DNA of 64,000 nucleotides from an uncultured Verrucomicrobiae bacterium. Its GTDB lineage: Bacteria; Verrucomicrobiota; Verrucomicrobiia; Limisphaerales; Palsa-1400. The notes under the pieces are model-generated. The model did no database searches. It was not told the DNA's origin and saw only the letters and a program-made list of their open reading frames with translations. The stretch lies in contig CAVXRD010000002.1 in assembly GCA_963764165.1 (NCBI GenBank), forward strand, positions 3,456,001 through 3,520,000. The letters are read 5' to 3'. Below, piece by piece: positions 1 to 64,000 of this stretch (position 1 is the stretch's first letter; each line of letters starts with the position of its first letter). Both the position numbers and the translations under genes were made by a program.

Positions 1-1070
1 ACCAGCGTAAACAGCCCGAGGTAAACAATGTCGCCGCCGATGGAAAGCAGGCTGCTGTTTTTCAAAATCAATTGCTTGAATCCGTGAACCGCGTAAGTGA
101 ACGGGTCAATCGTGGTGATGACTTTCATCCAAGCAGGGAAGGCCTGGATCGGATACACTGCGCCGCTGGGGAAAAACAGCACGGTGTTCAAGACGCCGAA
201 AATCGCGCGCGGCACCAGCGGATCGCTCACCCGCACCATCAGCAGGAACATCAAGCTGATCAGCGCCATCGACGTCACGACGACCAGCGCCATCATGCGC
301 AAGAGGCGCAGCGGGTTCAACGGATCGGGAATTCCGGCGATGACGGAACCCAAAGTGACCAGCACAAAGCCCGTGAGAATTGCTTTGACAGCACCCGCCA
401 GATTGAAGCCGAGGATGAGTTCCAATTTGCGAATCGGCGTCACGAGATAGCCCTCATGCAATCCGCGGGCCTTGTCATCAATAAAAATAATGCCACCGCC
501 GATCATCGCCGAGACAAAGATCGCCAGCACGATGGTTCCTGGCAGCAAATATTGGATGTAAGGAACATAAGGATACACTTCCACCACCGACAGCGTGGCA
601 TTCGGGCTGAGCCTCTGGTCGATGCCTTTGTCATTGTAGGGAACTAGCATTTGCGTCAATGCGCCTTCCAGTGCGGAAGCGGCAAACTGATCCGTGTTAT
701 CTTCCACCAGCGCGATTTTCGGGTTCGTGCCAGAAAGAACTTTGCGCGAAAAATCCGGCGGAATGTTCAGCAGCCCGCTGATCTTGCCGACCTTCAAGTC
801 GTGCAGCGCAGTGGCCTGATCGTTGTAATACGTGCTCTGGAAAGTCTGCGCGTTGGCGGCCACGGCCTGCGCCATCTCGCGAACTTTAATGGCGGGCATG
901 CCGCGATCCTGGTCGAGGATGCCGACCTGCAAATTCTTCACCTTTCCGCCGAAGGCATAACCGAGCACGATCAATTGCACGAGCGGCATGACCATCGAGA
1001 CAATAATAAGCGTTGGACTGCGGCGAAATCGCCGCAGATCGCGCTCGATGATGGCCCAAATGCGGTTCAT
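1..1070 (-). CDS. ABC-2 type transporter permease (3' end runs off the window)
   Basis: Manual translation from ATG at 1070: MNRIWAIIERDLRRFRRSPTLIIVSMVMPLVQLIVLGYAFGG...; TGATG overlap with the upstream ABC ATPase. Confidence 0.85.
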   Translation of the reverse strand, partial: MNRIWAIIERDLRRFRRSPTLIIVSMVMPLVQLIVLGYAFGGKVKNLQVGILDQDRGMPAIKVREMAQAVAANAQTFQSTYYNDQATALHDLKVGKISGLLNIPPDFSRKVLSGTNPKIALVEDNTDQFAASALEGALTQMLVPYNDKGIDQRLSPNATLSVVEVYPYVPYIQYLLPGTIVLAIFVSAMIGGGIIFIDDKARGLHEGYLVTPIRKLELILGFNLAGAVKAILTGFVLVTLGSVIAGIPDPLNPLRLLRMMALVVVTSMALISLMFLLMVRVSDPLVPRAIFGVLNTVLFFPSGAVYPIQAFPAWMKVITTIDPFTYAVHGFKQLILKNSSLLSIGGDIVYLGLFTL

Positions 1071-2062
1071 CAGTTCTTGGCCTCGTACATGAATTCCGTG
1101 TTGTAGCCTGCCGACTCCTTCAATGAATCGCGCAACTGATGCCCGGTATAGTGGGCAAAAACGTCGTCCAGAGTCGTGCTCTGAAGAGAAAGCGATGTGA
1201 CGGAGATCCCGGCGTTTCGGGCCGCTTCCAGCAGCGCCGCCATCGTGGCCGGCCCGTTGTGCGATGAGATGCGGAACACCGTGTCCACCGACTTGACCTC
1301 CACGACGAACGGCAGTTTCCTAATAGTTTCCTCCCAACCCGGCGGCACGCGCGAAAATCCGCCCTCCAACACGTTTTTTCCCGGTATCGACGCCTTCAAT
1401 TTCAGCGGCGAATCCAGCGCCATCATTTTGCCGTGATCGACAATCGCGATGCGGTCGCACAATTTGTCCGCTTCATCCATGTAATGCGTTGTCACTAAAA
1501 TAGTCAGATCGCGCTCGCTCTTCAACCGGCTCAGCATTTCCCAAACCGCCACGCGCGAAACCGGGTCGAGGCCGGTCGTGGGCTCGTCGAGCACGAATAA
1601 TTTCGGCTCATGGACGAGGCCGCGGGCGATTTCCAGCCGCCGCCGCATGCCGCCGGAAAACATCTTTACCGGCTTGTCTGCCCATTGCACCAAATCCACC
1701 GCCTTCAACAAATCAGCGATGGTCTGCTTCCGCTTTTCGCGGCCGATGCCGTAAAGCTTGGCGAAAATGATCATGTTCTCCGTCGCGCTCAAGTCCAGGT
1801 CCGACGTCATCGCCTGCGGGATGACGCCGATGCACTGCCGCACTTCGTTCGCCTGCGTGACTACGTCGAAGCCGTTGATGGTCGCCGTTCCTTCCGTCGG
1901 CGGGACGAGCGTCGTCAACATCCGAATGAGCGTTGATTTCCCCGCCCCATTGGGTCCAAGCAAGCCAAAAATTTCGCCCTGCTGGACCTGGAAATTCAAA
2001 TGATCCACGGCCGTGAAATTGCCAAAACGCTTGGCGAGATTTTTGACATCAATGGCTAGCAT
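1070..2062 (-). CDS. ABC transporter ATP-binding protein (DrrA-like)
   Basis: Walker A GPNGAGKS, signature FSGGM, Walker B FVLDEPT. Confidence 0.93.
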   Translation of the reverse strand: MLAIDVKNLAKRFGNFTAVDHLNFQVQQGEIFGLLGPNGAGKSTLIRMLTTLVPPTEGTATINGFDVVTQANEVRQCIGVIPQAMTSDLDLSATENMIIFAKLYGIGREKRKQTIADLLKAVDLVQWADKPVKMFSGGMRRRLEIARGLVHEPKLFVLDEPTTGLDPVSRVAVWEMLSRLKSERDLTILVTTHYMDEADKLCDRIAIVDHGKMMALDSPLKLKASIPGKNVLEGGFSRVPPGWEETIRKLPFVVEVKSVDTVFRISSHNGPATMAALLEAARNAGISVTSLSLQSTTLDDVFAHYTGHQLRDSLKESAGYNTEFMYEAKN

Positions 2063-2074
2063 GGAGTCTTGCGC

Positions 2075-3127
2075 TTACTTCGGCGACTGCGGCTTGAGAT
2101 CCACGTAAGCCGTCATGCCCACGGCCAGCCCGCCATCGGCATTGTCGCAGCGCAGGCGAATTTCGAACGTCTTGATGTCCCGTTTGCTGCGGCTGACATC
2201 GCGCTGGGTGGCGTAATCCGCATCTTTGCCGCGATAGAATACGGTGCCGGTCCTGCTCCAACCGCCCGGAAGTGTGACTTGCAATTGATCCCCGTCGTGA
2301 ATCCCGCTGATATATGTTTCTTCCACGTCGGCCCGAATCCACAATTGGTTCGGATCAATCAGCGTGACGATGCCCTGCCCGGGATTCACGACTTCGCCCT
2401 GCAAGGCCGCGCGAACATCCACAAAACCCGAAATGGGCGCGCGAATCTGCGTGTAATCCAATTGCACCTGGGCGCGATCCGATTGGGCGGACATCGCCGC
2501 CTGCTGCTCGCGGCTGGCATCGAGCGCGGCGCGCCGGGCAGCAATTTGGCCGCTGGTCGATTTCGCCAGCGCCACCGCCGCTTCCGCCGCTTTCACCTGA
2601 TGCTGCAGACTCGCCACTCGCGCCTTGGCGCCGTCCAAAGCCGTCCGCGCGGCGTCGAATTCACTGGGCGAATTGACGCCCTGTTTGTTGAGTTCCTGTT
2701 GACGCTTGTAGGTCAATTCCACATTCTCCGCATCCGCCTGCGCCTGGGCCACCTGATCTTTGGCCGCCGAAAGATTTGCTTCGCTTTGCGCGATCAAATT
2801 GCTCGATTGCGATTCCTGGTATTCCAGGTCAGCCGCTGCTTGCGCCACCTGGGCGGCGGATTGCTGGACGGATTTGGTGTAAAAATTGAGGGCAGCCTTC
2901 AATTCCTGCGGCTGAATCACCGCCAGCAGTTGGCCGTTGGTCACCTTGTCGCCCTGCTGCACCAGCAGCTTCTCGATGCGACCCTGGATTTCCGAAGCCA
3001 CAATGACTTCATCGGTGGTGACGATGCCGGTTAAAGTGATCGAACGGTGGCGTGTGACCTCGAAATAATAAAGGCCCGCCGCGGCAATCGCGATTATCAA
3101 CAATAGGATTCGAATACTGCTCTTCAT
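2075..3127 (-). CDS. HlyD-family efflux membrane fusion protein
   Basis: N-terminal TM, lipoyl half-motifs (VQQGDKV, IRAPISG), coiled coil; operon with ABC genes. Confidence 0.9.
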   Translation of the reverse strand: MKSSIRILLLIIAIAAAGLYYFEVTRHRSITLTGIVTTDEVIVASEIQGRIEKLLVQQGDKVTNGQLLAVIQPQELKAALNFYTKSVQQSAAQVAQAAADLEYQESQSSNLIAQSEANLSAAKDQVAQAQADAENVELTYKRQQELNKQGVNSPSEFDAARTALDGAKARVASLQHQVKAAEAAVALAKSTSGQIAARRAALDASREQQAAMSAQSDRAQVQLDYTQIRAPISGFVDVRAALQGEVVNPGQGIVTLIDPNQLWIRADVEETYISGIHDGDQLQVTLPGGWSRTGTVFYRGKDADYATQRDVSRSKRDIKTFEIRLRCDNADGGLAVGMTAYVDLKPQSPK

Positions 3128-3225
3128 TTTTCAGCGGCAGGCAGATTGGCGGCTCCGCCCAAACGAGGCAAGCCATTCTGCGGGTTCAGAATGTGAATTT
3201 CGCGGCAACAGCCAAGCAGGAAATA

Positions 3226-3362
3226 GCCACAGATTCACACAGATCAACACAGATTTTGGAAAAGCGATTTGTATTCCAAGCGTCTGCAAGTGGCGTTCGC
3301 TCTGACCGTTTCCTGTTTGCCAGCGCAATTCTTATCTGTGTTGATCTGTGTCCGTCTGTGGC
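3226..3362. repeat. 137-bp MITE-like element with triple CACAGAT-type terminal inverted repeats (copy 1)
   Basis: GCCACAGATTCACACAGATCAACACAGAT...ATCTGTGTTGATCTGTGTCCGTCTGTGGC; homologous in inverted orientation to 59041-59177. Confidence 0.8.
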
Positions 3363-3422
3363 TTCCCTGCCATTCCGGCGTTCTTGCGCCGAGCCCGTTG
3401 CTGGGCTTAGCATTGATCTTCC

Positions 3423-4733
3423 ATGAATGTTCGTGTTCGTTTTGCTCCGAGTCCGACCGGCATGCTGCACATTGGCGGCGCCCGGACGGCGTTGTTCAAT
3501 TGGCTTTACGCCCGCCACACTGGCGGGACGTTCATCCTGCGCATCGAGGATACCGACACCGCCCGCAACACCCAGGAAGCCACCGATGTCATCTTGAGCG
3601 GATTGCGCTGGCTCGGACTCGATTGGGACGAAGGCCCCGGCAAGGGGGATTTCGGCCCGTATTTTCAATCGCAGCGCAACGACATTTACCGCAAGCGCGT
3701 CCAGGAATTGAAGGACAAGGGGATGGCTTACGATCACGAAGGCGCGGTGAAATTCAAGATGCAGCGCGAGCCGATCGTCATGGAGGACATAATCGTTGGC
3801 AACGTCGTGCGCGAATTGACCGACCGCGAACAGGCCGATCCCGATTTCGTCATCGTCCGCTCCGACGGCCAGCCGGTGTTTCACTTTGTCAACGTGATCG
3901 ACGATTTGGAAATGAAGATCACCCACGTCATTCGCGGCGAAGATCACCTTTCCAACACCGCCAAACACATCGCGCTCTTCCGCGCCTTCGGCGTCGAGCC
4001 GCCGCGTTACGGGCACATCCCGCTCATCCTCAATCCCGACGGCGCCAAGATGAGCAAACGCGACAAGGGCGCTTCGCTGCAAACTTACATCGACGAAGGC
4101 TGCGTTCCCGAGGCGGTCGTGAATTATCTGTGCCTCCTCGGCTGGTCGCCCAAGGAAAATCGCGAGAAAATCAGCGTGCAGGATGTCATTAAGATTTTCG
4201 ACCTGCCGCAAATTCTCCGGCACAACGCCCGTTTCGACATCGGCAAACTCGAATGGCTCAACGGCGAATATTTGCGCGAGTTGAATCCAGATCGTTTCCG
4301 CGAACTCGGCATTGCCGCGCTCAAACGCGCCGGCTGCAATCTCGGCGCTTATCCCGAGCGCTACGTCGCCGCCGCCCTCGCCACCTGCCACGGAAAAATC
4401 AAACGCTTTGGCGATCTTGCCGCGTATGCCGGCTTTTATTTCAGCGAGGAAGTGAAAATCGACCCAGCCGCCGCCGCAGAATTCACACCCGAAGCCAAAG
4501 CGCGCCTGAAAAAGTTGCGTGATGCCTTGATTCCGCTCGACAATTTTGTCGCCGCCGAAATCGAGAAAACGTTGAAATCCGTCGCGGCGGAATTGGGCGC
4601 AAAAGTCGGCCTGCTGGTCCATCCGACGCGGCTCGCCTGCACGGGCGCGACTTCTGGCCCCAGCCTTTACCATTTGATGGAAATTCTGGGCAAAGCAAAA
4701 GTTCTGGCGCGATTGGAAGCTCAGGCGGCGTAG
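3423..4733 (+). CDS. gltX: Glutamate--tRNA ligase
   Basis: RFAPSPTGMLHIGG (HIGH), KMSKR, RIEDTD and RGEDH motifs. Confidence 0.96.
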   Translation: MNVRVRFAPSPTGMLHIGGARTALFNWLYARHTGGTFILRIEDTDTARNTQEATDVILSGLRWLGLDWDEGPGKGDFGPYFQSQRNDIYRKRVQELKDKGMAYDHEGAVKFKMQREPIVMEDIIVGNVVRELTDREQADPDFVIVRSDGQPVFHFVNVIDDLEMKITHVIRGEDHLSNTAKHIALFRAFGVEPPRYGHIPLILNPDGAKMSKRDKGASLQTYIDEGCVPEAVVNYLCLLGWSPKENREKISVQDVIKIFDLPQILRHNARFDIGKLEWLNGEYLRELNPDRFRELGIAALKRAGCNLGAYPERYVAAALATCHGKIKRFGDLAAYAGFYFSEEVKIDPAAAAEFTPEAKARLKKLRDALIPLDNFVAAEIEKTLKSVAAELGAKVGLLVHPTRLACTGATSGPSLYHLMEILGKAKVLARLEAQAA

Positions 4734-4806
4734 CAATTGTTGAGCACAAAACCCGCGCGGCCTTTTCCTTCTTTACGCCGCATTTCTGCCAGCTATCTAC
4801 TTAGCC

Positions 4807-6585
4807 ATGAAAATTTCGACTCTGCTTCGCCCGATGGCATTAGCGCTAGCGCCGCTGCTTTTGTCCGCCTTCCCCATTTTTGCGCAGGCCGACTCTGACT
4901 CTACCGCTAATCCTTACGCTCACGAAACTCCCGCCCAGCACGATGCCCGGATGAAATGGTGGCGCGAGGCGCGCTTCGGGATGTTCATCCACTGGGGCGT
5001 TTATTCGGTGCCGGCCGGAACTTACGACGGAAAGAAGATCCCCGACATTGGCGAATGGATCATGAACCACGCGAAAATTCCCGTCGCGCGCTACACCAAT
5101 TACGCCAAGGAATTCAATCCCACCAAATTTGACGCTGATCGCTGGGTCGAGCTGGCCAAGTCCGCCGGCATGAAATACATCATCATCACCGCCAAGCATC
5201 ACGATGGCTTTGCCATGTTCAATTCCAAGGCCAGCGATTGGAATATCGTGAAGGCGACGCCTTACGCGCACGATCCGCTGGTCGATCTGGCTTCAGCGTG
5301 CAAGCGGCATGGCATGCGGTTTGGCCTTTATTATTCGCAAGCGCAGGATTGGGTGAACCCAGGCGGCGCGGTGGCGGGCGGACGCTGGGATACAGCACAG
5401 GATGGGAGCATGGATGATTACATCCGCAAGATTTGCGTGCCGCAAATGAAGGAGATTCTGTCCCATTACGGAAAGATCTCCGTTCTTTGGTTTGACACGC
5501 CGTTCGACATGAATCGCGAGCGCGCCGAGGAAGTCCTGGCCACGCTGAAATTGCAGCCGGGCATCATTTTCAATGATCGCCTCGGCGGCGGATTCAAGGG
5601 CGACACGCAAACGCCCGAGCAGCGCATTCCCGCCACCGGCTATCCCGGGCGCGATTGGGAAACGTGCATGACCATGAACGACACGTGGGGCTACAAAAGC
5701 TACGACGACCATTGGAAAAGCACGGAGACGCTGTTGCGCAATTTGATTGACATCGCCAGCAAGGGCGGCAACTACCTGTTGAATGTCGGCCCCACTTCGG
5801 GAGGGCTTATTCCCGAGGCGTCGGTGGAGCGCTTGCAAGCGGTCGGAAAATGGATGCATGTGAATGGCGTCGGCATTTACGACACGACCGCCAGCCCGTT
5901 CAAGCATCTGGCATGGGGGCGCTGCACCAAGCAACTCACGGCCAAAGGGGCCACGCTTTACTTGCATGTCTTCAATTGGCCGCAGGACGGCAAACTGGTG
6001 GTGCCGGGTTTGCGCAACCAGGTGGCCGCGAGTTATATGTTGACCAGCTCTGGCGGCAAGAAATTGGCAACGGCTTCCAGTGCCGAGGGCGTCGTGGTTT
6101 TGCTGCCCAGCCAGGCTCCGGATCCGATTTCCTCGACGGTTGTGCTGAAGGTCGGCGGGCCGTTGGATATTGAGGCGCAGTTGCTTTCGCAGGGACAGGA
6201 TTTGTCGCTGACCCTTCCAGCCAGCGAAGCGGAGTTGCACGGCAGCGATATTCAGGTCGAGTCGCAGGATGGCCATGACGACATCGGCTATTGGACGAAC
6301 CCGGGCGATTGGGCGGAATGGCAATTCAATTGGAAGCAACCCGGCAAGTATGTCGTGAGCGCCGAGGTTTCATCCGAGGGCGGTGCCAATGTTAATTTAT
6401 CGCTCGGCGAATTAAAAGTTCACTGCACCATTCCCGACACGGGAGATTACCACAAATATCAGAAAGTCCAGTTTGGCGTCTTCCTCATTGAAAAAGCAGG
6501 CCGACTGACGCTGACCATGAATGCCGTCGGCAACAACTGGCACCCCGTCAATGTTCGCTCCATCCAGTTGACCTCCAACAATTGA
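4807..6585 (+). CDS. Secreted alpha-L-fucosidase (GH29) with C-terminal beta-sandwich/CBM-like domain
   Basis: Signal peptide; WWREARFGMFIHWG, TAKHHDGF, LWFD, WETCMTMNDTWGY, GGNYLLNVGP. Confidence 0.92.
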   Translation: MKISTLLRPMALALAPLLLSAFPIFAQADSDSTANPYAHETPAQHDARMKWWREARFGMFIHWGVYSVPAGTYDGKKIPDIGEWIMNHAKIPVARYTNYAKEFNPTKFDADRWVELAKSAGMKYIIITAKHHDGFAMFNSKASDWNIVKATPYAHDPLVDLASACKRHGMRFGLYYSQAQDWVNPGGAVAGGRWDTAQDGSMDDYIRKICVPQMKEILSHYGKISVLWFDTPFDMNRERAEEVLATLKLQPGIIFNDRLGGGFKGDTQTPEQRIPATGYPGRDWETCMTMNDTWGYKSYDDHWKSTETLLRNLIDIASKGGNYLLNVGPTSGGLIPEASVERLQAVGKWMHVNGVGIYDTTASPFKHLAWGRCTKQLTAKGATLYLHVFNWPQDGKLVVPGLRNQVAASYMLTSSGGKKLATASSAEGVVVLLPSQAPDPISSTVVLKVGGPLDIEAQLLSQGQDLSLTLPASEAELHGSDIQVESQDGHDDIGYWTNPGDWAEWQFNWKQPGKYVVSAEVSSEGGANVNLSLGELKVHCTIPDTGDYHKYQKVQFGVFLIEKAGRLTLTMNAVGNNWHPVNVRSIQLTSNN

Positions 6586-6715
6586 TTGAGGATATCCACG
6601 GCGTCCTGCCTGAAAGGCAGGGGCATCTCGCCAAAGGGCACCCGGCCAAGAAACGCGACGGCAGCGCGCATCGGATCGATCGATGGAAAGTGAACACGCC
6701 TCATGTTTCGGAGTT

Positions 6716-7219
6716 TCATTCGTCCAGCGAGCGGAACATCACATGCGCGTCCACAAAACCGAGTTGCGCATGGCGGAATACTCCCGGCAGTGTCCCGATG
6801 ATGCGGAAACCAAGCTCCTGCCATAGATGAACCGCGGGCGCATTCGTCGCAACGACTATGTTGAATTGCATCGCGCGAAACCCCATTCTGCGCGCCTCCG
6901 CCAGGCAATGCTCGCCCATCCGCCGGCCAATCCCAAGGCCGCGGGCCTCGGGCGAAACAATAAAACCCGCATTGGCCACATGACTTCCAAGTCCCGGCTG
7001 GTTCGCTCGGATAAAATAGCTTCCGGCTATTTGCGCGTTGATTTCAGCAACATAAGCATGCGTGTCCGCCCGAAACCAAAACGCAAGCCCGTCTTCGCGC
7101 GACATCGCGGGATCAAACGCCAGCGTATCGCCGGGCTTGATGACGGCATGAAATATCTTCCAGACACCGTCGTCGTCAGAGCGCGTTGCAGGGCGGATAT
7201 GAATTTTGGGATGGGCCAT
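6716..7219 (-). CDS. GNAT N-acetyltransferase
   Basis: VSPEARGLGIG acetyl-CoA motif; FNIVVATNAPAVHLW. Confidence 0.9.
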   Translation of the reverse strand: MAHPKIHIRPATRSDDDGVWKIFHAVIKPGDTLAFDPAMSREDGLAFWFRADTHAYVAEINAQIAGSYFIRANQPGLGSHVANAGFIVSPEARGLGIGRRMGEHCLAEARRMGFRAMQFNIVVATNAPAVHLWQELGFRIIGTLPGVFRHAQLGFVDAHVMFRSLDE

Positions 7220-7286
7220 TTACTGCTGCGTATCGTAGCCGAACTCTCTCAATTTGCCGACCAATTCTCGAACTGTTCGACAATCT

Positions 7287-8849
7287 TCATTTTGGGATAA
7301 GGTTGGAACTCTTGGGCAGATAAATGGTGATCCCGCAAACCTCATTCGTTTTCCGGTAATCCGCATGCACATAATCCAGAACAATCGGGGCAAATTGCGC
7401 CAATTGCGCCTCGTCGCCGATCAGCACGACGGCTGGCGGATCGCGCCTGGCTTCCGCAACCAGCGTTTGGAATTCTGCGGTCGATTGATCGCCCGGCCAG
7501 AGGTAATTCCAGCGGGTGGGATTGCGCCGCTCGCAGAGGAAATACAATAGAGGCTCGTATGACAAACAGAGAATAGATCGCTCCGGCGGCGCGTATTCCT
7601 GCACTTGTTTCACCAATTCGGCCACGTCCGCCGCGCCTTGGAACCGCACACCGGCCCGCGCCAGCGGCGCGTCCTGCTCCGGTCCTTTGTCACCCATGAA
7701 GACCACCCTTCCCCATGCCAAAAAACCGGCCAGAAGGGCTGTTGCCAGCACGGCAACCGGCACCCTCGCTGGCGCATAATCCAAAGCAGCGGCCAGCAGA
7801 CATGCGCTCAAAATAAAAAATGGAATTTGCGTAATGAGCAGATGGTAAATGTCCGATCGCCCCAGCACCTGGCAATAAAACAGCCCTGCCCATGTGAGGA
7901 TGAGAGTCATATTGGCCTCGCGCCAACCAAAAATTTGGCGGCGGTATTGCCGCCAGAGCCACAACGCGGCGAGGAGGCCCACCACGGGCGGCAGGTAGAA
8001 GAGGCTTACCGCGGCGTTCTGCGTCGCCGTGTATTTGACGTTGAAAAACGGCAGCGGAACGGAATTCGTTTTGACATAGGTCCTGAAAAAATAGAGAACC
8101 AATTGCTGGAACATCGCGGGAATGGCCCCCTCGCGCCACCAATAGATCGTCCAGGGCAGAAGCCCCGCGGCAATGCCAATCCCCCATCCGCCAAAGACGC
8201 GCGCGAATTTTTCCTTTGGAACGAGCGTGCCGCCAAGTTTCAGCGCCAGCGTGTAAGCCAAGATCGAGACTGCGATGTAGAAACCTTGATCGTGCCGGCA
8301 TAGCATGGCTGCCGCCGTCATCAAGCCCGCCAAACCCCCGCAAAAACCGGAACCGCCGCGTGTCGCGCGCAAATACAGAAACACCGCGGCCGCCGAGGCC
8401 GTGGCGCCCTGCCAAGGGGCGAAGGGAACGAAGTTAAAAAAGGGAATGCCTAAAACGGCAGCCGGCAGGGCGGCCGCAAGGGAGAGCAGCGGGCCCATCA
8501 TCGTCCGCGCAATGCCGAAAATCAGCAGCGGAATCGCGAGGTAAAGCGCGAAACCCAAGATCCGCAAAGACAACAGCGAGGTTCCCAATAATTTATACAT
8601 GACTGCCGCCGTGTAAAACGACAAGGGAGGCTGGAGGCTGATGAAATCGCGATTGGGCAATTGCCCCTGCGTGACGCGCTCGGCGCCGTAAGCCAGGATG
8701 CCCTCATCGGTCATGTCCAATCCAGAGCGAAGGCGACCGCATCCCAATGCTAAACAGAGAATCACCAGCAGCAGCGGAAAGCACCGATCCGCCATAGGTT
8801 CAAACCAGATTCTCGGTTGCTCTAAAGTTGGTGCGTCGGTGGAGTGCAT
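7287..8849 (-). CDS. Polytopic membrane protein, GT-C fold (ArnT/PMT-like) glycosyltransferase
   Basis: DEG motif after first TM, G-x-x-P-x-RDF, multiple TM segments, periplasmic C-terminal domain. Confidence 0.65.
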   Translation of the reverse strand: MHSTDAPTLEQPRIWFEPMADRCFPLLLVILCLALGCGRLRSGLDMTDEGILAYGAERVTQGQLPNRDFISLQPPLSFYTAAVMYKLLGTSLLSLRILGFALYLAIPLLIFGIARTMMGPLLSLAAALPAAVLGIPFFNFVPFAPWQGATASAAAVFLYLRATRGGSGFCGGLAGLMTAAAMLCRHDQGFYIAVSILAYTLALKLGGTLVPKEKFARVFGGWGIGIAAGLLPWTIYWWREGAIPAMFQQLVLYFFRTYVKTNSVPLPFFNVKYTATQNAAVSLFYLPPVVGLLAALWLWRQYRRQIFGWREANMTLILTWAGLFYCQVLGRSDIYHLLITQIPFFILSACLLAAALDYAPARVPVAVLATALLAGFLAWGRVVFMGDKGPEQDAPLARAGVRFQGAADVAELVKQVQEYAPPERSILCLSYEPLLYFLCERRNPTRWNYLWPGDQSTAEFQTLVAEARRDPPAVVLIGDEAQLAQFAPIVLDYVHADYRKTNEVCGITIYLPKSSNLIPK

Positions 8850-8897
8850 TATGTTGGTCCCTATTTGACCGGGATTGGAAGTCAGCCGGCGACAGGC

Positions 8898-9278
8898 TCA
8901 AACGACATGCAGCGAGTCTTCGTCGATAAACAGATTTCGAGTTCGAAATGGGGCCGGGCTGCTGATGAGCAGATAATTTCGGATCGCAGTCCCCGGCGAT
9001 GCAAACCATGGTTCTGGAAGTTGCATGGGTGGCCAGGTCCAGGGGGGAGGTTCAGCATTCACTCGGACAGCCAGGTAAACGGCCAAAGCCTGCAAAAACG
9101 CATTTAATCGCGGCCCATCTGCGTGCCCATTCAAACTTGGCGGTTGCTCGATTAGCATCTCAATGCTGCCTCGATCATGGAACTCGTGGAGAAAGTCCTT
9201 AATTTCGTAACCTGGCGTTCCGCCGCCAAGAATGCGATAACCGACCTCACTTAATGTTTGGGGCCGCTGAAAGTTCAT
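8898..9278 (-). CDS. Hypothetical protein, partner of the DUF6036 nucleotidyltransferase (putative antitoxin)
   Basis: Overlaps the NTase 3' end; PW..P...EPWF...SPAPFRTRNLF motif; start placed at ATG 9278. Confidence 0.6.
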   Translation of the reverse strand: MNFQRPQTLSEVGYRILGGGTPGYEIKDFLHEFHDRGSIEMLIEQPPSLNGHADGPRLNAFLQALAVYLAVRVNAEPPPWTWPPMQLPEPWFASPGTAIRNYLLISSPAPFRTRNLFIDEDSLHVV

Positions 9279-9807
9279 TGCAAATTTCCTCGACGAAGTA
9301 TTGGGTTTTGGCTGGGATTCGTTTTTCTTCATAATACTTCCCGACGGTTGCGAGAACTGCGGTGCTGTCCGGAAGCCTAAGGCGCTGAATCAAAAACTTG
9401 GCGTCTGCCTTGTCGTGTTCATCCACACCCACCCGGGCGGAAATGCATTTCATCGCAAGTATATATTCCGCCGGTGGAGATACCACCCTGAGATGACTCA
9501 TCTTGAGCAACTCCTCGCTTTCAAATGATTGAGCGGACGCGAAGCCTTTTGCCCCATCGTTGAGCCATGACGCCGGGATTTTTTCCTGCTCAGCAACTCG
9601 TTGGACAGCGTCGCGGACACTCCTTGGCGTCACCAGCAAAGCGTCGATGTCCCGGGTGCTATTTCTGCTTCCAAAGCCCAACACCATTGCCGCTCCGCCA
9701 ACGATGCAGATTTCTCCCGTGACCTTCTCTTTTTGAAGTTCATCATTCAGCTTTTCCAGCAATGCCTGCAACTGCTCTCTGTTGAAGTGGGGCGCTTCGA
9801 TCTTCAT
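9247..9807 (-). CDS. DUF6036/AbiEii-like nucleotidyltransferase
   Basis: IVGGAAM...R.STRDID Pol-beta NTase motif, WLND, AMK...R...D..D. Confidence 0.8.
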   Translation of the reverse strand: MKIEAPHFNREQLQALLEKLNDELQKEKVTGEICIVGGAAMVLGFGSRNSTRDIDALLVTPRSVRDAVQRVAEQEKIPASWLNDGAKGFASAQSFESEELLKMSHLRVVSPPAEYILAMKCISARVGVDEHDKADAKFLIQRLRLPDSTAVLATVGKYYEEKRIPAKTQYFVEEICNELSAAPNIK

Positions 9808-10021
9808 CTGCCATGCAGCTTAAATCGTTTTGCGTCGTCCCACAACGAGCTTTTGCCCACCCAATGGAAAGGGGCCGAACCAAAATACCCGCATATTTCG
9901 GCTGAATCCGCTGTCAACCGAAATAGCCAAACAATGTGTCGCCGATGCCAAAACAGGCTGTCAAGCTATGATTGCCATGAGCTTGTTCATGCGGTGCGTG
10001 ATTCAAAGACAATGACGGGAG

Positions 10022-11164
10022 CTAATCCGCCGCCGCCTCTTTCCGCGCCCAAGCATCCGCTTCTAGGATTTTTTCGAGATTCGGATGCTCGACGACTTTG
10101 TGCGCATCCATGACCCGTCCGACGAGTTCGCTGATTTGCGGGAAATTGATTTTGCGATCCACGAAGGCGCTCACGGCGATTTCGTTGGCGGCGTTCAGGA
10201 CGGCGGGGAGCGTGCCGCCGATTTCACCGGCTTTGCGGGCGTAGTTGATGGCGGGAAAGCGGCCGCAATCCGGCTCCTCGAAGGTGAGTTGGCCGAGCTT
10301 GGCGAGGTTGGTCTGGACGCGCTGGCTGGCGGCGCGTGCGGGATAGGTCAGGGCGTATTGGATCGGCAGGCACATGTCCGGCGAGGAGAGTTGCGCCAGC
10401 ATGCAGCCGTCGACAAATTCCACCATCGAATGGACGATGCTTTGCGGATGCACCACGACCTGCACCCGTCCCATTTCAATATCAAACAGCCACCGGGCCT
10501 CAATCATTTCCAGGCCCTTGTTGAAAAGCGTGGCCGAATCGATGGTGATTTTCCGGCCCATCACCCACGAAGGATGTTTCAGCGCCCGCTCAACCGTGAT
10601 GGAGGCGAATTCTTCCTTGGGCGTCTTGCGGAACGGCCCGCCGGAAGCCGTCAACCAAAGCGCGCGAACGGATTCAGGCGGCTTGCCGTCGAGGCATTGA
10701 AAAATCGCCGAGTGCTCGCTGTCGACCGCCAGGACGCGGACGCCGTGTTCCCGGGCCTCGCGCATGACGATTTCCCCCGCCATGACCAAAATTTCCTTCG
10801 ACGCCACCGCAATGTCCTTCCCGGCCCGAATCGCGGCCAGGGCTGGTTGCAACCCGGCAGTTCCCACAATCGCGATCAGAACGATATCGGCTTCGGGCAT
10901 CGTGGCCAATTTGATCAACCCCTCGTCTCCCGCATAAACGCGCATCGACTTGGGAAGAACCTTCTCCAATTCCCGGGCCTTGGCGGGATCAGTCAGGGAG
11001 ACCGCCTGCGGCCGATGTTTGAGGGCTTGTTTGAGGAGGAGATTGGAATTGCCCCCGGCGGCAAGGCCGATGAGTTGGATTTGCTCTGGCAAATCCTCCG
11101 CAACCATGACCGTGCTGGTGCCGATGGAGCCGGTTGACCCCAGGAGAACGACTTTTTTCATCAA
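10022..11164 (-). CDS. dxr: 1-deoxy-D-xylulose 5-phosphate reductoisomerase
   Basis: LGSTGSIG, VDSEHSAIFQC, LTASGGPF, HPSWVMGRKITIDSAT, NKGLE, NAANE. Confidence 0.97.
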   Translation of the reverse strand: MMKKVVLLGSTGSIGTSTVMVAEDLPEQIQLIGLAAGGNSNLLLKQALKHRPQAVSLTDPAKARELEKVLPKSMRVYAGDEGLIKLATMPEADIVLIAIVGTAGLQPALAAIRAGKDIAVASKEILVMAGEIVMREAREHGVRVLAVDSEHSAIFQCLDGKPPESVRALWLTASGGPFRKTPKEEFASITVERALKHPSWVMGRKITIDSATLFNKGLEMIEARWLFDIEMGRVQVVVHPQSIVHSMVEFVDGCMLAQLSSPDMCLPIQYALTYPARAASQRVQTNLAKLGQLTFEEPDCGRFPAINYARKAGEIGGTLPAVLNAANEIAVSAFVDRKINFPQISELVGRVMDAHKVVEHPNLEKILEADAWARKEAAAD

Positions 11165-11271
11165 GTTTTAGAATGGAAAGTGGTGCTCCGGCATCGTCTG
11201 GAAGTCAAGCCAGATGGTTCACGCGTGACGACCAAATCACCAATGGCCGTGATCGAAAGTGGGTAAGAATG

Positions 11272-11335
11272 TTTGGGCGGATACGCAGGTCCGCCCTACC
11301 AAATTATGGTAGGGCGGCGCTGCGTCGCCGCCCAA
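11272..11335. repeat. GTAG-family REP doublet (copy A)
   Basis: TTTGGGCGGATACGCAGGTCCGCCCTACC-AAATTAT-GGTAGGGCGGCGCTGCGTCGCCGCCCAA; 60/64 identical to 17135-17198. Confidence 0.85.
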
Positions 11336-11447
11336 ATATTATCGAGAGCTTCACCCACCTTCAATGATACCCTTCACCATTGACGGCTAAGCGTTCGCAT
11401 GTGCGAGCCGACCGCATTCAGAATTGCAACTATGCTGGCGACCCCTT

Positions 11448-11633
11448 TTACGATACTTTTCGCGCGCTTCGCTTTGGCGCGCGCTTCGCTTGCTGAGTCT
11501 TGACAGCGAACTTGCCTCCTGATTCTGCTTCGCAACGGCGAATGTCTTCGCCGATGGCGTGAACGTCAAAATTGAATCGCTTCGCGTAATCCGTGCGGCG
11601 GCGGTGGATTTCTTGAACAATTGGATCTTTCAT
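11448..11633 (-). CDS. Small hypothetical protein of a type often found beside toxin-antitoxin genes
   Basis: MKDPIVQEIHRRR...F.FD..AI..D pattern; 61 aa. Confidence 0.55.
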   Translation of the reverse strand: MKDPIVQEIHRRRTDYAKRFNFDVHAIGEDIRRCEAESGGKFAVKTQQAKRAPKRSARKVS

Positions 11634-11636
11634 ACT

Positions 11637-11891
11637 TCACAGCCGGAAGGGTTTTACTAGATCGTCGGGCATCCGGGGCGGTTCCCAATCAGTGGTGCCA
11701 CGAACAGACTCGTGCCAGTCTTTGAACTTCTGTTTGCGGCGGGCCAACGCGCTCTGACGGGACGTGGGGCGCGGGCGGACAGGGGACTTGACATTTGCGT
11801 GTCGTTTATCCAGCCAGCCCAACAATTCCCGCGCCTGCTCAGCAGACAATTTCTTGACCTTTTTAACTGCGAGTTCAACCGCGCTCATCAC
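11637..11891 (-). CDS. Small hypothetical protein (DUF2281/antitoxin-like)
   Basis: KKVKKLSAEQARELLGWLD helix pattern; 3 bp from the next gene. Confidence 0.5.
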   Translation of the reverse strand: MMSAVELAVKKVKKLSAEQARELLGWLDKRHANVKSPVRPRPTSRQSALARRKQKFKDWHESVRGTTDWEPPRMPDDLVKPFRL

Positions 11892-12051
11892 AATAATGCG
11901 TTACCCTTGACCGTCGTAATGATTGCCCGCAAGCAAGTCTAAATCCAGCGCGGACGCGCCACGACTCCAGGATAGAATGTGATCGAAAGTGAATGATGGA
12001 CGCAGGCCGACAGGCGGAGCCATGCGAAAGCATGCGCTCAGATGCTCGGCC

Positions 12052-13671
12052 TCAAGTTCGCCTACGCCATCCTTCTACAACTCTCACTATGCCCTCGGCA
12101 ACGTTGTGCCAAGCCTCGGAACGTCGCGTCCAGTTCGCTACCGGCTTTCCGTCTCGCGGGAGCGCTTGCAGCTTTCCGAAAGGCGCCCTTTTCCAGAGGC
12201 AGTTCTTTAAGATAATTGGAATCACGCATGCCTCGCCCCTTTTATCTCGCTTTAATGCTGTCTTCATCTCGATCTCATAGCAGTAGTCGGAGGCCAAAAA
12301 ATCAGCGCTAACCAAAAGTAATATTACATCTGCGCTAGCGAACCTCTCGTCGATTACGTCCTTCCACCTATCGCCCGGCATGATCTTACGATCATGCCAC
12401 GGCGTAATAAGGCCGTTGCGATGTAGTGTCTTAAGGTGAACTGCTAAACTGTCCCTCAACTTCTCGTCGTTGTGTGAATAACTGAACACCAAATTAATCG
12501 CTTCTTCGCGTTTCTTCGTTGCTGGGCGCCGTCGTCGCCCTCGGCTTGCTGCTTTGGAAACTTTCTCGGTCAAAAATCCGGAAATAAATGCCCAATAAAG
12601 ACTACCGACTCGCCTTAGCGCCTTGTCTTCCCAAGAGGCGATTCCGGTAAACTGGAGCTCCTCACCGACACGGTCAGCATTAAACTCATCAAGGCCTTCT
12701 TTCTTTAAATGCCGCACTATATCACCAAAAGACAGCGTCTTCTTGGTTGCTAAAAGTCCGTGAATATGCCTTGCCTCCTCGGATAAAGAATTATACCAAA
12801 GCCTAAAGAGTTCTGCATGCTGTCTAACAAAGACCTCCGCAATTTGATTCAGAGGGGCGTCGCTTTCGGTATTATACGGCAATCTCCTAAGTAGGCCAGA
12901 TGTTAATCCCGCATGCCCACCAGTTTGCGCCAACAGCCATAATCCTAGGCGGTCAATAGGCGTCTTGGCTTGCCCCAATTTCAAAGCCTTGATTAATTGA
13001 TTAGTTCCGTCCTTGGAAAGGCTCCCTAAGAAGTGTTTGGAAGCCCGACTGCCTATAGGCGACGTGTCGTCTATACAAAGTCGATAAAGTTCCTGCGCTC
13101 CCGAAAAGAGCATCGTCACTCTTCCGCTCACGCCCAGATCGAGACCATAAAGCAGAGAAAACAAGTTGTCCTGGAATCCCCTAGGAAATCTCTCACCCAA
13201 TATCCTTTTCGACTCATCGAGCAAGTAAAGCAGTCGTATATGTCTAACTTTCGTCGCGTGAAGAATCCGCATCACTGCGTCCGCAAAAAATTCGACCGAG
13301 CTAGCGCCCTTTTTTATATTAAATGTTCGAATTTCAAGCAGAAATCCAGGCGCTATTCTCCTACATACGTCTACAGTTGCAGACACCAGCTTCTCAAAGA
13401 AGACCACGGGTGTTGCATCTTCTTGCAGTTCGAGCAAGTTTACGTAGATTGCAACGTCCCGATCTACGTTTTCTGGCGATGCAAAGCGCTCATTCACATC
13501 CCTTTGCAATTTGAGTAGAAACGTCGTCTTGCCCGACTGCCTCCCGCCAAATAGCAGAGCCGACTTGTTTTGCGTCAACGCGTATAAAACCTCGCTCGCA
13601 AATAAGTCCCTTCCAAAGCAAAAACCGGCGCTTGGAAGAATGCTGGGGCCTTTACTAGGACCGTGTCGCAT
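12052..13671 (-). CDS. STAND-like AAA+ ATPase with C-terminal TIR domain
   Basis: FGR motif, Walker A GGRQSGKT, Walker B LLYLLDE, TGGHAG; TIR motifs FSYSHND, WHDRKIMPG, LLVSADFLASDYCYEIE, VIPIIL. Confidence 0.88.
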   Translation of the reverse strand: MRHGPSKGPSILPSAGFCFGRDLFASEVLYALTQNKSALLFGGRQSGKTTFLLKLQRDVNERFASPENVDRDVAIYVNLLELQEDATPVVFFEKLVSATVDVCRRIAPGFLLEIRTFNIKKGASSVEFFADAVMRILHATKVRHIRLLYLLDESKRILGERFPRGFQDNLFSLLYGLDLGVSGRVTMLFSGAQELYRLCIDDTSPIGSRASKHFLGSLSKDGTNQLIKALKLGQAKTPIDRLGLWLLAQTGGHAGLTSGLLRRLPYNTESDAPLNQIAEVFVRQHAELFRLWYNSLSEEARHIHGLLATKKTLSFGDIVRHLKKEGLDEFNADRVGEELQFTGIASWEDKALRRVGSLYWAFISGFLTEKVSKAASRGRRRRPATKKREEAINLVFSYSHNDEKLRDSLAVHLKTLHRNGLITPWHDRKIMPGDRWKDVIDERFASADVILLLVSADFLASDYCYEIEMKTALKRDKRGEACVIPIILKNCLWKRAPFGKLQALPRDGKPVANWTRRSEAWHNVAEGIVRVVEGWRRRT

Positions 13672-16228
13672 AAGTGCGATGTAGCCATCGGTTAAGCAGC
13701 TCCATTGTTAACGAAGCCCGTTGATTCCGGACCGTGATGATTTGATACCCTTCCAAATGGCGCAAGCTCGTATGAAGCTTCTGCGAGCCTTGCATTAGCT
13801 GATTGATCGGCAGTGATCCGCCATTTCTCGATAACTTGAGGCAGGACTCACGTTCCTCGGGGTAGTCGCGTGTGAGTCTGGCAAAAATCTCCGCAAAATC
13901 CTTTTCGCCGACTGCATCGATATACCGATCAAGGACGTCTTCGACCATTGAGTGCGTAACGTGCAACGGACGGTCGGAGTACTGCTTCGCTATGAAACTG
14001 CACAGCTGGCGAGTGAAAAATGGGTGCCCGCCTGTTAGTTCGAAGATATAGTTACAGACCAAATCGTCATGATATCGAATTCCCATCCCACGACCAAGTG
14101 TGCGGATCATCTCTGTGCATTCCGCCGTATCGAAAAACTGCAGGTAAACCTCGCGAAAAAAATTGAACACGGGATTGTCTCGTTCGTCAAACTGGGGAAT
14201 CTCGCCGATTGAGGCGTTTGCGGCGGTTACCAGCATCGTGAATTGCTTAGTCTCTTGGCAAACTCCACGAAGGTATCCAAAAAAATCAAAAAAGCCCTTA
14301 AATCCCCGACCTAGCCTTGTGGGAAGAAGGCTTTCAACTTCATCGAGCAGAAGCACGACCTTTGGAGCGGGTGTCAAACTGCTCTTCTCAATCGCATGAA
14401 TCACCCGGCTGAGATCAGAGTCAAAGGCTGTTCCGACAGGTAGATCTTGGGGTACGTCTAGGTAGTCGGAATACTTTCCACCCAACCGCCATTGAAAATT
14501 AGAGAGCGGAAGCTGGCTGAAGCGTTGATTGAGGAGATTGGCCATGCGCCAATAAAGCCACCTTGCATCCGAAATTTCGGTTGGAACGCGTAAGAGATCG
14601 ACGTAAATTACGATATCCCCATTTTCGGACGAGCGAATTTGCGCCTCCTGCAGGAGTGATGTCTTCCCGACCTTGCGAAGTCCGAACAGCCCCGTAGGAG
14701 TGCTAGTGTGAATTGCGTCACGGATGTCAGCAAGTGCTTTTCCTCTACCAAAGAACCGGCGGCCTTTTACCGGCGAATTCAAAGCATAAAGATCGCGACG
14801 AAATAGCCAGTTATCTAAAATAGCTAATAACGTGCCGATCGGCTCCGCGGAGTTTTCGATTTCCTGTTGAGGAATGGGAACGATTGCCGTCCGTAATTCG
14901 CCTCTGTCCTCTATCCTGCTAAATAAGGCTCTTTGTACGGGCTCTGGTAGAGAGCCTACAACGAGCAACGCAACTTGATCATCTGCAACTCCATCGGGCA
15001 GTTGGCCCAGTCGTGTGTCCAGTGATTCTAGGTCAGCGATCGTTATGTTTGATTTGAACATACAGCGTATGAGCAACTGGCCCGTAAGACCATAGCTTTC
15101 GATCAACTCCACGCTATCTGTGCGAACAATAAAGTCTGCACCGACAGTTCCCGAAAAGACTTCGGCCTCAAGTATGTCTATGCCCCCATTGCGTAAAAAG
15201 TTAAAGACTAGATTGCCCCTATAATGTCCTCGGATTTTCGCTAAGTTGTGTGCTAGCAAATGCTGATGTAGTGGCCCCCCTGAACGGCCAAGCTGCGTGA
15301 ATCGTTCGATGCCTCCGTACGCGCGTATTGCATCTTCGTAGAATAATACTGATTCTCGTAGAGAGTCGGGCGTTCCCATGCGATAGTATGTATATCCTAG
15401 GGATGTAAGTATTCCCTTTTCACCTGCGCGATCTCCGCCTAGACAAAGCTGGAGAGCTGATCTCAAGTACTTAATGGCGTTATCGTATCTCTCAAGCGAT
15501 GCGGCCAACACTCCTGCCTCCTCCAAAATTTTCGTGCTGTGGGGAAACAAACGTATCCCCTCTTGGTATATCTTCAGAGCTTGTTCCTTTGAGTTGCGAT
15601 TCTTGTTGAATGCGGCATAACTCGATATTACGTGCTCCGTGGGAAACTCGAGCAAGGCTCGTCTATATAACCTATCGGCGTCGGGATATCGACGTTCTTC
15701 TCTGGCAAGAACGGCTTGCGCGAGCAAGTCGCGCGCGGGCCTTAGCACCGTATTTGGAAGGGAGATAATGACAACGTCCTGGGCCTGCGGTCCTTTGTCC
15801 GAATTGACTGGGCGGCAGCTGACCCTGTCCCCAACCGCCGGTAATACTGAGAGATCGGCGAGAAAACTGTAATGAAAGAAGAAGTCGCCACGTCTCGCTA
15901 TGCGAATGAAGCCAAAATGGCGTTCTGGACGTACCATTATAACTTCGCCTAAAACCATTTCGGTAATCTCTAAAGGTTCTGTACGCGAATCTAATTCTGG
16001 ATGCACATCTGTCGCCAACGTTCCGTTCTGCACTGCTTTTGTCGTGAAGATCACGCGATCGCCAGACTGCAACACTAACGTTGGGTCGCGAAGAGACTTT
16101 CGATGAACGAGAAATAGATCGGACGTCGCACCTTCTTCGTCTTCGGCCCGAATGTACCCGTATCCGCCTTTAGGCTCATACGTTTCGACCTGACCTCTTA
16201 AGTAATTTGGACTGTCTGTGTGAGGCAT
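13655..16228 (-). CDS. Multidomain protein: 2x cold-shock domain, TPR/HAT repeats, REase-like fold, STAND-like ATPase
   Basis: CSD motifs KGGYGYI..LFLVH and RHFGFI..FFFHYS..KGPQAQDV; TPR helices; FFGR, Walker A GLRKVGKT, Walker B VLLLDEVE, TGGHPF; start chosen at ATG 16228 (ORF extends to 16324). Confidence 0.85.
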   Translation of the reverse strand: MPHTDSPNYLRGQVETYEPKGGYGYIRAEDEEGATSDLFLVHRKSLRDPTLVLQSGDRVIFTTKAVQNGTLATDVHPELDSRTEPLEITEMVLGEVIMVRPERHFGFIRIARRGDFFFHYSFLADLSVLPAVGDRVSCRPVNSDKGPQAQDVVIISLPNTVLRPARDLLAQAVLAREERRYPDADRLYRRALLEFPTEHVISSYAAFNKNRNSKEQALKIYQEGIRLFPHSTKILEEAGVLAASLERYDNAIKYLRSALQLCLGGDRAGEKGILTSLGYTYYRMGTPDSLRESVLFYEDAIRAYGGIERFTQLGRSGGPLHQHLLAHNLAKIRGHYRGNLVFNFLRNGGIDILEAEVFSGTVGADFIVRTDSVELIESYGLTGQLLIRCMFKSNITIADLESLDTRLGQLPDGVADDQVALLVVGSLPEPVQRALFSRIEDRGELRTAIVPIPQQEIENSAEPIGTLLAILDNWLFRRDLYALNSPVKGRRFFGRGKALADIRDAIHTSTPTGLFGLRKVGKTSLLQEAQIRSSENGDIVIYVDLLRVPTEISDARWLYWRMANLLNQRFSQLPLSNFQWRLGGKYSDYLDVPQDLPVGTAFDSDLSRVIHAIEKSSLTPAPKVVLLLDEVESLLPTRLGRGFKGFFDFFGYLRGVCQETKQFTMLVTAANASIGEIPQFDERDNPVFNFFREVYLQFFDTAECTEMIRTLGRGMGIRYHDDLVCNYIFELTGGHPFFTRQLCSFIAKQYSDRPLHVTHSMVEDVLDRYIDAVGEKDFAEIFARLTRDYPEERESCLKLSRNGGSLPINQLMQGSQKLHTSLRHLEGYQIITVRNQRASLTMELLNRWLHRTYATRS

Positions 16229-16478
16229 GGATGCACGAACTGTGTTGCAAATTGCAAGCTTCGTCAAGGGCAAAGGTATCACCCCGGTTCCCGGTGTCAA
16301 TTCAATTGATCGTGCTAACCACATATTTCACATGTGATGTGATTATGCGGGAGTGACCTCTTTTTCGGAGCCTTTTATACAAGACTAAAACCGCAGACAG
16401 CGGCTTTGAAAAACGGTTGAGGAATATAGGATTGACACGCCTCAGCGCCGACATTTGGTCCTCGAACCGTGAACAATA

Positions 16479-16497
16479 TGTGAATAACTGTGAATAA
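16479..16497 (-). promoter_or_regulatory. Tandem DnaA-box-like 9-mers (TGTGAATAA x2)
   Basis: Two exact matches to the reverse complement of TTATNCACA, 10 bp apart, plus a degenerate copy at 16468. Confidence 0.35.
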
Positions 16498-16510
16498 TGT
16501 CAACTTGTAT

Positions 16511-16603
16511 CGCGGGCTAAAGCGCCTGCAAACCGAAATCGCCGCCGAATTGGACGCCTTGCTTCCCGCCATCCTCGACCGCGCCTTCAAGGGAGAGATT
16601 TGA
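16511..16603 (+). pseudogene. C-terminal remnant of a type I restriction-modification specificity subunit (HsdS-like)
   Basis: Translates RGLKRLQTEIAAELDALLPAILDRAFKGEI*, the typical HsdS C-terminal helix; in-frame stop at 16481 and no upstream gene body. Confidence 0.7.
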
Positions 16604-16614
16604 TGGCTGTCCGA

Positions 16615-16851
16615 AAATCCCGAAGGGATTTTATCATTCAGCCCAGCGTTGACCCGATTCTGAGAGGGCCTACGCTGGGTCATTGCGGTTAATGTTTACC
16701 AACCCTGCAAGGGTTGAATCAAACTCGAAGCGAAGCGCGGGTGGAATTGATGCAACCCATTCAGGGTTGGGGCCTTCGAATGCAGTTACCCAGGGTAGGC
16801 CTCTTTGAATCGGCCAACCCTGGGCTAAATGATCCAATTCCTTTGGAATTG
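16615..16851. repeat. Long imperfect inverted repeat (REPIN-like), arms about 105 bp
   Basis: 16615-16720 pairs with 16749-16851 (ATCATTCAGCCCAGCGTTG / CAACCCTGGGCTAAATGAT; AACCCTGCAAGGGTTG / CAACCCATTCAGGGTT). Confidence 0.75.
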
Positions 16852-16937
16852 TTGGCTGGCTGCCGTTGCACTGCGGGTGAAAGCCCCGGCGCGAAGGGGA
16901 GGGTGCAGGTTGATTTCAATCACCTCCCACCGGAACG

Positions 16938-17065
16938 AAATGTTGCAGTACCTGTTGCACTCTTGTAGCAGTAAATGTTGCACTTTATCTCATTGAGGCT
17001 CAACGATGTAGCGGATGTTGCAGTCTTCTGGAGATTATATAATCTGGAACTCAAGAAATCAGGAA
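16938..17065 (+). repeat. Dispersed element with six phased TGTWGC motifs (copy 1)
   Basis: Motifs at 16941, 16953, 16964, 16976, 17007, 17016, then TGGAGATTATATAATCTGGAAC; homologous to 58901-59030. Confidence 0.75.
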
Positions 17066-17134
17066 CGGAGGGCACTGTCGTGTTGGGCGGAATGTGGTTG
17101 GACCTGCGCTAGACGTGGGTTGAATTGGCGGAAA

Positions 17135-17198
17135 TTTGGGCGGACACGCAGGTCCGCCCTACCAAATTGAGGTAGGGCGGTGCTGCGTCGCCGCCCAA
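17135..17198. repeat. GTAG-family REP doublet (copy B)
   Basis: Direct repeat of 11272-11335 with 4 mismatches. Confidence 0.85.
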
Positions 17199-17685
17199 TA
17201 ATTTTCCCTGTTTCACGCCCGCATTTCATCGCAATTGCCAAGCCAGGAATTCTCCCGCGTCGGTCGCGTTCTCCAGCCCGCTTGCATGGTTTCGGAACCC
17301 TCATTTCCTGCGTTAGGTCGTTCCAGATTCAATTTTTCGCATTTTTTTCCAAAAATCGCGCCGAAAACACTCTGGTAGGTTTTTCATCCGGCCCATGCCG
17401 TGTCAAAGTGCGGTCATGTGCATGGAGCAGATGTCGCCTCTACGAGGCTTTAATTCTAAAGGGATCGCCGACTACAAAGATGTCGCGCCTCTGGCGCTGC
17501 TGAGTAATGATATGCGCCCTCAACCGGATTTGGTCGGAAAGAACCGTTACACTCTATTGCACCCTCTTGCACCCTTGATTTTTAGTGAATCGAATTGCAC
17601 CCAGCATTCCTCGCTTTCGCCCCACCCGGCGGGGAGAGAGAATTGTATGGTTGCGGGCTTTTCAAAATCGTCCCATCATGCGCGG

Positions 17686-18348
17686 ATGAACAAGCGGCAG
17701 GCTGCCATCAAACGGGGCACGAACGAGACGAACATCGTCGCCACGCTGAATCTGGACGGGACTGGGAAGGCGTCCATCCGCACCCGCGTGCCTTTCTTCG
17801 ATCATATGCTGACGCTTTTTGCCAAGCATGCGACGATGGATCTCTCCTTGACCTGCAAGGGCGACATCGAAGTGGATGCCCACCATACCGTGGAGGACTG
17901 CGGGATTGTGCTGGGCCAGGCGTTTCTCCAAGCGCTCGGGGATAAGAAAGGGTTGAAGCGTTATGGGACGGGTTTTGATCCTCGAAACCCTTTCACCGGA
18001 GAGGCGTATGTGCCTATGGATGAGTGCCTTGCGCGTTGCGTGGTGGATTTTGGCGGGCGTCCGTATCTAGTCTGGCGCGGGTTGGATTCGGCGGCGCACA
18101 AGAAGATCACTTTGGCGGAAAAGACGCAGGACGCTTCGTCTGCCTTCCGGTTCGGTCTGGCGCGGGAGTTTTTCCAGGCCTTTGCCAACGAGGCGCGGTG
18201 CAATCTTCATTTGGAATTGCTTTATGGGGATGAACCCCATCACATTGTGGAAGCGATTTTCAAAGCGTTCGCTCGTGCGGTAGACGTTGCCTGCCAACGA
18301 GATGCACGAATTCTGGGACAACTGCCAAGCACCAAGGGAAGGTTGTGA
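17686..18348 (+). CDS. hisB: Imidazoleglycerol-phosphate dehydratase
   Basis: FFDHML, DAHHTVED, PMDE, HHIVEAIFKA, PSTKG. Confidence 0.95.
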   Translation: MNKRQAAIKRGTNETNIVATLNLDGTGKASIRTRVPFFDHMLTLFAKHATMDLSLTCKGDIEVDAHHTVEDCGIVLGQAFLQALGDKKGLKRYGTGFDPRNPFTGEAYVPMDECLARCVVDFGGRPYLVWRGLDSAAHKKITLAEKTQDASSAFRFGLAREFFQAFANEARCNLHLELLYGDEPHHIVEAIFKAFARAVDVACQRDARILGQLPSTKGRL

Positions 18349-18387
18349 GGCGCACTGAATAAATTGCAATCGGCCACGTCAAACACT

Positions 18388-18987
18388 ATGTCAACGGAAC
18401 CTGATAAGTCAGCCATCCCGGAGGCGGACTTGGTCAGAATGTCCCAGCGAGGCGACTTGCAGGCGTTCGAGGAACTGGTGGCGCGGTATCGGGATAAAGT
18501 ATACGCGCGAGCGTATAGCATGATGCGCAATGAAGAGGAAGCGCTTGATCTTTCACAGGATGCATGGGTAAAGGGCTGGCAGCGGTTGGCGCAGTTTCAG
18601 GGTGATTCGAGTTTTATCACATGGATGACGAGGATTGTCATCAACCTGTGCTTGGATCAGTTGCGGAAGCACAAACGCCAGCGGGCGGAATCCATCGAGG
18701 CGATGGAGGAGGAAGGCGGGGTCGAGCGGCATTTGCCGGTGGAAAACCCGAACCCGACGAGCGGATTGGAGCGGGCGGAATTGCGGGAGCGGATTGACCG
18801 GGCATTGGCCCAGTTGTCGCATGAACACCGCACCGTGCTGGTCTTGCATGAATTTGAGGAAATGGAATATAAGGAAATCGCAAAGCGGATGAAGTGTTCG
18901 ATAGGGACGGTGATGTCCCGGTTATTTTACGCGCGGCGCAGAATGGCGTCGCTCTTGGCAGGTTTGAAACGAGAAAGTTCGGAATGA
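18388..18987 (+). CDS. ECF RNA polymerase sigma-70 factor (RpoE-like)
   Basis: AFEELVARY, DLSQDAW, F.TW..RI..N, YKEIA...GTVMSRLFYAR. Confidence 0.92.
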   Translation: MSTEPDKSAIPEADLVRMSQRGDLQAFEELVARYRDKVYARAYSMMRNEEEALDLSQDAWVKGWQRLAQFQGDSSFITWMTRIVINLCLDQLRKHKRQRAESIEAMEEEGGVERHLPVENPNPTSGLERAELRERIDRALAQLSHEHRTVLVLHEFEEMEYKEIAKRMKCSIGTVMSRLFYARRRMASLLAGLKRESSE

Positions 18988-19514
18988 AAGAAGATTTACA
19001 GTTAAAGGTTCAGGCATGGCTCGACGGCGAGTTGCCGGATCACGAAGCCCGGCAGCTTGGCGAGTGGATCGCCACGGATGCCGAGGCGTCAGCTTTAGTG
19101 GCGGAATTGGGCTCGGTTCATCGTGCTCTTTCGGGCAATGAGACCCACGCTGTCCTCACCGACAGCCGAGATTTTTATTGGAGCAAAATCGAGCGCCAGA
19201 TTCGGCGCGAGGCGGCGCAAGCGCCAGTCTACGCATCGATTCCGTGGTATGCGCGGCTGCGGCGTTACATGGCGCCGCTGGCGGGCGTGGCGGTTTTGGC
19301 CTGCGCCTTGCTGATGGCTGTGGTGCAACGTTCTTCGGCCCCGGTTGACGAGACTTCCTCGACCGGCGGCGGAATGGAGGCCCTTACTTTTCACGACCAA
19401 TCCGCGGGGATGACGGTTGTCTGGCTGCAGGATAACAGCGCGCCCGCGGAGGAAAAACCGCTCTTTAATAACGCACTTTTCGAGGACGAGCCGGGCACGG
19501 TTATCGACCTGTGA
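18984..19514 (+). CDS. Putative membrane anti-sigma factor
   Basis: ATGA overlap with sigma factor; AWLDGEL N-terminal motif; single TM. Confidence 0.75.
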   Translation: MKEDLQLKVQAWLDGELPDHEARQLGEWIATDAEASALVAELGSVHRALSGNETHAVLTDSRDFYWSKIERQIRREAAQAPVYASIPWYARLRRYMAPLAGVAVLACALLMAVVQRSSAPVDETSSTGGGMEALTFHDQSAGMTVVWLQDNSAPAEEKPLFNNALFEDEPGTVIDL

Positions 19515-19996
19515 TGAGCACATTCAAATTCCCCCTTTCTATGCGTTACGTTGTGCGACTCCTTCTGGCCGCGCTCCTTTTTGCCACAACCGCGGCGCGG
19601 GCTGGTGATCTCAAATTGGAGGCCCGCCTGGTGTGGGGCACCAATGAGGAAAAGGCCGGCCCAAACTGCAAGCCCGTCGACGCTGGCTTGGCTGAAAAAC
19701 TCCACGGCACTTTCAAGTGGAAGAATTATTACGAAATCACCAATCAACTGGCCGCGATTCCGGTTGGCAAAAGCAGCGATATAAAAATGAGCGGCAAATG
19801 CATGCTGCGGGTGAAGAACCTGGGCGAGTCGCGCATTGAAGTGAGTTGCATTGGTGACGGAAAAGAAGTCCACAAAGGCGCCTACACACTCACGCCCCCG
19901 AAATGGCTGGTTCTAGGCGGCAACGACAAGGACAACACCGCCTGGTTCGTCGGCGTCCGCGCCAGCGACGATGCGAAATCTATCAGCAAGAACTGA
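19511..19996 (+). CDS. Exported hypothetical protein in the ECF operon
   Basis: Signal peptide; overlaps the anti-sigma stop codon. Confidence 0.7.
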   Translation: MMSTFKFPLSMRYVVRLLLAALLFATTAARAGDLKLEARLVWGTNEEKAGPNCKPVDAGLAEKLHGTFKWKNYYEITNQLAAIPVGKSSDIKMSGKCMLRVKNLGESRIEVSCIGDGKEVHKGAYTLTPPKWLVLGGNDKDNTAWFVGVRASDDAKSISKN

Positions 19997-20014
19997 ATCC
20001 GGAACGGGGATTTT

Positions 20015-20190
20015 AATCTGGAACTCAGGAAATCAGGAAAAAACTGACATCGGTTTTCATGCGAATCTTGAATTCGCATCCATTTGATTGAATAGCTGTG
20101 CAAATTCTTTTCAACCTCCAGCTCTCGGAAATCACTTTCAAGGCGAGAGCGATCGAGAGCCTCTTTTCCTGAATTCCTGAGTTCCAGATT
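20015..20190. repeat. 176-bp MITE-like element with 27-bp terminal inverted repeats
   Basis: AATCTGGAACTCAGGAAATCAGGAAAA ... TTTTCCTGAATTCCTGAGTTCCAGATT (1 mismatch). Confidence 0.8.
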
Positions 20191-20265
20191 CAATCCATTT
20201 CCCCACCCCCACTTGCCTTGCGGCGCGGCGGAAGGCATCTTGTGGGGACAGGTTGCAACTGTCGT

Positions 20266-21315
20266 ATGAATTCCGCGGATATCCTAACTAACCGCTCCCA
20301 TCCGTATTATCGGACCTTCTGGCTGGCGGCCAGCTTGGTGATTGTGGCCATTGTCGGGGTGGCGGATTATCTGACCGGGTTCGAGCGGAACTTCTTCGCC
20401 TTTTATTTGATACCGATCATCATCGCGGTCTGGTGCGTGAGCCGTGGATACGGGATTTTTGTTTCGGCTTTGTGCGCGGTCGTCTCGCTGGCGGGCGATA
20501 TCAAGGCGGGTGCGCATTACTCCAGCCCGTTTGTGCCCATGTGGAATCTGGCCATCGCGCTGATTCTGTTTTTTGTGGTCATCTGGATTTCAGCGCGGCT
20601 GCGGACATTGCATTACGATCTAGAAGAAAGGGTGCGCCAGCGAACTTCCGCCCTGCACGACGAAATGCAGCGCCGGGTGAAGCTCGAGGAGGAAATCTTG
20701 AGCATCAGCGAACGCGAGCAGCAGCGCATTGGCCGCGATTTGCACGACAGCCTTTGCCAGCATCTGACCGGCGTCGCGCTGGCGGGCGAGGTGCTGAGCG
20801 AACAAATGGCGGCCAAATCCTTGCCGGAGGTGAAGGCGATGGGCCATATCGTCAAAATGGTGGAAGGCGCCATTGAGTTGACACGAACTTTGGCCCGCGG
20901 CCTGCACCCGATGGAATTAAAGGGCGAGGGATTCGTGGACGCGCTGCGGGAATTGACCTCCTCAATGGACGATGGATTGAACCGGCATTGCGTCTTTGAG
21001 TGCGAAAGTCCGGTCGAGATTTGCGAAGCCGGCGTGGCGACGCATCTGTATCGAATCGCCCAGGAAGCGCTTAACAATGCTGTCAAACATAGCCGCGCCA
21101 GGGAGGTTGCCGTCCGGCTGGAAACCGGCGAGGACGGCCTGACGCTCCAGATTTGCGATGATGGCATTGGATTGGGCGCGAACGCGGCACCCGGCATGGG
21201 CCTCCGCACGATGGCCTATCGCGCCAGCGTCATCGGCGCCGACTTCAAAATAGAGCGGCGCGAAAACAACGGCACGTGCGTCTCTTGCAAATTGCCGAAT
21301 GACTGCTTTAATTAA
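20266..21315 (+). CDS. Membrane sensor histidine kinase (HisKA_3 family)
   Basis: EQQRIGRDLHDSLCQ, RIAQEALNNAVKH, DDGIG, GMGL. Confidence 0.92.
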   Translation: MNSADILTNRSHPYYRTFWLAASLVIVAIVGVADYLTGFERNFFAFYLIPIIIAVWCVSRGYGIFVSALCAVVSLAGDIKAGAHYSSPFVPMWNLAIALILFFVVIWISARLRTLHYDLEERVRQRTSALHDEMQRRVKLEEEILSISEREQQRIGRDLHDSLCQHLTGVALAGEVLSEQMAAKSLPEVKAMGHIVKMVEGAIELTRTLARGLHPMELKGEGFVDALRELTSSMDDGLNRHCVFECESPVEICEAGVATHLYRIAQEALNNAVKHSRAREVAVRLETGEDGLTLQICDDGIGLGANAAPGMGLRTMAYRASVIGADFKIERRENNGTCVSCKLPNDCFN

Positions 21316-21322
21316 TTGACCC

Positions 21323-21979
21323 ATGGCACTGAAGGCGAAAATTCTGCTGGTTGACGATCATCCCATGGTGCGCGAATGGCTTGGCACCTTGATCAACCAG
21401 CAAGCAGACATGGAGGTTTGCGGCGAAGCGGACACGGCCCCGAAAGCCTTGCAGCTCGTTGCTTCCTTGAAACCGCGAGTCGCCGTGGTGGATATTTCCA
21501 TGGAAGGCGGCTCGGGGCTGGAGTTGATCAAGAACGTCAAGGCAGCCCATCCCGAAACCACCGTCATCGTCCTCTCGATGCACGATGAAACGCTTTATGC
21601 CGAACGCGCCCTTCGGGCCGGCGCCCGCGGCTACATCATGAAACGCGAAGCCACCAAGGGTGTGCTGCAAGGCATCCGGACGGTTCTTAACGGGAAACTC
21701 TACGTCAGCGAAAAGCTGGCCATGATCATTGCTGAAAAATTTGTTGACGCAAAGCCCAAGCCAGCCGGCTCCATTGTCGATCAACTGAGCGACCGCGAAC
21801 TGGAGGTTTTCGATTTGCTCGGGCGCGGCCTCGGCACGCGCCGGATCGCGGAAGAGCTTCACATCAGTGTCAAAACCGTCCAGGCATTTTGCGCGCGCAT
21901 CAAGGAAAAGCTGCAGTTGGCGGACGCGACGGAATTGCTGCATGAAGCCCTCCGCTGGCACGAGGCGCAGCAAAGATAG
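21323..21979 (+). CDS. NarL/LuxR response regulator
   Basis: LVDDHP receiver domain; LSDRELEVF LuxR HTH. Confidence 0.94.
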   Translation: MALKAKILLVDDHPMVREWLGTLINQQADMEVCGEADTAPKALQLVASLKPRVAVVDISMEGGSGLELIKNVKAAHPETTVIVLSMHDETLYAERALRAGARGYIMKREATKGVLQGIRTVLNGKLYVSEKLAMIIAEKFVDAKPKPAGSIVDQLSDRELEVFDLLGRGLGTRRIAEELHISVKTVQAFCARIKEKLQLADATELLHEALRWHEAQQR

Positions 21980-22249
21980 CGCGCAACCCGTTCAGGCCCG
22001 ACGCATCCAAACGACTCCCGGTTTGAAATCCCGATGGATGAACCCGCTTTCGCGCGCCGCCGTGTTAAGAAGTTTTTAACGCCCCCGCGCCGCCTTTTAA
22101 CTACCGCCCTCGCCCTGCCAGTGTCACGTTGACAACAGCAGTCGGCGCATTACCCGCGCAACTTTATGAACGAATTTATTATTGCCGGCGCGATCATCGC
22201 ATTCTTTGCCATCGCAGCGGCGCACACGCGATGCCCGCGCTGTACTATG

Positions 22250-22283
22250 GCATCCTACAGCAACTTTAGGTCGCATCCTACAG
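22250..22283 (+). promoter_or_regulatory. 11-bp direct repeat GCATCCTACAG, candidate regulator site for the efflux operon
   Basis: Exact copies at 22250 and 22273, upstream of the TolC gene. Confidence 0.4.
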
Positions 22284-22453
22284 ACGTAGAAACTTTCCAC
22301 ATTTACTCTAAGGCAAGCTAAGCGTAATAAAGCGCGAGTTGACAGGGAAGGGTGTGCTCGCTCCGGTCTTACGCGGTGCCCAAATTCGCGGGCCGAAGCG
22401 AGTCTGACTCGTTGCCAAAAGGGCCACCCCGGACGTCGGCAATTCGTCCAGCG

Positions 22454-23819
22454 ATGAAGCAAAAACTTTCGATACTTGACAAAAGTTTCGCCGCGTTCAA
22501 ACGCGGCGCGATGATGCTTTGTCTGGCACTGCCCGCATTGATCTCAGACCCGGCTTCCGCCGAGCCGGACACCAACAATGGCCCTGCCACGATCTCGCTC
22601 GCCGAAGCCCGCGAACTCGCCTTCACGAAAAATTGGGATTTGCTGGCCGCCAAGGCTGGCATTGACGCCGCCGCCGCGCAATTGATCGTGGCCAAGGAAT
22701 ATCCCAATCCCACGGCGTCGCTTTCGACTTTTTACATCGGCGCCGGCCAGGCTGGAACCGCGGTGGGCAACGGCTTGTGGCAGCGGAGTTACGACACGAT
22801 TTTTTCTGTCAATCAATTGGTTGAAATCGCGGGCAAGCGCCATGACCGCCAGACCGCCGCCCGCGAAGGCATCATCGGCGCGAAGGCGCGATTCTATGAC
22901 GCCAAGCGAATGCTTGAGCAGGGCGTGACCAAGGCCTACATCGCCGCTCAACTGGCGCAGGAAAACGTCCGCATCTTGAATGAATCTTCGCGCTTATTGC
23001 AGCACGAGGCGGACATTGCGGGCGCCCGATTCAAGGCCGGCGATTTGTCGGATTCAGACAAGAAACAAATTGAGATCACCGCCGAGCAATTCGCGTTGCA
23101 GGCGAAATCGGCTGAGGCAACCGCCATCCAGGCGCGCATCGCGCTCGAAGTCTTGATGGGGATTCCCAAGCCCACGGCAAACGTGACTCTATCCGATTCG
23201 CTGACAAATCTCGTTGCCGCGCCCCTTCCCGAGACGACCAACGCGAGCCCCGACACCGCCCGCCCGGACGTCCTCGCGGCGGAGGCGGATTTAAGAAGCG
23301 CGCGAGCCAATCTCAAACTGCAGAGGGCCATTCGCATTCCCGATCCGACGATCGAACTCGCCTACCAGCATCAGCCGCCCACGGGCGGAGGCGGTCCGCC
23401 GGATGACACGCTGGGCGTGGGAGTCAGCTTTCCGCTGCCGATTTGGAACTTGAACGGCGGCAACATCAAATCCGCCCAAGCCAGCGTCGATCAGGTACTG
23501 GACGGCGGCCGGCAAAGCGCGCATGCAAGTGCAAGCCGACATCTCCAACGCTGAAAGCGAATACGACGAAGCGCGCGCGCGCTGGCGAAGTTACGTTGAG
23601 AAGACGGCGCCCAAGTCCACCAGTGTCCGCCAGTCGGTGGCGTTTGCGTATGAAAAAGGCGGCTCTTCGCTCGTCGATTTGCTGGACGCCGAACGGACGG
23701 ACAACGACGTCCGCCTGGCGACCGTCCAGGCGATGGCGGACACGGCCAGCGCCATGGCGGACCTCTCCGCCGCGCGCAACGTCGTCAGCCAATCGAAATT
23801 GAACGCCAGAAAAGAATGA
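22454..23819 (+). CDS. TolC/CzcC outer membrane efflux protein, split by a +1 frameshift near 23494
   Basis: OEP motifs (YPNP, RPD, SFPLPIWNLNGGNI); removing one G in GATCAGGTACTGG restores ...DQYWTAAGKARMQVQAD... through SLVDLLDAER. Confidence 0.85.
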
Positions 23820-24982
23820 CCATGAATATTTTGAAAGCCTTGCTGTGCGCGGGAATCGTGGTTCTCGCCGCTGGCTGCAAGAAGGAGAAAGTCGAAAGCT
23901 TTCCACGCCCGCCGGAACCGAAGATTCAAGGCGAGAAAGTTGTGTTTGACACCAACGCGCCGCAATTGGCCTTCGTTTCAGTGCAGGCGGCGCAGCCGCG
24001 CACGAATTCGGTTTCTCACGTCACGGGCCGGCTGGGTTGGGATGAAGACACGACAGTCGGCGTGTTCTCGCCGGTGGCGGGCCGGGTCGTCCGCATTAAG
24101 GCTGACTTAGGGGAACACGTTTCAGTTGGAACGCCGCTGGCGGAAATTGATTCGCCGGATTTTGCCCAAGCCGTCGCCAACGCCCGCACGTCCGCTGGAA
24201 GCCTTGCAGCGGCCGACAAGGCTTACTCGCGCAGCAAAGAACTTCTGGCCCACGGCGCCGCGGCTGCGAAAGACGTCGAGGCTGCCGAGGCCGCTTACAT
24301 TGCGGCCCTGGCGGAAAAGGACCGCGCCCGGGCGGTGCTGGCCAATTATGGGGGGACGGACAAGTGCACCAATGGCGTTTACATTTTGCGCAGCCCGATT
24401 GCCGGCGTGCTGGTGGAAAAAAACATCAGCCTCGGCCAGGAACTTCGGGCGGACCAGATGCTCGCCAACGCGCCCAATCTCTTCGCCCCGAATTTCATTG
24501 TCAGTGATCCGAGCAAGCTGTGGCTGCAATTGGATGTGTCGGAATCCGACCTGTCGACGCTGAAAATTGGCCAGCATCTCAAAATTCATTCCCGCTCCTT
24601 TCCAGACAAGGTCTTCGATGGAACGCTGGAACGCATCGGCGAAACGATGGACGCCAGCACCCGCACCGTCAAGGTGCGCGGCTCTGTCAACAATTCCGAG
24701 AACTTGCTAAAGGCGGAGATGTATGTCCTGGCCGATATTGTCGATGACGCCTCCAAAAATGGCTCGCTGGGAGTGGAGATTTCCTCGAAGGCGCTCTTCA
24801 TGAAAGGCGACGATTCCTACGTTTTCCTCGAAGACGCCCCGGGAACTTACGAGCGCAAACAAGTCAAAGTCGGCTTGGAAAAAGACGGCAAGGTTCCCGT
24901 TTTCGACGGCGTCAGCGCCGGGCAGAAAGTGGTCGTTGAAGGCGCGCTGCTCTTGCAGGCGCTGGTGGAGCCTTCGACATAA
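23816..24982 (+). CDS. RND efflux periplasmic adaptor (CzcB-like lipoprotein)
   Basis: Lipobox LAAGC, LRSPIAG, TRTVKVR, LKAEMY. Confidence 0.9.
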   Translation: MTMNILKALLCAGIVVLAAGCKKEKVESFPRPPEPKIQGEKVVFDTNAPQLAFVSVQAAQPRTNSVSHVTGRLGWDEDTTVGVFSPVAGRVVRIKADLGEHVSVGTPLAEIDSPDFAQAVANARTSAGSLAAADKAYSRSKELLAHGAAAAKDVEAAEAAYIAALAEKDRARAVLANYGGTDKCTNGVYILRSPIAGVLVEKNISLGQELRADQMLANAPNLFAPNFIVSDPSKLWLQLDVSESDLSTLKIGQHLKIHSRSFPDKVFDGTLERIGETMDASTRTVKVRGSVNNSENLLKAEMYVLADIVDDASKNGSLGVEISSKALFMKGDDSYVFLEDAPGTYERKQVKVGLEKDGKVPVFDGVSAGQKVVVEGALLLQALVEPST

Positions 24983-25012
24983 TTTTGCGACTGATTTGAC
25001 CCCGCTCGCCTC

Positions 25013-28000
25013 ATGATCAACGTCCTGACAACAAAAGCCCTGCACAATCGCGCCATCGTGATCGCGCTGATGTGCGTGTTTATCTTTTGCGGGGCGATGG
25101 CCTTCCACGAAATTCCCGTCGAGGCTTACCCGGACGTGACCAACGTGAGCGTCCAGGTGCTGACTCTGTTTCCCGGACACGCCGCGGAGGAAGTCGAGCG
25201 GCTCATCACGATCCCCATAGAAAACGTGATGAATGGAATTCCCAAGCGCGTGTCGATGCGCTCGATTTCGGAATTCGGCCTGTCGCAAATCACGATCGTT
25301 TTCGAGGATGACGCGGAGAATGCCTACGTCCGCAATCTGGCCAGTCAATTATTGGGAACGGTGACGCTTCCCTCCGGCGCGCAGGCGTCCCTTTCGCCGG
25401 ACGCGACTCCGATCGGCGAGGTCTATCGCTACACGATGCGCGCCGTGCCAGGCTTCCCGGCCGAGGAAGTTCGCGCGCTGGAAGATTGGGTGGTGGAGAA
25501 GAAAATGCGCTCGGTCCCGGGCGTGGTGGATGTGAATCCGTTCGGCGGATTGACCAAGCAATACCAGGTGCTGGTCGATCCGCTGAAGCTGCGATCGTAC
25601 GGATTGAATTTGTCGCAAGTTTTCACCGCGCTCTCGAACGGCAACGCCAACGCTGGCGGCTCCTATGTCGAGCACGGGACGGAACTTTACATTGTGCGCG
25701 GGCTCGGGCTGATCAACAGCGTTTCCGATATTGAAAAAATCACCGTTGCAACAGTCAACGGCACACCGATTCACATTAGCGACGTGGGGCGCGTCATCAT
25801 CGGCCATGCCAACCGCCTCGGGCGGGTCGGCCGGACGGAAGGCGCCAAAGATGAAGATGATGTGCCGGAAGACATTGTCGTGATGCGAAAAGGGGAGAAT
25901 CCGTTGGAAGTCTGCCGCCGCATCGACAAAATGGCCGACGAGGTCAACGAGAAATACCTGCCGCCCGGCGTGCGCTTGGTCAAGTATTATGACCGCACCG
26001 GCCTGACGGAGCGCACGCTTCATACCGTCGGCCACAACATGATCGAAGGCATCGCTCTGGTGCTCTTCGTGCTCTTTCTGTTTCTGGGTCTTGGCAATTG
26101 GCGCTCAGCGCTGGTGGTGGCGCTGGCGGTGCCATTCGCACTGCTCGGAGCATTTCTCCTGCTGGATCTGCGCGGCATTCCCGCCAACCTCATTTCGATG
26201 GGCGCCATTGATTTTGGGATCATCGTCGATTCCGCCGTCGTGGTGATGGAAAACCTCCTCCGCATCCTCGAGGAGAGGCGCGGAAAAATTCATTCGCTCA
26301 ACGCCGCCATTCTCGAAGCCACCACTGAAATGGGCCGCCCGATCATCTTTTCCAAGGTCATTTTGCTGACCGCATTTATTCCGCTTTTCACCATGCAGCG
26401 CGTCGAGGGCCGCATTTTCAAACCCATGGCGCTGACACTGACGTTCGCGCTGATTACCGGGACGATTTTTGCGATTCTCATCGTGCCACCGCTGGCCAGC
26501 GTGGCGCTGCGCCGCCTGAAAATCGCGGCGCATGAAGCGTGGATCGTGCGCAAGCTTGTGGGCGGCTACCGCCCCTCTTTGAATTACGCGCTCCGCGTTC
26601 CGAAACTCGTGTATATCATCTCCGCCATCGCTTTGTTGCTTGGCGCTTTTGTTTACACGCGTCTGGGAAGCGAGTTCCTGCCGAAACTAGATGAGGGCGA
26701 TTTGTGGGTGCGGACGTTTGTGCCGCAATCCATCTCGCCCTCCGAATCGGCCAAGATCACGCAGCAGGTTCGCAAGATCATGGCTTCGTTCCCGGAGGTG
26801 CGATACGTCGTCAGCCAGATCGGGCGGCCGGACGACGGCACGGACGTCAACGGCTGGGATATTTCCGAATACAGCGTCGGCCTGAAACCGCGCCAGGAAT
26901 GGAAGACCGCGCATTCGCGGGAAAAATTGTGCGAGGCGATGGATGCCAAAATCCGCGCCATTCCCGGGATCGACACGCAGTTCAGCCAATACATCGAAGA
27001 CAACGTCAACGAAGCGGTGTCCGGCATTAAAAGCGAGCTGGCCATCAAAATTTTCGGGCCGGACACGACGAAGCTTCAGGAAATCGCCGACCAGATTGTG
27101 GATATTGTCAAAAATGTGCCCGGCGCATCTGATGTCGGCACGGATCGCCTGCTCGGCCAGCCGCAAATTCAAATCACGATCGACCGCGCCGCCATTGGCC
27201 GCTACGGGCTGGCGGTGGCGGACATTCAAACCGTGGTCGCCACAGCCATCGGCGGCCAGGCTGCCACGCAAGTGCTGGAGGGTGAGCGCTCGTTCGATCT
27301 TGTCGTGCGCTTGAATCCCCAGTCGGTGGCGGATTTGGAGTCAATTCGGAACATTCCCATCTTCGGTTCCAACGGCGAACGGATCACGCTTGGGACGCTG
27401 GCTTCGGTGGATGCGCGGCCCGGCTTGAACCTTATTGACCGCGAGGAAAATGAGCGCCGCACCGCCGTGAAAATTTCCGTGCGCGACCGCGACCTTGGCT
27501 CGCTCGTCGCGGAAGCGGAGCAGAAAGTCAACGCCAAGGTGCATTTGCCAACGGGCTACCGGCTGGTTTGGACGGGCGCATTCGAGAATGAAAAACGGGC
27601 GGAGCGCCGCCTGGCGGTGGTGGTGCCGATCACGATTGCGGCGATTTTCTTTTTGCTCTTCATCGCGTTTGATTCGGGAAAATTTGCTTCATTGATATTA
27701 TTGACAGTTCCCTTCGCGGCCGTTGGCGGATTGATCGCGCTGCTGGCGGCGGATTTGAATATGTCGGTGGCGGCGCTGGTGGGCTTTGTGGCGCTGTTCG
27801 GCGTTTCGATTCAGAACAGCGTCATCCTCGTCACCCGCATCCGTGAACTGCGCAGGGATGGCTTGGACATGGGGGTGGCCATTCGCGAAGGCGCGACCTC
27901 GCGTGTGCGGCCGATGGTGATGACGGCGCTGATGGCGCTGCTGGGATTGCTACCGATGGCGCTTTCCAGTGGCGTTGGCGCAGAAACGGCGCGGCCATTC

Positions 28001-28162
28001 GCGGTGGTTATCATTGGCGGCTTGATCACCGGAACGGTTTTGACGCTTTTCCTGTTGCCTCTTCTCTATCCCTCGTTCGAATCCGATGAAGACCGGGCAG
28101 CGCATTCGGCAAACGCGGACGAATTGCGCCGCAGCCAAGGCGGTTCGCCCGCCTCGGCGTAA
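25013..28162 (+). CDS. CusA/CzcA heavy-metal-family RND permease
   Basis: PVEAYPDVT, GAIDFGIIVDSAVVVMEN, EFLPKLDEG, RVRPMVMTA. Confidence 0.95.
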   Translation: MINVLTTKALHNRAIVIALMCVFIFCGAMAFHEIPVEAYPDVTNVSVQVLTLFPGHAAEEVERLITIPIENVMNGIPKRVSMRSISEFGLSQITIVFEDDAENAYVRNLASQLLGTVTLPSGAQASLSPDATPIGEVYRYTMRAVPGFPAEEVRALEDWVVEKKMRSVPGVVDVNPFGGLTKQYQVLVDPLKLRSYGLNLSQVFTALSNGNANAGGSYVEHGTELYIVRGLGLINSVSDIEKITVATVNGTPIHISDVGRVIIGHANRLGRVGRTEGAKDEDDVPEDIVVMRKGENPLEVCRRIDKMADEVNEKYLPPGVRLVKYYDRTGLTERTLHTVGHNMIEGIALVLFVLFLFLGLGNWRSALVVALAVPFALLGAFLLLDLRGIPANLISMGAIDFGIIVDSAVVVMENLLRILEERRGKIHSLNAAILEATTEMGRPIIFSKVILLTAFIPLFTMQRVEGRIFKPMALTLTFALITGTIFAILIVPPLASVALRRLKIAAHEAWIVRKLVGGYRPSLNYALRVPKLVYIISAIALLLGAFVYTRLGSEFLPKLDEGDLWVRTFVPQSISPSESAKITQQVRKIMASFPEVRYVVSQIGRPDDGTDVNGWDISEYSVGLKPRQEWKTAHSREKLCEAMDAKIRAIPGIDTQFSQYIEDNVNEAVSGIKSELAIKIFGPDTTKLQEIADQIVDIVKNVPGASDVGTDRLLGQPQIQITIDRAAIGRYGLAVADIQTVVATAIGGQAATQVLEGERSFDLVVRLNPQSVADLESIRNIPIFGSNGERITLGTLASVDARPGLNLIDREENERRTAVKISVRDRDLGSLVAEAEQKVNAKVHLPTGYRLVWTGAFENEKRAERRLAVVVPITIAAIFFLLFIAFDSGKFASLILLTVPFAAVGGLIALLAADLNMSVAALVGFVALFGVSIQNSVILVTRIRELRRDGLDMGVAIREGATSRVRPMVMTALMALLGLLPMALSSGVGAETARPFAVVIIGGLITGTVLTLFLLPLLYPSFESDEDRAAHSANADELRRSQGGSPASA

Positions 28163-28181
28163 CGCAGCCGAACCTCGCCCG

Positions 28182-28233
28182 GATGCCGGAGGCATCACAG
28201 CTTGCATCCTGCCGGGATGCGGACCGCCGCACT
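28182..28233. repeat. Collapsed copy of the REP element at 43870-45398
   Basis: GATGCCGGAGGCATCACAG joined directly to CTTGCATCCTGCCGGGATGC. Confidence 0.65.
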
Positions 28234-28270
28234 CAACGGCCAAGTCCATCGCTCGCCCTATCATCCGCCA

Positions 28271-31200
28271 CTACGGCGCCAGGATCACGCGATAGTATTG
28301 CGCCTTGTTGGTGGCGTTTTTGTCAACTATAATGAACGAATTGGTGGCCGTGCTGTTGGTGACAAAGAGCGCGGTCCAATTTGCCGCCAGCAAATTCGTG
28401 CTCGTTTCCACAAGGTAGTCCTGGTTGGCGGAGCCGGTGAGGCGCAATTGGAACTGGCCGTTAGACAATTTAATCGCCGCCAATCCCGGGTGGAGCACCG
28501 GGCTTGTGACCAGCTTGAAGGTGCGCGTCAGCGTCAGCGCATTATGATCTGTCAAGCGCACGACGAAACTGTTTGTCCCGGCTGCCGAGGGCACGCCGGA
28601 AAGAAGGCCGTTGGTCGAAAGCGTGATGGAAGCTGGCGGCTGCTGTGATCCGTTGGCGATGGTCCAAGCATAGGGCGGCGTGCCGCCGGATGCTTGAAGC
28701 TGGTTCGAAATAATAAACTCCCGCAGTGGCGCTGGGCAGGGTGGATGCGGTGGTGATCTGCAGGTTCGCCGCGCCAACTGTGATGGTAAAATCGGCCTGC
28801 GCCTCAAACTGCTCGTCGTAAAGAATGAAGGTGAATGTGAATGATCCGCTGTTGGTGGGCGTGCCGGAAATCAGAAAAACTTGGTTAGAGCTGGTCGTCA
28901 AGCCGTAAGAGATATTCAGTCCCGGCGGAAAGTTCCCAAGCAACTGGTAACCGTTGTAGTAGCCGGTGCCGCCGGAGCCCGCGAATTGCGCATTGTAAGG
29001 AGTGCCAACGGTTCCGCTCGGCAGGGCATTGCTGGAAAGGAGCAGAGGAGGAAAAACAGCCATCGATAAAAATTGGCTGGTGGCATTTCCCAAGTTGTCA
29101 GTCACGTCCAACAGGAAATAATTGGTGCCAAGATCCGCCGCCGTGACCGAGCCATAAACAACCCCGCCGGGAAAAAGATTGATTCCGGGCGGCAACGGCA
29201 GCGAGCCGGAGTCCAGCGACCAAACGTAGGGCGCCTGCCCCCCGGAAGCTATCACTGGCTGGAAGTAGGGCATGCCGACAAGCACATCCGGCAGGGAAGC
29301 CGTCAGGATTTCGAGGGCGCTGGAGGAGCTGCCAGGCTGCACCGTGAAATCCACCTCCGCGCTATCCGCGTTGATGTTGGTGATTCCGTCGCTGATGCAG
29401 GCGTAGCCCCGCGAGTTTAGCCCTGGGCATGAGAGGCTGACCTCCCAGTAGCCGTTTGTCACAACAAAGGCATAGTATCCGTTCTGATCGGTCGTCGTGG
29501 AATAGCTGGCTCCGCCGCCGGCGTTGGTGGCAGTCACCGCCAAGCCCCCCACGGCGTTGCCGAATGCATCATCCACCCAGCCGAAAAGGTTGCCCGAGCC
29601 GCCGCCGTTCGATTGCGCGGCGAAGTCCAGTTCAGCCGAACCGCTTGAAAGAGTTACATTCGCGTCATTGACGCATTGATAGTTTAGCGAATTCAAACCG
29701 CCGCAATCCACATTCACGTTATAGGTTCCGTAGGGAACGGTAATCGAGTAATAGCCATTGCCGCCCGTGGTGGTGGAATAACCCTGCCCGCTGCATTGAT
29801 CCTGCAAATTGACCGATATCCCACTGATTCCCGCCCCGCTGGAAGCATCGGTTAGGTAGCCAAAAATCTGTCCCGATCCGCCGGATGTTACTTGTATGTT
29901 TACGCCGGTGGCGTTGTTGTTGGAAATGGTGACGTTCGGACCGCACGGGCACACGAAGTTGTTATTGCCGAGAATGCTTTGCAGGCTGTTGTTATTACCA
30001 TGGCAATTCACGTTGACGCTCCAGACGCCGTTGCCAACAAGCAGTGAATAATCGCCGTTGTTGTCCGTGATCGTCTGGGCCTGGAAACCGTTTGTATCCT
30101 GCGTGTTGGCGTTGATCGTCAAGCCGGCGAGGTTGGCGCCGTCGTACTGGACGTTGCCGGAAATATAATTCTCCGCTGGCTCAGCCGAGATATTCACCTC
30201 GATGGCCTGGCCAACGCCGATATTGGTGCTGCCGTTGGAATCAGACAGCGGTTGCGAAAAATTGTAGTCAGGAAATGCCCCGGCGTTCTCCACATTCACC
30301 TGCCATTGATCGTTCAGCCCCAGACCGCCGACCACCGCGATGACGAAGCTTCCGTTTGTAAACGTATAGCCATCCGATTGATAGGTATTATTGTAGTTGG
30401 TGAAGTTCTGGTCTTCCGCATAAAACTGAGCCACTCCCGGAATAGGATTGCCGGAAACGTCCTTAAGCGTTCCGTAAACGAGCGCCGTGGCTTTAGGAAG
30501 GGAGATGGTTACATTTGACACGCTTCCGTTGGTCGTGCTGAGGGCGGGTTTGTTTGCGAGTCCCACATAGCCGGCAAAGGCCTCGGCAGCGCTGTCGCCA
30601 CCAATTTGCCACTGGCTGGCAGTCACTCCCACGCTGAAACCGCCGTTGGTGTCGGTGTGCGTGATGGCCAGCAATCCAAGGCTTTTGTTCTGCGCCGCCA
30701 AAAGAAACCCCGGCAATCCCGCGCCGGTATTGGCGTCGACAACGCGGCCGGAAATTGTTTGCGTGGCGGGAATCAGGGTTAAATTGGTGGTGATCGTAGC
30801 GCCGCCGCCCAAGACCAAGCCGGAAACCGCCGCGGCGGAAGCCACAAAGCTGCTCTGAAAAGACACGAGGCCATACGTTCCCGGAGGCGCGGAAATCGAG
30901 TAAACGCCCGAACTATTGGCCACCGTCCCGCCGACTGGATTGACGGAATCACTGCCGCCCTGCGGCTGCAATAAGAGCACCGCCGCGTATGGAACAGGCA
31001 CGCCATTGCTCAGCACTGTGCCGGTGAGCTTTTGGGGATAGGAAACATTCGTTACCGCGAACGCATTTGTAATCGGTGTGAACGCGTTGGACGGGCTGGA
31101 AAGCCGAAATAAATAATTCCCGATAATGAGCTGGGAAAAGTCCATTTGCAGAAACAGTTTTGCGGTAATTTGACCGGCCACGGTGTCCGTGTCGCCCGGC

Positions 31201-31577
31201 ACATTGAAATTCGTGACCCCGCCGATGACCATGCCCGCTTGCCCATCGGTCAAATTAAACTGTTGCAACAGCGTGTCCCCAGCGTCGATAACGCCATTGT
31301 TATTGGCATCCAGATACTTCTGAACAATGACGCTGGCGCCAGTGGGCAATCCGCTGACGACCAGAGCAATAACTCCGGGATAGGTGTTGCCGACCGCAGC
31401 CGGAGTCTCGGCAAAACCGACGGCTGCCCAACCGCTCTGACAAATCAAAAGCAGCGCGCTCAAAAGGGCGAGCTGCGAACGGAATCTGGATCGTGCCATC
31501 ATGCGGGCGATCATCACGAAGCTTTCTTGCGCGTACATACGTCTTCTCTGTTGCGTTATTTTTGCTCTAAGAGACAC
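28271..31577 (-). CDS. Large secreted protein with carboxypeptidase-regulatory-like and putative Ig repeats; frameshift near 28709
   Basis: Signal peptide; repeated G.V.D...G...T..NG.Y units; GGxxPYxW Ig motifs; removing one base restores YYSNQLQASGGTPPY; C-terminal ...QYYRV. Confidence 0.75.
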
Positions 31578-31708
31578 ACGTCTCCAATCTTAAGAAGCGG
31601 CGTTTTCAGGGAAATCGTGTCAAAAAAGTGAAAATATCTTTTCAGCCGGCCAGTTCGCGCGCGAACCTTCGAAAAGGTTCGCCACGGCCATCTCATGCAA
31701 CCTCTTCC

Positions 31709-32203
31709 TTACGACTCCACGAATTTCGCGAAGCTGTCCAGGCACCTGCCCCACCCTTCGGCGTGATTGTCGCGGCTTTGCACCGAGGCGAACCGGGAAT
31801 GCGTCATCACGAACTCGGTCTTGCTGCCGCGCTTGAGAAATTCCACGGTGATCAGCGTCTCTTTGCCGTCCAATTCGCCGAACTCGGTGCCGCTGCCGTC
31901 CTTTTCCCAATCCCACGTGTACACCAAACGCTCAGGCGGCGTGACCTCGCGGAATTCTCCGGCGGCGGTGAAATACTCGCCGTCCGGTTTCCGCATTTGG
32001 ATGCGGAATTTGCCGCCCACCCGCAAATCCATCTTCGCTGACGGCACCTCCATGCCCGGCTCCGGCCGCATCCATTGCTGAATGTGCTCCGGTGATGTCC
32101 AAGCCTTAAACGCCAGTTCCTGCGGCGCATTGAGCATTCTCGTGATGACCAAAGTCGCGTCATCCGGTTTCCGCACTTCATTATTTGTCATTGTCGTTGT
32201 CAT
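31709..32203 (-). CDS. SRPBCC/AHSA1 domain protein
   Basis: APQELAFKAWT, DLRVGG, PERLVYTW, H.EGW. Confidence 0.9.
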   Translation of the reverse strand: MTTTMTNNEVRKPDDATLVITRMLNAPQELAFKAWTSPEHIQQWMRPEPGMEVPSAKMDLRVGGKFRIQMRKPDGEYFTAAGEFREVTPPERLVYTWDWEKDGSGTEFGELDGKETLITVEFLKRGSKTEFVMTHSRFASVQSRDNHAEGWGRCLDSFAKFVES

Positions 32204-32546
32204 GTTTGTTTTCCTTTTGTTGCAGTTTGTTTAGATAAGCCTCAAAACGATCCAGGTTCCCTTCCCAGAACTGCCGATACCGATTGATCCACAGTTGAGC
32301 TTCCTTCATAGGTTGCGCCTCCAATGTCAGGGTATGCACCCGGCCTTTGCGCCGGCGCTTCACCAACCCCGCTTTCTCCAGGACGATCACGTGCTTCGAA
32401 ACCGCCGCAAGCGACATTGAGTGAGGCTGGGCCAGGTCCGTCACGCATTGGTCTCCCTGGGCCAACTGGGCCACGATCCGCCGACGCGTCGGGTCCGCCA
32501 GGGCCCCAAAAGTTCGGTCGAGGAGCGTGGATTTATATTCAACCAT
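32181..32546 (-). CDS. ArsR/SmtB family transcriptional regulator
   Basis: FGALADPTRRRI, SLAAVSKH..VLEKAGLV. Confidence 0.92.
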   Translation of the reverse strand: MVEYKSTLLDRTFGALADPTRRRIVAQLAQGDQCVTDLAQPHSMSLAAVSKHVIVLEKAGLVKRRRKGRVHTLTLEAQPMKEAQLWINRYRQFWEGNLDRFEAYLNKLQQKENKHDNDNDK

Positions 32547-32559
32547 ATGGTTGAATATA
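32534..32559. promoter_or_regulatory. Perfect 26-bp palindrome over the arsR start codon (autoregulatory operator)
   Basis: TATATTCAACCAT|ATGGTTGAATATA. Confidence 0.8.
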
Positions 32560-32919
32560 GTTTGAAAAAAAAATCCGCGCAATCCAAATTTTCGAAATTC
32601 TTAAACCTTTTGGGCTGGCGCCCCTAGGAGCGTTTTTCGATCCGCGATTTTCACGATTTCTACCTTGCTTTGCCTTTGATTACCTGTCGCTGATAAATCA
32701 AAAATCGGCCTTGGCGGGGCAAGGCTGCCAATGAGCCTGCTAACGGTCAGCGGCGCTTCGTCTTTCGGCTAATTGCGGCTCATGGCCCAACTGCGGATTA
32801 TCGCACCCGTGAAATTTCCTTCGGACTCATTGACAAATGACGCGGAGCCATCAATGGAACCGGCCAGCCCCGTCGTCTCGTCCGGGCGCACCGCAAAAAC
32901 GCATTTGTTGACAACCAAT

Positions 32920-35466
32920 ATGAAAAAATCCCTGGTCTTCATCCTCGTCTCAGCCGCCCTTGTTGCAAACATTCATGCGGGCATTTTCAACGTCATTCAC
33001 AGCTTCGGCTCGCCGCTGACCAACGTCGGCGTTGAGCCCGCGGGTGGCGTGGTGCCAGGGCCGGACGGGACGCTCTACGGCGTCGATTTCAACGGCGGCA
33101 TCAACAATTACGGAACTATCTACAGCTTCAATGCCAATGGGTGCTACGCGCTCTGGAATTTCGCGGATTCGGGTGATGGCGCATACCCGGTCGGCGACCT
33201 GATTTTGGACGGGACCACGCTTTATGGGATTACGTCAGGAAACGGCGGGGCGGGCGGATTGTTCAAAATTCAAACGGACGGAACTGGGTTCTCGGTATTG
33301 CACAATTTTACCAGTTCAACCGACGGCTCGGCTGCCGCGGCAGGATTGGTCATGAGCGGGAATGTGTTCTACGGAGTTTGCCCAGCCGGCGGCTCCGGCG
33401 GCACTGGCACTGTCTTCAAAATGAACAGCGACGGGAGTGGCTTTCAGGTCCTGCACCATTTCACGAGCATTGATCCGGCAGCGTTTACGAATGCGGACGG
33501 CGCTTATCCGGAAGGCAAGCTGGTGTTGGATGGGAACACTCTTTACGGCACGACTTACCAGGGCGGGAATAATCAATTCGGCTCCGTTTTCTCCGTGCAA
33601 ATTGATGGAAGCGCTTTTGCTGTGCTGCACGTCTTCGATTCGTCCGAAGGGATGCTGCCAGTGGCTGGATTGACTCTTAGCGGAACAAAACTTTTCGGCA
33701 CGACCTATTACGGGGGAACCGATGGCAACGGCACGATTTTCACGCTCAACACCGATGGCTCAGGCTACACAACCCTCTATTCCCTGGCCAACGGTGGCAA
33801 CGATGGCATCGGCCCGCGAGCAACTCTTTTGTTGAGCGGAAATACGCTGTTTGGCTCCGCCTATGAAGGCGGTGCGAATGGCAACGGAACGCTGTTCTCG
33901 TTGCAGACGGACGGAACGGGATTTAATTTGTTTTACACCTTTTCAGCGCTTGATCCCAACTACTACGACAATAATGACGGAGCCAATCCCATTTCCGAAC
34001 TGCTGCTGTATCATGGAGTTTTGTGCGGAACCGCGCCGGGTGGAGGTTTGATTGCCACGCCGAGTTATTCTCAGAACTTCGGCACCCTGTTCCAGGTGAA
34101 TCCCGACGGCACCGGATTCTCGACCGACTATTTCTTCGATAACACCAGTGCGTCGACGGATGGGTATAATCCAGAGTGTCCGCTCGTGATTTCCGGCAAC
34201 ACAGTCTATGGGATGACTTATCTTGGAGGGCTCGATAATTACGGCGGCGTTTTCAAGGTGAACCGCGATGGGACCGGTTTCGTTCTGTTGCATTCCTTTG
34301 GTTTTGCCGAAGGCGCGTACCCGGTGGGAGGATTGGCCCTGGCTGGAAACACTCTTTACGGCACCACCATCAGCGGCGGCGCATTTGTCACCAACGGCGT
34401 CGTCTTTTCGATGAATACAGACGGCACTGGCTATTCTGTCCTGCACTCCTTTGCGGGTGGAACCGAGGGGTATGAGCCGTCCGCGGGAGTCACAATTGGC
34501 GGCGGCGCGCTTTATGGCACGACTTACAACGGCGGATCCAACGGTTACGGCACGGTCTACAGGCTGGACTTGAACACGCTTCAGCTTCAGACACTTCTCC
34601 ATTTCGCGGTGACAAATGGCGCGCATCCAAACTCCCCGCTCGTGCTGTCGGGCAGCACTCTTTACGGAGAAACTCCAGCGGGCGGCGTTGGCGCGGGCAA
34701 CTTGTTTAAAATGCAAACTGACGGCGCCGGCTTCACCAATTTGCGCGTCTTTTCGTTCACCACTGGCGAGGGTTCGCAAGGCGAAGGCGAAACGCCAGAG
34801 GGCGGGCTCATTCTCAACGGCGGCACGCTCTATGGAACCTCGGCCAACGGCGGGGAGAATCACACCGGGAATGTGTTCAAAATCAACACCGACGGCACCG
34901 GCTATGAGACGTTGTTCAATTTTGACCCGACGGCCTATAACGGAATCACCCAGACAAACTCAGACGGCGCGAACCCTGGCTCCGCGCTGGCGCTCTACGG
35001 CAACACGCTCTACGGCACGGCAACGTACGGGGGCGCTTACGGATACGGTACGCTTTTTGAGGTCAATACGAATGCAAACGGGGAGGCCGGCTTCACCAAT
35101 CTGCACACCTTCACGAGCTGGACGGGCTTTGAGTCACCGGTGGATGGCGGGTATCCGGGCGGAGGCGTCCTGTTCTCGGAAGGCCAATTGCTCGGAGTGG
35201 CAGGAGTGGGCGGAATCTTCGATTACGGGGTGGCATACCGTTACGACATCGTGCCGCCCCTGCACATTGCCGTCGTGAGCAACACACCTTTCATTTATTG
35301 GCAGCCCGACGGCGAAAATCACACGCTGCAATTCACGATGGACATCTCCACCGGCCCGTGGTCGAACGCTCCGGCCATCAACTTCACCAATATCGACAAC
35401 AACCGGGGCGTTCTCATGACGAACAAGCCTTTGCCGGCGCCCATTTTTTTCCGATTGATGGATTAG
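32920..35466 (+). CDS. Secreted GloVer-type tandem-repeat protein
   Basis: Signal peptide; many repeats of DG..P...L...G.TLYGTT..GG....GTVF....DG.G...LH.F. Confidence 0.88.
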   Translation: MKKSLVFILVSAALVANIHAGIFNVIHSFGSPLTNVGVEPAGGVVPGPDGTLYGVDFNGGINNYGTIYSFNANGCYALWNFADSGDGAYPVGDLILDGTTLYGITSGNGGAGGLFKIQTDGTGFSVLHNFTSSTDGSAAAAGLVMSGNVFYGVCPAGGSGGTGTVFKMNSDGSGFQVLHHFTSIDPAAFTNADGAYPEGKLVLDGNTLYGTTYQGGNNQFGSVFSVQIDGSAFAVLHVFDSSEGMLPVAGLTLSGTKLFGTTYYGGTDGNGTIFTLNTDGSGYTTLYSLANGGNDGIGPRATLLLSGNTLFGSAYEGGANGNGTLFSLQTDGTGFNLFYTFSALDPNYYDNNDGANPISELLLYHGVLCGTAPGGGLIATPSYSQNFGTLFQVNPDGTGFSTDYFFDNTSASTDGYNPECPLVISGNTVYGMTYLGGLDNYGGVFKVNRDGTGFVLLHSFGFAEGAYPVGGLALAGNTLYGTTISGGAFVTNGVVFSMNTDGTGYSVLHSFAGGTEGYEPSAGVTIGGGALYGTTYNGGSNGYGTVYRLDLNTLQLQTLLHFAVTNGAHPNSPLVLSGSTLYGETPAGGVGAGNLFKMQTDGAGFTNLRVFSFTTGEGSQGEGETPEGGLILNGGTLYGTSANGGENHTGNVFKINTDGTGYETLFNFDPTAYNGITQTNSDGANPGSALALYGNTLYGTATYGGAYGYGTLFEVNTNANGEAGFTNLHTFTSWTGFESPVDGGYPGGGVLFSEGQLLGVAGVGGIFDYGVAYRYDIVPPLHIAVVSNTPFIYWQPDGENHTLQFTMDISTGPWSNAPAINFTNIDNNRGVLMTNKPLPAPIFFRLMD

Positions 35467-35630
35467 TGGCAGGTTTCGGGATGTTTGACTTGCAAAATCA
35501 GGGGAACGGCTCCACTGTAAGCGGCATTGCGTTTCAGTTTATAAAAAGTCAAAATCGAGGAGCCATGCCCAATTCGTCGACCGTATTCCCTGCAACCGTA
35601 TTGTCTTTATCCACCGGCCTTCCATCCCCC

Positions 35631-38600
35631 ATGCCGAAATGGATGCCGCGCCTGGGCGTGGTCCGGCGGCTGATCTTGGCAGCCGTCGTGCTGCTGGCGG
35701 GCCTCCACCCCTCGTTTGCGGGGACATGGGCCGCTCTCAGCAGCGCCCCGCCCGTCGGTGTGAATCATGCGATGCTGTTAACCGATGGAACGATTTACAC
35801 GGACAACGGCTCCGGCCAATGCTGCCGCCTGACGCCGGACATCCACGGCAATTACCAATTCGGAACCTGGACTCATCTGGCCACGATGAATGATCCGCGG
35901 CTGTTCTTCACCTCGGAAATGCTCACCAACGGGAATATTTTCGTGGCCGGCGGGGAGTATGGCTCGGGAGGGCGGCACGCGGAGCTGTTTGACCCGCTCA
36001 GAAACACATGGTCGAAGATTCCTGATCCACTGCAGGCGCCGATATTTTCGGACACCATCGGAAAGTTGCTTCCGAACGGAAATGTTCTCACCGCTCCAGT
36101 GAGCTTATTCGGCCCATGCTTGATTTACAACGCCCTGACCAATGGCTGGCAAACCGCCGCCACCGCGAATAACCAAAATGAAGTCTGCTGGGTCAGAATG
36201 TCCAACGACTGCATCCTGACCGTCGACACCGGCACACAAAACGCGGAACATTACGCGCCAACCTTGAACGCCTGGGAGATTGACCACACTGTTCCTGTCG
36301 CGATTTATGGCTATGGCGCGGAGCTGGGCGCGGGATTTTTGCTGCCGAACGGAAAAGTGTTCTATATCGGAGCCTCGACCAACACCGCGATTTACACATC
36401 GGGCGCGAGCGTATCGGCCGCCGGCAGCTGGGTGGCCGGCCCGCCGATGGTTTTCGGGGCGAACCAGTTGGGCGCGGTCGATGCGCCGGCCGCGATGATG
36501 GTGACTGGAAACATTCTGTGCGCACTGGGGCCGATTGGCGGCTTCAACGGCCCAACGAGCTTCTATGAATACAATTACCTTTCCAACGCCTTCACGGCCG
36601 AAAGCGCCCCGGGGGGTGGCAGTTCTTACTCCGCTTCCGCCCCGTTTGGAACCAGCATGCTTTGCCTCCCCAACGGGACCGTGCTTTTTATCGGCGGCCA
36701 AAATACCCAATCGCTGTACGTCTACACGCCGTCCGGCGCCCCTCTGGCGCAGGGCCAGCCGGGCATCAGTTCGATCGCCGAAAATGCCGACGGGTCGTTT
36801 CTGCTGACCGGCACCAATCTTAATGGCATCAGCGCCGGCGCCGCTTACGGGGACGACGAACAGATGGACAGCAATTACCCGCTCGTGCGCATGACGAATT
36901 CATCCACCGGGTATGTCTACTATGGCCGGACCGCGAACTGGAGCAGCAGCAGTGTCATGACCGGAAGCAAGGTGATCACGACGAAGTTTACGGTTCCGAC
37001 GAACTTGCCCGCTGGCACTTACTCGCTGGTGGCCGTGGCCAACGGCAACGCATCCGCGCCGACGAATTTTGTGTACTCGCCTATCTCCGCTCCAACCGGG
37101 CTGAGCGCCATCAGCGGAAGCAACAATTTGGTCCGGCTGAGCTGGAATGCGAGCGCCAATGCCACTGCTTACAATGTAAAGGTCTGCTCCAATAGCACCG
37201 GTTATTTCACCACTCTCGCCACGGTCACCGGCACAACTTACACCAATGCCGGCCTCACCAATGGGGTCATCTATTACTACAAAGTCGCGGCCATTGGCGC
37301 CAACGGCCCCAGTGTCGACTCCGCGGCGGTCAGCGCCACTCCCTCGGGGCCAACGCCGATTCCGGGCGCGATCTCGGTCAGTTTGGCGTCGTCTTACAAC
37401 CGCGTCGGCATCTCCACCGATGGCCGCAGCATCAGCGGTTCCGGACTCGACGGCAGCGGCAATGTGTTTTCAGCGAATCTCCTTGGCCCCGACATTATTT
37501 GGAACAACCTCGTCTTCACCTTCGGGCCTGCCAATGCCTCGGATTCGGTTTATTGCAATGGCCAGACCATCAACCTTCCTCAATTGCAAGTCAACACGCT
37601 GCAATTCCTCGCCACGGCGGTGAATGGCGGCCAGGTCTCCGAGACGTTTACTGTAAATTATACGGATGGATCGAGCACCAACTTCACCCAAAGCTTCAGC
37701 GACTGGGCAAATCCCGAATCATTCGAAGGTGAAACCCCGCTCATCAACATGTATCATCGCAATACGAGCAGCGGCGGCCTGTCACTCCTGAACGTGACGC
37801 TGAATGCCTATATCTTTGTTTTGGACAGGACCAAGACTGTCATGAGCGTCACGCTGCCTAGCGACTCGAGTTTGATTCTATTTGCCATGGACGAGTCACT
37901 TGATCCCGCTCCGGTTGCACTGGATGCCTATTACAACCGCGCTGGCATCACCAGCGACGGCACCGCCTTCACGAATCCACCCACCGGCGGCGTGGATGGC
38001 GACGGCAATGCCTACTCGGGCACGCTGCTCGGACCCACGCACACTTGGACCAACACACTTTTTGAATTCGGTTCGCAGGATGAGACGAACGTGATTAGCT
38101 GCGAAGGAGAGGTCGTGGCGCTGCTCCCTGGAAACTATTCCAAGCTGCGAATGATCGCTGCCGCCGTCAACGGAAGCCAATCCTCGAAATCATTTATGGT
38201 GACGTATGCCGACGGCAGCACCACAACCTTCATCCAAAGCTTTAGCGATTGGTCCACTCCCGCGGTTTTTTCGGGCGAAACCAAGGCTATTCCCATGAGC
38301 TACCGCAATAGCAGCGACGGATCGTCGTCGCAAAACTCCACTTTTTATCTATATGGTTACACGTTTGTGCTCAGTCCAACCAAGCAAGCCGTCAGCATCA
38401 CGCTGCCCACGGATAAAAATCTTATAATCGCCGCCATGACGGAGGTGCCCGATTATCCGCCCTCGTTTGCAGCCAACGCTTTCACCCTCCCTTTCGCGAC
38501 GGTGGGCTCGCCTTACAGCGCCAGCGTCGCTTCCGATGCAACGGAATTGAGCGGTGATCCAATAACTTATACCGAATTAAGCGGCCCAGGCTGGGTAACG

Positions 38601-39206
38601 GTGTCCCCCGGCGGCGCTGTCACCGGCACGCCGTCCTCGTCGGATCTGAATTTGAACACCCTTTACATCAGCGCCACAAATGCAAATGGGATGTCGAATA
38701 GCGCCGTCTTCTATATTTACGTCGACGCTCCGCCCTACTTCCTGGAGGATCCGTTCGCGGAGCCCGACGCAACCGCCGGACAACTCTACTCGGTGAATAT
38801 CGCCACCAACGCGGCGGATCCGAACCCCACCGATGCGCTGACGTTCGGTTATCTGGCCGGGCCTACCTGGCTGAACGTCGCCTCCAACGGAGTCCTGTCG
38901 GGAACGCCGAACTCTTCCGATGTCGGCACCAATGCCATTGAGGTCAGCGTGGCCGACCCTTACGGCTTGTCGGACAGCGCGATCGTGGACATCATTGTCG
39001 ATCCTGCGCCAGCAATCATGCAATCGCTCTCGATGCAAGGCGGGCAATTAGTATTGACGTGGGCGGGAGGCGCCGGGCCGTTCCAAGTTCAAACGACGAC
39101 CGACCTGACGCAGCCATGGCAGGACGTTGGCGCGCCTATCAGCACGAATTCGATTGTGATCTCGCCCACCAACCAGGCGGCATTCTACCGAATCGTCGGC
39201 GATTGA
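35631..39206 (+). CDS. Large secreted protein: Kelch-like propeller, FN3, duplicated beta-sandwich, Ig repeats
   Basis: Signal peptide; L.NG..F..GG repeats; FN3 LSW...ATAYNV...YYYKVAA; internal duplication YNR.GI..DG...G.DG.GN; GP.W....G..GTP Ig repeats; start uncertain. Confidence 0.75.
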   Translation: MPKWMPRLGVVRRLILAAVVLLAGLHPSFAGTWAALSSAPPVGVNHAMLLTDGTIYTDNGSGQCCRLTPDIHGNYQFGTWTHLATMNDPRLFFTSEMLTNGNIFVAGGEYGSGGRHAELFDPLRNTWSKIPDPLQAPIFSDTIGKLLPNGNVLTAPVSLFGPCLIYNALTNGWQTAATANNQNEVCWVRMSNDCILTVDTGTQNAEHYAPTLNAWEIDHTVPVAIYGYGAELGAGFLLPNGKVFYIGASTNTAIYTSGASVSAAGSWVAGPPMVFGANQLGAVDAPAAMMVTGNILCALGPIGGFNGPTSFYEYNYLSNAFTAESAPGGGSSYSASAPFGTSMLCLPNGTVLFIGGQNTQSLYVYTPSGAPLAQGQPGISSIAENADGSFLLTGTNLNGISAGAAYGDDEQMDSNYPLVRMTNSSTGYVYYGRTANWSSSSVMTGSKVITTKFTVPTNLPAGTYSLVAVANGNASAPTNFVYSPISAPTGLSAISGSNNLVRLSWNASANATAYNVKVCSNSTGYFTTLATVTGTTYTNAGLTNGVIYYYKVAAIGANGPSVDSAAVSATPSGPTPIPGAISVSLASSYNRVGISTDGRSISGSGLDGSGNVFSANLLGPDIIWNNLVFTFGPANASDSVYCNGQTINLPQLQVNTLQFLATAVNGGQVSETFTVNYTDGSSTNFTQSFSDWANPESFEGETPLINMYHRNTSSGGLSLLNVTLNAYIFVLDRTKTVMSVTLPSDSSLILFAMDESLDPAPVALDAYYNRAGITSDGTAFTNPPTGGVDGDGNAYSGTLLGPTHTWTNTLFEFGSQDETNVISCEGEVVALLPGNYSKLRMIAAAVNGSQSSKSFMVTYADGSTTTFIQSFSDWSTPAVFSGETKAIPMSYRNSSDGSSSQNSTFYLYGYTFVLSPTKQAVSITLPTDKNLIIAAMTEVPDYPPSFAANAFTLPFATVGSPYSASVASDATELSGDPITYTELSGPGWVTVSPGGAVTGTPSSSDLNLNTLYISATNANGMSNSAVFYIYVDAPPYFLEDPFAEPDATAGQLYSVNIATNAADPNPTDALTFGYLAGPTWLNVASNGVLSGTPNSSDVGTNAIEVSVADPYGLSDSAIVDIIVDPAPAIMQSLSMQGGQLVLTWAGGAGPFQVQTTTDLTQPWQDVGAPISTNSIVISPTNQAAFYRIVGD

Positions 39207-39237
39207 GGCTCTTAACGCGTTACTGACGGCGCGAGCT

Positions 39238-39711
39238 ATGAGCTTTTGGAAGGATCTTTTTGGCGCGCGTCCGATTAAAAAGCCTGCGCCTGTAAAACTG
39301 TGGTGCGCCCGAGACATCCCGGAGATCATCAGCCAATTGCAACGATCTGGCGGTGATGGGAGCTTCGCCGTCCTTATATTTGTCGCACCTGATTCAACGG
39401 ACGGCGAGGCCGTCAACCTTCAGTATTCGATCGAGAATGGAACGGTCGGCTTCGATTGGGTTCTCATTGGCCCTCGTAATGTCGCGGACAAAGCAAAGGT
39501 CTTCGAGATCGCATCAAGAATGGGATATCATCTCGAGGAGCACGAAATGAACGATGTCCGCTACTTGCGTGTGACTGGCAGCGGCATTTCTGAACTTGGC
39601 GTAAGAATCATCCAAGGCGTCTACAAGATCGATCCCAACTCCCAAATACTCGACCTTCTTACCGAAGGCTTCATATGCGAGTCGCCTGCGCAGGATGGCA
39701 AATCGCGCTAA
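39238..39711 (+). CDS. Hypothetical protein
   Basis: 157-aa ORF filling the gap, MSFWKDLFG start. Confidence 0.6.
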   Translation: MSFWKDLFGARPIKKPAPVKLWCARDIPEIISQLQRSGGDGSFAVLIFVAPDSTDGEAVNLQYSIENGTVGFDWVLIGPRNVADKAKVFEIASRMGYHLEEHEMNDVRYLRVTGSGISELGVRIIQGVYKIDPNSQILDLLTEGFICESPAQDGKSR

Positions 39712-40973
39712 TTTGACGTCTGCACTGCGTTCTCGGCGCAAATTCTCCTATACATTTCGCCAAGGGGCTTCATGCGGCGTGGAAGATGGTCGGCGCTGAA
39801 GTCGACTTCGATCAGCCCGAACTTCTTGGCGTAGCCGAATTGCCATTCGAAGTTGTCTAGCAGCGACCAATAGTAAAATCCCCGGATTTCAACACCGCCT
39901 TGAATGGCCCGATGGACGGCGGCCAGATTGTCGCGCAAGTCCCGCTCGCGAAAAGCCTCGTCATCAGACGACGATCCGTGCTCTGTCACGTAGATCGGCA
40001 GGCCGCTGTAACGATGGAGTTCGCGCAGCGCCGATTCCAGCCCTGCGGGATGCCGCTCAAGCATGTCATCGCATTCGACGCCCAGCTTCGACAATTCCTC
40101 GCGGCTGTAGCCATTGGTGGGAACCAGCGGCTGCAAGCGGCGGAAGCGGATTCTTCCATAATAGTTGACTCCCAGGTAGGTCGAGGCGGTTTTCTTTTTG
40201 CCGTCCATGAAACATTCCATCACGTAATGGTTCAACAAGCGATGAGTCAGCGTCGCTATCATAACATCCCATGGATAGGCGTGGGAGTAGGGTTTGAAAT
40301 AAGTCCAGTTCTTGGAGAAGCCCACCTCCACCGGGCCGAGCGCGCTGCCGGCTTCACGAATAACATGGCACGCCTCCTCGTGGGCCAAACCCATGTTGCG
40401 CACAACCGCGCGAAAAGAATCCACGCGCCATTTTTGCAGCGGCGGAAATTCGCCGATCAAATAGCCGCAGCAGGCGTAAGTATCCGGCTCGTTGAATGTG
40501 TTCCAAAGGCGAATGTGTCCGCGCAGCGCTTTTGCCAGTTTGGTGGTGTAATCAACAAACGCGGGAATCGCCGCGGAATTCGTCCATCCCCCAATTGCAT
40601 TCAACCACGGCGGATTGGAGAAGTGATGCAGCACCACCATCGGTTCAATGCCGGCCATGCGCAATCGGTCCAGTTGGTCGATGTAGCGCGCGAGTTCTAT
40701 TTGGTCCAGCTCAGCACCTTGCACAGGCTGAAGCCTCGACCACTCGATTCCCATGCGGTAAGCGTTGACGCCAAGCTGCCGCATCCACTCGATGTCCTCG
40801 GCGTAGCGGTGGTAGCTATTGCAAGCGATCCGGCAATGTCCGCCGTCGCGAGCGACAAAATCGGTCCATTCGTTGTTGATGTGGCCCTCGATCTGGGTCG
40901 TGGATGTCGCTGTCCCCCACAGAAAGTTCGGTGGAAATTTCAATAGCGATCCATTTTTTGCAATGGCTGACAT
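39708..40973 (-). CDS. Glycoside hydrolase family 1
   Basis: FPPNFLWGTATS, YRMGIEWSR, TFNEP, VTEHG, WSLLDNFEW. Confidence 0.93.
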   Translation of the reverse strand: MSAIAKNGSLLKFPPNFLWGTATSTTQIEGHINNEWTDFVARDGGHCRIACNSYHRYAEDIEWMRQLGVNAYRMGIEWSRLQPVQGAELDQIELARYIDQLDRLRMAGIEPMVVLHHFSNPPWLNAIGGWTNSAAIPAFVDYTTKLAKALRGHIRLWNTFNEPDTYACCGYLIGEFPPLQKWRVDSFRAVVRNMGLAHEEACHVIREAGSALGPVEVGFSKNWTYFKPYSHAYPWDVMIATLTHRLLNHYVMECFMDGKKKTASTYLGVNYYGRIRFRRLQPLVPTNGYSREELSKLGVECDDMLERHPAGLESALRELHRYSGLPIYVTEHGSSSDDEAFRERDLRDNLAAVHRAIQGGVEIRGFYYWSLLDNFEWQFGYAKKFGLIEVDFSADHLPRRMKPLGEMYRRICAENAVQTSN

Positions 40974-41066
40974 TTTCTAATGATGACGTGTCAAGAACCG
41001 GAATAAACCAATACCTCATGCGGGTGGCAGGATGCCACGACAAAGGCAGTTGGGCCGGCGGGCGTT

Positions 41067-42203
41067 TCACGCAAGCTTGGAAGGTTCGGCGTCCAGCGGA
41101 AAGAGGCCATCCGCGGCAGGATTGGCCTCGCCCACGACGCTGTCAAGAGTGCGGAGGAGAATGGAATTGGCGCGGCTGACCCAGGAACGGTATTTGCCGT
41201 TCTCAAGGTGGTCCGGCAATTCAGAAAGACGGTCGAGATTGAAACTAGTGTCGGAAACACCAATGCCCATGCGCACCGCATCGACGGCGTTTATCTGCTG
41301 CTCGATGTGGCCCTCGACTGGCACGAGGAAAAGCGGCTTGCCGAGCCACGCGGCCTCGGCCAGAGACTCGAAGCCGGAGGTGCAGGCAACGTATTTGCAT
41401 TCGCCCATCATGCGCAGAAACTTTTCGCCATCCAAACGGTGAAAGCTGAGTTTGTCATCGTAACGCTGCTCGGCCGGTGCGCCGGGCTTGTCGTAAAAGC
41501 AATGCAAAGCCACCTCTGGATTCTTCTTATGCCACTCGATGATTTGCTCCGCGTAACCGTGATTCAAAAGGTAAACGAGAACGAACTTGCCATTCTCTTC
41601 AGGTGTTATGTCAAAAAGCTGGTTGCGCAAAATTGGCGGGGCGACCACAAGATCGCGCTCGGGCTGGTCCGGGGCTTCGTAAAGGGACAGAGCCACCTTT
41701 GTCGAACCGGCGCCCACCATGCGGATATACCACTTCATTCCCAATTGCTGCAGGCGGTTCTTTTTCACCTGAACGTAGGATGGGTGCTCCAGCATGAATT
41801 GATGGGCAACAGAAACAACTGGCGGGCGATTCCTGCTGGTAAGCGCGTAAAGGCCGGTGACCGGCTCGAAAAAATTGATGATGACGTCCGGTTGCGCTTC
41901 GCGGACGGCCTCCTTCACGGCACGCAGGCTGCGCCAATACGCGGGTATCTGGCGCGCCATGCCCGCCATCGTGGCAGGCATGCTTACCTTGCGATGATTC
42001 TTGCAGGCGAAATCAGGCGTCGCGATTTTCGTAATCGGCATCTTCATTGCCGATACAAAGAATGGGGCGGCCGGCCGGTGCAACCCCAACCCGAGGACCA
42101 CCTTTGTCACTTGATGCCCCGCCTTCTCCACTGTCTCCTTCACCGCTATCGCTTGAGTCATGTGACCCCGGCCCTCGCCTAGTATGCTGAGCATTATTTT
42201 CAT
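41067..42203 (-). CDS. GT-B glycosyltransferase (MJ1255/VC2487-like)
   Basis: GEGRGH, NFFEP, TSGFESLAEA, VPVEGHIEQQINA. Confidence 0.88.
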   Translation of the reverse strand: MKIMLSILGEGRGHMTQAIAVKETVEKAGHQVTKVVLGLGLHRPAAPFFVSAMKMPITKIATPDFACKNHRKVSMPATMAGMARQIPAYWRSLRAVKEAVREAQPDVIINFFEPVTGLYALTSRNRPPVVSVAHQFMLEHPSYVQVKKNRLQQLGMKWYIRMVGAGSTKVALSLYEAPDQPERDLVVAPPILRNQLFDITPEENGKFVLVYLLNHGYAEQIIEWHKKNPEVALHCFYDKPGAPAEQRYDDKLSFHRLDGEKFLRMMGECKYVACTSGFESLAEAAWLGKPLFLVPVEGHIEQQINAVDAVRMGIGVSDTSFNLDRLSELPDHLENGKYRSWVSRANSILLRTLDSVVGEANPAADGLFPLDAEPSKLA

Positions 42204-42963
42204 GGAAATGTATTAAACGAATGTTTCCGTCGAAGTCTTCCACCAGCGCTGTGCAGCTTTCCACCCAATCGCCGCAGTTCATATAAACAACGCCGTCTTC
42301 CGGGCGAATCTCCGCCCGATGAACGTGCCCGCAAATGACGCCATGCACGTTTTGCTTTTTGGCCATCTGAATGATGGCGTCCTCGAAATCCGTAACGTAT
42401 TTGACAGCCTGCTTGGCTTTGAACTTGAGATAAGCCGCGATCGACCAATACCCGAACCCCATGGATCGGCGCAGGCGATTGAAGTAAAGATTGAAATCCA
42501 ATATCCAATCATACAACCGGGTGCCCACACGGTCGAGCAACCGATTGAAGTGCATGATGCCATCAAATTGATGGCCGTGCAACACCAGATACTTCTTGCC
42601 ATCAGCCGCCGTGTGAATGACTTCGCGGGCCAATACCACGCTGCCGAAATTCACATTGAGGAATTGTTCCAGGAATTCGTCATGGTTGCCGGTGATGTAG
42701 ATGATCTGCGTGTCCTTGCGGCTCTTGCGAAGAAGCTTTTGGATGAGCACATTGTAGCTGTCCTCCCAATGCCATTTGGAGCGAAGCGCCCACCCGTCCA
42801 CAAAATCGCCCACTAGATACAGATACCGGCAATCTGCCTGCCGCAAAAACTCGAGCAGCGGGCCGACCTGTGCATGCTTTGTTCCAAGATGAATATCCGA
42901 GATCCAAATGGAGCGAAAACGCATCTTCTCCGAGCCATTGAAATATTCAGTGTTCGCGATCAT
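42013..42963 (-). CDS. LpxH-like metallophosphoesterase (PlcP-type phospholipase C)
   Basis: ISDIHLG, LVGDFVDGW, GNHD, HGHQFD, CGHVH, YMNCGDWVESCTALVE; tail overlaps the GT gene. Confidence 0.85.
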   Translation of the reverse strand: MIANTEYFNGSEKMRFRSIWISDIHLGTKHAQVGPLLEFLRQADCRYLYLVGDFVDGWALRSKWHWEDSYNVLIQKLLRKSRKDTQIIYITGNHDEFLEQFLNVNFGSVVLAREVIHTAADGKKYLVLHGHQFDGIMHFNRLLDRVGTRLYDWILDFNLYFNRLRRSMGFGYWSIAAYLKFKAKQAVKYVTDFEDAIIQMAKKQNVHGVICGHVHRAEIRPEDGVVYMNCGDWVESCTALVEDFDGNIRLIHFHENNAQHTRRGPGSHDSSDSGEGDSGEGGASSDKGGPRVGVAPAGRPILCIGNEDADYENRDA

Positions 42964-43036
42964 GGTTTAGTTCTTGCAAGGTGACTCTCCACCTTTTGCG
43001 GGGCACGTTCAATAGGAATAACGCGCGGAGGACAAA

Positions 43037-43065
43037 GTCTTACACAACTGTAACACGGCTGCCAT
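43037..43065 (+). promoter_or_regulatory. Pho-box-like 11-bp-period repeats
   Basis: GTCTTAC-ACAA-CTGTAAC-ACGG-CTGCCAT versus consensus CTGTCAT. Confidence 0.4.
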
Positions 43066-43152
43066 TGAATCGCCGCAAAAGGCATCAATTCGTCATCAAA
43101 AAGCTACAGTGAATAACCTGTGAATAACTTGACTTGCTGTTGATTCACAATA

Positions 43153-43845
43153 ATGTGGAAGTCAATGGATGCATTAACCATCTCCCCCAGTTTGTTTCGC
43201 GCCGGCAAAACATGCCGCGACCGGGCGTGGCGCCTCCTGGCCGGATACAAACGGGTGGCCTCTTCTCGCGCGCAATGGGTCGGTTTCGCGGGACAGTCCC
43301 TGTTCTTCAATCCCTACCTCGCCGCCGCCGATATGTTCTTTGTCCATCCGGGCGCGGCGCACGGGGCGATCAGCCGCTGCCTCGCGAACGGGTGGGCTGC
43401 GCTCGGCACTTGCGGATTATACAGCAATGGGCGGGACGCCATTTTCCGCCGGCTTGGGATCATGGGATCGAAGACAATTTCGGGCGGATTCGTAACGATA
43501 CTGGCGGACACGGCCTACGGATTTGCAATGAATCTCCCCGGATTCATGGCCAACTATTTTTTGAGCGGCTGCGGCTTTCTTCCTTCCGTGCTTCTCGGCT
43601 TCAAAGCCTCGGCGGCGGCGTGCTGGACCAGTTCCATTGCGGGCGGCTTATTTGACACATTTGCCGCGCTGGATGGCGATGACCCGGTGAAGCGATCGCG
43701 CGTGCCAATCTTGATTCGCTGGGCTGTCATAGATAAGTTCGCCCTCAACACGCGCCGGAAACTGATCTGGCTTGGCCTCGCTATCTCCGTGGCAGTAACA
43801 CTGGCAATATATGGTTTCGCGCCCGGCGGGTTGTTGAGAAGATAG
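43153..43845 (+). CDS. Hypothetical membrane protein
   Basis: 230-aa ORF with hydrophobic segments; start uncertain. Confidence 0.5.
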   Translation: MWKSMDALTISPSLFRAGKTCRDRAWRLLAGYKRVASSRAQWVGFAGQSLFFNPYLAAADMFFVHPGAAHGAISRCLANGWAALGTCGLYSNGRDAIFRRLGIMGSKTISGGFVTILADTAYGFAMNLPGFMANYFLSGCGFLPSVLLGFKASAAACWTSSIAGGLFDTFAALDGDDPVKRSRVPILIRWAVIDKFALNTRRKLIWLGLAISVAVTLAIYGFAPGGLLRR

Positions 43846-43869
43846 CGCCGGAAAAATGCGTCTGAGGAA

Positions 43870-44038
43870 GATGCCGGAGGCATCACAGATTGTAGCCGGT
43901 GGTTGAGCGAAGCGACACCACCGGACACGACGATAATAACGACTCATCCCGGCAGGGATGACAGCCGTATGGCGAGGCTGGCATCCTGTCAGGATGCAGA
44001 GGTCATTGGGGCATTTTTTCCGGTGGTATCGCTTCGCT
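43870..44038. repeat. REP/REPIN-like palindromic element (left part, interrupted by IS4)
   Basis: GATGCCGGAGGCATC; TAGCCGGTGGTTGAGCGAAGCGACACCACCGG and its inverted copy, which resumes at 45339-45386. Confidence 0.75.
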
Positions 44039-45338
44039 CATGCGTGTCCAGTTATAAGTGAAACAAAGGCAATGTGTTACGACTTTCCGAATCGTTTTCG
44101 GAAATGGCGTTTGTTGCAAGCAGCTCACCCAGAGGGGTTTGCTCAAACGCGCTGACGCTGAAAATTTGCAGGATTTCATACAGACTTTTCTCCAATTTCC
44201 AATGCTTTTTGGCGATGGCCACCAAGAGGTAAGTGCAAATGGCGCACCATATCTGGCATTGAATGGCGTTGCGGGAATGGCCGATGAAGCGGCGGATCCG
44301 CAGGTGCTGCTTGATCCATTTGAAGAACAGCTCCACCCTCCATCGCTTTTTGTATAATTCACAAATGGTCAGAGGAGGCAGTTCGAAATCATTGGTCAGA
44401 AACACCAGCGTGCGCTCTTCCAGCGCGTCCCGAAAAACCACTCGCCTGAGCGGAACCGGATACCGGCCTTTGGAGTCTTCGCCAGTCAAGCGAATGGTTT
44501 GATCGCACCGCAAACCGCCATCCTTGTCAACGACGCGAGATGCCTTCACCCTGAATTTGATCTGCCGCTTGTTGCGCACGACGAATTTGGCCCCGGCGGT
44601 TTCCACATTCATCAGCCTGGCGAAATCCAAATAGGCCCGGTCCATCACATGGAAGGCGCCGCGCTCCAAGGGAATCTGGTCGAGCATTTTCACGTCGGGA
44701 ACAGAGGCTTCCGTGAGCGCCGCCCACACCGGCAGGTCCCCCCGGAAGGACAGCATCGTGTGGAGCTTCATCGCGCCGGCGCGGGACCGTCCCCAATAGG
44801 CCCAAGGAAAGATTTTGATGCTCAGATGAATGATGGAGCTGTCCAAAGCCAGCGCGACGGCGGGAAAATCCGGGTCTGCGTTTTCAGGCTGGTAAAGCGC
44901 GCGGGCGCGCCGCATCAGCACTTCGGCCACTCCGGCAAAGACCCGCCAATCCCGGTTTTCGTTGGAGTAAGCCAGATTGGTCCGTGTGATCCTTCCCCGA
45001 AAGCCCAAATGATACTGCATGCGTGGACGGGCCTGCAGGCAGGCAACAATGTCGCGCAGACTCTCACGGTAAGTCAATTGTCCGAAACACAGAGCCAGGA
45101 AATGGTCGTAGGCGCTGAACGAGCGCGAGGAGCGCTTCATGGGAAAGGCCTCAGCGCAACGCCGAAATTCGGACGGATAAAGGAGATCGGTTAATTGGGA
45201 AAACACGTTTTGGTGGGAAGGCATTTGCCCAGCAAACCCGCTTCCAAACTGGATATCGAGAACAAACCCCAAATTCCCCAACCCTGCGATAATCAACGAC
45301 TTTGGGCGCGTTGGCAACGCCTTAACTGGACACGAGTG
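44039..45338 (-). mobile_element. IS4-family insertion sequence, 1300 bp
   Basis: TIRs CATGCGTGTCCAGTTA / TAACTGGACACGAGTG; flanks CGCTTCGCT / CGCTCCGCT (9-bp target duplication, 1 mismatch). Confidence 0.9.
44052..45224 (-). CDS. IS4-family transposase (DUF4372 N-terminus)
   Basis: QLTYRESLRDI, LDSS, MDRAY, YKKRWRVELFFKWIKQHL (YREK signature). Confidence 0.93.
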   Translation of the reverse strand: MPSHQNVFSQLTDLLYPSEFRRCAEAFPMKRSSRSFSAYDHFLALCFGQLTYRESLRDIVACLQARPRMQYHLGFRGRITRTNLAYSNENRDWRVFAGVAEVLMRRARALYQPENADPDFPAVALALDSSIIHLSIKIFPWAYWGRSRAGAMKLHTMLSFRGDLPVWAALTEASVPDVKMLDQIPLERGAFHVMDRAYLDFARLMNVETAGAKFVVRNKRQIKFRVKASRVVDKDGGLRCDQTIRLTGEDSKGRYPVPLRRVVFRDALEERTLVFLTNDFELPPLTICELYKKRWRVELFFKWIKQHLRIRRFIGHSRNAIQCQIWCAICTYLLVAIAKKHWKLEKSLYEILQIFSVSAFEQTPLGELLATNAISENDSESRNTLPLFHL

Positions 45339-45432
45339 CGCTCCGCTCAACCACCGGCTACTAGCTTGCATCCCGGCCGGGATGCGCCGACCGCACTTGG
45401 CGGACAGGTTGGTTGGCGAGCACGCTCCACTC

Positions 45433-46443
45433 CTAAGCCAGCTTCAGAAGCTCTTCCGCGATTTGCACCGCGTTCAGCGCCGCGCCTTTGAGCAATTGGT
45501 CGCCGACCACCCAGAAGCAGAGTCCGTTGTCGAGCGCGCAATCGAGGCGCAGGCGGCCGACCTGGCAATTATACTTGTCAGTGGCACAAAGCGGCAGCGG
45601 GTATTCCTGCTTGGCCGGATTGTCCACCACGTCGAGGCCGGGCGCCTTGGCCAGCGCGGAGCGCGCGGCTTCGAGCAAGACTGGTTTTTCAAATTCTGCG
45701 CTCACCGCCACCGAATGCGCCCGGTAAACCGGCACGCGCACGCACGTCACACTGGCCCTGAACGCCGGGTGATGCATGATTTTGCGGCCCTCATTTTCCA
45801 TCTTCGCTTCTTCCTTGGTGTAACCGTTGGGCAGGAAAGCATCGACTTGTGGCAGCACGTTGAAAGCGATTTGGTGCGGGTAAACCTTTTTGGTCACCGT
45901 TTCGCCCGCGACGACCTGGCGCACCTGCTCGCGCAACTCTTCAATCGCCATTGCGCCCGTGCCGGAAACGGCCTGGTAACTGGAGGCGAAAATGCGTTTG
46001 ACACCGAAGGCTTGATGCAGAGGATAGAGCGCCATCAGCGTAATGGCGGTCGTGCAATTCGGATTCGCGATAATGCCCTTGTGTTTGGCGATGTCGGCGG
46101 CGTTGATTTCCGGCACGACCAGCGGCACGGAATCGTCCATGCGAAAGGCGCTGGAATTATCCACCACCACGCAGCCGGCTTGCACCGCCTTCGACGCAAA
46201 TTCCTTTGAGATGCTTCCGCCGGCGCTGAAAAGGGCGATGTCGATTCCCTTGAACGAATCGGCCGTCAATTCCTTGACCGCGATGGGCTGGCCGCGAAAC
46301 GGCATTTCCTTCCCCACCGAACGCGCGGAAGCGAGCAGCGTCAATTCGCCAACCGGGAATTTCCGCTTCTCCAGCGTTTTGATCATTTCGACGCCTACCG
46401 CGCCGGTCGCGCCGACAATGGCTACGTGGGGTTTTGCGTTCAT
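45433..46443 (-). CDS. asd: Aspartate-semialdehyde dehydrogenase
   Basis: VGATGAVG, DNSSAFRM, ANPNCTT, YQAVSGTG, CVRVPV, LKGAALNAVQIAE. Confidence 0.97.
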   Translation of the reverse strand: MNAKPHVAIVGATGAVGVEMIKTLEKRKFPVGELTLLASARSVGKEMPFRGQPIAVKELTADSFKGIDIALFSAGGSISKEFASKAVQAGCVVVDNSSAFRMDDSVPLVVPEINAADIAKHKGIIANPNCTTAITLMALYPLHQAFGVKRIFASSYQAVSGTGAMAIEELREQVRQVVAGETVTKKVYPHQIAFNVLPQVDAFLPNGYTKEEAKMENEGRKIMHHPAFRASVTCVRVPVYRAHSVAVSAEFEKPVLLEAARSALAKAPGLDVVDNPAKQEYPLPLCATDKYNCQVGRLRLDCALDNGLCFWVVGDQLLKGAALNAVQIAEELLKLA

Positions 46444-46455
46444 AAGGAGACGATT

Positions 46456-47676
46456 TTACTTTTGCAAGCTGCCGGCGAGGGACGCCGCCGCGCTTTTGCC
46501 GACCCGGGTCTTGGCCGGTTTATCTGGCGAAGCTTCGCGCAACTCCGCGATGACGCGCGGAATGTGTGTCAACAAATAATCCACTTCCACGTCGGTGTTG
46601 TAATAACCGAGGCTGAAACGGACGCAGCCCTTGGCCCGGGCAGGCTTGATGCCCATCGCGGTCAAAACGTGGGACGGATTCAGCGAGCCCGTCGTGCAAG
46701 CCGAACCGCTCGAGGCGCAAATTCCCAATTCATCGAGCTTCAGCAAAACCCCCTCCGCCTCAACAAAATCAAAAGCGATGTTGCTGGTGTTGGGCAATCG
46801 CGGTTCCTTCGCGCCGACACGGAGCGTGTCCGGAACAGTGCGCAAAATGGTTTGCTCCATGCGGTCGCGCATGGCTCGGACGCGGGTATTTTCCTCGGCA
46901 TGATGCGCCTGCGCCAATTCCGCCGCGCGGCCAAAGGCCACGATGCTGGCGACGTTTTCCGTGCCGCCGCGCCTGCCGCGCTCCTGATGCCCGCCGACGA
47001 CGTAAGGAAGAAATTTCACGCCCTGCCGAATGTAAAGCATGCCAACGCCCTTGGGCGCATGAAGCTTGTGGGCCGAAAGCGTCAGAAAATCCGCGCCGAC
47101 TTCCGCAACATCGAGTTTCAATTTGCCCGGCGTCTGGGTCGCGTCGGTGTGGAAAAGAACGCCCTTGCTGCGGCAAATGGCGGCGATTTCCTCGACGGGG
47201 AAAATCATGCCCGTCTCATTATTCGCCCACATCACGGAGACGACGGCGGTATCGGGCCGGATCGATTGATCGAGCAGATGCAAATCCAATTGGCCATCCG
47301 AATCGACCGGCAGAAACGTCACTTCGCAACCTTGTTTCTGCAACAGTTCGCAATGCTTGATAATCGCGGAATGCTCGACGGCGGTGGTGAGAATGTGGCG
47401 CTTGCCCGGCTGAGTCGCCAGGCAGCTTTGCAAAACGGCGTTGTTGCTCTCGGTGCCGCAACTGGTGAAAGTGATTTCCTTCGCGTCCGCGCCGATCAGC
47501 GCGGCGACTTTTTCGCGGGCGTTCTCAATGTGCCTGGCGACCTTGCTGCCGAAGCTGTAAGCGCTGGACGGATTGCCCCAGAACTCGCGCAGGAACGGAA
47601 GCATGGCATCCACCACCTCGGGCGCGACCCGCGTGGTGGCGTTGTTGTCAAAATAGTATGTCGGGCTTTCCGTCAT
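46456..47676 (-). CDS. Cysteine desulfurase (NifS/IscS group)
   Basis: DNNATT, GNPSS, GTESNN, HTDA, SAHK, SSGSAC. Confidence 0.95.
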   Translation of the reverse strand: MTESPTYYFDNNATTRVAPEVVDAMLPFLREFWGNPSSAYSFGSKVARHIENAREKVAALIGADAKEITFTSCGTESNNAVLQSCLATQPGKRHILTTAVEHSAIIKHCELLQKQGCEVTFLPVDSDGQLDLHLLDQSIRPDTAVVSVMWANNETGMIFPVEEIAAICRSKGVLFHTDATQTPGKLKLDVAEVGADFLTLSAHKLHAPKGVGMLYIRQGVKFLPYVVGGHQERGRRGGTENVASIVAFGRAAELAQAHHAEENTRVRAMRDRMEQTILRTVPDTLRVGAKEPRLPNTSNIAFDFVEAEGVLLKLDELGICASSGSACTTGSLNPSHVLTAMGIKPARAKGCVRFSLGYYNTDVEVDYLLTHIPRVIAELREASPDKPAKTRVGKSAAASLAGSLQK

Positions 47677-47765
47677 GATGTCACTAATGGACAATGTTAC
47701 ATTCGGCATATTACGGTCTTCACATAAAACCGCAAGCAAGGATGGCAGCGCTTTATTTGGGAATA

Positions 47766-48020
47766 TTAATCGGCGTCGGGCTTTTTTGGTTTTTTCAATG
47801 ACGCTGCTGCGGAAGCGATGGCGGACAAATATTCTTTTGCTGTCTTTCTATTATCCTCGTCTTGGTCGAGCGCGCAGATCAACAGCCATACCTCCGCTTC
47901 ATCGATTGTGAGATCTGGATTGGCGACGACAAGATAACGGACGATGGCTTCCAGCGCCAACATGCGGCCCTCATATCTTTTGATTTGTTTCGCAGCTTCA
48001 GAAAGCTCGTTCGGATTCAT
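47766..48020 (-). CDS. Small hypothetical protein
   Basis: 84-aa ORF co-oriented with its neighbours. Confidence 0.45.
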   Translation of the reverse strand: MNPNELSEAAKQIKRYEGRMLALEAIVRYLVVANPDLTIDEAEVWLLICALDQDEDNRKTAKEYLSAIASAAASLKKPKKPDAD

Positions 48021-48114
48021 TACTTGACGCTTATCCAGGATTTGGACTTGTTGCGCTGTGCCCCTGCGCCTTTGGGTCTTGGCCTCTTTGCGTTAAAATT
48101 TTCCCCTCAGCCGC

Positions 48115-48780
48115 TTATTCCGCCGGTGGCTTCGTCCCGTGATGCGCCGCGTAACTGGCGTAAGCCGCAATATCATCCAGCATCGCATCAATGGTGGCCG
48201 CTATGGGCGCGGCTTTGGCGAGGCCGGAAAACACGGCGCGGTCGCCGATGCTGCTTGTCAAAAGAAAGGCTGGACGCTGCGTGATTTTCAGCGAGTGAAA
48301 TTCGGCGGTGGATTCGCGGAGGCGCTTTTCAACCTCGGCGGATTTGGAGCGGAGCAAAAGTTTTTTCGCGTCCAGTTTGGCGGCCTTCGCGGCAGTCGCG
48401 GCGCACACTTTCGGATCGAGGACTTTTTTGCCTTCGCGCACGGCGGCGTGGGAGATGGCCAGCCGGATGCGGTCGTCGGTCACGCCAAAATCCTTCCCGG
48501 CCTCGGCGATGGCGTTGGGCACGAGAAATTCTGTGTGACCCGGCTCGGCCCAATCCGCGTTGAGCATGAACGGCGAACGCATCACGGTGCCGCTGCGGCG
48601 GTAATACCATTCCATTTGCGCTTTGGAAGAGGGAATGCCGGACGAGTCGAGCAGCGCGATCCGCCACTGGAAGTCCACCGATTTTCCAGCGTAGAGAGCC
48701 TTCAACTCCGTCCAGGCCGGCTCGGCCCAATAACACCACGACGACGTGACCTCGACAAAATAAGCAATGCTGACGTTCAT
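48115..48780 (-). CDS. DsbA/FrnE-like thioredoxin-fold protein (SxxC motif)
   Basis: YFVEVTSSWCYWAE in place of CPWC; QRPAF cis-Pro region. Confidence 0.75.
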   Translation of the reverse strand: MNVSIAYFVEVTSSWCYWAEPAWTELKALYAGKSVDFQWRIALLDSSGIPSSKAQMEWYYRRSGTVMRSPFMLNADWAEPGHTEFLVPNAIAEAGKDFGVTDDRIRLAISHAAVREGKKVLDPKVCAATAAKAAKLDAKKLLLRSKSAEVEKRLRESTAEFHSLKITQRPAFLLTSSIGDRAVFSGLAKAAPIAATIDAMLDDIAAYASYAAHHGTKPPAE

Positions 48781-48886
48781 GCGACTCGAATTTACGGAGT
48801 CGCCAAGCGCGCGCAATCCAAATTCCGGAGTAGTGACCAACTGTCCATCTTGAAACCTTGAACCGGGCCGCTGCCATTTCAACGCG

Positions 48887-49081
48887 ATGACCATGCTTCT
48901 CGTGCCTATTGAAGGCGGTGCGGGTGCCTGCAGCATGCTTTGCCTTTTCGGAGTGGGTTTGGCGAAGTGGAGGCTCGGAATGGATGCACTCGGCGGGACA
49001 TTATATCCTTGGATTGCGGTCATTGCGGTTTGGGCACTGCTATATTTTATGTGGCGACATTCACGAAAACCAAAGGCGTAA
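48887..49081 (+). CDS. Small membrane protein
   Basis: Hydrophobic segment followed by a basic tail. Confidence 0.3.
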   Translation: MTMLLVPIEGGAGACSMLCLFGVGLAKWRLGMDALGGTLYPWIAVIAVWALLYFMWRHSRKPKA

Positions 49082-49146
49082 CGAATGTTGCGGGGTTTTC
49101 AAAGCGCGATTAGGCTTGGCTCCGACAAGGCAAATGCTGAAACACT

Positions 49147-50028
49147 ATGAGTAATTCGGGTCGCAATGATCCCTGCCACTGCGGCAGTGGGAAGAAGTAT
49201 AAGAAATGCTGCTGGCGCGGCGCTGGGGTGGCGCAGCCTCGCGTCGCCGCCGCGGAAAATACTGAGGAACACTTTATCGCGGAATTGCGGCCTTATTTGG
49301 ATGAAAAGGTCGATCGCGCGCTGGCACGGCTTGAATCAGGCGCGGGCCGCGCGGTTGAGCCTGAAATCAAGGCGTTGCTCCAGAAGTATCCCCGCTATCA
49401 CCAGACGAATTATGCGATGGGTGTTTATCTGGCCACGATCACGAAAGACCCCCTCGGCGCAATGCCGTTTTTTGAGAAAGCGGTGCAAATCTTTCCGCCT
49501 TTTGCGGAGGCCCATTTTAATCTCGCAACTGCAGCCCGCCTGGCTGGCGATGTTCCTAAGATGGTGAGGGAGCTCCGAGCCACGCTGCGTTACGCCAAAT
49601 CGGGTGGTGAACTGGAGCGGATGGCGCAGAATGAACTCGATTTTCTAGAAAAAATTGTTCTCGAAGCAGGGCCCTTCACCTCTTTGGATGCGTATATGGC
49701 GAACGCGGAGCTCTTTGATGAAGCCTTCCAATGTTTGAACGCGCGGGATTTCGAAAAGGCAGCGCAGCTTTTCCGCCGTGTCCTAGCCGATAATCCCAAT
49801 CATGTGCAATCTTTCGGGAATCTGGCCCTGGCACTTGCCGGGCTGGGCCAGCGAGCCGCCGCGCTGAAATGTCTTGATCGCGCCCTGGAGCTCGACCCCG
49901 GATACGAACCGGCCATCATCAACCGCCGCGGTATTGCGCAAATGCGCGAAGGAGAACCCTTTTCCCCAGCCGCGATCCAGGAGACGCATAATTACAGCGA
50001 AAAGCTCAACCGGGAGAAGGCGCTTTGA
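49147..50028 (+). CDS. SEC-C motif and TPR repeat protein
   Basis: GRNDPCHCGSGKKYKKCC; TPR motifs. Confidence 0.88.
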   Translation: MSNSGRNDPCHCGSGKKYKKCCWRGAGVAQPRVAAAENTEEHFIAELRPYLDEKVDRALARLESGAGRAVEPEIKALLQKYPRYHQTNYAMGVYLATITKDPLGAMPFFEKAVQIFPPFAEAHFNLATAARLAGDVPKMVRELRATLRYAKSGGELERMAQNELDFLEKIVLEAGPFTSLDAYMANAELFDEAFQCLNARDFEKAAQLFRRVLADNPNHVQSFGNLALALAGLGQRAAALKCLDRALELDPGYEPAIINRRGIAQMREGEPFSPAAIQETHNYSEKLNREKAL

Positions 50029-50029
50029 G

Positions 50030-50149
50030 CGGAGCGCGGCTGTGTTCGAAGGAGCGAAGCGACGAAGAATCAGCCGCAGCGCGTGGCGATCCATCGGTGC
50101 GTCTCTCGGTTCAACGTGCTGCGACTGGTCTGCGACACAGTCGCGCTCC
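50030..50149. repeat. REP-like inverted repeat between convergent genes
   Basis: GGAGCGCGGCTGTGT...CAGCCGCAGC / GCTGCGACTG...ACACAGTCGCGCTCC. Confidence 0.6.
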
Positions 50150-50159
50150 CACGCTTGCG

Positions 50160-51473
50160 TCAAATAAACTCGTTGATCAGATTTTCCAGAAATTCCTGGC
50201 GGCCGCTGGTGTTGGCGGCGGGCTCGCCTTTTTTGAGCATGTATTTTTCCAATGACGCAAAACTGCTCTTCCCTGATTCGATTTCCTTGCCGATGCCGCT
50301 GTCCCACGAGGCGTAGCGCTGGCGCACGAATTCCGCCACACGCCCGTCCTTGCGGATGGCGGCGGCGATTTTGAGGCCGCGCGCAAAGGCGTCCATGCCG
50401 CCGATGTGCGCGTAAAATAGATCAATGGCCTCGAAACTTTCGCGCCGCACTTTCGCGTCGAAGTTTACGCCGCCGGTGGCCAGGCCGCCTGCGTTCAAAA
50501 TCGAAAGCATGCATTGCGTTGTCAAATAAATGTCGGTCGGGAATTGGTCGGTGTCCCAGCCCAGCAGCAAGTCGCCGGTATTGGCGTCGATGGAGCCGAG
50601 GGCGTTGGCGGCGGCGGCGACTTCCAATTCGTGCTGCATGGTGTGGCCGGCCAGGGTGGCGTGGTTTGTTTCCAGGTTCAGCTTCAGGTGATCCAGCAAA
50701 TCGTATTCGCGCAGGAAATTCAGGCAGGCCGCCGCGTCGGAATCGTATTGATGCTTGGTCGGCTCCTTGGGTTTGGGCTCGATGTAGAATTGGCCCGCAA
50801 ATCCGATTTTCTTTTTATAATCAACGGCCATGCGGAGGAATTTGGCCAGATGATCCAATTCGCGTTTGAGGTTGGTGTTCAGCAAAGTGGAATAGCCCTC
50901 GCGCCCGCCCCAAAAGACGTAGCCGGCCCCGTCTAATTCGTGTGTGATCTCGAGCGCCTTTTTGACCTGCGCGGCAGCGTAGGCGAAGACATCGGCATTG
51001 CAACTGGTGGCCGCGCCGTGGGCAAAGCGGGGATGCGCGAACAAACACGCCGTGCCCCACAATAATTTAATTCCCGTGCGCTTCTGCTCCTCCTTCAGCA
51101 CCTTGGCGACGGCATCGAGGTTCTTGTTCGATTGGGCCAGCGTTGAGCCTTCGGGGGCAACGTCGCGATCATGGAAGGCGTAAAATGGCGCGCCCAGCTT
51201 TTCAAAAAATTCGAAAGCCACGCGCACGCGGCGGCGGGCGTTGTCAAGCGAATCGCTGTTGTCGTCCCAAGGGCGATGGATGGTGGGCGCGCCGAACATA
51301 TCGGCCCCACGCCCGCGCATCGTGTGCCAATACACGACCGAGAAGCGCAAGTGGTCGCGCATCGTCTTGCCTTCAATAACTTCCTCTGCGCGGTAATGCT
51401 TGAACGCGAGCGGATTTTTGGAATTGGGGCCTTCGTATTGGATTTTTGATATATTGGGAAACGCGGATGCCAT
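50160..51473 (-). CDS. xylA: Xylose isomerase (class II)
   Basis: [33 protein letters not shown]. Confidence 0.97.
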
Positions 51474-51516
51474 AAATTTCGTTGCTTGATGTTTGTTTGT
51501 TCAAAAACACTATCTC

Positions 51517-53118
51517 TCATTCACTCCCAAATGACATCCCCGGTTTCGGGGACGGCGGTGAGCGGCGGGCGGTGAGTTCGTTCGCCATTTCAATCGTCAG
51601 CCGCTTGTTGAGGGAGTAAGCTGTCAATAAAATGGTGCAGATGGTGAATAATATCCCCACGACGATGCCGCTGCAAACCCGATAACCCGCCACGGTGGCC
51701 GCCGCATCCGGCAATTTGGTGTCGTAGTTGAAAAGGCCGGCCATGATCCACAGCAGGCCGGCGGAGCCAAGCGCTAGGCCGGACTTCAAGGCGAATCCAA
51801 TGGTGGCAAACACCATGCCGGTGAAGCGGTGCCCCGTTTTCCATTCGGAATAATCGGCGACGTCCGCGAAAATCGCCCATATCAGCGGAATGGTTGGCGC
51901 GTAAACGATTGAGCCGATGATCGTCATGGCCACCATGCCGGAAGTGTTTGCTGGCGCGAGCAGGTAAAAAGCAAACGCGTTCACCGCCGACAGGCCAAAG
52001 CCCGCAACTGCCACGGCTTTCTTCCCAAATTTTTTTGCCAGCGGCGCGGATAGCATGATGACGACGATGGTGACCGCCGTGCCCAGCATGTTAATGAGGC
52101 TGTTGAAAACACCGGCGACTTCGTCGGCGCGAAATTGGCCCGGCGCGCCATGCACGATGTAACCGAGCGTCTCCAAAATTCCGGGCTTCGGCAAGCCGGG
52201 CGGAGCGACGAGACCGAGCTTCTGCAAGACGGCAAACATCGCGCCTGGATCCGCATAGTGGTGATAATAATTATAAAGCGCGCCGCCGCGGAACGACAGG
52301 ATCGCGAAATGCACCAGCGTCATCGCGAACATGACTTTCCACGGGTTGTTCTTGAACAAATCGGCGAAGTCCTGGCGCGGCGAAGTTTTCGCCTGGGCCA
52401 CCGGTTGAACACGTTCCCTGGTGGTGAGAAAAGTGATGAGGAAAAGGACGAGACATAACAAAGCCCATATCGTCATTGTGGCTTGCCACCCGTATTGCTT
52501 GTCCTCCAGGGCAACATCGTGCTTCCCGGCATGGCTGGCCGCGAACTTCGCCACCAGCGGCAGCGTGAAACCGCCGACAATGAATTGCGCAATGTTCACG
52601 GCGATGAAACGGTATGAGTTCAATTTCGCTCGCTCATTCAAATCGCCAGTGATGACGCCCCCGAGCGCGGAATAGGGCATGTTGTTCATGGAGTAAAGCG
52701 TCATCAACATCATGTTGGTAAAGAGCGCATAGAGGACCAACCCGCCGTGGCTCCAACCATGCGGCGTGGTGTAGGCGAGCACCATGAAAAACGCCCACGG
52801 AACAGCCGTCCAGATAATCCATGGCCGGAATTTGCCCCAGCGCGTTTCCGTGCGGTCGGCAAGGACGCCCATGATGGGATCGAACACCGCATCCCAGAGG
52901 CGCGGCCAAAGAAGAATCGCGGCGGCGGCGCCCGCGGTGAGGCCCAGTGTATCCGTGTAGAAATTTGTCTGGAACAGGATCATCGTCATGAAGACGAAAT
53001 TGGCGGCGGCGTCAGCGCCGCAGTATCCGGCCTTTTCGAGGAACGAGAGTTTTTGGTTCGCGGAGTCCACGTCAGACGAAAGGTAGGAATGCCTCGCCGA
53101 GGCGTCCGCAGATGGCAT
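51517..53118 (-). CDS. GPH-family (glycoside-pentoside-hexuronide) MFS transporter
   Basis: EKAGYCGAD, DPIMGVLADRTETRWGKFRPW, ADVADYSEWKTG. Confidence 0.9.
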   Translation of the reverse strand: MPSADASARHSYLSSDVDSANQKLSFLEKAGYCGADAAANFVFMTMILFQTNFYTDTLGLTAGAAAAILLWPRLWDAVFDPIMGVLADRTETRWGKFRPWIIWTAVPWAFFMVLAYTTPHGWSHGGLVLYALFTNMMLMTLYSMNNMPYSALGGVITGDLNERAKLNSYRFIAVNIAQFIVGGFTLPLVAKFAASHAGKHDVALEDKQYGWQATMTIWALLCLVLFLITFLTTRERVQPVAQAKTSPRQDFADLFKNNPWKVMFAMTLVHFAILSFRGGALYNYYHHYADPGAMFAVLQKLGLVAPPGLPKPGILETLGYIVHGAPGQFRADEVAGVFNSLINMLGTAVTIVVIMLSAPLAKKFGKKAVAVAGFGLSAVNAFAFYLLAPANTSGMVAMTIIGSIVYAPTIPLIWAIFADVADYSEWKTGHRFTGMVFATIGFALKSGLALGSAGLLWIMAGLFNYDTKLPDAAATVAGYRVCSGIVVGILFTICTILLTAYSLNKRLTIEMANELTARRSPPSPKPGMSFGSE

Positions 53119-53160
53119 GGTTCGCGCGCAACCGGACGCCTCGGCGAGGCGTCCCTACCT
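53081..53160. repeat. GTAG-family REP inverted doublet overlapping the transporter start
   Basis: AGGTAGGAATGCCTCGCCGAGGCGTCCG ... CGGACGCCTCGGCGAGGCGTCCCTACCT. Confidence 0.75.
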
Positions 53161-53194
53161 TGGAAAGATTTGCGCCCAATTCCATATCTTCAGA

Positions 53195-55516
53195 TTACCC
53201 GGAGACTGTCAGGGTGAGCTTCTGCAAATCCTCACAACGAGAGGATGTTCCCACCATGATTTCAAATTCGCCGGGTTCAACCACATACTCCATATCGACA
53301 TTGTAGAAGGCAAGCGATTCGGGCGTGATGTCCAGCGCAATGGTCGTCGTTTCGCCAGGTTGCAGCGAAATCTTCTGAAAGCCCTTCAATTCCTTCACCG
53401 GCCGCGTGACGGAACTCACACGATCGCGAATATACATTTGGACAACTTCTGTTCCCGCGCGTTTTCCGGTGTTGGTGACGTCGACGAAGACGCGGGTTGC
53501 AGCATCGCGTTTGATTTTTTTCTTTGCGAGGCGGGCCGTTCCGAGCTTGAACGTTGTGTAGCTTAGGCCGAACCCAAATGGGAAAAGCGGTTGGGCGTCG
53601 TCCCACAAGAATCCGCGCCGGGCGGACGGTTTGTGGTTGTAAAAGATGGGCAACTGGCCGACCGAACGGGGAATGCTGATCGGCAATTTGCCGCCTGGAT
53701 TGTGGTCTCCGAATAGAACGTCAGCCACAGCGGAGCCGCATTCCTGCCCAAGATACCAGCATTCAAAAACGGCCTGCGCTTTCTCGACGAGATTGTTGAC
53801 AGAGAGAGGACGGCCATTGAACAGCAGCGCAACGATGGGTTTGCCGGTTGCCGTCAACGCATCCACAAGTTCGTCTTGACGCCCCACCAGATCGAGGCTG
53901 GCGCGGTCGCCGAGGTGCGTGCGCGACCACGCTTCGCGCGAAGTTTGCTCGTTGCCGCCGCCGGCGAGAATGATGACGTCGGCCTTCCGCGCCACCTTGA
54001 CGGCTTCGGCGATTTGCCGGCGGTCCTCCGCCGGATTGCTGGCGACGACTTCGTCCATTTGCCATGATCCACCGACGGTAATTTTGCAGCCCTCGGCGTG
54101 GAGCACGTTTGCTTTTCCGGCAAGTTTCGCTTCGATACCCTCAAGCACGGTGACGTTATGTTTTGGCGCACCGCTGTATCCGCCGAGAAGCCGACGGTTC
54201 GCATTCGGTCCGATGACGGCAATCGTTTTGATCTTCGCGGCGTCGAGGGGAACAACGTCGTTTTCGTTCTTGAGCAAAGTGATTGTTTCCCGCGCCGATT
54301 GGAGCGCAAGCTCGCGGTGCGCATCGCAACCGGCGACTCGCTCGGCTTCGTTGGGATCAGCGTAAGGATCGTCGAACAATCCCATCTTGAATTTCCACAG
54401 CAGCATCGGCGCGACCAAATCGTCGATTTGTTTCTCGGTGAGGACGCCCATTCGCACGAGTTCAATGATGTGCAGATAGCAATCCGGCTCGGGAAATTCA
54501 ATGTTGACGCCGGCTTCCACAGCGAGGCGGCAGGCTTCCTTTTTGTCGCCAGCAACGACGTGGCTGTGCGTGCCGGGGCGGCTGCTCAATTCCCAAATCG
54601 CGTAATAATCGGAAACCACAAAACCAGTGAATCCCCATTCTTTGCGCAGCACGTCGCGCAGGAGCCATTGGCTGGCGTGCGACGGCACCCCGTCAATTTC
54701 GTTGTAACTCGCCATCACGCTGATGCAATTGGCCTTCTTTATGCAGTCCATGAACGGATGCAAAAACGTCTCGCGCAGGACGCGCTCGGAGATGTTGGCG
54801 GGGGCGCAATTCTGGCCGGACTCCGGCTGGCCGTGCGCCGCAAAGTGTTTTAACGTGGCAATCACCCGCGTCTTATCCTTGAAACTCGCGTCTCCCTGAA
54901 ATCCGCGAACGGCCGCGATGCCGAGTTGGGTGTTGAGATGCGGGTCCTCACCGAATGTTTCTTCGACACGACCCCAACGCGCATCGCGCGCGACATCGAC
55001 CACCGGCGTGAGCGCCTGGTGCGTTCCGCGAATGCGGGCCTCGTGGGCCGTCATCGAGTAAAGCGCCTCGACAAGTTTGGGATTGAACGTTGCGCCAAGG
55101 CCAATGGGCTGCGGGAAGCTTGTGCTTTCGTTGGCGGCGAGGCCGTGCAGACATTCTTCGTGAAAAAAAACGGGAATTCCGAGACGCGATTCTTCGAGGA
55201 AAAACTTTTGGATGGCATTTGTAAGCTCGGCCATTTGCCGCGCGGTCCGACCCAGCCATGGCGTGGTGGCGGGAGCGCCGGCATCACTCGGGCGGCCAAC
55301 TTGGCCGATGCCATGCCCTGATTTGAATGCGGCGCGCGCCTTGGCGAGGTCGAAATTGCCTTTGGCATCAACGAGCTTCTGGCTTTTCTCCTGCCAGACG
55401 CATTGCATTTGCGCCGCTTTCTCGGCGAGCGTCATCCGTTTCAAAAGATCCTTGACGCGCCGGGCGGGTATGGCGCCGGGATTCTTGTAAAGAGGAATTT
55501 TCTTTGTGCTGGCCAT
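53195..55516 (-). CDS. GH3 beta-glucosidase/beta-xylosidase (cytoplasmic)
   Basis: RLGIP, HEECLHG, WGRVEETFGED, KHFAAHG, VVSDY, FPFGFGLSYT, FN3-like tail. Confidence 0.95.
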   Translation of the reverse strand: MASTKKIPLYKNPGAIPARRVKDLLKRMTLAEKAAQMQCVWQEKSQKLVDAKGNFDLAKARAAFKSGHGIGQVGRPSDAGAPATTPWLGRTARQMAELTNAIQKFFLEESRLGIPVFFHEECLHGLAANESTSFPQPIGLGATFNPKLVEALYSMTAHEARIRGTHQALTPVVDVARDARWGRVEETFGEDPHLNTQLGIAAVRGFQGDASFKDKTRVIATLKHFAAHGQPESGQNCAPANISERVLRETFLHPFMDCIKKANCISVMASYNEIDGVPSHASQWLLRDVLRKEWGFTGFVVSDYYAIWELSSRPGTHSHVVAGDKKEACRLAVEAGVNIEFPEPDCYLHIIELVRMGVLTEKQIDDLVAPMLLWKFKMGLFDDPYADPNEAERVAGCDAHRELALQSARETITLLKNENDVVPLDAAKIKTIAVIGPNANRRLLGGYSGAPKHNVTVLEGIEAKLAGKANVLHAEGCKITVGGSWQMDEVVASNPAEDRRQIAEAVKVARKADVIILAGGGNEQTSREAWSRTHLGDRASLDLVGRQDELVDALTATGKPIVALLFNGRPLSVNNLVEKAQAVFECWYLGQECGSAVADVLFGDHNPGGKLPISIPRSVGQLPIFYNHKPSARRGFLWDDAQPLFPFGFGLSYTTFKLGTARLAKKKIKRDAATRVFVDVTNTGKRAGTEVVQMYIRDRVSSVTRPVKELKGFQKISLQPGETTTIALDITPESLAFYNVDMEYVVEPGEFEIMVGTSSRCEDLQKLTLTVSG

Positions 55517-56172
55517 CAGAGGTTATTTATGTTCTCGGAGCGGGGTTTGGAGCGGAAATATTTTGCGGCCGCCTCCGTCCGGCAGCGCACATGAAGCTTT
55601 TCGTAAATGTGCATCAAGTGAGTCCGCACGGTGGAAAAACTGATGTTCAATCGTGCGCCAATTTCCTTGTTGGCCATTCCCTCCGCCAGCAGCGCGAGAA
55701 TCTCCAATTCGCGGGTGGAAAGCCCGGCGGTTTCATCCGGCGCCGACGAAGTTTCCAGAAACGAACGGACGACCATGCGCGCGATTTCACTCGTCATCGG
55801 CGCGCCGCCGGAACGGACTTCGGCGATGGCGTCGAGGATTTCCGTTTCATCGCAACGCTTGAGAACGTAGCCGCAGGCGCCCGCTTTTAACGCCTGGAAA
55901 ATCATGTTGGTGTCCTTGTAGACCGTCAGCATGATGACTTGGACGTTTGGCAACTTTTCGCGCAGGCGCGCCGTGCAGACAATGCCCGATTCGCCGGGCA
56001 GATGAATGTCCATCAGCACGACGTCCGGCTTGAGCGGAGGAATCTTGATCAGCGCCTCTTCGGCGGAACCGCACGCGCACACGCATTTGTGGCCCGGCGA
56101 CGAAGCCAGGTAATCCGCGAGGAATTGCCGGAAAGTGGCATTGTCCTCAACAATGGCGATGCGCGTTGCCAC
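55516..56172 (-). CDS. NarL/LuxR response regulator
   Basis: IVEDN, LMDIHLP, LSTRELEIL HTH; TGATG coupling to GH3; start uncertain (ORF extends to 56262). Confidence 0.92.
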   Translation of the reverse strand: MATRIAIVEDNATFRQFLADYLASSPGHKCVCACGSAEEALIKIPPLKPDVVLMDIHLPGESGIVCTARLREKLPNVQVIMLTVYKDTNMIFQALKAGACGYVLKRCDETEILDAIAEVRSGGAPMTSEIARMVVRSFLETSSAPDETAGLSTRELEILALLAEGMANKEIGARLNISFSTVRTHLMHIYEKLHVRCRTEAAAKYFRSKPRSENINNL

Positions 56173-56188
56173 GGGATTTATAACTGCG

Positions 56189-56293
56189 ACTGATTCTCCA
56201 ACCAACAATGCCGACATACGAGATAAAATTTGCTGTGTTGACGAGCTTACGGCTTGAGCCATGCAAAAGTGAATCGGTCAAACGTCGTATGCG
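56189..56293 (+). repeat. 105-bp direct repeat, copy 1
   Basis: Aligns without gaps to 56868-56972. Confidence 0.85.
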
Positions 56294-56342
56294 GAAAAGA
56301 GTTTCAGTTGCATTTTCTTTGCAGGGGATGGACAATTGAAGC

Positions 56343-56528
56343 ATGAGCAGCCGAGAAACGGTCATCGAATTTGTCCGCAAGCTGCCGGAACAAATGTCAC
56401 TGGCGGAAATCGCCCGCGAGGTGGAACTGTTGGCCGGTCTTCATGCTGCCCGCGAACAAGCACGCCGCAATGAGGGCATTCCGGCAGAGGACGCCCACAA
56501 GTTTGTGGACGCATGGGCTTCAAAGTAA
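56343..56528 (+). CDS. Putative antitoxin
   Basis: 61 aa, overlaps a RelE/ParE toxin gene. Confidence 0.75.
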   Translation: MSSRETVIEFVRKLPEQMSLAEIAREVELLAGLHAAREQARRNEGIPAEDAHKFVDAWASK

Positions 56529-56821
56529 TTCTCACGCCGCAGGCCATATGCGACTTGGAGGCCGTCGTCAGTTTCATCGCCAATGATAATCCCGAACGCG
56601 CCCGCACCTTTGGCCATGAATTGATCGACCGCGCGCTCTCCATCGCCGCTTTTCCGGAGCGGGGCCGTGTGACGCCGGAGGTTGGAGAGGCTGCCGTGCG
56701 CGAAATTGTTCACGGCTCATACCGCATCATCTATGAGATTTTTTCAGACGCAGGCTTCATTTATGTGCTGCGTTTTTGGCATGGAGCCAGAGGAGAGCCT
56801 GTCATCAGAACCGAGCCGTAA
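56513..56821 (+). CDS. RelE/ParE family toxin
   Basis: A..DL....FIA.DNP..A, FPERGR, YRIIY, LRFWHGAR. Confidence 0.9.
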   Translation: MGFKVILTPQAICDLEAVVSFIANDNPERARTFGHELIDRALSIAAFPERGRVTPEVGEAAVREIVHGSYRIIYEIFSDAGFIYVLRFWHGARGEPVIRTEP

Positions 56822-56867
56822 CAGCGCACGAACTTGCCTTGCAACCGGAAATGGCGGCATTTCCGCC

Positions 56868-56972
56868 ACTGATTCTCTAACCAACCATGCCGACACACGA
56901 GATAAAATTTGCTGTGAGGACGAGCTTACGGCTGGTGCCGCGCCAAAGTGAATCGGTCAAACGTCGTATGCG
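56868..56972 (+). repeat. 105-bp direct repeat, copy 2
   Basis: Aligns to 56189-56293. Confidence 0.85.
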
Positions 56973-57256
56973 AGTGAGCGCCTTTTTGTGGCAAAGGTTA
57001 TCTGACCGATTTTCGAGCACTTGGCCAATCGAATTCAGTTCGCAAGAACCGTATTTGCCCTCGCGCTGTTCATTTATTTAACAATCCGCCGTGCGTGCTC
57101 TGTGGGAAGCCAGGATGGGATACAATTTGGCCGGTTGACAATGGATCGGCTATTGCAACAATTGGATTTCTGCAAGGTTTTGCAACGACGGAAGCATCGA
57201 TCTTTGGCGATGATCGCGCTCGAAACAATGCGGCGCTGCCGGGGTTTGATTGACTA

Positions 57257-58186
57257 ATGATAAAATTGTGGCCAAAAAAAACAACAGAACTCGGCGCGAA
57301 AAGACTTTTTGCGCGAGTTGTGAGTTTGATCTCGCTGGGCTTTTTTCTCAGTCATGCCTGTGTTGCCCAAGAGTTCGAGGTCGCGGGGACTTTGACTGTC
57401 ACGACGGAGCGGCGAGAGAAGGTGGTGCAGAAAACGACTCGGACATTCGTTGTCGATGTAAAGAATTCGCAATTCAAAATGGATTCTGTGTCGGGAGATT
57501 CGAATTCTCGCCTCACGTATGTCCTAGATGGTCAAAAACTTTACCAGCTTTCGCTGGACCACGTGCCGCAAAACGCAGCCTCATATCAATTTCCAAGTTT
57601 TGTTCGGCCCGCTTCGATGCCCATAGCGGACGATGGCTCTTGCCATAATGAACTCTGGCTTGCCTATGCGTCGCAAAACTTCTTCAAGAGTTTTACGAAC
57701 GAACTGGTGCTGGCTTTGTGGTCATCCGGTCCGAATTTCCCATTCGTTCCATACCTGAACCTCCAGTTTACGACAAACCAGGACAAATTGGGATTGCCGA
57801 AAGCTGCGACCTATATCGATCCAACGTATCCCGGCAAGATTTATACCAATGCAACCTACCGAGTGCTTGCAACAACCAACATCAATGGAATGCTGATACC
57901 CATGGAATTCGAATTTGTTCGCTACGCCTATGACTCTCCGGGCCGCCTTCTCCCATTTGAGACATTTCACGGGTTGGTCTCGCAGGTAGCGACCAACGTA
58001 GGCAACGCGTCATTACAGCCAGCTTTTCTCGGGATCTCGGACGTTTATGATTATCGCCCTTTGGCCCGGGAATTCCTGAGCCCAAAGATGACCAATCGTG
58101 ACTACGTTCATTATAGGGTCACAAATGGCATCTGGCCCCAAGTATCGGCGCCGGTCGGCTCCCCTGCACAGAAAGGCGCGTATTAA
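57257..58186 (+). CDS. Exported hypothetical protein
   Basis: Signal peptide; 309-aa ORF in a lower-GC stretch. Confidence 0.65.
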   Translation: MIKLWPKKTTELGAKRLFARVVSLISLGFFLSHACVAQEFEVAGTLTVTTERREKVVQKTTRTFVVDVKNSQFKMDSVSGDSNSRLTYVLDGQKLYQLSLDHVPQNAASYQFPSFVRPASMPIADDGSCHNELWLAYASQNFFKSFTNELVLALWSSGPNFPFVPYLNLQFTTNQDKLGLPKAATYIDPTYPGKIYTNATYRVLATTNINGMLIPMEFEFVRYAYDSPGRLLPFETFHGLVSQVATNVGNASLQPAFLGISDVYDYRPLAREFLSPKMTNRDYVHYRVTNGIWPQVSAPVGSPAQKGAY

Positions 58187-58900
58187 TTTGATTCGTGAAA
58201 GGGAGATAAGCGTAAAGGGTCAGTCTTAGAAAAATGACTGTTTTGCTTTCTCATCCGGCCCCTTTTGTTGATAGAAGGCATTGCCGGCGTCCTTCCTTTT
58301 GACACTTTTGTATCCGGAAATGGGAATAAGTCTTGATCCGCTGCCATTCGCGCCGGGGTCGTAAAAAATCGCATTGCCCGTCTCCAATGCCGAATGCATC
58401 CGAGAGTCGAGCGAGCGCCGCTGCGCTCAACTACCGGCTGCACTCTGCCAGTCCCTTCCGGGATAACGGTCTGCCGACAATATTTTTGCCTCCGCTCCTG
58501 CCCGGACAATCGATGTTTTCGTTTGTCATGTCGCCACAATACCACTTAATCGTGCAATTGCAATATTAATTGACGCAACAGGCTTCCAGGCCTATTTTTC
58601 TCCCTGTCGCCTTCAGGGCGTGTTCTTTGACATTTTCCATTCATTTCAGGCCGCGAGGAACCTCTGCGTTCTCAGCGCCTCTGCGCGCGATTGCGTTTCA
58701 TGCCGCGATTAAACCAAACCGCGCCCACAGGGTGAAAAGAACGCTCGCGCAGAGAAGATGAGTGCGGAGAGGAACAGAAATCGTGATTGGGGCATTGCAG
58801 GCTATTGCACCCTATTGCACTTTTGGTTTTCGCGACGATACGGGCGCACTTTATATGGGCAACCGGGGCGGTCGCGCACCGAAAATGCGCACCCCAGAAG

Positions 58901-59030
58901 AAATGTAGCGGTTGTGTAGCGGTCTTGTAGCGGTATTTGTTGCCCTTTAAATACCTTATAATCAACGATGTAGCGGCTGTAGCGGGTTTTTGGAGATTAT
59001 ATATAATCAGGAACGCCCAAACTCAGGAAT
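58901..59030 (+). repeat. Dispersed element with six phased TGTWGC motifs (copy 2)
   Basis: Motifs at 58904, 58915, 58926, 58938, 58969, 58978, then TGGAGATTATATATAATCAGGAAC. Confidence 0.75.
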
Positions 59031-59040
59031 GGAAGGGAAA

Positions 59041-59177
59041 GCCGCAGATGGACGCAGATCAACGCAGACAAGAATTGTGCAGCCAAACATGAAACGGGCG
59101 AAGTTGAGGCGACCTGCGGACGCTTGGAATACAGACCCCTTTTCCCCAATCTGCGTTAATCTGCGTTCATCTGCGGC
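59041..59177. repeat. 137-bp MITE-like element with CGCAGAT-type terminal repeats (copy 2)
   Basis: Same length and internal sequence as the reverse complement of 3226-3362. Confidence 0.8.
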
Positions 59178-62100
59178 CCATTTCCATGTTCCAGCGGAAT
59201 CGGAACGCGAATTTCGACCTTTGTTCCCAATCCGGGCTCTGAATCAATCCGGCATTGCCCGCCCATCCGCGTGAGGCGTTCAGGAAGATTTCTTAAGCCG
59301 TGCCCGTCCGGCGCGGCCGAATCGGAATCGAATCCGCGCCCGTTGTCTTTGATCGAAATGCGGATCGCTTCCTGCTCGACTTCCAATTGGAACTCAACTT
59401 CCGCCGCATTGGAATGGCGAACGATATTGTGCAGCGTTTCTTTTACGGCGAGAAAGATGTCGTGGCGGAGCCGGCCGTCGAGAATCATGCCCGGGAGGGA
59501 AACGGGGATTTTGAAACGGCAGCTAATATTAGACGCGGCGAGATACTCTTCGGCGTAGCTGCTGAGGTAATCCGAGAGTGATTGCAGCGAGTTGGCTTCG
59601 GGATTTACCGCCCACACTATGACGTCCAGCGCGCTGACCAGAGTGCGGGCTTTTTCGGCGATGGCTTGGAAGAGCGTGGGCGGTAGCGCACCGGGTCCAG
59701 AGTCGCGCATTCCGCGGCTGGCCAGGGCGCGGATTTCCGTGAGGCTGGAACCAAGGTCGTCATGCAAATCGCGCGCGATGCGGGAGCGCTCCATTTCCAG
59801 CGCTCGCTCGCGTTCGGCGCGTTCGCGGCGCTCGTGCTCCTGTTCGAACAGGGCCGTGCGATGGGCAACCTGCCGCCGCAACTGTCCGATCCAGCCCGCG
59901 GCCACTAGCAGCACGCTGATGAGCGAGGCGACGATGTAAAATAATTTCTGGAGCGTCCACCATGGCGGGCGTTGAAGCACACGCAGATCGTCCATCGAGT
60001 TGAGCAGCAGCTCAAAACCCGCGGTGTCGCCAGTGCGCTCGCTGGGAATGGAAGAATAAACGCCGTCAAGACGAAGATTGCTACCCAGAGCCAGAGCTCG
60101 CGACAAGTCCGATTCGGATTCGATCCGGGCGCGGAATCTGCGCAAATCGGCCTGAAGCTCCAAAATCCACTCGGCGCCGGTTTTGTGGACGTCAAGCAGT
60201 CTGGCTTCCATTTCGACTAGCGTGGCGTCGGGTGATTTTCCGTTGCTCTTGAAGTTTTCCCATGGGGTCGGCGCTGGCAATGGCGCTGATCCAGTTTTTC
60301 GAACTTCCACTTCGTTTAGACGGGGAGATAACCCGCTTAATTCTGGAATGCCGACCACCTCCACCGTGTCACCCGGTTTCAGAGGCGTTGAGCCGGCGAG
60401 ATTGAAGCGAAGCCCCCTGCCGTCTTGCATCAGGAAAACTTCACCGCCATGCACGTGGACAATTTCCCCGGCGATTTTCACCCGCTCGAATCCGCTCGCA
60501 TTCAAGTCGAATAGCAAGAGGTCTGAAATCGTTTTCTGCGGCGCGGCAAAGGCGTCAAGCATCGGCAATTGCTCCACTTCGATGATGGGATTTCTGAAGC
60601 GGACTTCTCCAACGCGCACCTGCCGGGTTTTGGAGTCCCATTCCGCCAGGAGGCATCCGCGAATTCGCACGAGTGTGTTCAGCAAGGCTTTAAGCCTCGT
60701 CTCTCCAGTATTGTGGACGAGCACTTTGATTTTGCCGCCGTCGGTGAGCAGTGTGACGCAATTGCTTTCCACGCCGGTGATGACTCCGCGAATTTCCGAG
60801 TATTGGGAATCAAGGCTTCCGCTCATGAGTTGGTTCCAGCTTGGATGCGCGGGGGCTGGCAACTGGCCCTGGCCGAGCACGTGTATGGAATTGGCGGAGA
60901 TGGTAGGCGCGAAATCACCCACGGCGGTAACGCCTTGAATCTCCACAAAGTCTCCCGCCTGAAGTCCGTCTCGGTAAGTGGCGGGAAAACGGAAAAAAAC
61001 TCCGCGCGTCGCGTCCTGAATGACCCCCCCGCCCCATTCCACTGTGCAGGTGACGACGCCGCGAACCCGCACGGGATGCTGGCGGGCCGCTTCTTCCGCG
61101 CTCAATTGCTGCACTTGCGAAGCTGTGGTGAATTCCGAATTCCCCACCGGCGACTGGCCGCTCGGAGATAGCACTGTCAGATTTTCGCGGCCAAAGATGG
61201 AGAACACGCTGCCGGAACTTGTGTCGTTGGAACCGAATGCGCGCCTGCGCACGCCCGTGGCTCGCACATGCTTTCCCAACAGTTTATGGGTGGGAATACT
61301 CAACTCAGCCGGAACCCAAAGCGCGCTGGATTGGTTGCCGTCAACAATCACTAGATGCAATCCGTCGCGGTCGCGCCCTGCAAAAGCTACCAAGCCTTCA
61401 ACCATGCACCATCCGTCCGCCGAATTGGCAGAGGTCGAACCCACGGAAGCTGCGTTTGCCACCGGTGGTGCGTTGGAGGACCGCACTTCGATCCGCGGAG
61501 AAAATTGGCCAACGTAAAGTTCCGCGCCATCGTCGCAGCGGAGGTGGAAAATATATTCTCCATCGACTGGGATTTGAATCCTTCCGCTAAATTGCATCGC
61601 GACATAATCCAACGGACGCCGCAGGCTTATGTCGAAATTGGTCGCCACGCCGGAAAAGGTTGGTTCTGCATTTCGCAGGTCATCAAGCGTCGCGGGGGTG
61701 TCGGCATAACAAGAGTAGCGCACGCCTTGCTCGGAAATCGCCGATCCCGCGCCGGAGGATTGTTCATGTGACAATGCTGCGGACGGTATTTCCTGCTCGG
61801 GCAATCCTGGGCCTGAATACCTTAATTGAAGCACCGCCGGTTCCTCCGCGTTAAAGTAAAACACCCGGATCGGCTGCCAGCCGGCGGCCAGCCAGACGTG
61901 ATTGGAGGCTTCCGACACGGAATGAATTCCGCCGTTGTCGACCACAGGCGCAGCGGCGATGGCGATGTCGTTGGCTCGCCGGATCAATTCGCAATTGGCT
62001 GCCGCGACGTGAACGATTTCACCCGGATGGAACTGACGGCCTCCCATTTCGAGCGAACAAACTTCCGCCCCGGTTTGGTCACGCAGGGCCAGCAGTCCCG

Positions 62101-62305
62101 CATTTGTGTCGGCTGCGCACACAGTGGCCACCAAATCCACATCGCAGCGCGCTCGCTGGCGGGAGCGGATTTGCTCGCGCATTTCCGCCAGGGAGGAAAC
62201 TGCGGGCACAGCGGAGACGTTTGCGGCCATCGCCACGACGACGAGCAGCCAGGCCGCGCCGCGCGGCCGCAAAACCGCCGAGGCTATTTTCAAAACGCGC
62301 TCCAA
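59156..62305 (-). CDS. Sensor histidine kinase with large periplasmic PA14/OB-fold region
   Basis: PA14 motifs (FSGRIQIPVDGEYIFHLRCDDGAELY), PPWWT TM, ERSRIARDLHDDLG, DNGRGF, GHGL. Confidence 0.88.
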   Translation of the reverse strand: MERVLKIASAVLRPRGAAWLLVVVAMAANVSAVPAVSSLAEMREQIRSRQRARCDVDLVATVCAADTNAGLLALRDQTGAEVCSLEMGGRQFHPGEIVHVAAANCELIRRANDIAIAAAPVVDNGGIHSVSEASNHVWLAAGWQPIRVFYFNAEEPAVLQLRYSGPGLPEQEIPSAALSHEQSSGAGSAISEQGVRYSCYADTPATLDDLRNAEPTFSGVATNFDISLRRPLDYVAMQFSGRIQIPVDGEYIFHLRCDDGAELYVGQFSPRIEVRSSNAPPVANAASVGSTSANSADGWCMVEGLVAFAGRDRDGLHLVIVDGNQSSALWVPAELSIPTHKLLGKHVRATGVRRRAFGSNDTSSGSVFSIFGRENLTVLSPSGQSPVGNSEFTTASQVQQLSAEEAARQHPVRVRGVVTCTVEWGGGVIQDATRGVFFRFPATYRDGLQAGDFVEIQGVTAVGDFAPTISANSIHVLGQGQLPAPAHPSWNQLMSGSLDSQYSEIRGVITGVESNCVTLLTDGGKIKVLVHNTGETRLKALLNTLVRIRGCLLAEWDSKTRQVRVGEVRFRNPIIEVEQLPMLDAFAAPQKTISDLLLFDLNASGFERVKIAGEIVHVHGGEVFLMQDGRGLRFNLAGSTPLKPGDTVEVVGIPELSGLSPRLNEVEVRKTGSAPLPAPTPWENFKSNGKSPDATLVEMEARLLDVHKTGAEWILELQADLRRFRARIESESDLSRALALGSNLRLDGVYSSIPSERTGDTAGFELLLNSMDDLRVLQRPPWWTLQKLFYIVASLISVLLVAAGWIGQLRRQVAHRTALFEQEHERRERAERERALEMERSRIARDLHDDLGSSLTEIRALASRGMRDSGPGALPPTLFQAIAEKARTLVSALDVIVWAVNPEANSLQSLSDYLSSYAEEYLAASNISCRFKIPVSLPGMILDGRLRHDIFLAVKETLHNIVRHSNAAEVEFQLEVEQEAIRISIKDNGRGFDSDSAAPDGHGLRNLPERLTRMGGQCRIDSEPGLGTKVEIRVPIPLEHGNGPQMNAD

Positions 62306-62411
62306 GGGTTTCCTTTAAATGTTCCCATTCATTCCGGCAATTGGGCATCGGACGAACGTCGTATTGCGGAGCATCGGGGGGAAATCGTAGCTTTTCCTTA
62401 AGTCCAAATCT

Positions 62412-63263
62412 ATGCAATTCAAACGAAATCCTTGTCCTTTTGTCTTCAGGATTCCGACCTTGCGACTCGCGCGGGAACGAAACAAGGAGGGTTTCACGTT
62501 GATCGAGCTGCTGGTGGTCATCGCCATTATTGCCATTCTCGCCTCATTGCTGCTGCCGGCGCTCGCGGCGTCAAAATTCCGCGCGAAGGTGACCAACTGC
62601 TCCTCCAACTACAGGCAATGGGCCGTCATGGCCAACCTCTATGCGTCCGACGATTCAAAGGGGCGCATGCCAAGTTTGCCCGCGCCGGAGTCCGGCGGAA
62701 ACCCCACGGACGTGGCGACGAATTTTCTCAGCACAGTGAAAGCCTTCAATTTCACCGTGCCCATGTTCTTTTGCCCCGTGCGGCCACACGATTTGGACGT
62801 CGCCAATGCCTGGTTCTACCAGAATGGCGTGCCGGCGCATCAGTCCATCCAGACGGTCGACGAGCTTAATCAATATTTCACTTCACCGAGCGGGCGTTCC
62901 GTCAACGGCGATTACGGCAAGCTGTTCCACGATTGGTGGGTGCCGCGCTCGACGACGTTATACAGCGACGCGATGTTCCCGGTGCCGGGAGGCGTGGGAC
63001 AATTGACGCCCGTTGGCGCTTACCCGTGGCCATTGAAAATCTCGGATCCTGGCGCGTCGCGCCAACCGATCATTTCCGATCTGGCGGAGAGCAACGGCTC
63101 GACAAATGTATCATCGATTCCGACCACCGAAGCGCATTTTATGAACAACCAGCTTTCTTCCATCAATTGCGGTTATGCGGATGGCCGCGTGGAGACCCAC
63201 AGCAAATCAAAAATCACGTGGCAATTCAGCGGCAACAACGATCAGGAAAGCTACTTTTACTGA
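62412..63263 (+). CDS. Prepilin-type N-terminal cleavage/methylation protein with H-X9-DG-type C-terminus
   Basis: [27 protein letters not shown]...[11 protein letters not shown]. Confidence 0.9.
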
Positions 63264-63268
63264 AGCAT

Positions 63269-64000
63269 TATTGATCTCTGCATAATATAGTGACACATTA
63301 TTGTTTTTATGCTAATTTTTGGGTATGGGAAATCCTAAAGGCGTAAAACGCGATTTGGCGCAGTTTGCACAACTGGAACGGCGGCGCATGAAAGCCGTCA
63401 AACTTTTCGACCGAGGCTTGAGCCAGGCCGAGGTCGCCCGCCAAGTTGGCGTCCACCGGCAATCGGTCAGCCGCTGGCATAAGGCTTGGCAGGACCATGG
63501 CGCGCCCTCTCTCAAAAAGGCTGGGCGAGCCGGGCGCAAGCCCCGCCTGACCGACGAGAACTTCCGCCAGTTGGAACGGGCCCTCAAACAGGGACCCGAA
63601 GCCCATGACTTTGGCACCCAGCTTTGGACCACCCGGCGGGTGGCCGCCGTTATCCAACGGTTGACGGGCGTCCAATACCACGAGGACCATGTTTGCCGGC
63701 TTCTGCAAAAGCTGGGTTGGAGCTGCCAGCGGCCCACCACCCAGGCTCGGCAGCGCCATGAGCGGGAGATCACCCGCTGGCGCAAAGTGCGCTGGCCGCA
63801 GCTTAAAAAAAAGCCCTCCGCGAGAGGCGAATCGTGGTTTTCATCGACGAGAGCGGATTGAGCCAGAAGCCGCACCGGGTTCGCACTTGGGCGCCGCGCG
63901 GCCAGACCCCGGTATTGCAGTTCGACTTCAACTGGAAAAAGCTTTCGATCATCGCCGGGGTGACGGTCTGGAACTTTTACTTCCGGCTTTACCCCGGCAC
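63269..64000 (+). mobile_element. IS630-family element (truncated by window end); transposase in two frames
   Basis: HTH ORF 63319-63861; second frame KKALRERRIVVFIDESGL...RTWAPRGQTP; A8G slippery site at 63805-63813; probable left end TA-TTGATCTCTGCATAAT. Confidence 0.88.

Follow-up and report, generated by a model that had tools for sequence, protein, structure and literature searches.

A candidate split, inverted NLR-like operon that pairs a cold-shock/TPR ATPase with an ATPase carrying a swappable effector

The closest description of the locus analyzed here is the nSTAND2 two-gene operon, a computational prediction in which tandem MNS-like STAND genes were proposed to assemble into a hetero-multimer of toroidal shape, the second gene bearing a variable C-terminal effector that is most commonly HEPN or GT4 (Kaur et al. 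2021, PMC8195603). As set out in that study, its defining features are an effector-bearing STAND with eroded NTP-binding motifs and an arginine finger in both subunits, and the second gene has TPRs between the wHTH and the HEPN domain. Swt1-like HEPN domains have also been described in fusion with 'STAND-ATPase, TPR, S1' (Anantharaman et al. 2013, PMC3710099). Avs/AVAST proteins and bacterial NLRs are described as single chains with an N-terminal effector and a C-terminal sensor, and a survey that clustered C-terminal sensors of at least 400 aa arrived at 589 clades (Lee et al. 2026, PMC13581612). SAMD9/Avs9 proteins combine an AlbA_2 RNase, STAND, TPR, and OB-fold, and SAMD9 is reported as a nucleic-acid sensor (PMC12680541).

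In the window, that is, the whole 64,000-nt stretch of Verrucomicrobiae DNA that was analyzed, two overlapping genes on the minus strand have features of several of these systems (Table 1). They pair strictly as a two-gene operon, and with a probability of roughly 0.6 we read them as an abortive-infection system of NLR-like type, split over two chains and inverted in order, whose effector is clustered when the subunits co-assemble. The gene 1 reading frame extends over 13655-16324 (889 aa counted from the upstream ATG), while its homologues begin at Met33, position 16228, the start given in an earlier note on this sequence; the 17-bp overlap, the motifs, and the AT-richer block recorded there were likewise found in the reading frames, the translations, and the base composition, respectively. 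GC content of the block was 49.4% versus 56.8% for the genome, a value that ranks among the lowest 0.8% when 1,674 equal windows are compared. The housekeeping genes dxr and hisB neighbor the pair; because these were on separate contigs in all four genus relatives, no empty insertion site could be defined. Flanking 72-nt palindromes were considered as island ends and ruled out, the flanks having matches at up to 47-58 genomic positions.

Table 1. Coordinates of the paired genes and their domains and residues in the window.
Feature	Position	Strand	Basis
Gene 1, likely sensor subunit, ~857 aa from Met33	13655..16228	-	Open frame runs upstream to ATG 16324; homologue alignment
Cold-shock domain 1, aa 43-108	16001..16198	-	Pfam CSD; tandem-CSD Unr structures among top Foldseek matches
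Cold-shock domain 2, aa 124-186	15767..15955	-	Aromatic RNP1/RNP2 motifs conserved
TPR/HAT-like helical repeats, aa 195-365	15230..15742	-	Pfam TPR_14 above cut-off, weak HAT matches; AlphaFold2 model
PD-(D/E)xK restriction-nuclease-fold domain, aa 368-507, likely inactive	14804..15223	-	Model, structure alignment, residue counts
Gene 1 STAND/ORC-Cdc6-like ATPase, likely winged-helix end, aa 510-886	13667..14797	-	Conserved Walker motifs, Foldseek
Gene 1 Walker A	14660-14683	-	
Gene 2, likely effector subunit, 539 aa	12052..13671	-	17-bp overlap with gene 1
Second STAND module (gene 2), aa 8-368	12568..13650	-	hhalign to gene 1 module, conservation
Gene 2 Walker A	13525-13548	-	Intact; Walker B also intact
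Gene 2 R209, candidate arginine finger	13045-13047	-	Invariant
TIR domain in swappable effector slot, aa 393-534	12070..12495	-	Pfam TIR_2, alignment to Cat1 and other bacterial TIR structures, effector census
TIR conserved E468	12268-12270	-	

In Pfam, gene 1 matched CSD over two stretches (E 2.8e-13), TPR repeats, and an archaeal-type ATPase_2, and its AlphaFold2 model had a mean pLDDT of 84, with residues 1-37 below 50. The earlier note had proposed two CSDs with aromatic motifs; both domains are present and residue counts showed that CSD2 keeps its aromatic RNP motifs in the family, but F71 of CSD1 is a minority residue (6/107). TPRs could be recognized in every one of the 53 complete gene-1 copies, but the number of CSDs was two in 21, one in 24, and none detected in eight. 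The CSDs are therefore not essential to the design and, because their number varies from zero to two, sensing of ssRNA or ssDNA is still a guess. In the TIR-bearing copy from the window, the CSDs shared 56% and 60% identity with the nearest relative, and pairs at the same ATPase distance had CSD identities of 65% and 52%, so that by this comparison they show no sign of decay. What had been termed an alpha/beta linker domain could be refined to a PD-(D/E)xK fold that lacks the ExK motif. The domain was modeled at pLDDT 90 and aligned by VIA-align to AF1548 (Z 8.6), RPB5 (8.4), BspD6I (8.1), and FokI (7.9), scores of about 8 being modest, though most top rows share this fold. Of 120 sequences, 93 have D and 24 have E at position D397, and the ExK was replaced by R420, C421, F423, and K424 (R-C-x-F-K), residues that make it likely inactive as a nuclease. 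Neither the PDB sequence search nor the ESM Atlas identified this domain; the Atlas label for the family cluster is simply 'hypothetical protein'. The ATPase, matched by Foldseek to ORC2, Roq1, and NRC2, is the most conserved part of gene 1 (64% mean identity), and 120/120 sequences share its Walker A K/T, with K554 as the Lys, and its Walker B DE.

Gene 2 matched AAA_22 and TIR_2 (52.9 bits, cut-off 28). Its STAND module aligned to that of gene 1 with an hhalign probability of 99 (E 2.9e-18), by which the two modules are paralogous. The Walker A Lys, K48, was retained in 118/118 sequences and the Walker B DE in 121/121; R209 was also invariant (121/121), its role as an arginine finger being assigned from sequence only, and gene 1 has N721-F/Y722 opposite and no Arg, with a register uncertain by one column. 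No TPRs occur in gene 2, where the effector directly follows the core as a tail of ~155 aa. The Glu expected to be conserved in SDYCYEIE is retained, and could be specified as the second of the motif, E468, which lines up with the Glu conserved in Cat1 and 7uxr. We take this position to be that of the catalytic Glu in TIR NADases. The best PADLOC match of the TIR was the ThsB model (193.8 bits, model positions 3-144 of 319), and family comparison recovered no other copy of this particular TIR.

Both the co-location of the two genes and the swapping of effectors on the second, which the earlier note had put forward for a neighborhood survey, were borne out across the family. The genes were paired in 80 of 86 related loci, the remaining six ending too soon, and in 62 of 64 clusters at 90% identity, with no unpaired locus where room existed. 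In a tree of the wider group, sampled by gene-1 query and rooted at the midpoint, gene-1-type and gene-2-type ATPases formed separate clades (43 and 37 sequences; support 1.0 for gene 1). Two loci, L040 and L042, encode single-chain fusions of a gene-1-type ATPase to HEPN, with no partner detected. Among 156 close-clade representatives of gene 2, the effector was likely a Swt1-type HEPN RNase in 127, AlbA_2 in seven, and TIR in two; the HEPN call relies on an R-x4/5-H motif in 106/109 together with sub-threshold Pfam matches in four of nine scanned (E 9e-4 to 6e-3). By these counts the TIR is a rare swap and a likely HEPN RNase the family default, and the FastTree reconstruction suggests at least two TIR gains and at least three AlbA_2 gains. 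The slot otherwise holds Cap12-type TIR, cyclase, calcineurin-like phosphoesterase, GT4-conflict (P0314), EAD7, CHAT, OLD-TOPRIM, and pPIWI nuclease domains. At the sensor end, wider relatives carry WD40, beta-propeller, or long TPR arrays, and cyanobacterial and Chloroflexota gene-1 copies have an added N-terminal HTH_17.

Like nSTAND2, the family has two adjacent STAND-module genes, the second with a variable C-terminal effector (HEPN in 127/156, GT4-conflict in P0314). Similarity to its profile, PF20702, was graded: a distant gene 2 (L027) exceeded the cut-off and 20 of 42 gene-1 proteins matched at E up to 0.1, whereas the best score in the genome of the window was 14 bits (gene 1; cut-off 24) and gene 2 had no match at E up to 1. 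The family nevertheless fails several of the defining features of nSTAND2 as described, in that both its ATPases are intact and its TPRs sit on gene 1 alongside the CSDs, with none on gene 2. Five family accessions were absent from 13 files of Kaur 2021, and three from two files of Kaur 2020. On the basis of ATPase_2, AAA_35, and nSTAND matches, the MNS clade (Npun2340/2341) is probably the parent ATPase clade; a tandem-gene habit is presumably a trait of that clade. The fusions of Anantharaman et al. have in common with the family the Swt1-type HEPN, STAND, TPR, and an OB-fold RNA-binding domain, and may overlap with it; compared by description, they differ in being fusions with an N-terminal HEPN and C-terminal cold-shock-like domains, and the passages on them in PMC3710099 do not describe a two-gene pair.

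The resemblance to Avs and bacterial NLRs extends to the STAND ATPase, TPR repeats, swappable effectors, and activation by oligomerization, an Avs feature that is proposed for the pair. The difference is that here there are two chains in the reversed order, as the earlier note had recognized, with the sensor N-terminal on gene 1 and the TIR C-terminal on gene 2. No Avs model in PADLOC 2.0 (2023) or NCBIfam 20.0 matched at E up to 0.1. The ATPase domains of the family may lie among the 589 clades of Lee et al.; nine family accessions were absent from seven supplementary files of that study, at least one of them figure source data. SAMD9/Avs9, compared by description, shares AlbA_2 RNase, STAND, TPR, and OB-fold with the family but is one chain with the opposite order and a SIR2 domain (PMC12680541). 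Similarity to Thoeris is at the domain level only, the TIR matching the ThsB model over 142/319 positions, with no ThsA partner adjacent and no match in the genome to the ThsA model PDLC00407. Likewise, the CSD reached 35.5 bits against the retron Se72 effector model (cut-off 82), and no reverse transcriptase was found among the flanking ORFs scanned. CoCoNuT (PMC11090510) and RemAIN/HepS (PMC13043305), as described, were also considered as matches for the pair and rejected. The pair matches no system model of PADLOC or NCBIfam, nor did the full-text literature searched, with subscription papers and bioRxiv supplements outside its scope, describe a CSD-TPR-STAND plus STAND-effector pair. The suggestion that this is not a named system is supported by these searches for experimentally named ones, but a two-STAND operon with variable effectors had already been predicted (PMC8195603).

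In the mechanism we propose, gene 1 would use its N-terminal module of two CSDs, TPRs, and a dead nuclease to detect infection and would co-assemble with gene 2, clustering the C-terminal effector. HEPN, TIR, and class III cyclase effectors are switched on by dimerization or clustering, and because effectors with this requirement have been swapped into the slot we consider an ATP-driven hetero-oligomer of the two proteins fairly probable. The TIR of the window copy is predicted to destroy NAD+, with cleavage leading to growth arrest as its reasonably likely output, while RNA cleavage would be the output in most relatives. The earlier note's view of a TIR executor that depletes NAD+ is thus supported by the domain and its Glu, but NAD+ depletion does not define the system, because the family default is likely a HEPN RNase. 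Eukaryotic NLRs include sensor/helper pairs, and the two-chain reversed design, if true, would be a bacterial parallel to them. In the cited literature, characterized bacterial STAND receptors consist of one chain, with a C-terminal sensor that binds phage proteins or reacts to changes in host proteins. A survey relying on such sensors would not classify a reversed two-chain design. More doubtful is a widespread class of split inverted bacterial NLRs, in which dedicated sensor ATPases with CSD-TPR, WD40, propeller, or tubulin-like heads and equally dedicated helper ATPases with at least ten effector tails co-assemble like NAIP/NLRC4 or plant sensor-helper pairs, the CSD family being triggered by single-stranded nucleic acid and not phage protein. 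At ~4.2 kb the pair makes the family easy to test, and natural HEPN, AlbA_2, and TIR versions on one chassis render the activation mechanism separable from the effector.

For the trigger, our tentative choice, at somewhat under even odds, is nucleic acid exposed in single-stranded form, which the CSDs and the dead nuclease fold would hold; this, if true, would be a surprising result. A phage protein bound by the TPRs is a somewhat less probable trigger. In that account, itself unlikely as a whole, the same two-subunit defense system would recognize phage protein as Avs does, and the CSDs would be accessory, for instance in what may be RNA delivery to the ancestral HEPN RNase. The universal presence of TPRs in complete gene-1 copies alongside the variable CSDs fits it, as do the cyclase effectors of five of the eight copies without a detected CSD (probably one clade), the WD40, beta-propeller, or long TPR arrays that fill the same slot in wider relatives, and the mostly TPR-like Avs sensors that bind phage proteins (PMC13581612). 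Against this, the TPR block of ~170 aa is far below the 400-aa-plus Avs sensors, and the CSDs are at normal divergence in a TIR copy that has no RNase. It is improbable that gene 1 instead serves as a guard or antitoxin, keeping a gene-2 effector with constitutive activity in an off-state complex until infection displaces or destroys gene 1. Autoregulated antitoxins often carry an HTH, as do the cyanobacterial and Chloroflexota gene-1 copies, and gene 1 is strictly upstream in an overlapping frame; however, its ATPase is invariant in its motifs and its most conserved part, which fits an active switch, and single-chain ATPase-HEPN versions occur. Quite improbable, too, is a TIR that makes a diffusible signal, such as a Thoeris-like cADPR isomer, rather than depleting NAD+. 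The ThsB model is its best PADLOC match and relatives have signaling-type outputs (cyclases, EAD7) in the same slot, yet the 97%-complete genome had no match to the one ThsA model tried, the family has no second copy of this TIR, and most of its effectors are nuclease-type domains that act directly.

The pair probably acts against phage or mobile elements, and it would surprise us were it a stress-response or RNA quality-control switch instead. Such a switch would accord with the cold-shock domains, the housekeeping neighbors, and the lack of enrichment in defense islands, which the earlier note had set beforehand as a refuting test: PADLOC matches were found for 24/263 ORFs (11/18 loci) versus 28/252 (12/16 windows) in controls from six genomes, using crude greedy ORF calls and 18 of 24 prepared loci, leaving out L028, which was scanned, and five distant loci. 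Conflict systems typically show a patchy spread, low GC, carriage by prophages, copies with frameshifts, and the exchange of toxin-type effectors that are unrelated to one another, and all of these were seen here. The family is spread very patchily over many phyla, a full-length copy being absent from the 40 relatives examined and present in one of 401 Pseudomonas species genomes, namely the seed itself. GC was below that of the flanks in 21 of 23 loci, and L021, L026, and L035 are frameshifted. Among 50,697 phage and 72,556 plasmid records none had a full-length match, the E. coli genomes searched had no blastn match to the prophage copy, and a single viral contig had a family match. Copies occur in Pseudomonas aeruginosa and in a Klebsiella-type prophage. 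The one prophage-borne copy, L163, has the replication genes of a lambdoid prophage on one side and its Q/lysis region on the other, an accessory slot like that described for HepS (PMC13043305).

The candidate pair consists of two minus-strand genes whose open reading frames share 17 bp, with homologues placing the start of gene 1, the putative sensor subunit, at Met33 (position 16228). Their block has a GC content of 49.4% versus 56.8% genome-wide, within the lowest 0.8% of 1,674 windows, which agrees with the earlier description of overlapping genes in an AT-richer block; in 21 of 23 loci the flanks were richer in GC than the system. Pfam recovered the domains read from the sequence, namely two cold-shock domains (CSDs), TPR repeats and an archaeal-type ATPase in gene 1, and an ATPase with TIR_2 (above cut-off) in gene 2. 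The small ORFs just 3′ of gene 2 resemble orphan antitoxin-like genes, the 84-aa one having no family match, and the flanks with the 72-nt palindromes match up to 47-58 places across the genome.

Features of the window and of related loci (positions without a locus refer to the window)
Position	Strand	Feature	Basis
13655-16324	minus	gene 1 ORF	ORF call
12052-13671	minus	gene 2 ORF	ORF call
11448-11633	minus	small basic ORF, 61 aa	
11637-11891	minus	small basic ORF, 84 aa	
11272-11343		72-nt palindromic REP-like repeat	90% alike to next
17135-17206		72-nt palindromic REP-like repeat	
32773-39206		GloVer-repeat protein overlapping 1302-aa ORF	latter without NCBIfam match
44052-45371		IS4 transposase	
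57257-58186		low-GC 309-aa ORF	no NCBIfam match at 1e-25
L163:13175-14461	opposite to pair	428-aa unknown gene adjoining pair in prophage cargo slot	phrog_30399
L040:635-2746		gene-1-type ATPase fused directly to HEPN, single chain	
L042:9875-12061		gene-1-type ATPase fused directly to HEPN, single chain	

The two-ATPase system is real and well conserved, and apparently uncharacterised. A gene 1 search retrieved 151 proteins, with 41-66% identity over most of the length among the best 120, and scanning yielded 77 GTDB loci, 79 metagenome loci and one viral locus. Within the CSD/TPR family (gene-1 profile score of at least 400 bits), gene 2 lay directly 3′ of gene 1 in 80 of 86 loci, the other six ending too soon, and in 62 of 64 clusters at 90%, bearing out the expected co-location. 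By record titles, the family spans Acidobacteria, Beta- and Gammaproteobacteria, Spirochaetia, Verrucomicrobia, Planctomycetes, Cyanobacteria and Chloroflexota. Its distribution is patchy: no full-length copy occurred among 40 relatives of the window genome, and one was present in 1 of 401 Pseudomonas species genomes. The pair was found in P. aeruginosa under adjacent accessions, and an Enterobacterales cluster of gene 2 had 34 members. Pairs in L021, L026, L030 and L035 were split into several ORFs, by decay or assembly error.

As modelled by AlphaFold2 (pLDDT 84), the gene 1 protein has a pair of OB barrels and a block of TPRs, then an alpha/beta domain, the ATPase and an end resembling a winged helix; Foldseek matched it to the tandem CSDs of Unr, to ORC/Cdc6 and to the plant NLRs Roq1 and NRC2. 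The alpha/beta domain, previously described as a linker, is indeed present, but structure matches assign it a PD-(D/E)xK fold: modelled by itself (pLDDT 90), it matched AF1548 (Z 8.6, rmsd 3.3, 106 aligned), RPB5 (Z 8.4), BspD6I (8.1) and FokI (7.9), followed by NucS, Can2, Cap4 and Card1, modest values whose top rows converge on one fold. Its first Asp is retained and R-C-x-F-K replaces ExK, so nuclease activity has probably been lost. According to hhalign (probability 99), the ATPase modules of the two genes are paralogous, and 80 cores (gene-1-seeded sample, midpoint root) separated into gene-1 and gene-2 clades. Walker A and B were kept in 120/120 gene 1 family members, and in gene 2 in 118/118 (A) and 121/121 (B).

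A search with the gene 2 ATPase alone exposed a common non-TIR C-terminal domain in 109 of the 120 matches listed. This domain matched Swt1-type HEPN weakly, and 106 of the 109 contain R-x4/5-H. Our effector census covered 203 representatives with near-complete cores, leaving out the N-terminally partial P0281 (TIR) and P0314 (GT4). Its close clade (n = 156) held 127 putative HEPN, seven AlbA_2 and two TIR proteins, the rest having an unassigned tail of ~220 aa (seven) or being singletons (six) or truncated sequences (seven). Effector swapping on gene 2, one of the checks named in the earlier note, is evident. ATPase-TIR as the defining design is not supported by these counts: the TIR was swapped in locally and does not form the core of the family. 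Distant members carried cyclases, Cap12-type TIR, phosphoesterase, EAD7, CHAT, TOPRIM and pPIWI nuclease effectors. In a FastTree reconstruction of 93 gene 2 sequences, from which about half of the HEPN rows had been removed, the window protein clustered with P0281, P0314 and P0122, whose tail is of unknown type, and therefore belongs to a subclade with frequent effector swaps; the other TIR copy, P0288, was placed elsewhere.

Several tails stood apart. Gene 2 of myxobacterial pairs L041, L049, L052, L053 and L055 had a conserved ~200-aa tail, PD-(D/E)xK-like by eye and without a Pfam match. Tails of ~180-250 aa in L012, L016, L020, L099, L142 and P0122 (apparently paired with the nearest relative of the window's gene 1) gave no informative Pfam family in those scanned. 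The single-chain fusions in myxobacterial/deltaproteobacterial MAGs (L040, L042) had no detected gene-2 partner; that of L040 includes the PD-(D/E)xK-fold domain, and L057 has a kinase in place of the HEPN.

In the most likely reading, gene 1 would detect infection and its ATPase would nucleate a mixed ring with gene 2, bringing the C-terminal effectors of the latter together. The activity of HEPN, TIR and class III cyclase effectors depends on dimerisation or clustering. R209 is invariant in gene 2 and the equivalent gene 1 position is N-F/Y; a candidate arginine finger on one subunit alone suggests that the ring may be asymmetric. The TIR residue E468 aligns to the Glu conserved among bacterial TIRs of known structure, and the predicted output of the window copy is NAD+ cleavage; production of a Thoeris-like signal by the TIR is less likely, since a search of the genome with one ThsA model found no match. 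As the trigger we tentatively prefer single-stranded nucleic acid (probability about 0.4), with a protein sensed by the TPRs a slightly less likely alternative. TPRs were found in all 53 complete gene 1 copies, of which 21 had two CSDs, 24 had one and eight had none detected; the CSDs of the TIR-bearing copy gave no sign of relaxed selection. Cyanobacterial and Chloroflexota copies added HTH_17, and relatives from the wider group that share this two-ATPase arrangement had WD40, beta-propeller, long TPR, tubulin-like or NB-ARC heads. Among the latter, tandem STAND pairs L046, L060, L063, L067, L073, L074, L075 and L076 combined gene 1 heads of these kinds (long TPR excepted) with TIR, Cap12-TIR, EAD7 and other tails on gene 2, a wider class that merits a separate survey.

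With respect to described systems, PADLOC and NCBIfam gave domain-level matches only (CSD, ThsB-like TIR, retron Se72 effector), and our literature search found no description of a CSD-TPR-STAND gene paired with a STAND-effector gene, consistent with no named system having been recognised. The pair is of a kind already predicted computationally, and its layout differs from that prediction. The accessible part of Kaur et al. 2021 (PMC8195603) predicts a mobile operon of two STAND genes whose effectors are HEPN or GT4 and whose products form a hetero-toroid. The window family resembles this two-STAND design, but both of its ATPases are intact, gene 1 carries its TPRs, and PF20702 scored below cut-off, placing it outside the operon type as portrayed there. 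It may overlap with the Swt1-like HEPN proteins with STAND, TPR and S1 that share one table line in the accessible part of Anantharaman et al. 2013 (PMC3710099). The main text of Lee et al. 2026 (PMC13581612), where accessible, mentions neither cold-shock domains nor N-terminal sensors; its large supplements may include these ATPase clades.

A defence role is predicted on four grounds: the effectors are of toxin type, the spread is patchy, GC is low and one copy, L163, lies in a prophage. This HEPN-type pair, whose gene 2 shares 99.8% identity with a K. pneumoniae protein, is flanked in a lambdoid prophage by the replication genes on one side and the Q/holin/endolysin region on the other; the accessible part of PMC13043305 portrays the stretch that follows the replication genes as a common accessory slot. 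The phrog_30399 gene adjoining this pair is possibly a second defence gene. The defence reading is weakened in that the window pair neighbours dxr and hisB and that the proposed enrichment in defence islands was not seen: PADLOC matches occurred at 11 of 18 loci (24/263 ORFs) versus 12 of 16 control windows (28/252 ORFs), a small and crude comparison using fixed windows from six of the same genomes. Three control windows contained defence islands by chance, with an Hma-like gene and Dsr2 (L177), type I RM (L185), and PsyrTA, a type III MTase and IetA (L188).
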